Shown one piece after another: positions 1-64,000 of a stretch of DNA of 64,000 nucleotides; positions within the stretch are counted from its first letter, which is position 1; each line of letters begins with the position of its first letter. Below the pieces are notes generated by a model. The model was not told where the DNA came from. It saw only the letters and a program-made list of their open reading frames with translations, and searched no databases. A program made the translations under genes and the position numbers. This DNA comes from Octopus vulgaris (lineage: Eukaryota), in the NCBI GenBank assembly GCA_951406725.2, contig OX597817.1:60016001-60080000 (forward strand), read 5' to 3'.

Positions 1-174
1 AGGAGTACAGATTGTTTAAATGAATAATTTCAAATGAGGGAAAACATAATATATGTGGATGGCCATTTTCATTGTTGGTCAATGGCATTGCAAAGGCAGT
101 AATTCAACCATTTCTGCTGTGCCTGACATGTTTCTGGAAGCAAGGGCCTAACCCCAACTATATTTACCTCCTCT

Positions 175-632
175 CCACAATCAAAAAATCAGTCAATAGA
201 TTCACAGCATCCACAGAGCCACAAAGTGATGGCATCACTTTGTCTCCAACAATTCGGTGCGGCACCAGTGCAGAATCACCTCCCTCTGACAAGTCATCCT
301 AATGAGACATCTGCATTGGCTGGGTCATGCCCTCCGTCGTCAACCAGGAGAATTCATCTACGAAGCAATTGATCCAGCTCTCCTTCAGGGTTGGCGAAAG
401 CGTCGTGGTGGACAACAAAAAACCTAGCTGATGATGGTCAAGGCTGATCTGGAACCCAACCTAGGCCCCCATATCTACGGCATTCGCCGCTGGAATAAGG
501 AGTGGTTGGAGATCACGCGGTTGTTAGCCTCAAATCGCCAGGCCTGGTCAGCGTTTGTGAGAGATGCAGCATTGAGGATAAATGAAGCCAGCTCAACCCA
601 CCCCGGGTGAATGCTGTAAGAAGAAGAAGAAA
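175..632 (+). mobile_element. RTE-clade LINE 3' fragment
   Basis: Degenerate translation WLGHALRR...GWRKRRGGQQKT*...WSAFVRD, typical of an RTE C-terminus. Ends in a (GAA)n tail. Confidence 0.65.
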
Positions 633-727
633 ACAGAGTCACAGGGGAGCCAGATTATGGTCAATTATGGCCATACATATCTGCCACAGGGTCAAAGCAG
701 AGGCATATCATACTATCACAAATCATA

Positions 728-1020
728 CTGCCTGACTGGCACTCGTGCTGGTGCCACGTAATAAGCACTATTCGAGTGTGGATTGATGCCAGTGCCACCT
801 GACTAGCAGCCATGCCAGTGGCTTGTAAAAAGCACCATTTGAGCTTGGGTAAAAAGCACCCATGACACTCTCGTAGTGGTTGGCATTAGGAAGGGCATCC
901 AGCTGTAGAAACCTTGCCAGAACAGACCTTGCCAGAACAGACTGGCTTACCAGTTCTCAGTCAAACTTTCAAACCCATGCCAGCATAGAAAGCAGACGTT
1001 AAATGATGATGATGATGATG
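728..1020 (+). repeat. RTE-related 3'-UTR repeat family with (GAT)n tail; dozens of copies in the window
   Basis: Recurrent motif AAAAGCACC...GTGGTTGGCATTAGGAAGGGCATCCAGCTGTAGAAAC...AACCCATGCCAGCAT...TTAAATGATGATG. Other copies at about 34690-35025, 40430-40700, 45070-45600, 46370-46810, 58760-59040 and 63715-64000. Confidence 0.8.
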
Positions 1021-1327
1021 TTCCTCAGAGTCTAGTTTCAGATGGAGTCAGTCTTTCATTAATTTGTCATTAGTCATTAGTCAGTTTGTTGGGTGTGACA
1101 GAAAAAAAAGTGCATTGTTGCTGATGTTTTAAACCTCAGATCAGTTTCTGACTGAAAAGATCCCTGACCAAAAGTATCCAACCATGACTATTGCTCATGA
1201 GTCAGGCTGATAAATGGACATTTTTAACATATTTAGTTTTATGTATATCACCTGTTGATGGTGAGGAGTGGGGGTGGAGTTCAGATCTGTCACCAGCACT
1301 GCATGGGATCTTGTGTGTGTGTGTGTA

Positions 1328-1630
1328 AGTGCATGGCTTAGTGGTTAGGGCATCCAGCTTATGATCACAAGGTCACAAGTTCAATTCCTGGCAGCACATT
1401 GTGTCCTTGAGCAAGCCACTTTATTTCACATTGCTCCAGTCCACTCAGCGAGCAAAATGGGTAGTAACTATATTCTGTATTTCAAAGGGCCAGGCTTGTC
1501 ACATTAAGACTACATTAAGGGTACGCCTGTGTGTAGAGTACTCAGCCACTTGCAGGTTAATTTCACGAGCAGGCTGTTCCCTTTGATTGGATCAACTGGC
1601 ACTCTGTTGTAACTGATAAAGATGCCAGTT
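1328..1630 (+). mobile_element. tRNA-derived CORE-like SINE (family C)
   Basis: A box TGGCTTAGTGG, B box GTTCAATTCC, core TTGTGTCCTTGAGCAAGCCACTTTA. Relatives at about 21345-21590 (+), 42715-42982 (-), 47130-47345 (+), 55300-55480 (-) and 57495-57822 (-). Confidence 0.7.
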
Positions 1631-1947
1631 AGTTTTTTACACACACACACACACACAAGATAAATGCTTGAAAAAATCTTTGCATTTAGGATCCTATAGA
1701 GAATCAAGGATACTCAAAGAGTTTGGAGAAATGCTAGTTTTATGTGTGTGTTTGTTTACACATACATGATGGGCTTCCACACAATTTCCATCTGCCAATT
1801 TCATTCACAAAGTATTTGCTCAGCCTGGAGTTCTGGTTGAAGACACTTGGCCAAGGTGCTGTGCATTGGGACTGAACCAGAGACCATGTGGTTGCAAAAC
1901 AAACTTCTTAACAACTACAGCCATGCCTGTGGCCAAAGGTATTAACA

Positions 1948-2021
1948 TTCCCATGCTGGGAATTGAACCAAGGCCATCTGGGTGGAAGCCATGAATCCTA
2001 ACCACAGGACCACACGGGGGA
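1948..2021 (-). pseudogene. tRNA pseudogene, tRNA-Glu-type body with a TCC anticodon
   Basis: Minus strand reads TCCCCCGTGTGGTCCTGTGGTTAGGATTCATGG-CTTCCAC-CCAGATGGCCTTGGTTCAATTCCCAGCATGGGAA, collinear with metazoan tRNA-Glu over its full length. Stem mismatches and a TTCAA T-loop indicate decay. Confidence 0.75.
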
Positions 2022-2085
2022 AAAAAAAACACATGGTGATGGTGATGTTTTTTGTACATTTAATGGCAAGAATTGAATTCCTTAA

Positions 2086-2285
2086 CCCTTTTGATATCAA
2101 TCCACTTGAAACTCTGTCTGGTTCTCTTACAAACTACTTTATTTAAAGCAATCAAAATCAAAGTTTTCCTTTAAAATTTCAGGTTAGCTTATATCTCAAA
2201 CACTAGGTTAATTAATTTTTCATAATTTTCCAAACAAATTGAAATAAAGACAGAATATTTCATCAGAAATTTGGTAACAAAAAGG
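2086..2285. mobile_element. piggyBac-like MITE with TTAA target-site duplication
   Basis: TTAA-CCCTTTTGATATCAA...TTGGTAACAAAAAGG-TTAA. A related degenerate copy lies at about 53352-53556. Confidence 0.65.
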
Positions 2286-2338
2286 TTAAAATAATCAGCA
2301 GACTGAGACCAAAGATGGACAGACATTGGGGGACTTAC

Positions 2339-2365
2339 AATTAACTTGACTTCCGAATCAGGATC
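2339..2365 (-). CDS. ARHGAP18: ARHGAP18-like coding exon 6, 27-nt microexon: DPDSEVKLI
   Basis: Strong acceptor (cttttctttattttctctgtttcag) and consensus donor gtaagt. Phase 0 to 0. Confidence 0.7.
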
Positions 2366-2914
2366 CTGAAACAGAGAAAATAAAGAAAAGTTTTAGATAA
2401 AAAAAAAACAACATTTACTAATGTATAGATTCAGAAATCTATAAAAACAGAGGAAAATAAAATCAAGTTTATGTGAAAGCCATGTTTTCTCAAAAAGAGA
2501 GAAAGAGAGATGATGGGAAATGGGGGTTTGAAGCTGGAAATCTATGGTAATTGGAATATTAGGCACATGTGAGATATTTTACACACACGCATGCATGCAC
2601 GCACACGCACACATACACACGTGCAGGTATGGTTGTATGGTTGAGTAGTTCACTTCACAACCACTGTATGGCAATTTGGTCAAATGTCGCCTACTTCAAC
2701 TACAGGTTGACCAATGCCTTGTCAGTGAAATCTGATAGACAGAAACAGTCCAGAAGGCTTGGATCTTGGTGCAGCCCTATGGCTTGCAAGGTCTTGTCAA
2801 ACCATCCAACCCATGCCAGCATGGAAAAACAGATGAAATGATGATGACACAGCTACATACATATGTGTGTGTGTGTGTGTGTGTGTGTCCCACTTTGTCT
2901 CTTTACATCTGAGT

Positions 2915-3300
2915 GGTTATGCTGCATCCAGGACGTAAGTCACACTGTTTCTCAGCAAGCTGTGGATGGACAATTTCTCTACATCTCTACATTCCAGACA
3001 CCTAGCATAGACTTTACTGGGGAGGGTCAACAAACAGATTCTGCCATAATTATAGAAATCTTTCTTGTCTCCCTTTTCAAGACTTGGGATTATCACCCAA
3101 GATTGCCATTGCTTTGGTGTCTTTCCATAGGCTCAAGCCACCTGGCATATGTGAGTCTGCCAGAGAACAACTTCTCTAAGATTTCATCCTTTCTAGCATT
3201 CTGAATGTAAGTGGAACAGCATTGAAACGAGTGGAGAGGATTAAGTCTCTTGGGATTGTATTCAAGAGTAATGGAAGGCAACAGACTGAATTGGCTGCTA
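2915..3300 (-). mobile_element. RTE (Expander/Rex3-like) reverse-transcriptase fragment
   Basis: Minus translation TPKQWQSWVIIPSLEKGDKKDFYNYGRICLLTLPSKVYARCLE resembles the RT motif P.DW....IP.FKKGD....NYRGI.LL..P.KVY. Confidence 0.7.
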
Positions 3301-3359
3301 GAATTTCAGGAGTTGGCATAGGACTGTGCCTAGTTTAGCATTTAATCCTCGGAAGAGGA

Positions 3360-3865
3360 GAGGTTGGTAAAAAAACTCAAACTTGTTTTATCAATTCAGT
3401 TTCCATGTTTATCTTCACCTACGGTCATGGATGTCGAGCAATGACTGAAAGAGTATAATTCCAAATACAAGTGACCAAAATGGGGTTTCTTTGAAGGATC
3501 TGTGGAGAAACATTACTCAACAGAGTGCATAGTTCAGAGATCAAGGGGTCTCTTTAGAAGGTTGAGCTGCCACTTCTCGGCACTGAAGCATCACAACTCC
3601 TGTTCTTTGGATATGTGATTAGAATGTGACAGGAAAGAATCACAAGACAGATTCTTCAAACCGAGGCAACGGTGGGAGACCTAAGAGCAGACCAAGAATG
3701 TGATGGCTGGATAACATCCATAGTCTCAGTTGATCCCATTTGGGAATCCACAGAGTCCTGTCAGGCAGTTGGTTCTAATAGGACCACATTGGAAGAGGTG
3801 CCTGAGGACTCTACTCCCATGACCACCCCAAGAATAGGGAGTGGAAAAGATGATGGATGGATGGT
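3360..3865 (+). mobile_element. RTE (Expander/Rex3-like) 3' fragment
   Basis: Degenerate translation IQVTKMGFL*RICG...SSEI...VEL.LL..E.SQL..FGYVIRM. Ends in a GATGGATG tail. Confidence 0.65.
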
Positions 3866-4417
3866 GTCTTTGAACTGGAATGGACAGCAATGATACTGTT
3901 TAAGTCCTCTATAAACACAATGTCCAGTAGCTTGATGGTTTGATGTGTGAAAAGAAGTGGAATAAAGCACCTCATTTGAAAGTAAGTAATGGTTGGCATC
4001 AACAGAAGCCATCCAGCTGTAGAATATTGGATCAAGAAATCTCATCCGTTTCTAATTAAGGGAGTATTTCCCCAAAGCCAGACATGTTTTCTGCAGAATA
4101 TTGGACACAATGGACACTGCTGTCTGACAGTGACACTCTTTTACAACAACCACACAATTTCAAGACAGTGTGGGGGGGACACACCAACTCACACACACAC
4201 ACACACAATGAGCAGGAGTAGACACTTGTCCAAGGTGCCACACAATGGGACTGAACCCAGAACCGTGTGGTAGTGAAGCAAGCTTGCCTGCACCTATTGT
4301 CCAAAGTTATGCTTAAGAGGCACAAACAACACATTTAACAAGATTTCTGACCAAACTGGAAGAACAGAAAAACAAACAAACAATGAAGCAAGCAAATAAA
4401 ATAAAAAAACAACCAAC

Positions 4418-4569
4418 CAAAGCTTGTGTTGAAGACTTGTCTTCCATAAACCAAGTGTTATCATGCTCTGGAATAAAGGCCAGAGAATTGACTTTACCAA
4501 TGACGTGATTCCCTGCCCATTTATTCCACGTTTGTTTTGGATTGATGCTCAACATCTCAATTCCTGTAG
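4418..4569 (-). CDS. ARHGAP18: ARHGAP18-like coding exon 5 (152 nt): ATGIEMLSINPKQTWNKWAGNHVIGKVNSLAFIPEHDNTWFMEDKSSTQAL
   Basis: Polypyrimidine tract plus ttcag acceptor, phase 1 start, open frame. Donor TTG|gttggt at 4417 gives phase 0, compatible with the next exon. The 3' boundary is less certain. Confidence 0.68.
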
Positions 4570-6008
4570 CTGAACAGATGGAAAAAGAAAAAAAAATAGT
4601 AATATAATAAAGGAAAAAAACCCCAAAAAACAAACTGCAGTAGCTGTGTGGTTAAGAAGCTAGCTTTGCAATCAAATGGTTTGGGGTTCAAACCCACTGT
4701 GCAGCACCTTGCGCAAGTGCTTTCTATTACAACCCTGGGTTGACCAATACCTTGTGAGTAGATGGAAACTGTGTGGAAGCCAGTAATATATATGTGTGTC
4801 TATGTGGTGTGTGTCTTTGTGTTTGTGTTTGTCAGCTCCCACAATGTTTGATGTTGGTTTGTTTATGTTCCTGAAACAAAGTAGTTTGGTGAAAATAGGC
4901 TAACAGAGTAGGTACCAGAGTTTAAAAAAAACACACAAGTACTGAGGTCAGTTTCATTCTCATCATCCTTCTATGGATTGGACGGTTTGACTGAGGATTG
5001 GTAACCCAGGTGGCTGCACCAGGCTCCGATCTGTTTTGGCAAGGTTACTACACCTGGATGCCCTTTCTAATGCCAACCACTCCAAGAGTGTAGTGGGAGC
5101 CAGTCAGCGTGCACTGGCATCGGCCATGCTCGAATGGTGCTTTTTACGTGCCACCAGCATCCAGTTAAAACCCTTTGAGCTGATGCTCTTGCATGGCCAC
5201 CATCTAATGACGGAACCAAGTGAAAGATAAACAGATTATATTTGAAGCAACCTTATTTCATTATTTCTTTTGTATTTCTTTTAAAACAATTTTCTTTTGA
5301 TGTTTCTTTTGTTTCACTTAAGATATTTTAACATTCAGTCATGAAAAAATCTATCTGCTACTGTTCACCTCATGTTGGGGACAGCCTTGAAGGGTTTAGT
5401 CAGAGAAATCTACCTTAGCATAGAAATGTATACATATTTTTAAAGTTTGGTATTTATTATATCAGTCTCATTTGCCAAACAGCTAAGTTAAGGGGATGTA
5501 AAAAACCAACACTGGTTGTCTTGTAAGTGGTGGTGAGGAACAATCATAAACACACACACATCACTTGAATTGACAAGGTCATCAGGTGTTCTACATCATT
5601 GATTACAATTTGCTTCCCATTCTTTCTTGACTGTACCATTCTTTTCCATCTTGGCTCAAATTGTTTCACTTCCCATCATCATAGAAGCCTTCTGAATGGC
5701 ATTTTCCAATCTCTTAGAGACAGCCTGACAACTGCATGGTTCCATTTGTTGCCTGAGAACCTAGTGACATGGCCAACCAGCAGAATTGGTGCTTTCAGTA
5801 TTCTCTCATCATGTTGTTCACTCCACTTCATTCTCAAATCCCTTCATCTTGGATATGCTCTTTCAATCATATTCCTAGCATGGACTTCGTTTTATCTCTA
5901 CAAGCTACTTACAATGGTCATAGTCACCAGAGTATCAAAACACCCAAGATGACCAGCAAGTTTCTGTAAGAACTACACAGCAATGAATCACATATTCATG
6001 CTCACACA

Positions 6009-6042
<34 letters not shown>

Positions 6043-6197
6043 TTCACAAGCCCTGTGTGGAAACTAGGCTTCCACACAGTTTCTATCAATCAAATTCACC
6101 CACAAGGCTTTGGCTGGCCCAGGGCTATAGTGGAAGAGATTTGTACAAGATGCCACACAGTGGAACTGAAAACCTGAATGCAAATAATATATATATA

Positions 6198-6368
6198 GGC
6201 ACAGGAGTGGCTGTGTGGTAAGTAGCTTGCTTACCAACCACATGGTTCCGGGTTCAGTCCCACTGCGTGGCATCTTGGGCAAGTGTCTTCTGCTATAGCC
6301 TCGGGTCGACCAAAGCCTTGTGAGTGGATTTGGTAGACGGAAACTGAAAGAAGCCTGTCGTATATATG

Positions 6369-6401
<33 letters not shown>

Positions 6402-6620
6402 ATATGTTTGTGTGTCTGTGTTTGTCCGTCCCCCTAGCATTGCTTGACAACTGGTGCTGGTGTGTTTACGTCCCCGTCACTTAGCAGTTCGGCAAAAGAG
6501 ACCGATAGAATAAGTACTGGGCTTACAAAGAATAAGTCCTGGGGTCGATTTGCTCGACTAAAAGGCGGTGCTCCAGCATGACCGCAGTCAAATGACTGAA
6601 ACAAGTAAATGAGTAAATGA
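6198..6620 (+). mobile_element. tRNA-derived CORE-type SINE (family A, octopus OR-like), full-length young copy with an internal (TA)n(TG)n tract
   Basis: Head GGCACAGGAGTGGCTGTGTGGTAAG, B box GGTTCAGTCCC, core CTTGGGCAAGTGTCTT, tail GACTGAAACAAGTAAA. Many near-identical copies in the window. Confidence 0.85.
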
Positions 6621-6715
6621 GATATGAACATATACAATAATGATAAAATAATAAATACCAAGCAAAGCATGGAACGGTTTATCAATTTTTGTTGCATTAA
6701 ATATCAATGAATTAA

Positions 6716-6831
6716 CTCTTTTCACAAATTTTTAAATGAAAAGTCCCTTAATTCTTGTTAAATTTGATATAAAAATATGTCTGACATTCTTAATGCAGCC
6801 TCACCAACAGGAACTTTCAGTGTGAAAAGGG
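6716..6831. mobile_element. Short piggyBac-like MITE with TTAA target-site duplication
   Basis: TTAA-CTCTTTTCACA...TGTGAAAAGGG-TTAA, plus an internal inverted pair TGAAAAGTCC/GGAACTTTCA. Confidence 0.6.
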
Positions 6832-6888
6832 TTAAATGCACATTTATTGTCTTTCTATTTTATTCAAAAGGAATTGTCTAATACCAAC

Positions 6889-7090
6889 CTGCACCATTTG
6901 CAATTTCGAAATCATCTGGGTTTCCATCCATGGAATAAACGCATTTCCTGTGGAAATAACGATGTCGGTTATCAGGACGCTGCTTCGATGAATCTAGGAC
7001 TGAATTATTGTTGCGATTCCCCGAAGCAAAACCATGAAGACCTCCAGGTTGGTCAGTAGGACTACTTGGGGGAGATTGATTTGGGGGCAT
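6889..7090 (-). CDS. ARHGAP18: ARHGAP18-like coding exon 4 (202 nt): MPPNQSPPSSPTDQPGG...DDFEIANGA
   Basis: tttatttcag acceptor and CAG|gttggt donor. Phase 0 to 1 fits the neighbouring exons. Non-repetitive, codon-like sequence. Confidence 0.78.
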
Positions 7091-7125
7091 CTGAAATAAA
7101 AGTTAGATTAAGACAGTGAAAGTGA

Positions 7126-7157
<32 letters not shown>

Positions 7158-7858
7158 TATTATTATTATTATTACACCAGGGCATGCTAATTTAGTTAGC
7201 AAGTATTTTCATTTTGATGTTTGGTGACAAGTCTCTTCAAATCTTAAAAATCTTTTTTAGGTTTCTTGAAGAATATAGAATGGTACTTTGATGCAGGTTG
7301 ACAATGTGAATTATTATTGTTAGTGGTGGTGGTGGAGATGGTGGTGACAGTGGTAGTGGAGATGGTGGTGACAGTGGTGGAGGTAGTATTAAAGATAATA
7401 CTCGGTTACAGTAGGTGTGGATCATCATCACCATCATCCTCATCATTTAATGTCCATTTTCCATGCTAGTATGGGTTGGACGGTATAAGTACTATAATAG
7501 TTGTGATGATATTAGAGGTGAGATCATAGTATAAGAGTTGGTTTGAGTGGTAGTGGTGGTGCTGGTGGTAGTACTAATGTGCACAGTAGTATTTATACTT
7601 GTAATAATCATTATCATCATCATCATCATCATTTAACATTGATTTTTCTATGCTTGAAAGGGTAAGACAGAATTTGTTGGGACAGATTTTCCATGGTCAG
7701 GTGTCCCTTCAGGTCACCAAATGCGTGTATGTTTGTGAGTACCCTTGTCTAGACATCGCATGAGGGCTGTCAATGAGAATCCCCATTGTATACATGATGT
7801 TTGTCTGCAACCTCATGTCAAAACCATGTCTGTCCATGGGGAAATATCATTACCTTGG

Positions 7859-8432
7859 TGTTGTAGTGAAAATGGTACACCCCCGTCCTGCGTGACAAAG
7901 TGGTATGAACCAGCCACTATAAAGTCAAACAGTCAGTTGTTGTAGAAGGTCAGAAGCAGCAGAGTCATTGTGCGAGTTCTCAGTTGGAGTCAGTGTCAGC
8001 TACGAGATATATACGAGTTCGAGTTAGCGTCGAGGTAGACGTTTCAAAGTGTACAGAGCCAGCAGCAATAGAACAATAGACAAGTCAAAGATAATAAGGC
8101 TCAGAATAATGCCACAACATAATAGTGGTGACAAGAATATTACAAGGTGCTGAGCTGGCAGAAATGTTACCACACCAGGCAAAATGTGTAGCTGTATTTC
8201 GACTGTCTTTACATTCTGAGTTGAAATTCCACTGAGGTCTACTTTGCCTTTCATCCTTTCGGGGTCGATAAATTAAGTACCAGTTACATACTGGGGTCAA
8301 TGTAATTGACTTAATCCCTTTGTCTGTCCTTGTGTGTCCCCTCTATGTTTAGCCCCTTGTGGGAAATAATGAAATAAGAATATTACAGTGCTGACGACAA
8401 CATAGAAACGGACAGGGATCCACATTATAACA
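7859..8432. mobile_element. Solo LTR (about 330 bp once the nested SINE is removed)
   Basis: Starts TGTTGTAGTG and ends CATTATAACA (imperfect inverted termini). 5-bp target-site duplication CTTGG at 7854-7858 and 8433-8437. It splits an RTE-tail repeat whose halves rejoin cleanly. Confidence 0.75.
8145..8375 (+). mobile_element. tRNA-derived SINE (family B, Meta-domain-like) nested in the solo LTR
   Basis: GAGCTGGCAGAA...GCCTTTCATCCTTTCGGGGTCGATAAATTAAGTACCAG. 12-bp target-site duplication AAGAATATTACA at 8133-8144 and 8376-8387. Confidence 0.82.
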
Positions 8433-8595
8433 CTTGGTTGGAAGTGGGTCAAGGTTGGTGAAAGAAAGGTCACCCAATCAAAGAAAATCTGCTTCAACAA
8501 ATACTGTCCAATCAATACAATCATGGAAAAGTGGACATTTAACAATGATGATGATGATGATACGTCCAGAATCTCCTTGAACAAACAATACTTAC

Positions 8596-8762
8596 ATCAT
8601 TATTAGGGAAAATGTATTTTACATGTGTTTTAGCAGCTTTTTTTCTGCTCAATGTGTCAACCCATCGCTGGACAGTGTCTCTCTGTTGTATGGTAAGGGA
8701 GGAAAGCACGAGTTCAGCTTCTTCATCATGTTTTAAATCAACCGATTCTGAACTTGTAGTGG
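8596..8762 (-). CDS. ARHGAP18: ARHGAP18-like coding exon 3 (167 nt): ATTSSESVDLKHDEEAELVLSSLTIQQRDTVQRWVDTLSRKKAAKTHVKYIFPNND
   Basis: ttttcttag acceptor and gtaagt donor, phase 1 to 0, open throughout. LSSLTIQQRDTVQRWVDTL...HVKYIF matches the family motif LSTLTRTQAAAVQKRV...DVRDIF. Confidence 0.88.
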
Positions 8763-9105
8763 CTAAGAAAAATACAAAAAAAATATGAAGTAGTGGCTAA
8801 GAAAAATACAAAAAAATGTGAAGTAGTGGCTAAGAAAAATACAAAAAAATATAAAGTAGTGGCTAAGAAAAATACAACCCCCCCCCCCCAAAAAATATGA
8901 AGTAGTGGCTACGAAAAATATAAAAAATACCAAAAAATATAAAAAATATGAAGTAGTGGCTAAGAAAAATACAAAAAAATATAAAGTAGTGGCTAAGAAA
9001 AATACAAAAAAACCCCCCAAAAATATGAAGTAGTGGCTACGAAAACTATAAAAAATACCAAAAAATATAAAAAATATGAAGTAGTGGCTAAGAAAAATAC
9101 GAAAA
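8756..9105 (-). repeat. Tandem minisatellite built from the exon-3 splice acceptor (basic unit ~33 bp, ~130-bp higher-order unit)
   Basis: Nine copies of TTTTC(T/G)TAG|CCACTAC on the minus strand. The last copy is the real acceptor. Confidence 0.9.
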
Positions 9106-10061
9106 TAAAAAAATAAATAAATAATACATAAATAAAAAATAAAATGTTTTAGAATTCTTGTTTAGCCCTAGGTCATTCATATGTGATGAAGCAAACCGAT
9201 GATCAAAAGATTATCTCTCTTCTTATTTTTATACAGTCTATCTAGGACTATATTATCCAATGTCTTTTTACAATACATTCACGTAAAATTCTAGTGTGGT
9301 TTGACTTATTTCTAGCAAGTTTAATGACTGTGTGGAGGCTCCTACCTTGGCTCAGAAGGTGTGTGTGGAGAGAGAGAGAGAGGTGATGCCCCCTCCCCTA
9401 GTAAAGGGGTGTAAAACGGGCTTGCTCTGAGCATTCACCTGTATGTGACCATGAGATGAAGTGTGGGAGCTGGTATATGCCCCTTCGTGCCCCTACACAG
9501 ATGCCACTTCTACAGGGACATTTTGCTGCAATTTTGTTGTTTTATGACTTAAAGGTAAAACTGGGAGTTGAACCGACTTTTTACATTACTTAATTAAGCA
9601 GCATTAAGAGCCTTGCAAAGTACATAGTGCAGTGATTGTCATGTAACGAAGTTCACTTTGTTACCACACTGTCTTGAGTTCAATATCAGTGCTTGGCACC
9701 TTCAGTAAGTGTCTTCTGAATTCTTGGGTTGACCAATGCTTTGTGAGTAAAATTAGTAGATGGAAAGTGTGTGTATGTGTGTGTGTGTGCATGTGCATGT
9801 GGATGTAACATTCGCTGTCAAAAGAAATCCTCCTCTTGTTCTGTGCTTCCAAAGACATTTCAAATGAGATATTGGTTACTTTAAAAACAGGTAAGGGTTA
9901 GCAACAGGACAAACATGTGTCTGTAGAAAAGAATACTACCATAATGTGTTCTTCTAACCCATGCTAACATGGAGAAACAGATGTTAAACAAACAAGCCGG
10001 TAGGATTTGGAAAGAATTGAAATATGGAATTAAAAGAGTAAATAAACTGCTCTGTAGTTAC

Positions 10062-10127
10062 CAGTAAAGTGAGATATCATGGGTCCAAGTCCAATTTTGG
10101 TTAACTGTTCTGCTTCTATTTCTCCTT
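10062..10127 (-). CDS. ARHGAP18: ARHGAP18-like coding exon 2 (66 nt): EGEIEAEQLTKIGLGPMISHFT
   Basis: tttcag acceptor and G|gtaact donor, phase 1 to 1. Completes KTPD-EGEIEAE, matching the conserved PDEGELEAEWL..xGL block. Not in the ORF track. Confidence 0.88.
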
Positions 10128-10483
10128 CTGAAATTCAAATATAAATCACATATTTTTAGAAAATATTATATTTTTTTCATTTGTATGGAAGATGTTTAAA
10201 TATAGACAAGTAAAACCCTTCTAAGTTTTCAGATACCTCTGTTTATATTTTCAGTAGAGTTCATGCTATGCTAAGTTTTGGTAAATCAAACCAGATCCTT
10301 CTTCAAATATCAGAAACCAAACTCAAATACTTGCAAAAGACTGGACACCACTAAATGCAGCCGAGGTGCCAAATGGTGGCGTTCACCAATGGACAAATTA
10401 AGTTTATCATTCAAATAGCCAATGGTGGATTTGAACTCAAAACACAAAGAATTGAAGCAAATAACACAAGTTCCAATTCCAGG

Positions 10484-10850
10484 TAAGGCTGTATGGTTGA
10501 CACCCACTTTGCAATCAATTGGTTTAGGATTCAGTCCCACTATATGGAAAATTAAGCAAGTGTCTTCTCCAATAGCCCTGGGCTGACCAATGGCTTGTAA
10601 GTGAATTTAGTAGAAGGAAACTGTGTGGAAACCCATCCTGTGTGTGTATATGTATGTATGCCTTTGTGTGTGTCCCCTCCTTGCTTAACAACTGGTGTTG
10701 GTTTATTTATATCTCTGTAACATAGTGGGTCAGCAAAAGGGACTGACAGATTTAAAAGTATTGGGTTAGTCAAACAAACTGACCAAACTCATCAAAGCAG
10801 TGCTCCAGCATGGCTGCTGTCCAATGAGTGAAACAAGTAAAAGGTAAAAG
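10484..10850 (+). mobile_element. SINE family A, older copy
   Basis: Diverged head, GCAAGTGTCTTC core and GTGCTCCAGCATGG...GAAACAAGTAAAAG tail. Confidence 0.7.
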
Positions 10851-11307
10851 CAATCTACCATCTCTGACATCTTTGTTTTTTTTTAGCTCTGAAAGGATAA
10901 AAAGATTAAAGTTGACCTGAGCAGAATTTGAACACAAAATGTAGAGAGCTGGAGACATCATCATCATCATCATCAACAACATTTAATCTCCACTTTCCCT
11001 AATGGCATGAGTTGGACAGTTTGACAGGAATTGGCAAGGCTAGGGGCTGCACCAGGTTCCACAGTCTGTTTCGGTTTGGTTTCTACAGATGGATGCCCTT
11101 CCTAACACCAACCACTTTACATAATGTATTGGGTGTTTTTTTTATGTGGTACCATCACCAATGCTTTCTATGAGACATTTTGGTTTTAGAGAAACAGAAA
11201 TACTGTGAGGTGTTCTATCTGATGTTGTCTACAATAAAATGTGGTTAGCAAACATCGAATAAGTGTCAAAATGTAAAGAATTATATTTGAGGAGGAAGCA
11301 AATTTAC

Positions 11308-11473
11308 CATCAGGTGTCTTGGATAAGTCATCTTCACTGTCTTCTGTACCAATTGATTCCTTGCTTTGTCGTATATCGTGGAACTCTTTCCAATAAGTGT
11401 CCATATCGACCACATCACTTCCGGCTTCATGGGACTTGAGCAGCAGCGAACTGGGCAACACACTTCCTTCCAT
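11308..11473 (-). CDS. ARHGAP18: Rho GTPase-activating protein, ARHGAP18/28/40 (conundrum-like), coding exon 1: MEGSVLPSS...MDTYWKEFHDIRQS...SKTPD
   Basis: ATG at 11473 in an AAAACCATGG context. Acceptor (tttattgtag) at 11512-11511, so the exon starts at 11510, with in-frame TGA TGA upstream of the ATG. Donor G|gtaaat at 11307, phase 1. The MDxYWxE..xI...KxPD|EGE motif matches the ARHGAP18/28 N-terminus from memory. Confidence 0.85.
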
Positions 11474-11895
11474 GGTTTTTTTCAATTCACAATTTAGAAA
11501 TCATCAAAGTCTACAATAAACAAACAAAGGAATAAATATTTAGGGGGAGAAAAAGAAAATATATATCTAAATTAATTTTAATTCAATTATACAATGTCCA
11601 ACTCAAACAGAATTTTTTTCTTTATATTTTCAAAAATGAAAACTCAAAATCATCCAAGATTACGTATGAACTTGGGTCTAAAAGTAGAATTACAGTGGAA
11701 TATCAATTAGACAAACACACACACACACATGTGTGTGTACATACATATATAAACATACACATACATATATACATACATATACACATATATATATATACAT
11801 ATATACATACACACACACACATATATATACACACATACATACGCACATACACATATATATACATATACTTATATATATATATATATACATATATA

Positions 11896-13120
11896 CAAGG
11901 TGCATAAGGTATTTGACAACATAACTTTTTGGAGTCATTGCTGCATTTTTTTGTTAATTCTGTGTAATCTTTGTTTCAGAAAATAATAATGGCAGACCCA
12001 CAGCTTAAGAAATGAAGAGGTATGCTATTATTTTGGTTATAAAGGCTGAGTATAGCGATTTAGAAATATCTTGATTTAAAAAAATTTCCAGATGTTTCGT
12101 CTACAAAGTTTGTAAGGAGTTAGAGACTGAAGATGGAAACGTATCACCAGTATCAAAGCATAAAAAGCATTCCAAATGCTCTGAAATTGTCAGAACACCT
12201 GAATTTATCCATTGATTGCAATCCTAGAAAGTCCATGAGGTCAACTGCAAAAGATCTCCATGTGTCAGAAGGAACAGTCAGAAATGATGTTCATGAAGAC
12301 ATCAGATATATGTCTTATATGATAAGGAAAGGTCAATTTATGTTAGAAAAAGCAAAAGAAAATCACCACACCAGATCTAAAAGGCTCTTAAACAAACTGA
12401 AAAATCCAGCAGAAGATTTGATTTGGTTATTCTCAAACAAGAAAAAGTTAACCGAGGAAATGACAGATGCTAATGTGCAGACCCTTCTGAAGTTCCAAGT
12501 GTTATGCATACAAAATTTCCAGAAGCTGTCATAGTTTTAGGGGTTGTCAGCAATGAAGGACATGCGATGCCTCTTTACTTCTTCCACAAGGCCTTAGAGT
12601 TAACTCTGCCGCCTACACTGATGTCCTCGAAATAATTGTTAAGCCCTGGATAGACAATGTATGCAATGGAAGGCCATATGTGTTTCAGTAAGACTCTGCA
12701 CTATCACATATGGCTGTAGTAACACAGGAATGGATGGCTAAAAATGTTCATGATCACATAACCCCTAACATTTGGCCTCCTAATTCCCCAGATCGCAATC
12801 CATTGGACTATTACATGTGGAGTGCTGTTGAGAGAGAGGTCAATGAACATGCCCATAACACCAAAGATTCTTTGAAAGCTGCCATAGTCAGAGTAATGTC
12901 CAAAATGAACCAAGACCACTTGATTCAAGCATGTAGATGATTTAGATCTCATATAGAAGCGGTTGTTGAAGCTGAAGGTGGCTTTATTGAATAACATTAT
13001 AGAAAAGAAGGAATATTTTTATCCTCATAGCAATTTTTGATATATAAAGTTATTATCTGTTATTATATATCTGCTGCTTTATAAACACAAATCTGTGCTC
13101 AAATATCTTACACACCCCGA
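11896..13120 (+). mobile_element. Tc1/mariner superfamily maT (DD37D) transposon, near full length, transposase disrupted
   Basis: HTH region NPRKSMRSTAKDLHVSEGTVR. Catalytic region VFQ*DSA...WPPNSPDRNPLDYYMW has 37 residues between D2 and D3. Degenerate TIRs CAAGGTGCATAAGGTATTTGA and TCAAATATCTTACACACCCCG, flanked by TA. Confidence 0.88.
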
Positions 13121-15089
13121 ATACACACACACACATACACACACAATTGTGTGAGTGTGTGGGGGTGTTTCCAGTGCCAAAAAATACTTCTGCCAAAACA
13201 GATTGAATGTCCAATCAGTTGTGCCTAATTGTTCTGCATCCAAAGAGCTGCACCAAAATTGCTTCATTGTCTCATTTAGGGTTTTTGCCTTGTCGCGTTT
13301 CTAGCAATGCTCCACACCAAGCTCACCTAGTGAGGCAACGAAGTTTGTTTAGCTATGAACAACTTTACATTGCAACAGGGTGGCCAAAATTACATATAAC
13401 TGGTAACTCTCATGAGAAATCTTATATAACATGCACAGAAAGGCAACTTCTCTTCTATTTAGAATTTTACTGGGAAATGGAAGAAAGGAAACATTTTCTT
13501 CCTGTTTACACACTAAAAATTTCAAGTTGCAAGCTTGATTCTTGACCAACATCTCAGCATCCATAGCATATTGACTCCTCTTCCCTATCAGCCACCAATG
13601 TTTTTCTATGAATTCTTTATCATTCTTACTTTTTCTTGCTTGCATCAGTTTGATGAAGTTAGTTCTGGTGGATTTTCTACAGTGAGGTGCTCTCCCTGTC
13701 ACCAATCCTCACTTGTTTCTAAGCAGTAGAATATTTCCCATGAACAGACATGTTCTTGCAGAATATTGGAAAGAAATGACACCGCTTATAAGACAGTGAC
13801 ACTCCTTTACAACTATCATGCAATACCAAGGGCACATACATATATAGTGGGATTCTTCCAGTTTCCATCTATCAAACACACTCACAAAAATTAGGTTGGC
13901 CAGGGGTTATTGTAGAAGACATATGTGCAAGGTGCCATGTAGTGGGACTGAACCCAAAACCTTGTAGTTGGGCAGCAAACTTCTCAACCACACAGCCACA
14001 GCTGCATCTATAGTGTATTTTTTGAAAACCATTCATGCGTAAACAGTGTTGTGTTTTAATGTTACACTGAAGAGAATATATCAATAGATTTTTAGCCGAC
14101 ATTGTACGTTTTAAGAGAGAAGTACCTTGTTTAAAGAGACACCATCTTTGTGGACAGAACAGAAAAAAAAAAAAAGGGATCAGCGAACCAGACTGATTTC
14201 AATTCCACTGTGAGATTCATCAGTGTGTACGGCAACAAGCTAAAGAATAACATTCAGTTTTTCTGTGGTTTTCCTGCTGCTTAAACTGATGTGCTGTACC
14301 ACTTTACAGTACATATTTACAGCTGGGTGAACTGAGCCAGAGAGAATCAAGCAGCAGAAAAGATTTAACTGCAGCTGGTGGAACACCATCTCCTTCACTC
14401 TGAAAACTGCAACTAATGCTCTCACACAAGACACACCCACATCCAATTTTAATGCAAACATGCACACACACACACACACACATGTAGTCATATAATTTTT
14501 TTTTTTTTTTTTTTGTTCTAAGTTACCTAAGCTAATATGTTATTTGATATCCACTCAAGAGTCTCCATTTCCAGAAAGCAATCATAGAGACCAACAAATT
14601 AGTTTTATTGCATAATGACAGAAACACGTGCAACACAAATATTTGATAACAATGTTCTAAACTACTAAAACAAAAATAAGGAATGGCATTAATTCTGTTT
14701 ATGGTAACGATGATGATGATGATGCCAAATTTCAGAATCAAGTAATTTCTAAATTAAATTACACACACAAATACACATTGTCCAACCCATGCCAGCATGG
14801 AAAATGGACATTAAATAACATATAAATGAGTGGACAAACAAAAGACAATCAACACATTTTGGTAGGAGTCACATATTATTTAAAACAATTTGATTTCGCT
14901 TCAGGCAACAAAGTTTCTTTGGCTCATTATAAGAATCCAGACCTTGGGCTTCTTGATTCCTACATTTGGCTGCCTGAGACCAAATCAACCCATTTTAAAT
15001 AATAATAATATATATTTAATACCTTCCCTCTTGCACACTCCTTCTGGTGCCTCATATGCTCAGTTTTACTCTTAAATCACACTCTGTCG

Positions 15090-16150
15090 TATATGTGCAC
15101 CGACATTACCCATCCAGTGGAGAATATTGGCTTCATTTCTTTCAACCTTTTGCATGTCCTCAGTAACCACAGACCATGTCTCACTACCATGCAGCATAGC
15201 TGTTTGTACACAGGCATCTGCCTTTCACTCTGAGGGAGAGACCCTTTATTACTAACAGAAGTGTTAGCTCTCTGAACTTTGCCCAGCCCATTCTGATTCT
15301 AGCAGCTATGCTTTTGGAACAACCCCTGCCCAGTTATAACTTGGTCACCTAAGTAACGGAAACTGCCTCCTACTTCTAAGGATCCCTTCTAACATTTGAA
15401 GGAGTCTATTATTTGTATACTCCTGGTGTTTAATGTACCTGCACATCAGCCCCATGTAAAGACTACTTTCTCTGTTAATCGTCTAGTAATACAGCTGCAC
15501 CATTAAAGTGTCCGTAGCTTGCATTGGGTACACTTTGTGGAGTTTATCCCGACATCTTTTCTACATATTGAGCAGGGCCATCTCACTGAGGGGTCTGTGA
15601 TTTATCTGCTTTCCTACTTATTAGGACTTTGGTCTTTGCTAAATTAACTCTAAGGCTCTTGGATTCCAGACCTTGCTTCCATACCTGAAATCTCTTCTCT
15701 AGTTCAAGTAGGGATTTAGCTATAAGAATAAAGTCTTCAGTTTGGAGGAGCTCCCAAGGGCAGCCAGTCTTAGATTCCTCTGTTATAGCTTGGAGGACTA
15801 TGATAAACAAGAAAGGGCTGAGAACTGATCCCTGGTAAACTATTTTTACACTAGATTCCTTGTTTTTCTCATAGCCAACCTTCATCTTACTGGCAGCATC
15901 CCTGCACATGGCTTTTACAGCTCTCACTAACCACTCATCTATCCCTAGCTTCCCGCATTGCCCCACCAGATAAGGGTGCAGGGGTCCCATCAGAGGCTTT
16001 CACCATTCAACAGAAGCCAAATACAAATGTTTATTTTTGGCCAAGTATTTCTCCTGCAGTTGCCTCACCAGGAAGAGAACATTGGTGGTGCTTCTCCCTG
16101 GCACAATGCATCTCATCTAGACTAACTCTCTTCCTAATTAATCGAGCTAT
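15090..16150 (-). mobile_element. LINE (RTE-like) reverse-transcriptase fragment, frameshifted
   Basis: LGIDEWLVRAVKAM...QGSVLSPFLFIIVLQAITEE.KTGCPWELL(YADD decayed)...GLESKSLRVNLAKTKVL, with further RT/C-terminal remnants on both sides. Confidence 0.85.
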
Positions 16151-16917
16151 GATGACAGTCTACCAGTTCCACTGACGACTGTGCGGTTGGAGGGGCAAGA
16201 TTCTTAACCACACAGATACACAAAACTGTAGAAAACTGGAACCATGTCAAAGCTGACATTGGGGCTCAATGCAACCCTGCAGCTCACCAGATCCTGTCAA
16301 ACCATCTGACCCACACCAACGTATCAAATGGACATCATGTGATGATGATGATGATGATACTGAGATGTCATCAATCCTCCTCCTCCTCCTCCTGATCATC
16401 ATCATTTGACATCCATTTTTCCGTGCTCGCACGGGTCAGATAAAAATTTTGTCGAGGCAGACATTCAACAGCTGGGTGCCCTTCCTGCCACCAACCTTCA
16501 CCTGTTTCTCTGTAAAGCAGTATTTTTCATTTAGCCAGACATGTTCTTCATGGAAGATTTACAAGAACAACCTCACTTGTTGTGATGACAACAACGACAA
16601 GGCTTGTTTACAACCGTCACGCAATGTCCAGACAAGGTTGCACACGCACACACACACACACACGTGCACTTTGTCATCATTATATATTCCCATTGTCCTC
16701 AGTTGGCGGACGTTGGATATGGTTTCAGTGTCACATTACAACAGGGGTGCATTCTGTCGTGACACTCACCAGTAAAGGAGAGATTTTGTTTGGGGTGGAA
16801 CTAATAAAAAAACATCCCTTCTACTCTGTATTGGTTTACACACACACTCCCTCACACATAGGGTCTATATATATATATAGATGTGTGTCTAGATATATAT
16901 GTGTGTGTGTGTGTGTG

Positions 16918-17580
16918 TTTCCCAACCACATGGTTCTGGGTTCAGTTCCATTGAATAGCAACTTGGGCAAGTGTCTTCTACTATAGCCTCAGACAGACCA
17001 AAGCTTTGTCAGTGGATTTGGTAGATGGGAACTGAAAGAAGCCCAATGTGTGTGTCTGTGTGTCCACCTCACCACGTGACAACCGGTGTTAATGTGTTTA
17101 TGTCCCCATAACATAGTGGTTTGGCAAAAGAGACTCATAGAATAAGAAACAGGCGTAGGAGAAATGTGCTGGGGTTGATTCATTTGCTTAGAATTCTCCA
17201 AGGAAGTGCTCCAGCATGACCACAGTCTAATGACTGAAACAAGAAAAGGGAAGAGAAGACAAGAGATATATATAAATGTGTGTGTGTGTGTGTATCTATA
17301 TATGAGAATATATAAGTATGGAAAGAGGAGGATTTTTTAATTCTTTTCTTTGTTTCAGTCATTTGACTGTGGCCATGCTGGATCACCACCTTTAGTCGAA
17401 GAAATGAACCCCAGGACTTATTCTTTGTAAGCCAAGTACTTATTCTATCAGAACCCTTTTTGCCGAACTGATTAGTTACGGGGACATAAACACACCAACA
17501 TCAGTTGTCAAGTGATGTTGGGAGGACAAACAGAGACACACAAACATATATACACATATATATACATATATGATGGGCTT
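16918..17580. mobile_element. Two family A SINEs, tail to tail (16918-17250 +, 17345-17580 -)
   Basis: Family A core and tail motifs in opposite orientations. Confidence 0.7.
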
Positions 17581-18129
17581 GAATAACAAAGAAAAACATG
17601 ATACGTTCCATTAATCACATGCATACACCCACATGCATGCACACAAACACACAGAGACCTATGTTCCTCATTTATTTATTTCCTATCAATGGACTCACTC
17701 TCGTAAGCTCTTCACTGCCTCCATTTATCCAGACTTCAGTTTATATTCGATAAATAAATTAAAAAAGAAAAAGAAAACCAGACTCAGCCATGTTGAATTT
17801 CAGTGCATTTCTGATTGTGACTGTTGTTCTACTTAAGAAATATCACGGTAAAGAAAATGGTCAGTGCTATTTGTGTAACCTATTTCATGGTGGTTGAATA
17901 TTCCAAGTCTACCCAAGCATGATGGTAAATGTAGTCGTGTTTGTGACAGAATCTGATATAATGTTGAGTGTCATATTTTATCTTCCCATGTTTTTGGTCA
18001 CGCACTTCTATGAATACACACATACACGGAACATAAACACTTACATACTTGCATATGTGTATGTGTGTGTGTGTGCATAAGTGTACATATGTGTCTACGT
18101 GCATGTGTATGCACACATATATATACTGA

Positions 18130-18485
18130 ATGGTCTGGCATATAGCACTGTCCCAGTGCCCTTATATGCAAGTGAGACATCGGCGACAATGAAGAGGATA
18201 GAACATCAATTGTTCACAACAGAAAGGGCCATGGAAAGATCCTTGTTAGAAATTTCATTAAAAGAGTTCATTTGAAATGAGACAATTTGAGAAAAGAGCA
18301 GACTGAATGATGTGATTGCAGAATGCCAAAAGCACAAGATCTGCTGGGTTGGGACATGTTACAAGGTTCCCAGACAACAAGGTTGACCTGTGCAGTTGCC
18401 AAGTGGTATTCGAGAGAGTGGAAAAAAGCCACTTGGAAGACCTCCATGATATAACAGCATCTGATGGTTTGGTTGATACTTGGTT
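18130..18485 (+). mobile_element. RTE LINE C-terminal fragment
   Basis: VPVPLYASET...QLFTTERAMERSLLEISL...GHVTRFPDN matches the RTE pattern LPxLLYxxETW...QRAMERxMLGIS...WAGHVxR. Confidence 0.72.
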
Positions 18486-18851
18486 ACACACACACACACA
18501 CACACACAATTCCATGCTTGCATGGATTAGATAGAATTTGTTGGGCCAGATTTCCTATGGTTAGACATCCTTCCTTCTTTCCTATTGCTAATCTCCACCT
18601 AGCTCCAAGAAAGGTAATATTTCTTCCTGGTCAGACATGTTTTCCATGGAGAATTGGAAATGAATGACATTACTCGCCTGATAATGATACTTGAGACACA
18701 CGCTACACACACAAGGCTTTGGTCAACTCAGAACCACAGTAGATGACGTGTGTCCAAGTTACAATACAATGGGATTGAACCTAAGACTACATAGTTGAGA
18801 AGCAAGCTGCTAAACCACACTGCCAGATTTCCATCAAATATATATACATAA

Positions 18852-19150
18852 GTGCAGGAGTGGCCATGTGGTGAGTAGATTGCTTCCCAACCACATGGTT
18901 CTAGGTTCAGTCTCACTGTGTGGCACCTTGGGCAAGTGTCTTCTATAGCCTCGGGCTGACCTAACCCTTTTGAGTATATTTGGTTGAAAACTGATGTTGG
19001 TGTGTTTATGTCCCCATAACTTAGCAGTTTGGCAAAAGAGACTGATAGAATAAGTACTAGGCTTACAAAGAATATGTTCTGTGTCGATTTGTTTGACTAA
19101 AGGTAGTGCTCCAGCATAGCCACAGACTGAAACAAGTAAGAGAATAAAAG
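18852..19150 (+). mobile_element. SINE family A, internally deleted
   Basis: Head, core and tail motifs present; central microsatellite region missing. Confidence 0.75.
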
Positions 19151-22100
19151 AATATATATTTATATAAAAATAATAAAGAGAAGAAAATGAACTATTCCTT
19201 CCGTGTTGTAATTAAATTACTCTAAATTACGAAGAAATTGTTTCAAAATCTATTAACACATATTCTAAGTGCATTATTACACGGAAGATAATCATTTTCA
19301 TGTACATGAGTAATGTCTGGCTGCTAACATTCCGTTATGATTTCCTCATCCAGAAACAGAGAAGTACAGGGTCAAGGTGGAAAGTGAACATGAGAGAAAA
19401 AGAATAGGGGCAGGGGAAGGGCAAAGTTGAATGGATGGCTAAAGTCATTAGAATGTGAAAAGAGCATAACAGAGGATTACAAATGGGGATTGAGGGGACA
19501 CTGTGAGTATCAGTTTGGTTTGTATGCTTTAAATATTCAAAAAGAGGTGAATAAACATATTTTAACAAATGCTGATTTTTACATTAAAAATTTAGTTTCA
19601 CAATTATAAAAAATTTAGACTCAGTAGTTTATATTTTTCATTAATAAATTGTTGCTTCATGTTTTGTTTCTTCTGAACATTAGTATAAAGTGAACTGAAT
19701 TTTATCAGAGTAATCTAAATGTTCAAGAGTGGAATCATTCTTGTGTCCAGATTGTGCATTTGTTGTTAGGAGCACTGTCATCTGTTTTCTAATTGACATA
19801 CCTATTTGGCCAATGTAATGCTTGTCATATCAATAGCATGTCAAATTATTTTGACTTTAAAATTTTGTTCTGAATCTTTGGATACATTAATACAAATGCC
19901 ACAATTTGATCTTCCACATTTGTTGACAGTTAGGTTTCATATAATGTTGGTAAGTAACTTAGCATTTGTTAATAGCTTCTTAAGGGATTCTGGCTGTGTT
20001 TATATCTTGATCTTCTAAAATTCTGTTTGAATTGCATTTTAAAAGTGGTAAATTTTGATTAAATATATAAAAGACCTCAATATTCAGGGAGTTATGTGTT
20101 GAAATATAAAGAAAATTCATTTGTTTGTGTGATACTTTCATGATTTTTAAATTACACACACACAAGTGTGTGTGTGTGTGTGTGCGTGTGTGTGCATGTG
20201 TATATATCCCTATACATACATATATTAAACACAGTATCCAACAATTGTACAAAAGTTTCAAAGCTGGTAGGTAGGGTTGAACATTATTTAATATAAGCTG
20301 CAAATACATTCAAAGTGCTTCCATAGAGTTTCCATCAACAGTTAGCAGTTAAGGCATTTGTTGGCCCTAAGCTACAGAGGAAGACACTCATGAAAGATAT
20401 CACAAGTGAGATAGAGTTTGAAACCACGTGACGGTAAAGGGAACTCTCTGTCCAACCACACAAACACAAAGCTCAATGGATCTATCATTTCTGTATATGA
20501 GTCATGTAATAGTTTACTATCCAACCCATGCCAGCATGGAAAAGAGACATTTAAACGATGATGATGCTGATGATGATAATGAGGTGTATGCATGTATAAA
20601 CAAAAATAAACTTGCCTTACCAAAACCTCAATGCCTTTACCCGTTATTCTAAGTATGAGTGAGCGTGTGGTGCTTGACAGTTGTATGTCCACGTGTGAAT
20701 GAAACACCCACTCTTTCTAAGCCAATGCACTTTCAGAAATTGATGTGCAGGACAACTAAAATAGATTTTTTTTTATACATGTATTATTACTATTATTATT
20801 ATTGTTGTTGTTGTTATGGGTAGATTTGGCATATCTATTCTGGTTTACTTCTTGAGGCATTGTTGTTATGGTAGTATTGATTTAGGTACAACAACAACCA
20901 GAAAAAAAAGGTTCAAATAGCAATCAATATATGACAATTGATTAGGTTACAGTAAACTACTGGTTACAAACAAACAAGAAAACTGATAAATCCATATAAA
21001 AAATAATCATACAGTTGGTTCAGGGGGGGGGGGGAGTGCATATTTGAAACAGACTTTTTAATATTCTGATTAAAAAAAGGCAGCAAACTGTTAGAATCGT
21101 TAGCATGTTGGGTGAAATGCTTAGCGGCATTTCAAATTCTGAGTTCAAATTCTGATAAGGTCACCTTTGTCTTTTGTCCTTAAAATAAGTACCAGTTGTG
21201 CATTAGGAGTCAATGTAACTGACTTATCTCCTGCCCAAATTGCTGGCCTTGTGCTAAAATATGAAATCAATATTCTGATTAAAAAAAGAAAACAGAAATG
21301 TTTTTCTTTTCATCTTTTGGTTACAAAGTATTGGTTCAAGTAAAGGTGTGTGGCCTAGTGGCCAGGGTGTTGCACTCACAATCACAAGCTTGTGGTTTCA
21401 ATTCCTGGCCTAGGTGCTGCATTGTGTTCTTGAACAAAACACAATATTTTAATCCACTCAGCCGTGAATCAATAACCCTGCAATGAACTGGCATCCCAGT
21501 TAGGGGAAATGTCATGACTTTGATCATGTAAACATCATGGAAACTGGGTGATGAGGCCCTATGAGCCCTTGGACTCAAGAAAGTACTTTCTAAAGGAACA
21601 GGTGGGCTATGTGTTAAGAGGCTTGCTTCGTAACCACATGGTTTGGGGTGGAATCCCACTGACCAAAGCCTTCAGTGGATTTGATGAAAAAGGCTAAAGG
21701 GCACCTGTTGTGTGTGTGTTGCTATGCCTTTGCTTTGACATCACAGGGTAGTTGTAAACAAGTGTTACCCTCATCATGCAAGAAGTGTCTATTGTTTCTA
21801 AACCTCCATTAAAACATTGTGACCCTGGGGGAATATTTCCCTGCTTGGAAACAGGTGAGGGTTGGTGACAGGAAGGGCATCCGGCTGTAGAAAGTCTGCC
21901 TCAACAGATTCTCTCCAACTCATGCATGGAAAAGTGGATGTTATGATGATGATGATGATGAAGTAAAGCAGTACCCACGACGTCCTAAAGGCACTCATGG
22001 TGATCGTATTAAACTGAGCGACGGATTAAGGTCAGCACTCAAGTAGATGGCCATGGTAGGATATTATAAAGAGAGAACAAAGAACTGGAAAGAAGAATAT

Positions 22101-23014
22101 CGAGGAAAGCTATCAGATCTCCTGTTTTTACACTTCTAATAATCCATTGATTTATTATACCAGCAGGCATTTTACCTACCATCTGCAGGAGGCTTACCAT
22201 TTGGGACCCCCAGCCTGAGCCCCCCATTAGCCTTTCAAACCCTGGTATAAAGCCACCTCCCCACCTTTCTATTTAGTCATGCAGGCTTTGTCTTTCCCAC
22301 CCCTGTCCTTTCTTCAGTTTTGCAAGTTACTTGGCAACCTCACTCGTGACATTAGCATGACAAGGGGCACCCAGTCCATGCTGTAAAGTGGTTGGGGTTA
22401 GGAAGGAGATTCAGCTGGAGAAACAATGCCAAAACAGACACTGAGGTTCACTACAGCCCCGTGACTTTCTGGATCCTTTTGAACTGTCCAAACCAGGCCA
22501 ACATGAAAAACAGACAATGATGATGATCTGCTGTCCAGAATTGGTGCTTTCTTTTTACAGAATCTAAAAGAATGAGAGGCAAAATTGACCTTACCAAGAT
22601 TTAAAAACAACCCTCTCCCTCCCCAAAAAAACCCAACTGTGAGGCATTCTATACAATGGTTTAAAGACTTTTGTAGTTTGCTGCCTCTACTAGTTCACCA
22701 GTAAAGACAAATTCTCTCAAAGATGCATAGCATCTAGAGCAAGCCCTAGGCCAACCAATGCATTTTTAGTGGAACTGGTTGATAGAAACTATATGAAGCC
22801 TGTCATGTCTGTGTGCATGGAGGGGGTGCAGATTTCTGCTAATTAAAAATATTTATGTTCATGTATTTTTAAATAGTTTGTTAAACATGTAGATGTCTTG
22901 AGAGGAGTTAAATGCAGTGGAAAACAACAACAAAAAACATACAGGTACATGCATACATATGTGCTTTATATATATATATATTTATAATCAAAATAAGCAA
23001 TAAGGATATCCAAG

Positions 23015-23110
23015 GTAGAGTAGTACAATTGTTTCATGCTACTACATTTTATTAAACCCTGTAAGTATTACATCAGTTTTAAAATGTCAAGCAATCTTCA
23101 GCCACATATA
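23015..23110 (-). ncRNA. Type I hammerhead ribozyme motif with a long stem II insertion, in a Penelope-like remnant
   Basis: Minus strand: TGTGG-CTGAAGA-TTGCT...(~50 nt)...AGCAT-GAAAC-AATT-GTA-CTAC. Core intact, palindromic loop III, U.U at the stem II base. The remnant is flanked by (TA)n. Confidence 0.55.
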
Positions 23111-23734
23111 GAATTTTTCAATTAAATGGACAACGCACATTCTTATACTTATTTCATTTGTCAGCATTACAAAGAGGGTAGATATATAGACAGAGAAGTT
23201 AATTTCATCATTAAGAACATGATGGTAGTATGTTCATTCTCTGTCTGTAGATATATATTTATATATATGATGATGATGAGCTTAGAAGGCTGAACCTTTT
23301 GGACGAGATGACGAAGGACTGAGATACCTGGCACCTTGCTGTGGAAGGTTCATCCTCCACAGCAGAAGTGTTAACGCTTCATCCCCTGGTAAAGAGGATT
23401 GGCTTGCAAGAGCCTTGTGCTGGTGCCACATGGAAAGCACTCATGCCAATGCCATGTTTGAAGCACTCAGCACACACTGTAACATGGTCAGTGTTAGGAA
23501 GGGCATCCAGCCATAGAAACAAAGCCAAATCAGACTGGAGCTTGGCGTAGATCTCTCGTTTGCCACCTCTGGTCAAACTGTCCAACCCATGCCAGCATGG
23601 AAAATGGACCTTGAAGGATGATGGTTATATATACATATATATAAAGATATATACATATATATACACACATACACACAGTGCATGTTAACTTTGCATGAAT
23701 ATATATTTATGTGTGTGATTAAGGATAGAAATAT

Positions 23735-24185
23735 ATTACGCATGTGGTAGAGGTAGACCCAGGAAGACATGGGATGAGGTGGTGAAGCATGATCTTTGAA
23801 CCTCACAGAGGCAATGACTGAGGCCTTTGACATTGAGCGTTGGGCCTCACAGAGGCAAAGTGGATGAGCTCTTTTCGAGTGTTGGGCCTCACAGAGGCAA
23901 TGACCAAGACCTTTGGCATTATGTCATGCTGGACAAGAAGACCTATCAAGCTGAGCACAATCACAGACATGACAGATACCAGTGTCATGCAAATGGCATT
24001 CGTGGCACTGGAATTTAAAAGCACCCATTACATTCTCGGAGTGGTTGGCATTAGGAAGGGCATTCAGCTGTAGAAACCATGCCAAATCAGACTGGAGACT
24101 GGTGCAGCCTTCCAGGTTGCCAGTCCTGGTCAAACTGCCCCACCCATACCAACATGGACAATGGACATTAAATGATGATGATGTG
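23735..24185 (+). mobile_element. RTE LINE 3' end: ORF terminus joined to the abundant 3'-UTR repeat
   Basis: CGRGRPRKTWDEVVKHDL...GLTEAMT followed by the GGAAGGGCAT...GATGATG tail. Local triplication of CCTCACAGAGGCAA. Confidence 0.75.
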
Positions 24186-24914
24186 AACTGGTGTGTACAC
24201 GACTTTCTGTTGATTATACATCAATATTTCATGTATTGAGTTCTATGTCCCCTGCCTGTGTATCTACCAACATTCTGTGTATATATGTTTTATATTTATC
24301 AACCAGAGAATCTATAGCAGGCACAAATTATTATCAGCCTTATCATTATGGCTGCTTTTTTCCCTGCTGGCATGGGTTGGACAAACAAACAAGTCAAACA
24401 AATAACCATCTCATTCAGTAACATGTACTGAGATATTGATGAACAAATCTTCTTATCTCTGGGTTGATTATTGATAAAAATTGATAAATAAATAATGACT
24501 GTGACCCACATGACAAACAAATCAATGGCTTCTACGAATGTCTAATATTAGCTGGTGACAGATCTTGAAGTAAATACCTATTTTGCTTCACCTTTATCTC
24601 TTTCTCTTTCTTTCTCTCTCTCTTACAGACACATTTACACACACACAGAGCCAAACACAGGCACAGAAATATCTACATATATGCATGCAAACACACAAAT
24701 ATACATCCACAATCATACATAGAATAAACATAATTTGGATACTAAACAAAAAGACATTGACCGACATTGGGCTTTTGTGTTATTTTTTTGTACTCCTGTG
24801 TGTGTGTGTGTGTGCATATATGCATATATATATATATATATACACACACATACATATATATATATAAAGTTAATCCAAACAAGAAAGCACAAAAAAAAAA
24901 TATATATATATATA

Positions 24915-25334
24915 CTCTTTTACTTGTTTCAGTCATTTGGCTGTGGCCATGCTGGAGCACTGCCTTTAGTTGAACAAATCGACCCCAGGACTTATTCTTT
25001 GTAAGCCTAGTACTTATTCTATTAGTCTCTTTTGCCAAACCGCTAAGTTACGGGGATGTAAACACACCAGCATCGGTTGTCAAGCGATGTTGGGGAGACA
25101 AACACAGACACACAAACATACACACACATATATAAATAAATATATATATATATATATATATTGAGGTTATAAGAGATAATGGTGTCATTGAGACCCAAAG
25201 GTGTCAGGTAATGCTGAATAAGTGCTATAGACAGACCATAAAGTTCTAGATTCGGTAATATTGCGAATAAAGGGTTCAACGTTGGTTCTATGTCAGCGTG
25301 TGTACATATGAATTTTATCTCGTTACGCAAAAAA

Positions 25335-25385
<51 letters not shown>

Positions 25386-25550
25386 GATGGGCTTCTTTCG
25401 GTTTCCGTCTACCAAATCCACTCACAAGGCTTTGATTGGCCTGAGGCTGTAGTAGAAGACACTTGCCCAAGGGCCACGCAGTGGGACTGAACCTAGAACC
25501 ATGTGGTTGGTAAGTAAGCTACTTACCACACAGCCACTCCTACGCCTACG
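24915..25550 (-). mobile_element. SINE family A, full length, with a ~180-bp insertion in its (TA)n tract
   Basis: Tail at 24915-25130 and head at 25385-25550, interrupted at 25161-25340. Confidence 0.82.
25161..25340 (-). mobile_element. Possible Penelope-like element ORF end inserted in (TA)n
   Basis: Minus translation ...LELYGLSIALIQHYLTPLGLND resembles the C-terminal ELY...LTP.GLN motif of PLE GIY-YIG domains. Terminal fold-back ATATGAATTT/AAATTCATAT. Confidence 0.4.
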
Positions 25551-26424
25551 TATAATGTATTTGGTATTTTAAAGTCTATAAAACACATGATTTTTGGTAA
25601 ATCAACAGACAAGATTACACAATCATGTGGAGAAATTCCTCTTGCCAATGTTTTAGGTAACCAAAATCCATTTACAAGGCTTTAGCAGGCTCCTAGTTTA
25701 GCGTCAATGTGACCCCCACCACCACCACCACTAACTGTATCTCTGCTAACCTATATATTTCCGTTTGCACACAACACTTCAATGAAATGGAGCACTGCTT
25801 GGGAGACACCTTCTGTGAGATCTTGTTGGATATTTGTAATAATACTCAGGTACTTCTCAAACCCGTAGCACAACACTATCTCACCCAGTTACTCTTCTGG
25901 TCACCACTCTTTGTTGTTATCTAACACTTTGGCTTTAATATAACCCCCAAATACAAAAAGCAACATGTCATCTTCAACCTGAGTACTTTTACTCTATAGG
26001 GCCTTAAATCATAGCCCAATTTCCTGATTCTACTTTCCATCCTTGAAAATCGTTTCTGTAATAGTTTGCTTGCAGTGTGCATGTGTGTGTAACTATTTAT
26101 ATAAGTATGTATAAATGTATGTCTACACACAACTTGGTCTTATATTTTCTGTGCAGTGTCTGTATATATGCTACACCTTTGTCTATACACACTATGTGTG
26201 TCATGTTTATAGTCAGCAAACCTATTTACAGTTATTATTATTATTACAACTTGCCCCTCTCTCTGTGACACAGTGCAACACATGTATTCAGGAATGAGTC
26301 ACATCAGAAGATAAGTCACATTCACAATTTACATACAACATTCTTGACTTGCATGGAAGTCAGAAACTGTGTTTATATATTTCTGAATGAAATTTCCATT
26401 AAAAAATCTCAACAGAAACCTGTT

Positions 26425-26700
26425 TACCCTGCACACATAAGCGAAATCAGGATATTTTAATCACTCATTTAGTCTGTCTGTCTGTGTGTTTGCAAAATTA
26501 CTGGAAAACATCAGAATGGATTTTCACCAAATTTGGCAGAAATACTCATTGGGTGAGCAGTTTGAAATGATGAAAGTTTGGTTTGATTGTCTTAAGAGAG
26601 AAAAAAAAATTGAACTTACAAATTTCTCAATAAGCAAGTCATCATATTATTTTGTTTACTTTCTTTTTCATATGAATTGACCCTCGTCTGCGTGTGTATA
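26425..26700 (+). mobile_element. Possible non-autonomous Helentron/HINE-like element fragment
   Basis: (GTCT)n tract followed by ATGGATTTTCACCAAATTTGG, a layout typical of DINE/HINE-like elements. Confidence 0.35.
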
Positions 26701-27844
26701 GACCATGGTGTATCTATGCACATAGACACATGTGTACACACTAATGGATTTGAGGCTTTTCTTTATTTATGAGGTGATTTTTTAAATTTCACCAGAGTAT
26801 AAATACCTATAATGGTGATACTTGAAAACAAATTAATTCCGTTCAATTAAAAAGTATGGTTAAGCAACGCATTGTGAGCCACACTAGAATTTGTGAAAAA
26901 ATTTATCTGCGTACAGGGTATGTATTGCCCTTCCAATGCCCCTTTTTGTTTTCATTTCTTGTGTAACTACAACAATTAAACCCATGTTGATGAACTTTCA
27001 CTCTATATTTAATAATTGATATGGCTGTGTGTTTAAGAGGCATGGTTCTAGGTTCAATCCCATTGCATGGCACCTTGGGCATTTTCTACTATAACCCCAG
27101 GGTCAACCAATGCCTTGTGAGTGGATTTGATAGGGAGCAACTGAAAGAAGGTTGTTGTATATATGGGTGTATATGTTTGTGTCTCCCTGTCTTGACACCA
27201 CAAGACAGCTGTAAATGATTTTCACTGTCATACAAGCAGTATGATTTATTTCCACTATTCTGCAAAACTGTGTCTGGCCATGGGGAAATATTACATTGCT
27301 CAGAGACAGGCGAGGGTTGGTGACAGGAAGGACATCCAACCATAGAAAATCTGCTTCAACAAACTCTATCTGACCCATGCAAAACATGGCAAAATGGATG
27401 TTAAAATGATAATGATGTTTACATGCATTTAGGTTAAAATGATGTTTTTTATGTATTTGATAACATGCCACACATTTTAATTAAATTTCATGCATTAATG
27501 AAATAAACAAGGCTTTCTGTCTCCCATAGCACGTACATACTATTCCCTCCGCATTTTAATTGAAACAAACACACTTTCAAGTGTAAAAATTTGTTTGGAA
27601 GCTTATCAACAAGCAAATTGCATATCGGCAATTATATCAACAACATAGAAACCAAACACTGTTGTGGTCTGCTCTACATCTGTATGGAGTGATCTTAGTA
27701 GTCAAAGGAGTAAGACGACAATGGCAACAACAACACATGGTGACAATATTTTAATGGTTTCATATCTTATCAATAAAAGGATTAAAAAAACTTAACTCAC
27801 AGCATATTATCAGATTCAGAAATTATCATTATATTTTGATTAAT

Positions 27845-28220
27845 CTTTTATTTGTTTCAGTCACTTGACTGCAGCCATGCTGGAGCACCACCTTTACTCG
27901 AACAAATTGACCCCCAGGACTTATTCTTTGTAAGCCAAGTACTTAGTACGTCGGCCACTTTTGCTGAACCGCCAAGTTATGGGGACATAAACACACCAGC
28001 ATCGGTTGTCAAACAATGGTGGGGGAACAAACACAGACACACAAACACACACACATGACAGGCTTCTTTCAGTTTCCGTCTACCAAATCCACTCACAAGG
28101 CTTTGTTCAGTCTGAGGCTATAGCAGAAGACACTTGCCCAAGGTGCCACGCAGTGGGAATGAACCCGGGACCATGTGGTTGGTAAGCAAGCTACTTACCA
28201 TACAACCACGCCTGTGCCTA
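27845..28220 (-). mobile_element. SINE family A, full length
   Basis: Reverse complement of the 6198-6620 copy. Confidence 0.82.
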
Positions 28221-29714
28221 TTATTATTATTATTATTATTATTTAGTAAATTAACTGCTTACTTTTCAGATTAATCTGTCAAGTATAGTGCTTATTTATT
28301 CACATTGTTTCGATTATCTTGCAGCTATGAGACTTCAATGATATGATTGTTTATTTTTGGAATAACATTGTAGGGTAGGTGTGAAAGGCTGGATCTGGCC
28401 GGTTTGAACATAAAATGGGGAGAGTATTTTGGCTGGATATGACTGGCTTAGATGCTAAAGGGTTAATGATCACAAACTAGTCTGCTATTACTGAATATTA
28501 TATGAAATTAAGCAACAAAAAAGATTTTATAGACTGCTAGTTATTGAGGGCAAATGTTATGAGATAAATAAATCCTGAAATGTAATATGTAAGTCACTGC
28601 TACCATCATCACAGTTGCCGTCGCCGCCACCACCACCACCACCATCATCATCATGATCATGGGTGTTGTGTTTTATGTCTACTTCCCATACTATCAAGCA
28701 AGTATTAGAGATAGGCCATCATAGTTTGAGTAGGTTATTATTTGGAAACGGAGGCAAAATGGCTGAGTTCTGTTTCAGTGTTGGGCCTCACGGAAGCAAT
28801 GAGCAAGGCCTTTGGCATAATGTCATGCTTTAGAAGAAGACCCATCAAGCCAAATGAAATCATAGTCATGGCAGATACCGGTGCCATGCAAATGGCACCC
28901 ATTACACTCTGTAAAGTAGTTGGCATTAGGAAGGGCATCCAGCTGTAGAAAACCATGCCAAAAACAGACAAATGGAGCCTGGTACAGCTCCACAGTTTGC
29001 CAGCCCTGGTCAAACTGTCCAACCTATGCCAGCATGGACAACAGACACTAAATGACGATGATGAGTTTCTTTGTAGATGGATTGGAGAAAATGTCTTGCT
29101 TGATGTTTTCGCTTTGACATGATTTCTACAACTGGATGCCCTTCCTGATGCCAACCACTTCACAGAGTGTATTGGGTGCCTTTTGTCATGGCACCAGCAC
29201 AACCAAAGAGGGCCTCACTGTTATTTGCTGTTTCTGTCTGCAGAGATCAATGTGACTGATAGAGTGGATAAAAGAGAAGGTCATTGCAGGAGATGAACTG
29301 AGATGGAAAAAAAACAAAAAGATGTGAGAGGAAAGATGGAAACTGGAGTATGCTCTGTAGAGTGGCTGGTGTTAAAAAGGGTATCCAGTCGTAGAAATGA
29401 TGCTAAAACAGATGACTGAAGCCTGGTGCTGCCCTCTGGCTTGTCAGTTCCTGTCAAACTGTCCAACCCATGCCAGCATGGAAGGCAGACATTAAGTGAT
29501 GATGATGATGTGTGTGTGTGTGTCTTTCTCTCTCTCTGTGTTTGCAGTCCCACATCACATGACAATCAGTGTTGATTGTTTTTTACATCCTTCAAACTTT
29601 GCAGTTCAGTAAAAGAGAATGATAGAAAATGAAACTTAAAAGAATAAAACTATTGCAGTCAATTTCAGGATGGTACTCCAGCATGGTCGCTGTTCAGTGA
29701 CTGAAACAAATACA

Positions 29715-29840
<126 letters not shown>

Positions 29841-31941
29841 ATATAATGTATGTGTACACATAAACAGACAAAGGCCTATATTCACATGGGTGTAAAGAAA
29901 GAGTTATTCAACACACAACCTCCTTATCTATCAACTGAGATATTTATGTCACTCAATACAAATAAAAACACAATTATTTGTAAATAAAAGAATGAGTGTT
30001 ATGAATAAATCAGAGTGGAGATAACAGACAGAAACTGAAAGAAGCCTGTCATGCGTGTGTGCGCATGCGTGTCGATATGGAGAGAGATTGAGAGAGAGTT
30101 CAATGATGGCTCAGCTAACAAACTTCAAAGTTACAGTCAATAGTATTCTTGCTGAAGAACAATAAATTGTACCCTGGCAAATGTATTGAGTGGTCCTTTA
30201 CTTTAATGTAAAATGACTGCAATTGTAATTCAACATAAAAATGAACATGAACATGTGAAAGCACTCATCACACTCTGTGAAGTGGTCAGTGTTAGGAACC
30301 ATGCCAAATCAGACTGGAGTCTGGTGCAGCCTTCCAGCTGGCCAGTCCTGGTCAAACCATCCAACCCATGCCAGCATGGACAACAGATGTTAAATGATGA
30401 TTATGATATATATATAAGGGTGAGGTGTACCCTCATCTAGGCATCACACGAGGGCTATGTAAATGATAGTGTTGGTTCCAGTCTTCTGTGGGAAGCATGT
30501 CTGGTGACAGGGAGAGGTTACCTTGCTTGGAAACAGGTTAGAGTTGGTGATAGGAAGGGCATCTGACCATAATTCCACCTGACACATTCAAGCATAGAAA
30601 AGGGGACATTAAAATGATGTTGGTAAGCCCCATCTCAGATACTGCAAAAAATTAATGAAATCAAATGAGTCGACTGCAATGTTTGCATTTTATTGATGAA
30701 ACAGAAAACAAGGGGCAAAGTTCAGCCCTGTTGAATTCAAAGTGAATACAATGAAAAAAAAACTGGAGGAAATATGTTACGAAAAAGTATTTACTCAAAT
30801 TATTTTTACTATCTCAAACAACAACAACAATAATAATTATTATCGTTATCTTTGATCACTCTCTTAAGTAGAACAAATCCTTTTTTGCTTGTAAAAGAGA
30901 ATAGATATGGTTGACCAACTCAACAACAGTACATGACTGGCATGTGTGTGTGTATATATATACCTGTGTGTGACTCAATGCATATTTGCATGAGTATATG
31001 CATGTATGTGTGTGTGTGTGAACATGTGAATATGTGGTATGTGTGCATGTAGATTGTGGCCATGGACGACTGAGGCTATCACAAGAGTGACTAAAATGTC
31101 AAATGATTGTTACTCTTATCCATCAAGACAGACAGGTCACACCACACATCCCCATCACAATGTTAAAGCCCTCCATCTATTACTGGTACCCATTTTCTAG
31201 AATCAGGTGAAATGAAGTGCTTTTCTCAAAGGCACAATGCATTCTGGGAACCAAAAACATGATTTCCCAATCATGAATCTAACATTTCCCCCATTACATG
31301 ACTGGTATGCCTTTCCCTAATGTCAACAGGAAGAAAGACCAGCACACATGCATTGGCAAGTGATTTCTAATGTCCTCTGTTGAAACGAAAACAGTTAAAA
31401 TAGCTTATATGTGTATCATACTTAATGTAGACACATCATCTAAAGCCAAACATTAACCGCAATAGCTATACGGAAATAATAACCTATATGGATATACTGC
31501 ATTTAAAAACACAAAAATGTGTCAACAGCAGACGGAAACCATTCATTTGTGGTGGTGCAAATGCTAGGTGCGTGTTTTGGCCATGTTGAACTTTGTAACA
31601 TACACCCAATGCTACCTGCCATGCTAAGATAAAATTTGTTGCTACTGATAGAAGAAAACAGAGATTGAAAGATATCCTGGTATTGCAATTAGTTGCTAAG
31701 CTGAATAAAAATATGTTATATCCAACAGAAGCAGTACTAGATTGAAATAGAAATCTGTGTAACATACTTAATGCAGAGATATCATGAAAAGGCAAATCAA
31801 TTGTGGTACTTGTCTGGATATAAATTTATCTTATGGATCACTGCCCTCCATTCTCCCTCATGTGCTCACCTATCTATCTGCATACACAACACCCCTGTTT
31901 CATCTGAGATAACCATTACTCTCTTTTAATGAAAGATACCT

Positions 31942-32190
31942 TTTCTGTCCCTCATTACTACTTCCCCCCAGTTGAGGGTCTTGTCCTACAAGTTACTTGG
32001 TGACCTCACAGCTGTTCGTATCACTTAAAATGCACCCAAAATATGCTATAAAGTGGATGCCCTTCCTAATGCCAACCACTTTATAGTATGTTTTGGGTGC
32101 ATTTTAAGTGATACTAACAGCTGTGAGGTCACCAAGTAACTTGTAGGACAATACCCTCAACTGAGGGGAAGTATTAATGAGGGACAGAAA
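31942..32190. repeat. Long inverted repeat, 115-bp arms and 19-nt spacer, derived from the RTE-tail family
   Basis: 31942-32056 is the near-exact reverse complement of 32076-32190. Confidence 0.9.
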
Positions 32191-32300
32191 CAAGGGACTA
32201 AACTGAGAGACAACTGTCTGTAAATATATCTGTATGCTACTGTTTAGGTATGTGTGCATGTATGTGTGTATGTGTGTGTATATATATATATATATATATA

Positions 32301-32670
32301 GGTGTAGGCGTGGCTGTGTGGTAAGAAGCTTGCTTCCCAACTACATAGTTTTAGGTTCAGTTCCACAGTGTGGCACCTTGGGCAAGTGTCTTCTCTAGCC
32401 TCGGGCTGACCAAAGCCTTGTGAGTGGATTTGGTAGATAGAAAATGTATATATTTGTGCGTGTTTGTCCCTATCGCGACTGCTTGACAACCAATGCTGGT
32501 GTGTTTATGTCCCCATAACTTAGCGGTTCAGCAAAAGAGGCTGATAGAATAAGTACTAGGCTTACAAAGAATAAATCATGGGGTCAATTTCTTTGACTAA
32601 CACCTTTTAAGGCGGTGCTCCAGCATGGCCACAGTCAAATGACAGAAACAAGTAAAAGAATAACAGAATA
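32301..32670 (+). mobile_element. SINE family A
   Basis: Head, core and tail motifs present. Confidence 0.8.
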
Positions 32671-32831
32671 TACATACATATATATATATAAAATTATAAA
32701 TTAGGGTATCTATGAGATACCACCATGCTGAAAATAGCAGCCATGATCCGACTCTAAAACCACCTTAATTGTCCATATATCAACACGGAGAGAAAACAAA
32801 GAGACAAGATGAAACTAGTAAAAAATTACTG

Positions 32832-32887
32832 GATAATTCTAGATCCCGGATTTCTGACTTTGCATTTAGGAATGCTTTGCCTCATCA

Positions 32888-32892
<5 letters not shown>
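32832..32892 (-). ncRNA. Type I hammerhead ribozyme motif, second family, 5' arm truncated by (TA)n
   Basis: Minus strand: CTGATGA-GGC-AAA-GCATT-CCTA-AATGC-AAA-GTCA-GAAA-TCCGGG-ATC-TAGAAT. Core intact, structured stem II, near-palindromic stem III. Confidence 0.55.
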
Positions 32893-32926
<34 letters not shown>

Positions 32927-32930
32927 TATA

Positions 32931-33273
32931 CTTTATTTAAAGCAGCAGAAAATTCAACAAAACCTGTTACTCTGAGTTTCCCGTTATTTCTGAGAAAAAT
33001 CCAGCGGGTAAAGTTCCATCTTTTTCAGCTGTTTGTTCTTCCTGTTTGTAACCCGCTCCTTATAAAAGTTTGAGCGACTCTGCACAAGTAGGAAGAACAA
33101 ACAGCTGAAAAAGATGGAACTTTACCCGCTGGATTTTTCTCAGAAACAATGGGAAACTCAGAGTAACAGGTTTTGTTGAATTTTCTGCTGCTTTAAATAA
33201 AGCATATTACTCTACCACTGGTATTTGAGTACTCTTTTTTCCACCTTGTTTCACATTTATGTGTTTACTCCGG

Positions 33274-33275
<2 letters not shown>
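32931..33275. mobile_element. Penelope-like inverted pseudo-LTR remnant forming a palindrome with 113-bp arms
   Basis: Arms at 32931-33043 and 33090-33202. Same family as 42104-42340. Carries the 3' half of a hammerhead (GAAACTCAGAGTAACAG). Flanked by (TA)n. Confidence 0.7.
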
Positions 33276-33312
<37 letters not shown>

Positions 33313-34286
33313 GTACAAATATATGTACATACAGATATAATACATACTATATATGCATACATATATACACATACGCAAACAGACACACACACACACAGAT
33401 TGGTCAGTTGTCAGGATGTGGTACTATGAGTGATATAAAGACAAATGTCAGAAGAGATAATTAGCCAGGAACCAACTGAACAATGACAGCAAGAAAGGTG
33501 GTGGTGGTGGTGGTGGTGGTGGTGGCAGTGGCGGTGGTTTATGGCCATAAACCAGAGGAAGAAAACATGATGTGGGCAGGGGGGTGGGGGCAACACGGAT
33601 ATTAAATGGCTAAATATAACTGCTAATTTGATCCTTATACTCATCCCTAATTAATTTCTAGTGTCCCCTTTTCTATCCAATCTGGTTGTCCCGTTTCCAT
33701 TGGAGGCGGGCACTGGAAATCTATTTCGGTATTTGGGCAATAATAACCATTTCTGATCCAGAAACAAGGCACAGGAGTGGGGGTATGTGTTTTGTACAGA
33801 AGCAGAAAGTGTGTGTGTGTGGGGGGGGGAAGGGGGTTTAGAGTTATTTGAATTCACCCAGGATTTATTGGTTTGGTGTCTGTTGCTTCTTGGGAGAACT
33901 AAGGATGCCAAAGTTGACCTCGGCAGCATTTGAATATAATGTAACGGGACTTCACTAAATATCTAAAAAGCAAATGCTAATGATGATGATGATAATGATA
34001 TCGTCTGGTGTTTTAATGCTTCAACCAATCACTGCTGTAACAACAACAACAACAAGTGACAATACTAATGGTTTCAAATTTTGGCACAAGGCCAGCAATT
34101 TTAGGAGGTGGGATAAGTCAATTACATCAACCCTCCCCCAGTGCTCAACTGGTATTTTATTCCGTCGACCCCGAGAAAGTGAAAGGCACAATCGTCTTCA
34201 GTGGAATTTGAACTCAGAATGTAAAGAGCCAAAAAAAATTCTACTTAAGCATTTCATCTGATGCATTAACAATTCTTCAACTGAAG

Positions 34287-34530
34287 GGGTTGTTGCATTG
34301 AAGGAGGTGGCTTTATGTCAAGTGATGAGAGGTTAAAGAAATGGACATTAAAGATTTGTAGGTACACAGTACTTCGTTACAAATCGTTAATGCTTACATA
34401 CCAGCCCCAGAAATGTGACTAATATGTAAATTGATAGATTCAGTAACACTGCTGTATGCGGTGGCTATGTAAGCAATGTGTTCGGTAGCAATAATGGGTT
34501 AAAGGAGTGCTGAAGAAGGGGCAACAACCC
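34287..34530. mobile_element. Possible PIF/Harbinger-like MITE
   Basis: Inverted termini GGGTTGTTGC and GCAACAACCC, with TTA on the right flank. The left target-site copy is imperfect. Confidence 0.35.
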
Positions 34531-36706
34531 TTAAAATATGGCATATACCCACTCATTACCCCCTTTTGTTTTCAATCACATTGTCTGTTTACATCTGATG
34601 TCTTGCTATGAGACATTGTAGCAAAAAATCAGTGCTGACCGTAAGTTCTATAGAATATCTGTAGAAATTAATCTCAGTCTTCTGATTTTGATCGTTACCG
34701 CATCGCCTTACTAACACTTGTGCTGGTGGCATGTGAAACATTTGAGCGAGGTCGTCGCCAGTGCCACTGGACTGGCTCCTGTGCAGGTGGCACATAAAAA
34801 GCACCATTTGGGCGTGGCTGTTGCCAGTACCACCAAACTGGCACGTAAAAAGCACCCACTACACTCTCGGAGTGGTTGGCGTTAGGAAGGGCATCCAGCT
34901 GTAGAAACACTGCCAGATCAAGATTGGGGCCTGGTGCAGCCATCTGGTTCACCAGACCTCAGTCAAATCGTCCAACTACATGCTAGCATGGAAAGCAGAC
35001 GTTAAATGATGATGATGATGATGATAATGTTAACGAAATGATAGGAGAGGAATAAATGCCTTGCTGTAGAAGAAATATATAGTTACTCCAGTTGGAAGAG
35101 AAAGAGAATTGTGATGAAGACGTGTCAGGGTGTAACCCCAAATTACAGGAAGGTGAATATAAGTGGTATGGATAGGTAAGTTCACAGGGATGTGAGAGGT
35201 GAATGGCAGATGTAATGAGAGTCTCAGACACACAGAGTGTAAGAATAATGAGATATGTGAGTCAGTGAGAAAATGAAGCAGAGTGAGAAAATTGGAAGGG
35301 AGAAAAGGAAACAACTTTGCACATATTACAATAGATCACAAGTCAAATGCTACACAAAGATATTCCCAATCAAAGAGAAACTCGTTGACTTTGAATTTGG
35401 AGAAAAAAGACAAAGATTATACAAGTGAATAATTCTCAGTGAGAACTGAACATTGGTTTGTTGAGATATTCTCTTTACATTGAGCACTGAAGTTCATATG
35501 GAAGGAAGAAGTGTTGTAAAATGACAAGACACAAGAAAAAAAGTAGGAGCAAGGATTTAAGGTAAAGAATAACTGCAAGAATAAAAAAAGACAAGACAAC
35601 AAAGAAAAGGGAGCAATGCTTGAAGGAGAAACCAAAATAATATTAGTGAAAGGAGACAAATAAATATTTGTATTTTAAGGGAGCACGACTGTAGCATTTA
35701 AGGCAGACTGTATCCCTAATGTATAGTAAAAACTGATTAAAAGTGTTGGCACCAGGAAAAGAATCCATCTGTTAAAAAATTGTCTCAGAAAACCTGCAAA
35801 ATCTGTCAGATGGAAAAGGCAATGTAAAAATGATAATATATATTGATGTGGGTATAATATATATATATATATATCATATTTTTTTACAAGAAGAAGGTTG
35901 GCAGTGACTTCAAAGTTTTGGTCAACTAGCAGTCCAATGAAGGTGGATAAAGGGTAGAAAGTTAAAAATTCAAATTCACTGTCAACAATCAACATTAAAA
36001 ACACATGTACTCTCCAAAAACTATTGAGTAATTTTTCAGTTTAATGTTAAACCATTTTTTATTATTACCTGACATAAAGATGGTGATCGGGCAACATTAT
36101 TGACACAACAGACAAAATGCTACATGGTGTCATGTGGTGCTTGTAAATGAGCACCATTGTCCTTTAAGTGGTGTTGTTTGTTTCCAGTCTTCCATGGTAA
36201 AAATACATGTCCAGTATTGGGAAAATATAACATTGCTTGGAAACAAGTGAGGGTTAGTGACAGGAAAGGCATCCAGACATAGAAAAATCTACTTCAACAA
36301 TTTCTGTCTGAACCATACAAGCATGGAAAAGTGTATGTTGAAACAATGATGACAATGATGATGATGATGACATAAATACAGGCATAGCCACATCTACAAA
36401 TGAAAATAGCATAAATTTTCTTGTAACAAAGAAATGGTGGTGGAACTGAATCCAACAACCATCATTAAGAGCCATTCTTATATTAACGCCATACAAGGCC
36501 CACCATCTTTATAAAACTTAACTGACCTAACACTGGCATCACTAACAACAACAACAACAGTTACAGGAACAAGTTTCCAACATCTTTTATCACTTTATTT
36601 ACACTAACATCACCACAAAAAAAAAGCAAACTCTGCCATCGAGATCAGTGCCAATTTAGAAACCTCTACATCATCATCATCAACATTGTCCTAACGAAAC
36701 AAATAC

Positions 36707-36754
36707 AGCACCAGGAGAGAAGACAAAAGGACAAAGGTCTTCTCTCCTGGTGCT
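36707..36754. repeat. Perfect 18-bp inverted repeat with a 12-nt loop
   Basis: AGCACCAGGAGAGAAGAC-AAAAGGACAAAG-GTCTTCTCTCCTGGTGCT. Confidence 0.85.
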
Positions 36755-36915
36755 ATATGAACATTTAATGTGGTTTTAGAGTCAGGTTTTGGCTGCTATT
36801 TCCAGCGTGGTGGTATCTTTTGGATACCCTAAATTATAATTTTAATAATAATTTATACATACACATATATATATATATATATATATGTATATGTATATAT
36901 GTATATGTATATGTG

Positions 36916-36946
<31 letters not shown>

Positions 36947-38257
36947 ATGTACACATGTACACACATACACCAGCCACAAGTATAGTTTTCTTAATCTCTG
37001 AAGATCTTTAAATTGTAAGTACTAAGAATAAATTTGATATTGTGAGAGAGAGAGTAAGAGAGAGAGAAATATTATGAGAGTATTTCCATAAGAAAAAGAA
37101 AGAAAAAAGAAAAGGAAGTCAGTTGAAGCACCACTGATTGTAAATAAGAAATGGTAACTTGAGATTTTAATTGGTACGTTTTGTCGTTGAAACTTTTAGT
37201 GTAAGACTGGTAACACATGGACTCCAGACAGTGGAAAGTTGGCCAATCTCAACCAACATGGAAGGAATCGATTCCAAAGCTATCAAGTTCTGCTGCACTT
37301 GCCTAAGTATAAGAGACACAAACATATTATTATTAATAATAATAATAGTGGTATTAGACGGTTCTGGATTTTGCAAGTATTTCTTCCAAGAAGGCAAACT
37401 ATGTGTACACAGACATTACACACACACACAGAGTTATTAACTATTTTATATGCTGATTAAAACTTTTGCCTATGTAGGTCTTAAAACCAGATATGGTATT
37501 ACCATTTGTACAGAATTTTTTTACAGCTACACCACTATGGCAATGTCGCTGTTACCAGGCTTCAGTTCAATGTTCAACAGTCAATTATCATGTCAGAAAA
37601 TTCAGTTCTGTAACTTCCCACCCATCCATCAGCAGCATTAAACACATTAGGTTTGGCAGGCAACTGATTTTATCCTCATCTTAGCAGCCTGGGTTAACAG
37701 TTAAGTAGGAAAAGGAGGATTTATTACTTTGACACAGCACAGAGCTAACTCAACAGCCACTACCAGCAACATTTTAGTTCATCCACATCTCAAGGAGACG
37801 ATTGGGTGCAGCTGTTTTGGCTGTCAACACTTTGGCATGGCTCACTGGATATTCAGCCTGGTTTGGGGATACGATGTTTTAATGCTGGTGGCAAACATGT
37901 GCACATGCCACACACACACACACACACACACTTGCACTGAAACACAACATGCATCATCATCATTTAACATCTGTTTTCCATGCTGGCATGGGTTGGATGG
38001 TTTGACAGGAGCTGGCAAGCTGGAGAACTGTACCAGAGACCAATTGTCCGTTTTGGCATGGTGGCTATGGCTGGATGCTCTTCCTAATACCAACCACTCT
38101 ACAGAGCGTACTGGGTGCTCTTTATTGTGGCACCAGCACCTGTGCTGTTTATGTAGTGCCAGCATGGGTGCTTTTTATGTGACACCAGCCTGAGTGTATG
38201 CAGAAATAGAAAGAGAGAGAGAGAGTGTGTGAGAGAATGTTGTGATGTTGGTCACTT

Positions 38258-38271
38258 GTTGCCATGGAAAC
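38258..38271. promoter_or_regulatory. RFX X-box motif
   Basis: GTTGCCATGGAAAC, in apparently non-repetitive sequence. Confidence 0.4.
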
Positions 38272-39559
38272 TGAGTAACCAACCTTATGGGTCCCAAGGC
38301 TCATGGAAAACAAAAGAAAACGAGTAGTGGGGGGCACACGTAACTCTTGGTATTGCCTTCTCAATGTGACGAACAAGGAAACCACAACAACACATGTCAG
38401 CAGATTGGCTGAAATAAATACAAGAAGAGAAAGATGTCTTGTTAAAGAACATGTCATAATGCCTACAGCATGATGCAATTCCATAACCCCATGAGTCAAG
38501 ATTCCAGTACTGTTTGGCCTCTGCAGCTTGCAGCTCTCCGTGAAACAAATATATTTTCCTAATTATAGATGTGTCCTGTCACTTGTACTGTCTTATTAGC
38601 CGAGATGTGTACACGGAATATGCCAGCTATTTGGGAGAACTTGTCTAGAATTATTAACCAGCAGCAAATTAACCAGTAAATGTAGGGGGAAGGTGGGAGG
38701 TGGTGTGGCATGGAGGCGTGTGTGTACATGTTTGTGTGTGTGTGTGTGTGTGTGTGTGATGTATGTGAGAGGTGTGTATGTTTTTGAGATGTGTGAGACG
38801 AGCATGTATGCTTGTGTGAGTGAATGAGTATGTGAGATGTGTGTATGTGAGAGAGAGAGAGAGAGAGAGAGAGAGTGTGTGTGTGTCTATAATGATGGTA
38901 AGGTCTTCCTTGCAAAGGACTGCAAGCTACATTCAGTTGGAGTCTAAATTATAACTTAGCAAGCTTTTTTTATGACTTGTTTTTTTTTGTTTGTTTTTGT
39001 CCTTTTTTTCCTTTATAATCAGTGGCTGTGAAAACTAAAACGATGCATACCCTGAGTGAGGGGGGTTCAACCCTTACCCAACCATGGCACCCCCTCCTCC
39101 TGAACAACACTGATAGTCTACATGGAAGACAATAAATGTCATTCCTGATTTCTATTAGGTCAGGGTTTTTCAAAGTTGGTTCCATGAAAATTTTTGGGGG
39201 TTTCACAAGATCTCTCTTCTATCTTTTACTTGTTAACTGTGGCCATGCTGGGGAAATATCTTGAAGAGTTTTAGTCAAGCAAATTGACCTCGGTTCTGTT
39301 TTTTTTTTAGTCCAATACATATCCATCAATCGCTTTTGCTGAGTTGCTAAGTTCCAGGAACATAAACAAGCACCGGTTGTCAAGCAGGGGTGGACACACG
39401 GACACACACACACAAAATACGAAATGTCTTTAGAAAAGGTCCTCAGCCCAGAGAGGACACCTCAGTGGCTCACTTGATATTGACCCTTATTCTAGGATAT
39501 CTAAGTGTTGTTGCCCTACTTCATCTAATGGAAAAGGCTCACCTTCCACCACAAGGTTT

Positions 39560-40025
39560 AGTCCTTGTTGTGATGTGGTGGCCTGCATGCCTCAATGAAC
39601 ATGAGAGTCATGTCAGCAGATAGCAAGCTCCTGGTGGGGTCCCTCATGCTGGACAGGTCAAAGGACAGAGGCCAGGCTAATATGGACCACTTCTTCCCAA
39701 TGGTGAAAATGGGTTTACAAAGGGCCAACATCCCTACTTAGAATAAAAGAAAAAGAAAACGACAGAAACAATGATGATAATTTAAGACCAACAGGACCTG
39801 GGAGAGGAAGACCTTCCTTTGGGGGAAACATATGATGTGGTGCAGACCTGCAACCCACAGGGAATGCAGAAGAGAGGGTGCCCTAAAAATAGCTGGATGT
39901 GGGACATTGATGCAGAGCTGAAAAAAGCAGGGATCCAATGGGAGAAAAGCAGAAAAGTCGAGAATCATGAAGTCATTAGAGTCATGAATGGCCTAACCTT
40001 CCTAGGGAGTGAAGGGTTTAAGGGA
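39560..40025 (+). mobile_element. Bipartite non-autonomous RTE element (5' UTR joined to the 3' end)
   Basis: The 5' part CCTTGTTGTGATGTGGTGGCCTGCATGCCTCAATGA...CTCCTGGTGGGGTCCCTCATGC resembles Expander/RTE 5' ends. The 3' part CNPQGMQKRGCPKNSW matches the RTE motif WNPQGKRKRGRPKNTW. Confidence 0.55.
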
Positions 40026-42103
40026 GCAGTAATAACCTCATTTTGTCCCTGTTTTGTTTGAAAATCCCCAGTTCTGCTTTCTAGATGCTCAATTTTTTTA
40101 TATCCTTCTATACATTGGATATACAGTTTTCATGAAGCGGAATAGACAGAACTGTTTTCAAACGACGTACTTCAAATTACTCCACTAAACATTATACTCC
40201 AATAAATACAAACTCAACAATTTCAAAGAACTCCTACAACTTCCACAAACTCTCAACGATTCCTACAACTTCCCCGTCTCAATCAATATTCTACTCTTTA
40301 TAAGAGTTTGGCTAGTCCATTCTTCCAATCCGACAGGGGTGTCAATGACTCTCGCCACAAAGTAATTAAAAGTTCAGTTGGAAAATTTGTAGCTAAGAGT
40401 TGAGGTTAATGCCATGAGTTAATAATATACGCCAGTAACCCCTGACTGGCTCCAGTGCCGGTGGCACGTAAAAAGCACCATCCGAACGTGGCCAATGCCA
40501 GGACCACCTGACTGGCTCCAGTGCCGGTGGCACATAAAATGCACCCACTACACTCTGCTGAGTGGTTGGCATTAGGAAGAGCACTCAGCTGTAGAAACAT
40601 TACCAGATCAAATTAGAGCCTGGCGCAGCCACTGGCTCTTCAGACCTCAGTCAAACCATCCAACCCATGCCAGCATGGAAAGCAGATGTTAAAGGATGTA
40701 AGAGGTAAAGTGACAAGCGGGCAGAATAGTTGGCAAGCTAGGAAAAACACTTAGTGGCATTTTGTCAATCTTTACATTCTCAGTTCAAATTCCACTGAGG
40801 TCAACTTTGCCTTTTGGTGTCAATAAAATAAAGTACCAGTTGTGTACTGGGGGTTGATGTAATCAACTTACCCTCCCCTCCACCTCCCCCAACAAATGTT
40901 GGCCTTGTGCCAAAACTTGATGAGCCCAATGTATGTAAGAAGTGACAGAAACTTATTTTAAATAAATTAATCATTATTTTCTGACTTCTTTCAAGGTGCA
41001 GTATACACATGAGAAAGTCAGTATAGATCCCAGCCCATGGTGGGGTCACATTTTATGATGTTTGCCTTTTAATAACCTCAACTTCATGCTGAGAGAGAGA
41101 GAGAGACTTTAATCTCAGTTCATTTCAAGAATGACAAGGCAATTCATCACAGAGTAAAAATATATTAAAAAATAAAAAATATTAATCAGTGAATTGTAAA
41201 GGAAGCACAATAATTGATGAGGTGTGTCTTATTTGTCGGGCTATTACTCACTAATATTGTCAATTAGGTTTTATTATTAGTTTCGATGGAATTGTGAGTA
41301 CACTTGACATTAGGCTTAGAAACATTTTACCAGTCTTTACGTTTGAATTCTGTCAAGATTGACTTTGCCTTTCATCCTTTCGAGGTCAATAAAATAAGTA
41401 CCAGTTGAGCCTTGCAGGGGGGGGGGGGGGGGGTCAATGTAATCAACTAAACCCCCATCAAAAATTTCAGGCTGGAATGTCCTCTTCTATAGTTCTGAGA
41501 ATATATTTTCTAGATGGTGTAATTTAACTGTTCATTTTGAATTGATAAAAGGTGGTTTTTTTTCTAAATTTTTATATATACATTATATATTTTGTGAAAT
41601 TTGATTTAGTATTTCTAAATTGAATTTTTCCCTGTAAGTTAGGAATAATATTCCCTCAAATTATTATTATTATTATATATATATCAGGTAAGTGCTGTCA
41701 GTAATTACTCAGGGTAGGCAGTTGATAATGTTTACGTAGTAAAATGCACAAAAATAAGTGAAACACAGGTGTATGACTGAGCTGAAGGCAGATTCACATC
41801 TGTCTCTATAGCACATAAAGAAAATGTTGTAGGAATGTATGCAACACGTGAACCACAGCAGTATTAGGCATAGCTTAGATACTGAGATTGAAAGGCAGGG
41901 ACAAATTATGCTTACCTAATCTACAAAAAACTAATAATAATTTGCATTTTATGCAGAGTATTCAGAGTAACCTTCACAATTTTATTGAATTAGGTGCATA
42001 TTTTGCCATAAAAGGAAACTGTTACTATCAATCTATTTTATTCAGAGTAGGCACTGCCAATCTTGCCTACCTAGACGTCATGTCCCTGATATATATATGT
42101 ATA

Positions 42104-42337
42104 TACTGGAGTAAGCACATAAATGTGAAAGAAGGTGGAAAAAAGAGTACTCAAATACCAGAGGTAGAGTAATATGCTTTATTTAAAATTAGCAGAAATA
42201 TAACAAAAGCTGTTACTCGGAGTTTCACGTTCCCATTCATCGGACAGTTTTGTTAAAACAAAAAAAATTGTCTGACGAATGGGAACGTGAAACTCCGAGT
42301 AACAGCTTTTGTTATATTTCTGCTGCTTTTAAATAAA

Positions 42338-42340
<3 letters not shown>
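42104..42340. mobile_element. Penelope-like inverted pseudo-LTR remnant with two opposed hammerhead motifs
   Basis: Palindrome at 42177-42338, flanked by (TA)n. Shares sequence with 32931-33275. Confidence 0.75.
42258..42313 (+). ncRNA. Minimal type I hammerhead ribozyme with intact core
   Basis: AAATTGT-CTGACGA-ATG-GGAA-CGT-GAAAC-TCCGA-GTA-ACAGCTTTT. Stem I TTGT/ACAG, 3-bp stem II, short stem III. Predicted cleavage after 42301. Confidence 0.75.
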
Positions 42341-42380
<40 letters not shown>

Positions 42381-42390
42381 CACACACACA

Positions 42391-42710
42391 CGAGGGATGT
42401 TCAATAAGTAATGCCCCTGACCCACTTGCAGTTGTTTGATCTAGCTGAAATTTTGCATGTGCAATCATTTATATCTTTATAGATTAAGTGGCAAATTACA
42501 GCTCTGAACTAATTGTGGTTTCTGATTTACAGGTATTTGAACCGAGTCAAGTGTGAAATGGAGCTTGTTGAGTGTCGAGCAGTGATCCGGTTTTTGTATT
42601 TGAAAGAACGCACACCACGGGAGACTTTTGATGAAATGAAAGTAACTTATGGTGATGATGCCCCATCATATGACCTTGTAAAACGGTGGCATCGTGAATT
42701 CAAACATGAT
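42391..42710 (+). mobile_element. Mariner transposon 5' fragment (left TIR and N-terminal HTH)
   Basis: TIR start CGAGGGATGTTCAATAAGT. ORF from 42558, MELVECRAVIRFLYLK...EMKVTYGDDAPSYDLVKRWHREFK, is a Mos1/SETMAR-like HTH. Truncated by a SINE. Confidence 0.85.
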
Positions 42711-42983
42711 GATGAGGGTTCCAGTTGATCCAATTAATGGAACAGCTCATGAAATTAACGTGCAAGTGACTGAGCACTCCAGGTGTGTGTATCCTTAGCA
42801 TAGTTCTCAGGGAGTTCCAGTGTGACACAGAATGTGACAAGGCTGGCCCCTTTGAAATACAGGTACAACACATTTTTGCCAGTTGAGTGGACTGGAACAC
42901 CTCAAGGACATAATGTGCCACTGGGAATCAAATTCCCGGCTGTATGATTGTAAGTTGATTTCCCCAACCACTAACCCATGCCA

Positions 42984-43026
<43 letters not shown>

Positions 43027-43991
43027 TGTATTAAATTAAGAGAAGATAAAGGAGAGTTAGTGGTTAATATTTATTAATAAATTGACAATCATTTCTTCCT
43101 AATTACAAATTTATGCATCAAATTTGCATTTATAAGTTATGAGAAAAATATCATCAGGGAAAAGTTAGACATTTAAAAATTACATGTTGACCAATCTGTT
43201 CATTCTGGCAGACTAACCCCTCACCAATAATTCTCCATTTTCTTCTCTTAATACAAATTATATACTTATTGATTTAGGGAAATTTTATTTTCCAAATACA
43301 TACAGTATAGAACCAGTGTTTTTTTGGCTGTAATATTCCCTTTCAGAGGTTAATATATCTTTTAACTTATTTATATATACCCAGGCCTATCATAGGAGAC
43401 ACTTGCCCCAGGTGCTTCAGAGTGGGATTGAAACCTCAAATCATGTGGCTGCAGAGCAAGTTTATTAACCACACAGCCATGCCTGTACTTTGAGGAAATA
43501 TTTTCTGCTTTATTTAATTTTTGTTTTTTAGTTTTTGAATAAAGCAACAGAGGGTTGGTAGTGACCTCACTAATCCATCTGTCACCAGTGTCATATATTT
43601 AAGAAGCGGTCAAGGACCTCAGTGTCGTGCTTCGAAGAAATGGCTCTCTCATCAAAATATTCCAATATGCCCTCTCACTAAAAATTTCTGGACCCATAGG
43701 TTTCCTGCCCCCTCTCCAGTGCAGCTGTTTCCGTAACACCTGGCTGAAGATGGCACAGGCCGTCACCAGAAGGGAACAGTTAGCAGGGCTGACTTAGCTG
43801 AGGCTTTCAGAAACCGGACAAACATTGCAATGAAACGTGATGGCACCAGTTTGAAATCTTTTTATTTGGAGATCATAGTAGAGACTTTTAGAGATATTTC
43901 AGGGGGGGGGCAGAGAGAGAGAGAGAGGAGAAATCTGTTGGCAATGAGTGAGACTGAAGAAAAGGAAAAAAAATTTAAACAAATCTACTTC

Positions 43992-44034
<43 letters not shown>

Positions 44035-44326
44035 CCAGCTCTAAGTCAATGTTATTTAACGATAGCAACTATTCCATGATAACATTGTCAACAATAACAA
44101 CAATGAAGTGTGTAACAACTAAATACAAATAGAGGCTATATATATACATGTGTGTATGTGTGTGTGTGTGTAAACTGAATGAAGACAGGAAGTTGACACA
44201 GCTCTAGTAAACAGCAGAGAAATGTCACAAAGATCAACCATTGCTTGATCTAATTTTATCAACACTGCTACCTGCTGTTGTTGCTGCAACTATAATAGTT
44301 CAATAACAACCATACAAAAATCAGAA

Positions 44327-44345
44327 CCAGCCAACCAGCCAGCTG

Positions 44346-44397
<52 letters not shown>

Positions 44398-44425
44398 ATC
44401 AACCAGCCAAATGACCAACCAACCA
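44327..44425. repeat. (CCAG)n tetranucleotide microsatellite
   Basis: Direct inspection. Confidence 0.9.
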
Positions 44426-45061
44426 ATAGTAATAATCGTTTTAAATTTGGCCACAAGGCCTGCAATTTTGAAGGGATGATGGGAAGTCCATTTCATTGAC
44501 CCCCAGTGCTTGATTGGTACCTTATTATTCTGACCCTGAAAAGATGAAAGGTAAAGTTGATTGTAAAGAACTGCAAGAAATGCTGCCAAGCCAGTGCCAT
44601 AAGGATTCTACCACCCTAACCAATATTAATCAGTAAATCTGCTCCATATTAAGTTCTTGAACTAAGAAACAACAGCTAAACAATTCTATAACTTTAAGTT
44701 TTTCTGAATCACAAGAATTTCTCTCTCTCTTTTCTCTTTTTCATAAAGCAGTCTTTGGAAGTTTAGCAATGAGCAGGAACTGTTTTTATTCTTCCTGTGC
44801 CCACCCCCATCTCTATTAGCTTTGTTCTTCCTATGCTCCTCCCCCTCCACATCCCTATTAGCATTGTTCTCTTTGGCGAATGACATCTGATTCCTCTTGG
44901 TTTTCCTTTCAGCTGATTTATGCCCTGCCATTGATGCTTCATTTCTTTCCAGCTTTGACATTATCTTCTGTATTTAAGTTGGCCTTCCATGCAAGATATT
45001 CTACACAGCAGCAAGTTGGCAGAATTGTCAGTACATCAGACAAAAGGCTTGGTAGCATTTC

Positions 45062-45600
45062 TTTACTGGCGTCCGTGCTAGTGGGGTGCAAAGAGCACCA
45101 TACGAGTGTGATCATTGACAGAGCGGCTAACCGGCTTCCATGCCAGTGGCACTTAAAAGGCACCATTCGAGCGTGATCATTGCCAGCATCACCTTACTGG
45201 CACTTGAGCCCCGTGCTAGTAGGGTGTTAAGAGCACCATCCGAGCCTGATCGTTGCCAGAGTGGCTATCTGGCCTCAGTGCCGGTTGCATGTAAAAGACA
45301 CCATTCGAGCGCGATCATTACTAGCATCACCTTACTGGCACCTGTGCCGGTGGCATGTGTAAAAAATTTGAGCGAGGTCGTTACCAGTACCGCCTGACTG
45401 GCCCCGTGCTGGTGGCATGTAAAAAGCACCCACCACACTCTCGGAGTGGTTGGCGTTAGGAAGTGCATCCAGCTGTAGAAACTCTGCCAGATCAAGATTG
45501 AAACCTGGTGCAGCCATCTGGTTTGCCAGCCCTCCGTCAAAATCGTCCAACCCATGCCAGCATGGAAAGCAGATGTTAAGCGATGATGATAATGATGATG
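45062..45600 (+). repeat. RTE-tail family copy with an expanded ~60-70-bp tandem array at its 5' side
   Basis: About six degenerate units of CTGGC..CGTGC..GTGG....TAAAAGCACCATTCGAGCGTGATC precede the standard tail. Confidence 0.75.
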
Positions 45601-45947
45601 TGTGTGTGTTACTGTCTCCTTACCTTGACTCCGTGTAAGAGTTCTAAACAAGTGTGACTGTCATGTAAGCAGTGTCACTTGTTCCCAAAAGCATGTCTGG
45701 TAACGGGGGAGGGGTGGAAAAATTTACCTCACTTGGAAACAGGTGATGGTTGGCAATGGGAAGAGCGTCCAGCAGAACAAAATTCCATGTGACCCACACT
45801 AGAGTGGAAAAGTGGACATTAAAAACAATAATGAACTAAAGAAAAAATAACTGAATCATAACCATGTCACTGATATCCCTTCTTTATTCTTCCACTCCTT
45901 AACGACAAACAATTTACAACAAGACTGTCCTTTGTCGACAATTTATA

Positions 45948-46320
45948 GGCACAGGTGTGGCTGTGTGCTGAGAAACTTGCTTCTCAACCACATGGTTCTG
46001 GTTTCAATCCCACTGTGTGACACTTTAGGCAAGTGTCTTCAATTATAGCCTCAGGCTAAAGTCTTGTGAGTGGATAGGATAGACGGAAACTGTAAGAAGC
46101 CCATCATGTATGTGTGTTTGTCCCTCACCACCTCTTGACAACCAGTGTTGGTGTGTTTACATCGCTGTAACTTAGTGGTTCAGCAAAAGTGACTGATAGA
46201 GTAAGTCTCAAGCTTAAAAAAAAAGTGCAGGGGTCAATTCATTTGACTAAAAATGCTTCAAGGCAGTGCCCCAGCATGGCCACAGTCTAATGACTGAAAC
46301 AAGGAAAACATAAAAGAATT
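45948..46320 (+). mobile_element. SINE family A
   Basis: Head, core and tail motifs present. Confidence 0.78.
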
Positions 46321-48588
46321 TATAAATGTCAAAATCAAAAGCAAATTGATTGAAATCAAAATGGAAATTGTAGTTGTGGCCGATGCCAGCGCTGCCTGAC
46401 TGGCACCCGAGCTGGTGGCACGTAATAAGCACCATTCAAGCTTGGGTTGATGCCAGTGCAGCCTGACTGGCTCCCTGTGCCGGTGGCACATAAAAAACAC
46501 CATCCGAACGTGGTCAATGCCAGCCCCCACACACACACACTGGCTCCTGTGCCGGTGGCATGTAAAAGGCACCATCTGAACATGGTCAATGCCAGTACCG
46601 CCTGACTGGCTCCCGTGCTGGTGGCACATAAAAAACACCCACTACATTCACAGAGTGGTTGGTGTTAAGAAGGGCATCCAGCTGTAGAAACCTTGCCAGA
46701 ACAGATTGGGGCCTGGTGCAGCTGCTGGTTCTCCAAACCTCAGTCAAAGTGTCCAACCCATACCAGCATGAGAAATGGATGTTAAATGACAATGATGATG
46801 ACGACGATGATTTATTTCAATAGAATCTGTACAATTTCTAAGAAAACATGTTATTACCACAACATTAACAGTATTTTTATGGCCTTCATAAAATACCGGA
46901 TTCACTTTAGAGGTTGCTTCTGCTTTCATACAGGATATATATATCTATCTCTGATCTTTTATTTATTTCAGTCATTGAACCATGTCATGCTGCAGCAGTA
47001 CCTTATCAATGTCGTTTACATAGCAATTGTAATAAGGCCATTGCAACACTGAAGGGAAGTCAACAGATATTTTACACACAAGAGATATTTCTGCCAGGAT
47101 TTCCTTGTCTGCAATTAAAGAGACCAAGTGGAGCATGTGGCTCAGTGGGTAGGGTTTTGGGCTCGTGATCATTAGATTGTGGTTTCGATTCCTGGACTGG
47201 GCGATGCGGTGTCTTCTTGAGCAAAACACTTCATTTCATGTCGCTCCAGTCCACTCAGCAGGCAAAAATGAGTAACTCTGTGACTGGCCATCGAACCGTC
47301 CAGGTGGAGAACATATACGCCATCGAACCTGGCATGGCTCAAGAAGAAAACATTATTTTATTTCAATTATGGAGACCATGTTAATGTGCATTATACGGAA
47401 ATATATACAATACCACACTGTGCCAGTTTGTAACATCATCATCATCATCATCATCATTCTTTTAATGTCCACTTTCCCATGATTGCATGGGTTAAAGGAG
47501 TTTATTGAGGCAGATTATCTATGGATGGATGTTCTTCCTGGTGCTGAAACTCATCCCTTTCCAAGCAAGGCAATATTTCCCCCATCACCAGACATGTTTT
47601 TACACAATACTGGAAACAAATGACCCTGCTTGTATGTCAGTGACTCTCATTTACAATTATTGCACAATGACAAGATAAGGAGACTCAAAAACACACACAA
47701 ACTCACAGATTTAGACACATACACACTCATACACAACACAGATGTACATATATATGATATCCTTATTTCAGATCCTGCCTAGCAAATCCATTCACAGGGA
47801 TTATGTGATTATGTGATTTGCATGGTGACCTCACAAGTGCTGGTAGCACGAAAAGAGCACTCATTGTCATCATAATCATCATCATCATTTAATGTCCATT
47901 GTCCATTCTGGTATGGGTTGAACGGTCTGACCACAACTGGCAAGCTGCAACAGGCTCCAGCTGTCTGTTTTGGCATGGTCTCTATCGCTGGATGCCCTTC
48001 CTAATGCCAACCCTTTTACAGGGTCTGCATGGTGCTTCCACAAGTGCTTATCACTACCAGAGGGACCAGTCTTAACACTTCTGCTGTACATGCCATAAAG
48101 TGGTTGGCATTAAGAAGGGCCTTCATGTACAGAAACCATGCTAAAGCAGACAATAGAGCAGGATGGGGTCCTTGGACTTATTGGATTCCAAACCATTTAA
48201 CCCGTGTGGAACACAGACATTAAATAATGATGATGACAATGATGATGATGATGGTCGTTGTGTGTGAATGATGACACCCGACAAACTTGCTTGTCACTGG
48301 CTTGAGCAACACAAAGATGTTTATATTCAATGTAGACATTATGATTGGTTGCTCAAAACCCTTGAAAATCAACAGAATGTTAAAAAATATCCTTTACTAG
48401 AAAAAAAAAGTAGGTATAGGTTGGCAACAGGAAGAGCACTCAGTTGTAAAGTACTGTTTCAAATAAGTTCCTTGCCAACCCATGACAGCATGTAAAAGCA
48501 AGCAATTACATTGCTAACACAGATCATTGCCAGCTTCCATGTATAATTTTGTTTTGTCTATTTATATTTTTTTTTAGCTACATATCAG

Positions 48589-48602
48589 GTTGCCTAGGTA
48601 AC
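48589..48602. promoter_or_regulatory. RFX X-box motif
   Basis: GTTGCCTAGGTAAC, matching GTTRCC-NN-RGYAAC, in AT-rich unique sequence. Confidence 0.4.
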
Positions 48603-51600
48603 TAAAAACAGTAAAAACCCAACATGTTAGTAGTCTTTGTATGTAACCAGAATCTAGGTAAGAACTACTTCTGTAAACACTAGAAATTTTGAACAAAGAG
48701 AAAACTATGGTACAAGAATCTTAGTCAAACACAAGCCTCTTAGAATAAGGAAAGAAAATCTTCATTGTTCCACATAATTGTGTGTGTGTGTGTGTGTGCA
48801 CAAAAGAGTATTTGTGTATGTGTTTGGATGTGTGTGTGTTTATGTATGATATGTATTTCTTGCTAGTATGTATTCCCTTTGTGTTTGCGTGTGTGTGTAT
48901 GTGTTGTAAGTAAATGTATGCGCATATGTGCATTTGAGTGTGTGTATGTATACACATATGTTGCAGGAATGTACAAGTGTGTGTGCATGAACGTGAATGT
49001 AAGTGTGTGTGTTTAAGTATCTGTGTGCTAGATCTAATACTGTGTGTGTTTTCAAAGAAGCTTGATTATTGTCAGGCAATTAGTTGTGCTGAGAGATCAG
49101 AATCTAAAACTTGAGAAAATAGATGAGCCATTTTCACAAGACAAAAAAAAAAAAAGAAAGAAAAAAAAAGGCCCCTGACAGGACTAGAAAGGAGAATAAC
49201 AACACCAACAACAAAGACATTGGGAGGGGGGAGAAAAAGAAGAAAAGAAAGGATACTAAAGGAAGAAAGAAAACAAAGAAAGAGAAAAACAAACATGGAA
49301 GAAAATGAAAATAAGAGGAAAGAAGAAAAGGAAAACCTACACAGCTGTGGTGGTGGTGGCGGTGGTGGCAGCGGTGGCATGTAGAGTGTGATGGTAGTGG
49401 TTGTATTAGAAGCTGTGGAAGTGGAGGTTCTTCAGGTGATGGTGGTGGTGGTGGTGGCAGTGGGAGGAGAGGTTGTGCTGGAGGTGAAGGTTGTGGAGAC
49501 AGTAAAGATTATGGTGGTGGTGGTGGCGGTGGTGTCCACAAATAAATAAATAAATCACCTGCAAAGAGTAACCTGTTTCTTGATGGAAAAGTTAAAGGAC
49601 AAATACCCTCTTTGTTACAATGGTGGTGGTAATGGTGGGGAGTAAACAGCAACAACAACAACAGTAATTTCTTTATTAGCCATAACAGCTCAAAGGAAAG
49701 AAGGAGAGCATAATTATAACATTATGATAATCAAGCTGGCAGAATCGTTAGCAAGCCGAGCAAATTATTTTAGCAGCATCTTGTCAGTCTTTACGTTCAG
49801 AGTTCAAATTTTGCCAAGGTTGAATTTGCCTTTCATTTTTTGGGGGGTTAATAAAATAAGGGCCGGTTGAGGGCTGAGGTTGATGGAATGGACTAATCCC
49901 GCCTCCCACAAAATTGCTGGCCTTGTGCCAAAATTTGAAACTATTATTATGTTATAACAATAATAAATAATATGCAGGCATGATTGCATAGTAAGAACCT
50001 TGATTCCCAACCACATGGTTCTAGGTTCAGTCCCATGGTAGGGTGCCTTGCACAAGTGTCTTCTACAATAGCTGTGGGCTTTTGTAGATGGAAACCGAAA
50101 GAAGCTCATTGTATACATGTGTGTGTGAGTAATGGTTGTAAATGAGCATCACTGTCATACAAGCGAGGTTGATCAATTTCAATCTTCCCTGAAAAACATG
50201 TTTGGCCATGCGTGACATAATATTCTTGTTTGAAAATGGGTGAGAGTTGTTAACAGGAAGGGCATGCCAGCTGTAGAAAATCTGCCTCAACAAATGCTGT
50301 CCAACCCATGAAAGCATGGAAAAGTGAGTTGACAATGAATAATAATCATTGTCCTGCCATGTCTGCTTTTCCATACTGGCATGGGTTGGATGGGTTGAAG
50401 GGGTCTGGCAAGGCAGAAGGTTTGCACCTATTGTCTGATTTGGCATGGATTTTACAGCTGGACACCCTTTCTAACATCAACCACTTTACGGTTGCTTTTC
50501 ATGTGACACCAGCACTGGTGGGGTCACCAAGTCAAAGACCCCTGGACTGGGAGGTGATTTTGTGCCAGTCAGTGTGAGGTCAAAGTATAATAAAGTGATA
50601 GAGACAAGTGTCTTGCTGTAGAGGAGATACAAGGATACCCCAGTTAGAAAAGAGAGGTCGGGGAGAGGTGGAGACGCAGAAGTGTGTGTGTGGGGGGGCG
50701 TGCCCACAAGGTTCATTGTGGGGGGAGAGGGGAATGTAAGTGAAGTGGTAGAGGTTTGAACAGGGAGGATAGAGGAAGTGGTCGGGGGTAGAGGGGGAAG
50801 TTTTGTAAGAGTGTGAGGAGAGGTGGTTAGAGACAGGGTAGAGGTAAATGTAACCAGTGATGGTGAGAGATATAGAGGTGGCTGTGGTAGATATATGAGG
50901 GGTATTGACAGTGATAGCAGACAAGAAAGGTGTTAAGAGAAGAGAAAGAGCAATGGCTGAGGGCACCGGAAGGAAGGGATTGGGGGAAATAGTTGGCAGG
51001 GAAGATAATAAGAAATGTAAGTGGTACCAGAGTGGGGACCACTTCCATTTCCCTTTTTTTTTTCATATTTGTTTACATGTTGTTTTACACCTATTACACT
51101 ATATAAGAAATATAAGGGAGGAGATGTAGAATGTGCCTCTTCTGCTCTCAGGTGATTACAGCAGGTGGATGGTACCATAGACAGAGAAGTGATGAAGGTT
51201 AGGGGATGAAATGCGTGGGAAATGCTTGATGGGGAAAGCGTTACCAAAGTGGTTTTCAGGAATCATTTCTGCTATGGTGGACAGGTATTCTCAAGCCCAG
51301 CAAAACACCAATCACACACACACCTTCCATACAGTTTCCATCTACCAAAATTGCTCACAAAGCATTGCATGGCCCGGGGCTACAGTAAAAGATACTTGCC
51401 CAAGGTGCTGCCAGTAGCACTGAACTTAAAACTATGTGGTTGCAAAGAGAGAGCGTCTTAACCACAGAGCCCTGCCTGGATTTTATAAAGGATATAAGAT
51501 CATATATTTAGAAGGGTGGTGATGAAAAAAGGAAATAAAATTTGCAGTGTGTATTACATTCCCAAGGGCAGTCGGTAACTAATTTGAATCGGTTTCCAAG

Positions 51601-52164
51601 TGGGGAATCAAAACTGGGTCACAGACTCCATACTGTCAAACCATTTTCTTCCCTCTTTTTTTTTTTTGTATAGAAATCAGCACTATTGTTGAGCAACTCT
51701 GACATGCAATTCCAAGCACCACCAAAATAAATAAATCAATAAAATACAAAGGAAGAACATGTGAGGCTAAGGAATGGTTAGGAAGAAGAAGAAGAGGGGA
51801 AAGAAACGAAAATGTTAATAGAAGAGGATGATTAGGATTGTGAGCTTTGAGAGAGAATAAGAGATTGGAATGGTTTAGATAAGGGGTCATTTGTTGGGGA
51901 AGGGTTGGAAGATTTCTTCTCCAAAGAAGAAACCCACACCACCAAATACTAATTCTTTTCAGGGTACAGCACCATATCTAACACACACACACAATTTTTA
52001 AAACTAATTTTTGCTGACAGAGGCCCCACAAACCAAACCTTTCTAAAGAATACATTTTAAGGGAGACGGGGACTGGCTGGATATAGTGCCATGTTTGAGA
52101 GAAAATACCCAAGAACTGTTGTGCTATAAAGTCAACCACATTCACACACACACACACACACTCT

Positions 52165-52570
52165 TTACTCTTTTTACTCTTTTACTTGTTTCAATCATTT
52201 GACTGTGGCCATGCTGGAGCACCGCCTTTAGTTGAGCAAATCGACCCCGGGATTTATTCTTTGTAAGCCCAGTACTTATTCTATTGGTCTCTTTTGCCGA
52301 ACCGCTAAGTGACAGGGACGTAAACACACCAGCATCGGTTGTCAAGCAATGCTAGGGGGACAAACACAGACACACAAACACATACACACACATATATATA
52401 CATATATATGACAGGCTTCTTTCAGTTTCCGTCTACCAAATCCACTCACAAGGCATTGGTCGGCCCAGGGCTATAGCAGAAGACACTTGCCCAAGATGCC
52501 ACGTAGTGGGACTGAACCCAGAACCATGTGGTTGGTTAGCAAGCTACTTACCACACAGCCACTCCTGCAC
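52165..52570 (-). mobile_element. SINE family A, full-length young copy
   Basis: Near-identical reverse complement of 6198-6620, with a (TTTTACTC)n tail. Confidence 0.85.
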
Positions 52571-55500
52571 ATTATATAAATATGTACAAATATCTATTTG
52601 TACTGCTTTCTTAAGAGAGAGAGAGAGGTGGGGGTGTTAGCCTGAGCATATACAGCATGTACCATATCTGCAAAGACTATCCAGACAAAAATATTAAATA
52701 TCGCAACTACGAATAAGTTTAAAACGTGAGGCTTACAGCATTTTCTTGACTCAAGTAAAACGCCATCTCAAAAACTATAAAGCAACCACAGCTTCTTGTA
52801 ACTAAAATTCAAGAATATGTTTTGTACAGAAATTTAAGGAATGGTACCCTGCAGTTTTGATCCTGTTTTGTATTCAATTTCTGGTAGACATGGGGAGTAA
52901 ATATAAATAAAGTGTACAAGAGAAGCAATGCACACACACACACACAGAGTCAGATACAGCATACAACACACACACATACATACTATACACAGGACAGTAC
53001 ACATACAAGGCACAACACACAACACATGCACCTCACACCTGATACACACACACATAAATATATGTGTGTGCGTGTGCTTTTATTCTCTCATAAGAGACCA
53101 ATGTAACTCAGTGTTGGCCAGTGTTGTACCATGATGGATGACCGACCCAAAATGTCAGGAATTAGAAACAACTTCCTCTCTGCTCCCTCATAATAACTAT
53201 TGACCCATTTGGTAGAAATTAATTCCCTAAATCTTGCACCCCCACCATCACTTCCTCCTCCACCACCTCTTCCCCTACTTCCGATGGCTGTTGTGAAAAG
53301 GCAACCCAGAGATGACCTGATAAATAAATAATTTGTTTAGTCTTTTCTCAACCCTTTTCATACCAAACCACCCAAGACTGTCTCTGCTTCTTTGAAACAA
53401 ACTGGTTCTTTTAAAGTGATTTAGACTAAAACATTCCATTGAAATTTGCTGCTAGTTTTAAGTTCCATACATCAGCTTAATCATGACAAAACCGTTTTAT
53501 TGAATTCTTCATTATTTTTTAAAGTAATTTTAACTGAAATCTGGTAATGAAAGAGTCAACAAAATCAAGCTGAGAGAATGAAACAATGAAATGAAGAAAA
53601 AAGAATAGGAAAAGAGAAAAGATAGGAAAGAAAAGGAAAAAAAATGAAATGATTTTAGAAAAGCTAATAGATAAAGAATTGGTAAAATGTTGGAGATAGA
53701 AGAAGATAAAATGAAGATGAAGAGAAACTGGATGGTATTAGAATGTTAAAAATAAACAATATTGGAGAGAAAAAAAAATCAGAGGAGAAAGTTATAAACT
53801 AAGATAAACGATTAAGAAAGTGATTTGCAATCACGTGATTTCAGGTTCAGTTCCAGAGTGTGACACCTTGGATAAGAATCTACTTACAGCCCTGGGTCAA
53901 CCAATGTTTTGTGAATGAATGAATTTAGTAGATGGAAACTGTGTGGAATGCATTGACCCCTATTTAATTTTTGTTTTAATCCTATCAATCTCTTTAACCA
54001 AACTGCTAAGTTATGGGGACAAAAACAAACCAACAAATATGGCCAAGTGATGGTTAGTAGTGGGGGCAAACACACACATGCACAGACGATGGATTTCTTT
54101 TAGCTTCTTTTAGTTTCCATCTACCAAATCCACTCACAAGGCTTTGGTGAACCTAGGGCTATAGTAGAAGATACTTGCCCAAGGTGTCACTCAGTAGGGC
54201 TGAATCTGATTCCATGTGGATGGGAAGCAAGATTCTTACCATAGAGCTACACCAGTGCATATCCTTAACATAATTCTCAGACACAGCATGACGCAGCATG
54301 CAACAAGGGAGAATCCACCCGAATGGCTTCTTATACAATTTTACTCCTACCTCTAAACCTCTCACAAGACATGAAGTGACCTGAAGTTACAGAAACGGAC
54401 ATTTGCTCAAGATAACATCTGGCAGTTGACTTAAACACACAGCATTGTGATGGCTAAGTAACCTTCTTAACAATTTGGTCATATTTGACGAACTTTTCAA
54501 AGTAATGTTCCTTAAAAAAACAATTTCATTGTTGTAATATTTCTTTAGAGACCACCTCAAAGAATCAAAGCCAGAAGAGAGGCTTTTTTTTTTGTTCCTG
54601 AATGGGAGGCAGGTAGAGAGGGTGTGTGTGAGAAGAAAATCTAAGACAATAAGACAAAAAGAAGAAAAAACTGAAGTGAGGTCAGAAGAGGTTTTCAAGA
54701 AATTAAACAAGTAAAGGTCGAGTGGTACAAATTGAGTTGATTGATGATTAGTGATTAATCATCAAAGAATTCTCAGACAATGGTAAATGGTAAGTTGTAA
54801 GTTCTTCCTGAAGCAAAAAACAAACACCATAATAAACTCTGGTTTAATAAAAGAACCATGATCATCACCTCCACCACCACCACCACCATTTTAATGTTTA
54901 TTTTCCATGCTGGTGTGGGTTGGCTAGGTCTACAATATTATAACAGCCTGTATTGTATTTGTAGTATGACACCATATCCCTTTCTAAAAACACTTAAATC
55001 TAAGAGGCCCAGATCACAAACCATTAAATAGGTACCACGAGCAGTAGTCACCGTTGTAAACAGTAGTAGCACTGTGTAATTGAAGAATGTTTTATTTAGC
55101 AAATGGAAACTGAAAGAAGCCTGTTTAGACATGATTATAAGCACAGGCATGGCTATGTAGGTAAGAAGTCCGCTTCCCAATCATGTGGTTTCAGGTTCAG
55201 TCCCATTGTGTGGCACCTTGGTCAAGCATCTACTATTACAAACCTCGTGAGCGAATTTGCTTGATGGAAACTGCCAAGGAAATGTATATGTGAGAGAAAG
55301 TGCTCATGCACCCGAGAAAGAAAGGGACACACACACGATGGATGTGACACCTGGAATGGGCTGCACTAGCACTTTGGTGGTACTCATTTCAGTAGTGTAT
55401 ACTGAGAAATGAAGTGCCTTGCTGAAGGATACAATGTACCACCTAGCCCAGGAATCAAACCCACCACCACATGACCATAAGCTACCTGTCTTCCCCACCC

Positions 55501-55924
55501 TGTCTTCTCTACCCCCTTTATGAATATACGTTCCTTTGTTTTATGCCTAATTACATGAGTGCAGGTCAAATCAAGTTTCTTATCTGTCCATCATAGTTCA
55601 ATGAAACCCCATTTATTAAAACAGGGCATGTTTGTTGAGTTTCAACAGGAGACAGAGTCTATTGTTCCAGCTCCTAGAAACACAATCTAAACCAAACAGA
55701 AACCATTGAGGTTTCTATATTCAAAGCAGTTTGGATTCTTTTGATTTTTCTCTTTTCCTGGCTGACATTAAAAATGACTGAGGAATCAAAGGACAGTTTC
55801 TTTGCTTTCATTTATTTAATGTATTTGCTTTGTTTAAACAATTATCTCGATAATTATTTTGTTTTTTCTTTATTTCATTACCACACACACACACACACAC
55901 AATCCTATTGTAGTAATGTCTAGA

Positions 55925-56300
55925 GGGACAGGCATGGCTGTGTGGTTAAGAAGCTTGCTTCCCAACCATGTGGTCTTGGGTTCAGTTCTACTGTACAGCA
56001 CCCTTGGATAAGTGTCTTTTACTGTAGCTCTGGGTTGAACTAAGCCTCATGAGTGTGAATTTGGTAAATGGAAACTGTGTGGAAGTCCATCATATACTCT
56101 TTTACTTTCAATCATTTGAATGCGGCCATGCTGGAGCACCGCCTTTAGTTGAGCAAATCGACCCCAGGACTTATTCTTTGTAAGCCTAGTACTTATTCTA
56201 TTGGTCTCTTTTGCTGAACTGTTAAGTTATGGGGATGTAAACACACCAGCATCAGCTGTCAAGTGATGTTGGTGGGACAAACACAGACACATATACACAT

Positions 56301-56352
<52 letters not shown>

Positions 56353-56512
56353 AGCTTCTTTCAGTTTCTGTCTACCAAATCCACTCATAAGGTTTTGGTT
56401 GGCCCAAGACTATAGTAGAAGACACTTGCCCAAGGTGCCACGCAGTGGGACTGAACCTGGAACAATGTGGTTGGTAAGCAAGCTACTTACCACACAGCCA
56501 CTCCTGCGCCTA
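55925..56512. mobile_element. Family A SINE head (55925-56092 +) facing a full copy (56098-56512 -)
   Basis: Family A motifs in opposite orientations. Confidence 0.78.
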
Positions 56513-56879
56513 TGTATGTGAGAGTGTAATATAAAACAAGGTATAAATAATGGTTGTTACATAATTTTCTTTATAGCAGTAAATTTGAGTAACAGCTCTT
56601 TCTAGAAACCATTACAGGTTCATTATTGATAGGTTTACTCAGTTGGTCCAGTGGCTGGTTGGAAAAAATTGAATGACTTAAAAAGTTAATGCCACTTTCG
56701 TCAGAGTCATTTCAGGTTACAGTATAGAGTGGTGATGAACCATAACCTTGGACCCTGCCTCAAGAATATGCAGAGTTCTTTACTAATCCAAACAATATTG
56801 TCAGTCTGGTGTACAAACAGACAACTTATAAAGTATTTTGCCTGGACTGATAATCCTTCACTAATAATTCTGTTTGAAT

Positions 56880-57066
56880 CATCATCATCATCGTTTAATG
56901 TCTGCTTTCCATGCTAGCATGGGTTGGACGATTTGACTGAGGACTGGCAAACCAAATGGCTGTACCAGGCTCCAATCTGATCTGGTGCAGTCATCTGGTT
57001 CGCCAGTGCTCAGTCAAATCATCCAACCCATGCTAGCATGGAAAGCGGATGTTAAACGATGATGAA
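56880..57066. repeat. Fold-back of two RTE-tail 3' ends (~85-bp arms)
   Basis: 56880-56968 pairs with 56982-57066. Confidence 0.8.
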
Positions 57067-57149
57067 CATGATGATGATTTAAAGAGAATTATTAGTAAAT
57101 ATATGTATATATGTGTGTGTATGTATGTATATATCTATATATATATATA

Positions 57150-57440
57150 TATATATATTTTACATGTAATTATTTACCCTATGTATTTATAAACTCTTTG
57201 ATTTAAGGTTTTCTTCAATTTTATAATAAGATGATTTTATACCGATAATTGTTCATTGCATGCTACTGGTCATTGTAAAGGCCATTAGTTGAAAGGACTA
57301 ATGAAACAAAACCATTAAACTTACTGTATATATTTGCTTATAACCTTGTTTCTGTTCCATTCTAAACAAAACTGTCAGAAGAATGGGAACATAAGACTCT
57401 GAGTAACAGTTTTTGTGATAATTTAGCTGCTTTTCACTGA
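57150..57440 (+). mobile_element. Decayed Penelope-like remnant with a dead hammerhead motif
   Basis: AAAACTGT-CAGAAGA-ATGGGAACAT-AAGAC-TCTGA-GTA-ACAGTTTTT at 57368-57414 is homologous to 42258-42313 with both core boxes mutated. Flanked by (TA)n. Confidence 0.55.
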
Positions 57441-57443
57441 AGA

Positions 57444-57493
<50 letters not shown>

Positions 57494-60400
57494 TAAAGAG
57501 ATGAGACTGCCTTTGGTCATAACTGACCATGGGAATGCACCTAGAAAGTTACCCTCCCAGGCATAAGTCCAGGCAAGTTTGTTTATGGAAGACCAGCAGT
57601 CGCCCATGCATACCAGCCTCCCTTTTCCTTGCCACCAGTGTTATCCAAGGGAAAGGCAAGGGCCAATACAGCTTGGCACCTGTGATGTCACAACTCATTT
57701 CTACAGCTGAGTGAACTGGAGTAATGTGAAATAAAGTGTCTTGCTCAAGAACACAACACACACCCCAGTCTGGTATTCGAACTCACAACCTCACAAACTT
57801 AAGCTCGACGCTCTAACCACTGAGATAGATAGATATCATGTACTGTTCTGCAATTGGTAGGATCAACAAGAAAAGTACTCCATACAGTAAGAGATAAAAA
57901 TCATTTAATAAACACAGGATTTAAACATGACCTACTGTAAGTTTCATGTTCAGATACTATAATAATCAGATGAGCTTGTATAGCATACCATTTACTATGC
58001 TGCAATTTTTCAAGTTAAAAAAAAATTCATATGAAAAAAACTAAAGATGGACCTTTCATCTTTTCAGGATCAATAAAATAAAGTAGCAGTCATGTACTAG
58101 GGTTGATGGTATCAACTAATCTCCACCCCTCAAAATTGCTGCTCTCGGGCCGAAATAGGAAACTTTATTATTGTCTTTATTGTTATGATAATTATTGATC
58201 AGTTGACCATTGCAGTTGATGTAATTGACTTACCCATTTTTCCCAAACTTGCTGGCCTTGTGCTAAAATTTGAAATCATCATCATTATTATTAGAGTTTG
58301 AGGTTTCACTGGTGATACATTCCTCAAGCAATAATGTTTGATGTGCTAAAGTAGGGATCTCTATATGGGGTGGGATGGGGTGGGGCTGGGTGGGTGCATG
58401 TGGTGGTGGTCAACATGAATTATCAGAAATAGCAACTGAATCATCCAGAAATTATACTCTACCATCTTAAATGAAGAAGGACACATAGTACAATGTAGTC
58501 CTTGATATATGATGCTTAAGAGAAGGAGGGAATATTACAAGATAGAAGTATTCAACAAGTAAAGAACTCAAGAGGATGAAAAAATTTAAGGTTTTCTTTG
58601 ATGAGTTGGTTCCGTCACTTTAGATATTCTGAAGTACTTTCTTAAGTCTGGCACTTTTCTATTCTTGTGGGAATCATAGAGGGTGCTCTAAATATACTTT
58701 ATCTGTCAGTGATTCTTACCACACACTTGACCGTTTAGTTTATATAAAAATATAGATACAATGTTGGGCAACATGCTGTGTTTGAGAAGATCTGTTGAGT
58801 CAAGTGAAATTGTTGTCGTAGCTGATGCCAGTGCCACCAAGCTGGCACCCATGGCGGAAGCAGGTAAAAAGCACCCACTACACTCTCGGAGTGGTTGGCA
58901 TTAGGAAGGGCATCCACCTGTAGAAACCTTGCCAGGACAGATTGGGGTCTGGTGCAGCCTCCTGGTTTGCCAATCCTCAGTCAAACCGTTCAACCCATGC
59001 CAACATGGAAGGTGGACATTAAAAGATGATGATGATGAATGTCATAACCAAATAGCTGTTGTCATCATCATCAACATTTTTTCTTCTTCTTGTTTTTTAT
59101 GACAGTCTGTCCAGGGTACTGTGAATTGGAAGGATCAAGAATTCAGCACACAATAAACGCTCAATCTAAGGCTGGCAGAATTGTTAGTAATGTCGGTCAA
59201 AATGCTTAGTGATATTTCTTCTGGTTCTTTATGTTCTGAGTTCAAATCCCATCAGTGTTCCCTTTGCCTTACAACACTTTGAGGTCAACAACAAAAAAAC
59301 AAAACAAAACAAAAACAAACCAGTCAAGTACCAGGATCAGTGTAATCAACTTGTCCCTTCCCCTCAAAATTGTTGGCCTTGAACCCTGCAGTGGACTAAT
59401 GTCACATTGAGGGAGAATATTGTGTTGTTAGTCACTTAAACCCATAGAAACCAGGTAATCAACCTTATGAGTTCCGAGGGGGAGGGGGTCAAGAAAAATC
59501 CCTCTAATGGACTAATAGGGTGGAAGGTATGCTTGTTACATATTGTTAAATTGAAGGTAACAGAATCTACAAGACATCTCTCTCTCTCTCTCTCATTCAC
59601 ACACACACACACACCCTTTCTTACCTGCTCATTCTTTACTATCTTCACAATGAGTGAAAATATCAATATCATCAGCTCACTCCATCATCATCATCGTCGT
59701 TTAACATCCGCTTTCCATAATGGTATGGGTTGGACGGTTTGACTTAGGGCTGGCAACCCAGAAGGCTGCACCAGGTTCCAATCTGAACTGGCAAAGTTTC
59801 TACAGCCAGCTGGATGCCCTTTCTAATGCCAACCACTTCGAGAGTGTAGTGGGTGCTTTTTACATGCCACAGGCAAGCGGGCCAGTCAGGTGGTACTGGC
59901 ATTGACCATGCTTGAATGGTGCTTTTTACCAGCACAGGTGCCAATCAGGTGGTACTGTCATCGGCCAAGACAATGACTTCACTTAGTATACCTTAGTAGC
60001 AGGATCCATCGTCATCACCATCATTTAACATCGATTGTTTCCATGCTTGCATGGATCAGATGAAATCTGTCGTGGCAGATTTTCTACAGCCGGATACCCT
60101 TCCTGTTGCCAACCTTCAATTTACAAGCAAGCTAATAGTTCCCCAGGACCAGAAATGTTTCTCACAGAAACCTGTTGCATGTGTGTGTGTATATATATGT
60201 ATGATGGGCTTCTTTCAGTTTCTGCCAATCAAATCTACTCACAAGACATTGGTCAGACAGGGGCTATAGTAAAAGTCATTTACACAAGGTGCCATGTGGT
60301 GGGACTGAGCCCAAACTCACACGGCTGCAAAAGCAAGCTTCTTAACCACACAGCCATGCCTGCACCTATTCATTTTCCCACCAACGTCTATTTATTCATT

Positions 60401-60879
60401 TTGCATATTTATCCATTTCTCTCTCTTTTTGCGTCTGCTGCAGACTGTTCTATATTTATTACATGCCCCATGACACACATCCTACTTCAACTCATTTTTT
60501 GTTCATGATTAAAATCTTTGGCAAAACCCAAGACAGACCGGAATCAAGATTTCTCTTTTCTTCTTTTGTAATGAAGTTCTTGTGCAAAATTACTTCACTG
60601 CAGAGTATCAGAGGTGAAACAGCCTCCTGCTACTTCAGTTCTCTCTCCTCCAGGGACTTGTCTTTGTTTTGTTTTTGTTAATTTTATGTTATTACTTACT
60701 TTGTTGTTGTGGTGGTGGTGGTGGTGCCACTGTTTTTATTATTTTTGCTAAGGAAGTTGTTAGCTATTTCCTTCATTATTGCAAAGAATAACTACTATGA
60801 AAAAGTAGACAGCACTACTTGAGAAAGCATTTTATAAGTTGAGTATTTTAATGACAATGACAATAACAACAACAACAAC

Positions 60880-60922
<43 letters not shown>

Positions 60923-61069
60923 GTCAATCCCGTCAATTTTGATGGATGAGTGTTTGAAGGAAAGATACAAAAAAAAAAGTTTAAGAATAACAAAGCTGCA
61001 TCTAGTTGCAATGGATACCAAAATGTAATTTGAGGACAATGATGATTTTGATAATAATAATAATCCTTT

Positions 61070-61280
61070 CTACTATAGGCACAAGGCCCGAAATTTTGGG
61101 GGAGGGGAGCCAGTTGATTACATCGACCCCAGTTCACAACTGGTACTTAATTTATCAACCTCAAAAGGATGAAAGGCAAAGATGACCTCGGCGGAATTTG
61201 AATACAGAACGTAAGGACAGATGAAATATCGCTAAGTATTTCGCCCAGTGTACTAACGATTCTGCAAGTTCACTGCCTTG
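61070..61280 (-). mobile_element. SINE family B (Meta-domain-like)
   Basis: Reverse complement of the 8145 family. Other copies at about 21078-21270, 34070-34280, 40720-40920, 49730-49945, 59170-59385 and 62620-62840. Confidence 0.78.
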
Positions 61281-61353
61281 ATGATGATAATGATGATGGT
61301 GGTGGCAGTGATAGTGATGATGATGATGATAATAATAATGATAATAATAATAA

Positions 61354-61775
61354 CCTACCAAAAACTGAGCAAGTATAAAGATCTTGAAATAGAAATCAGC
61401 AAAATGTGGAACCTGAAGACTAAAACAATACCAGTTGTCATAGGTGCCCTAGGAATGATAGCAAAAAGGGCTGATTGCTACCTAGCTCAGATACCAGGAA
61501 ACCCCAAAATGGCAGAAATTCAAAAGATAGTGCTCATGGGAACTGCCCATATCCTATGTAAAATACTGTCTATGTAATCTCAAATTTTAAAACAAACATA
61601 ATTTTCTTATAGTTTCTTAAACATTCTCTAGAACAACACTATGTACAGAACCAAATATATGGCACCCTAGGCATAATGCCAACATGAACTTCTAACTTGT
61701 TGTCTCTTGAGGCCTCTGGATGACACTTGGAACCAACTTGTACAAATGCAAAGCAAAAGGCAAACATAAAATAAT
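61354..61775 (+). mobile_element. R4/Dong-clade LINE 3' stub (restriction-like endonuclease C-terminus and 3' UTR) in (TAA)n
   Basis: YQKLSKYKDLEIEISKMWNLKTKTIPVVIGALG...IQKIVLMGTAHILCKILSM*. TAA repeats on both sides. Confidence 0.85.
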
Positions 61776-61789
61776 AACAACAGTGTAAC

Positions 61790-62045
61790 ATAACTGACCA
61801 GATATCTTTTTCCTACTGAAGGAGTCCAAAGAATGGACCTGCATCAACATAGCTAAATGACCAAAATATTGTTAAGACAGAGGATGAGAAAGTTGGGAAA
61901 TATCAAGGGTTAGGATTGGAAGTGAAAAAGAATCCATAGAGCCTCAAAAGTGAGTGTGGTACCAACTTGGAACAGTTCATGGGTTGAGGAAAGTGTTGTA
62001 TCTCGAAGCTGTGGGATGGAGTTGAGCTGTGACAGACAGATAAAC
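61790..62045 (+). mobile_element. Second, diverged R4/Dong-like endonuclease stub
   Basis: Degenerate N*PDIFFL.KE...INIA..DQNIVKTEDEKVGKYQGL.LEV, the PD-(D/E)xK region. Confidence 0.55.
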
Positions 62046-62071
62046 CATTTAGGAGAATAATAATAATAATG

Positions 62072-62107
<36 letters not shown>

Positions 62108-62118
62108 ATAATAATAAT

Positions 62119-62412
62119 GATATAGGAAGAATTTGGTGCATGCGAATGATAGAGGTCATACTTATAATAATTGGTGCACTGGGAAGAGTAAGCAAAGGTG
62201 TTGACAAATGGTCGAAGGAGATTGAAATAGAATGCCTGGTAGAGTTCCTACAAAAAGTTTGTCTCTTAGGGACAGCGATGATTATCAGGAAGGTTCTAAG
62301 TACTTGAAAGTCTGCTGAAAACTTGTAGATACTTAAGGTTACAGGTAGTAACCCGTTACCCACATAATCCCTGCCTGGAATAAGACCAGACCTGAGACAA
62401 ACCAAAATAATA
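62119..62412 (+). mobile_element. Third R4/Dong-like 3' stub, different subfamily
   Basis: DIGRIWCMRMIEVILIIIGALGRVSKG...LQKVCLLGTAMIIRKVLST*. Flanked by TAA repeats. Confidence 0.75.
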
Positions 62413-64000
62413 ATTCTTTGTAATTTTTGGTACAAGGCCAGCAATTTTGAAGGGAAAAGTTGAGTGCATCAACACCAGTTCTCAACTGGTTCTCATTTTC
62501 ATCAAGGATGGAAGGATGAATAACATAGTCAACCTTGGTGGTTTCAGAGGGCAGATTGTAACGCCAAGAAAAATACTGCTAAACATTGCCAAAAGTGCTA
62601 GTTTGTCACCCTAATAATAAAGGTTTCAAATTTAGGCACAAGGCCAGCAATTTTGAGGGAGGCGTCTATTTGATTACATCAAGCTCAGTGATCAACTGGT
62701 ACTTATTTTGTTGACCCCTAAAAGGATGAAAAGCAAAGTCGACTTTGGCAGAATTTGAACTCGGAACACAAAGATGGATCAAATGCCACTCTGCATTCTG
62801 TCTGGTGTACTAACAATTCTCTCAGATTACCACCATAATGATAAAAATAATGATATTATAATCGTTAGGTAGAATCAGAGTACCACCAATTATTGAACCA
62901 CAGGTATGGCCACAGCAAACCAGACTGCCATGTATTTTTTTTCATTTGTATGGGTTTGGTTGACCTAAATGAGAGGGAGAGAGATGGAGAGAGAGGGAGA
63001 GGGAGAGTGAGAGAGAGGGAGAGTGAGAGAGAGCAAGAGGGAGAGAAAGGGAGGGGGAGAGGGAGAGAGAGAGAATGTTTATTGGTATAGATTTGTATCA
63101 TCAAAAATGCATTGTCATGTTTGTGTCATGTTGATTTACTGATAAACATGCCTTTGCATTCTCAATATCTTATTGCAATTACAGCGACATCTTAAACCCT
63201 AATCTGACCATACATGCAGATATATATATATATTGATACACATATATGTACGTGTGTTTGTGTGTTCAAACTAATGCCTTTATTTATCTCTCTTCAGTAA
63301 ATCTATAATTGCATGTGTGCGTGTGTTTACGTATGCAGTTGTTATGATTCTGCAATTAAATACTGCACCAGAAAATTGGCCTTGTAATATTACATCTTCC
63401 TTTCATTATGTATTCTGTGTTATATGATCAAAACAGTTTAGTTAATTATTTAATTTGAAAGTGTAAGATGGCTTATTGTGTTGTGGTAATTACATTGAGG
63501 TAAATAACAAAGGAGACGTAGGTTCGATTCCCACTGGATTACCACTTTCAATCAATTACAGTTTGGATCTGAATATCTGCAAAATAACACTACTTAAAAG
63601 ATGCTACACATACACACACTTATGTCTTGGGCATAAAGGCACATTCAACATTGCAAAAAAATTTTTTAAATACAATAATAAAAACATGAAAATCTGACCC
63701 TGTTGTAACTTAATTTAACTGGCACATAAAAAGCAGCATTCAAGTGCCACCAATGCCAGTGCCACCTGACTGGCTCCCTTGTGGTGGCACATAAAAAGCA
63801 CCATTTGAGCGTGGTCGATGCCAGTGTCACCTGACTAGCCTCCCCGTGCTGTGACACATAAAAAGCACCCACTACACTCTCAGAGTGGTTGGCATTAGTA
63901 AAGACATCCAGCTGTAGAAACCTTGCCAGATCAGATTGGAGCCTGGTGCAGCCTCCTGGCTTGCCAGTCCTCAGTCAAACCGTCTAACTTATGCCAGCAT

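Follow-up and report, generated by a model that had tools for sequence, protein, structure and literature searches.

A mirage-type minisatellite reiterates the exon 3 acceptor of an ARHGAP18-like gene in Octopus vulgaris

Repeats that carry splice sites

Mirage minisatellites have been described in amphioxus. According to the available part of PMC3087553, an intron's 3' end and the 5' portion of exon 2 of the BflGb6 gene were tandemly duplicated, giving haplotypes with 6 and 3 units. Splice signals are present in many of these units, and BflGb6 was nonetheless found by RT-PCR to be spliced regularly. The same text gives a span of 10–160 bp for the units of mirage minisatellites. Further amphioxus mirages occur in Adh (Adh3), troponin C and PGBD5, as described in the available part of PMC3902484, and somatic instability was shown for the Adh3 mirage (cited through the available parts of PMC3087553 and PMC3902484). 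Acceptor-type mirages are reported in these parts of both papers without disturbance of splicing.

Human VNTRs reiterate the donor side of the junction. The available part of PMC1557585 covers donor-spanning VNTRs in F7 intron 7, CBS intron 13, 6-16, lamin B2 and PDGF. In its account, the exon-adjacent site was the sole one used in F7, lamin B2 and PDGF, whereas CBS and 6-16 used two further pseudo-sites. Pseudo-sites of F7 that are identical to the true donor stayed silent, including those that keep the frame, and frame failed to explain site choice in this gene. The VNTR in ABCA7 intron 18 comprises 12–427 units; retention of one unit leads to a frameshift and a premature stop, and its isoform effects were measured in people (available part of PMC5954066). 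PMC2812944 deals with repeats altering gene structure, and the portion available holds no acceptor arrays.

Herein, we analyzed a stretch of 64,000 nt of Octopus vulgaris DNA (the window, to which all positions refer), in which a mirage-type minisatellite occupies 8756..9105 on the minus strand, at the junction of intron 2 and exon 3 of an ARHGAP18-like gene, where the acceptor stands nine times, the true copy counted in. Like the BflGb6 repeat, this array repeats an intron's 3' end with the start of the next exon, lies in the intron and has AG-bearing units, and its unit length falls inside the 10–160 bp span of amphioxus mirages. Unlike those mirages, it occurs in a cephalopod, includes only 7 exon bases per unit, which makes the unit a near-bare 3' splice-site module, and combines three unit types with a higher-order repeat. 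With the human donor VNTRs, it shares the identical reiteration of a splice site in an intron. There, splicing relies solely or chiefly on the copy next to the exon, and the annotated octopus isoforms also use the exon-adjacent copy. As in ABCA7, a splice site lies within the unit, and splicing at the neighboring copy would shift the frame and lead to a premature stop; the ABCA7 mechanism is the one that the initial annotation had proposed for octopus. The human repeats lie on the donor side and were minigene-tested or, for ABCA7, had their isoform effects measured in people, whereas the octopus array lies on the acceptor side, copies the branch point and pyrimidine tract as well, and carries 8 extra copies.

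Judged by its sequence, the array would be classed as a mirage minisatellite: it spans the junction, keeps the AG, has units of 33–51 nt and bears the marks of tandem turnover. Searches of open-licence papers gave no mirage minisatellite from a cephalopod. We conclude that the octopus array is a real and ordinary repeat of the mirage class in a new phylum. It adds cephalopods to the animals in which such repeats are on record and, as it stands, is of little consequence. Its one use would be as a natural experiment, and a clean one, on how a mollusc selects its 3' splice sites.

The array and its host gene

The array-bearing gene is ARHGAP18-like and runs on the minus strand; the window carries its first six coding exons. 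Exon 3 alone as a query returned 2 of 27 candidate proteins, both of them Octopus ARHGAP18. The clusters of these two matches held 10 proteins, 7 of which were RhoGAP isoforms from O. vulgaris, O. sinensis and O. bimaculoides. Also clustered with RhoGAP protein P0001 were three entries under the name 'zinc finger protein 385B' (195–204 aa), which had no real tblastn match in the window; they possibly represent a neighboring or read-through gene model. One O. vulgaris isoform, P0008, exceeded the other isoforms in length (894 aa). In a tblastn comparison of the named Octopus proteins, P0006 of O. vulgaris was the best match to the window exons. The full P0006 protein contains a RhoGAP domain (PF00620, E 3.5e-37) and an RHG40-like C-terminal ubiquitin-like domain (PF25442, E 1.6e-26), both encoded outside the window. 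With these domains in P0006 and the window exons matching this protein, the gene would belong to the ARHGAP18/28/40 (RhoGAP) genes by sequence.

All exons were mapped on the minus strand. By tblastn and boundary signals, the first coding exon extends from the ATG over 11308..11473, exon 2 (66 nt) over 10062..10127 with its donor GT at 10061-10060, exon 3 (167 nt) over 8596..8762 with its true acceptor AG at 8764-8763 and donor GT at 8595-8594, and exon 4 over 6889..7090. Exon 5 starts at 4569 by tblastn, and nine residues matched by tblastn placed a micro-exon of ~26 nt with clean AG and GT at 2365-2340. The exon boundaries define intron 2 as a 1299-nt, phase 1 intron between 10061 and 8763. 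The exon 2 donor at 10061 and the true exon 3 start at 8762, both named in the initial annotation, were thus correct. Exon 2 is joined to 8762 without insertion in all seven annotated RhoGAP isoforms from the three Octopus species, in gene models that would leave NMD targets unlisted.

The repeated unit is the 3' splice site preceding exon 3 together with the first 7 exon bases, CCACTAC, as the initial annotation had described; the protein alignment fixed the boundary, and 8 extra copies are present. The eight decoy exon starts at 8796, 8829, 8862, 8908, 8959, 8992, 9036 and 9087 (AG followed by CCACTAC on the minus strand) were all exact, as were their offsets from 8762 of 34, 67, 100, 146, 197, 230, 274 and 325 nt. 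The eight CCACTAC-bearing decoys therefore stand; taken as a list of intronic AGs, they were incomplete, because a ninth AG lies inside unit 8, with an exon start at 9045 and an offset of 283. The unit holds 26–27 intron bases and 7 exon bases, unit lengths run from 33 to 51 nt, and the spacers, in order from the true site, are 34, 33, 33, 46, 51, 33, 44 and 51 nt.

Unit 1 (8763..8796, minus strand, 34 nt) has an 8-T run and contains the true polypyrimidine tract and the branch-point motif at −24. Unit 2 (8797..8829, minus strand, 33 nt) holds the decoy AG before 8796. Units 3, 4 and 5 (33 + 46 + 51 nt), of which unit 4 has a 12-G run, form a first higher-order copy at 8830..8959 (minus strand), and units 6, 7 and 8 (33 + 44 + 51 nt), of which unit 8 has the extra AG, form a second one at 8960..9087 (minus strand). 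A higher-order unit of ~130 bp had been noted before, and it is indeed present as a 130-nt block repeated as a 128-nt block; alignment of the two copies gave 6 mismatches and 2 gaps. Units 3 and 6 are identical, and units 5 and 8 differ by a single letter. Beyond them, the most distal acceptor and a 67-nt AG-free, T-rich stretch occupy 9088..9155 (minus strand), which, by the logic of tandem duplication, would be where the intron side of this junction first lay.

A 15-letter acceptor motif matched 9 times in the 64-kb window, always within the array, against 0.44 expected, and 0 of 100 shuffles reached 9. TAG and the branch-point motif are retained in 8/8 decoy units. None of the four other acceptors of the gene within the window has copies of this kind. 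For a reading as intron gain or a ladder of micro-exons, the array offered 13 GT, none of them like the true donor. Elsewhere in the window, tandem repeats of 138, 72 and 65 nt lie at 45073-45348, 46466-46639 and 63720-63869, respectively; they are built from a dispersed family that recurs near 700-900 and 5050-5160.

Recovery of the array from other sequencing runs

Contigs of four sequencing runs (of 24 listed) were compared with 8560-10200: X2 and X9 from organism A, X4 from organism B and X8 from organism D. Parts of the array were found in short-read contigs of three other studies, one of them from the sister species. In X2, record 1 matched 8560-8807 at full depth and record 2 matched 8788-8848 (61 nt), both with 0 differences; these two records reproduce units 1 and 2, respectively, without change, and the 34-nt spacer and the adjoining 33-nt spacer are therefore real. 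Graph construction from the window (k=31) predicted a contig end at 8807, a contig span of 8788-8848 and a contig start at 9071. All three were found in X2 (start 9071 as record 4), and start 9071 recurred in X4 record 12. Record 3 of X2 (148 nt) aligned to 8821-8970, from which it departs in 7 letters and by 2 gaps; its length and a diagnostic letter agree with the second higher-order copy, to which it would be a close match, not one proven exact.

X4, which shows the V-to-M change known from the protein of O. sinensis, has contigs containing 8854-8923 and 8894-8970 with different letters, the C-run unit at about twice the flanking depth, and the 51-nt unit. The presence of both units means that an array with variant units is common to the sister species. 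A 26-letter insertion at 9857 in X4, within intron 2, largely copies adjacent letters and is another small tandem duplication. Record 26 of X9, over 8858-8997, showed 0 substitutions, with the C-run at 8878 two letters short; it takes in the first higher-order copy and the point where this copy meets the second. X8, at a depth of 3.6–6, gave no long piece within the array, a blank that has no evidential weight. No contig spanning the whole array was present among the contigs listed, and 8998-9143 was masked as repeat. The exon 3 pattern gave 0 matches among metagenome contigs.

The initial annotation had asked whether the array was absent from reads and whether its homopolymer lengths were sound. 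The X2, X4 and X9 contigs and the graph-predicted ends refute an assembly artefact for the array as a whole. As to the homopolymers, the 8-T run of unit 1 was exact in X2, whereas the 12-C run was absent from all contigs listed, the segment being two letters shorter in X9, X4 and X2. The 46-nt spacer of the window, with its 12-C run, is accordingly either a miscall or a private allele; in X2, simplification of the graph may also have removed it. Records 2 and 3 of X2 had depths of 7.7 and 7.3 between flanks at 14–15, and the k=31 graph arithmetic gives an expectation near 21 for record 3 under a homozygous window allele. These depths, which are no copy number, weakly hint at other alleles of the array.

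Acceptor choice and reading frame

The first-AG rule concerns AGs on the downstream side of the branch point, whose consensus is yTnAy. The initial annotation had stated that the spliceosome must bypass eight near-identical AGs. This is not supported, since the true site matches yTnAy at −24 with an AG-free zone of 32 nt, and this motif lies downstream of the nearest decoy AG; the first-AG rule therefore already gives 8762. Each of the eight decoys also has its own yTnAy motif match within −15 to −45, and the typical distance from branch point to AG is 19–37 nt (available part of PMC10078293). The issue is competition among nine complete modules rather than scanning past AGs.

Over −20 to +3, 4/8 decoys show no difference from the true site. 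Because these four are locally identical and have their own branch-point motifs, junction counts on the array would gauge what exon context achieves by itself. The first 50 nt past the true AG are 60% purine with 4 GAR, whereas the first 50 nt past the eight decoy AGs are 24–42% purine with 0 GAR. The exon 3 donor lies 167 nt from the true site versus 201–492 nt from the decoys. RNA folding of the array gave nothing special (z +1.62, with 96 of 100 shuffles folding as well), which rejects RNA structure as a mask of the decoys. The contigs of X9, a run guessed to be RNA, read on without splicing past either end of exon 3 and leave exon 2 without cover, a blank that again has no evidential weight.

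All decoys had been described as out of frame. This is true of the window (remainders mod 3 of 1, 1, 1, 2, 2, 2, 1 and 1) and fails for the X9 form of the C-run, in which decoys 4–6 fall in frame at 144, 195 and 228 (the proximal 100 nt being taken as in the window, unphased). Single-base homopolymer changes in the array brought at least one decoy in frame in 37 of 44 cases, and 420 of 3360 spacer reorderings (0.125) had no in-frame decoy. Five of the eight spacers are divisible by three, which leaves three frame-setting events and a chance of (2/3)^3 = 0.30. If the eight offsets were independent, p would be ~0.04 for none in frame, and this would speak against a tolerated repeat; independence is, however, the wrong null for duplicated units. 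The proposal that in-frame decoys had been selected against finds no support, given the linked offsets, the share of reorderings, the homopolymer changes and the in-frame X9 form.

Use of any decoy was computed to be unproductive, as had been proposed, with a premature stop for 8/8 decoys in the window form and 8/8 in the shorter C-run form. Every decoy meets a stop by arithmetic: given a phase 1 intron 2 and a unit 1 of 1 mod 3, upstream decoys are out of frame, or else the TAG of decoy 1 is read in frame. We simulated 20000 arrays with jittered homopolymers and sorted them by proximal-unit length mod 3. An open decoy occurred in none of the 7123 arrays whose proximal unit was 1 mod 3; at 2 mod 3, about half of 6514 arrays were without one; and at 0 mod 3, 0/6363 were free of one. 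Overall, 52% of the arrays had no open decoy. The stops of all eight decoys are one event, one base of the 34-nt proximal unit, with about one chance in three. One T fewer in unit 1 would open the decoys at 33, 66 and 99. Record 9 of X4, entering from exon 3, ends at 8782 after seven A of the proximal run. A simulated 33/34 heterozygote also ends at 8782, and a 33-nt homozygote would extend three letters further. This hints at an in-frame 33-nt proximal form in the sister species, although any fork at 8782 would look alike. The out-of-frame pattern is no evidence of selection or regulation.

The array is most likely a tolerated acceptor-type mirage, with 8762 chosen from the exon side and the stops a by-product of one T. 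A 33/34-nt piece, the last 26–27 intron bases and the first 7 exon bases, would have been duplicated head to tail. Homopolymer slippage would then have given the 44/46- and 51-nt units, and the three-unit block would have been duplicated again, the observed sequence suggesting slippage or unequal crossing-over as the route of turnover. At the level of motifs, each unit would be a complete minimal 3' splice-site module of branch-point motif, pyrimidine tract and AG. With acceptors that are locally indistinguishable, the choice would come from the exon side, as exon definition predicts: the last copy alone adjoins a purine-rich exon body at 167 nt from the exon 3 donor, and the decoys would define U-rich exons of 201–492 nt. 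The gene would thus be spliced at 8762, as in the annotated isoforms. Any small leak would end in a premature stop and NMD clearance, probably as a by-product of the extra T in the proximal unit and not through a control device. By analogy, the leak of the donor-side arrays of 6-16, CBS and ABCA7 would argue against such tolerance. Persistence of the array in two species fits tolerance and also fits weak retention.

Alternatively, the decoys may be used and their products sent to NMD, with array length or tissue setting the RhoGAP dosage. The premature stops of all eight decoys, the identity of four of them with the true site, the leaking donor arrays of ABCA7, CBS and 6-16 (available parts of PMC5954066 and PMC1557585) and the X2 depths that hint at other alleles would agree with such copy-number-tunable, unproductive splicing. 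We nevertheless consider it improbable, as no decoy junction was recovered from the four runs compared, none of the seven annotated isoforms has an insertion (gene models would omit NMD isoforms), acceptor-type mirages leave splicing undisturbed in the accounts available from PMC3087553 and PMC3902484, F7 pseudo-sites identical to the true donor are silent in that of PMC1557585, and one base suffices for the stop pattern. Purifying selection on frame is just as doubtful. It would act if slight leak made an in-frame insertion of 11 hydrophobic residues harmful, so that the 34-nt unit was favored as a gatekeeper. The 7123 simulated arrays without an open decoy at 1 mod 3, set against none free at 0 mod 3, and the 34-nt unit, which X2 record 1 from a separate study confirms at its full depth, speak for this reading. 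Against it, the pattern is a single event with a prior near one third, about half of all jittered arrays lack an open decoy anyway, the X4 record 9 end at 8782 hints at an in-frame form in the sister species, and the frame-keeping F7 pseudo-sites are unused too (available part of PMC1557585).

A long-read homopolymer or repeat error, as the source of the array or of its frame pattern, is scarcely credible. The 12-C run that no listed contig contains, with X9, X4 and X2 two letters shorter, would allow a miscall of one run, but X2 reproduces units 1 and 2 exactly, X9 record 26 shows 0 substitutions across the first higher-order copy and the joint that follows it, variant units are present in X4, and the contig ends agree with the predicted graph. 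It would likewise be a long shot, slightly longer than either form of regulation or selection above, that the array is a working rheostat in two octopus species, with tissue-limited decoy use and the extra T as a gatekeeper that sends decoy products to NMD. If true, this T would direct decoy products to NMD at any upstream copy number, a 33-nt allele would yield a ladder of in-frame isoforms with +11/+22/+33 residues, and the array would have a function as a mirage on the acceptor side. Were decoy use to scale with copy number when NMD is blocked, the array would be an acceptor-side counterpart of the ABCA7 VNTR.

Two other joints of the gene, both on the minus strand, showed small variations. 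At the exon 3–4 joint (8596/7090), the annotated isoforms vary by one residue: four proteins have Asp, as the GT-AG boundaries of the window predict, the O. sinensis isoform P0007 is without Asp, and two O. bimaculoides proteins read Asn-Ser-Met. A second GT or AG three bases off was sought in the window as an explanation, and none was found. At the exon 5 acceptor, two CAG lie six bases apart at 4569 and 4563. The annotated proteins use the upstream CAG, and use of the other would remove two residues in frame.
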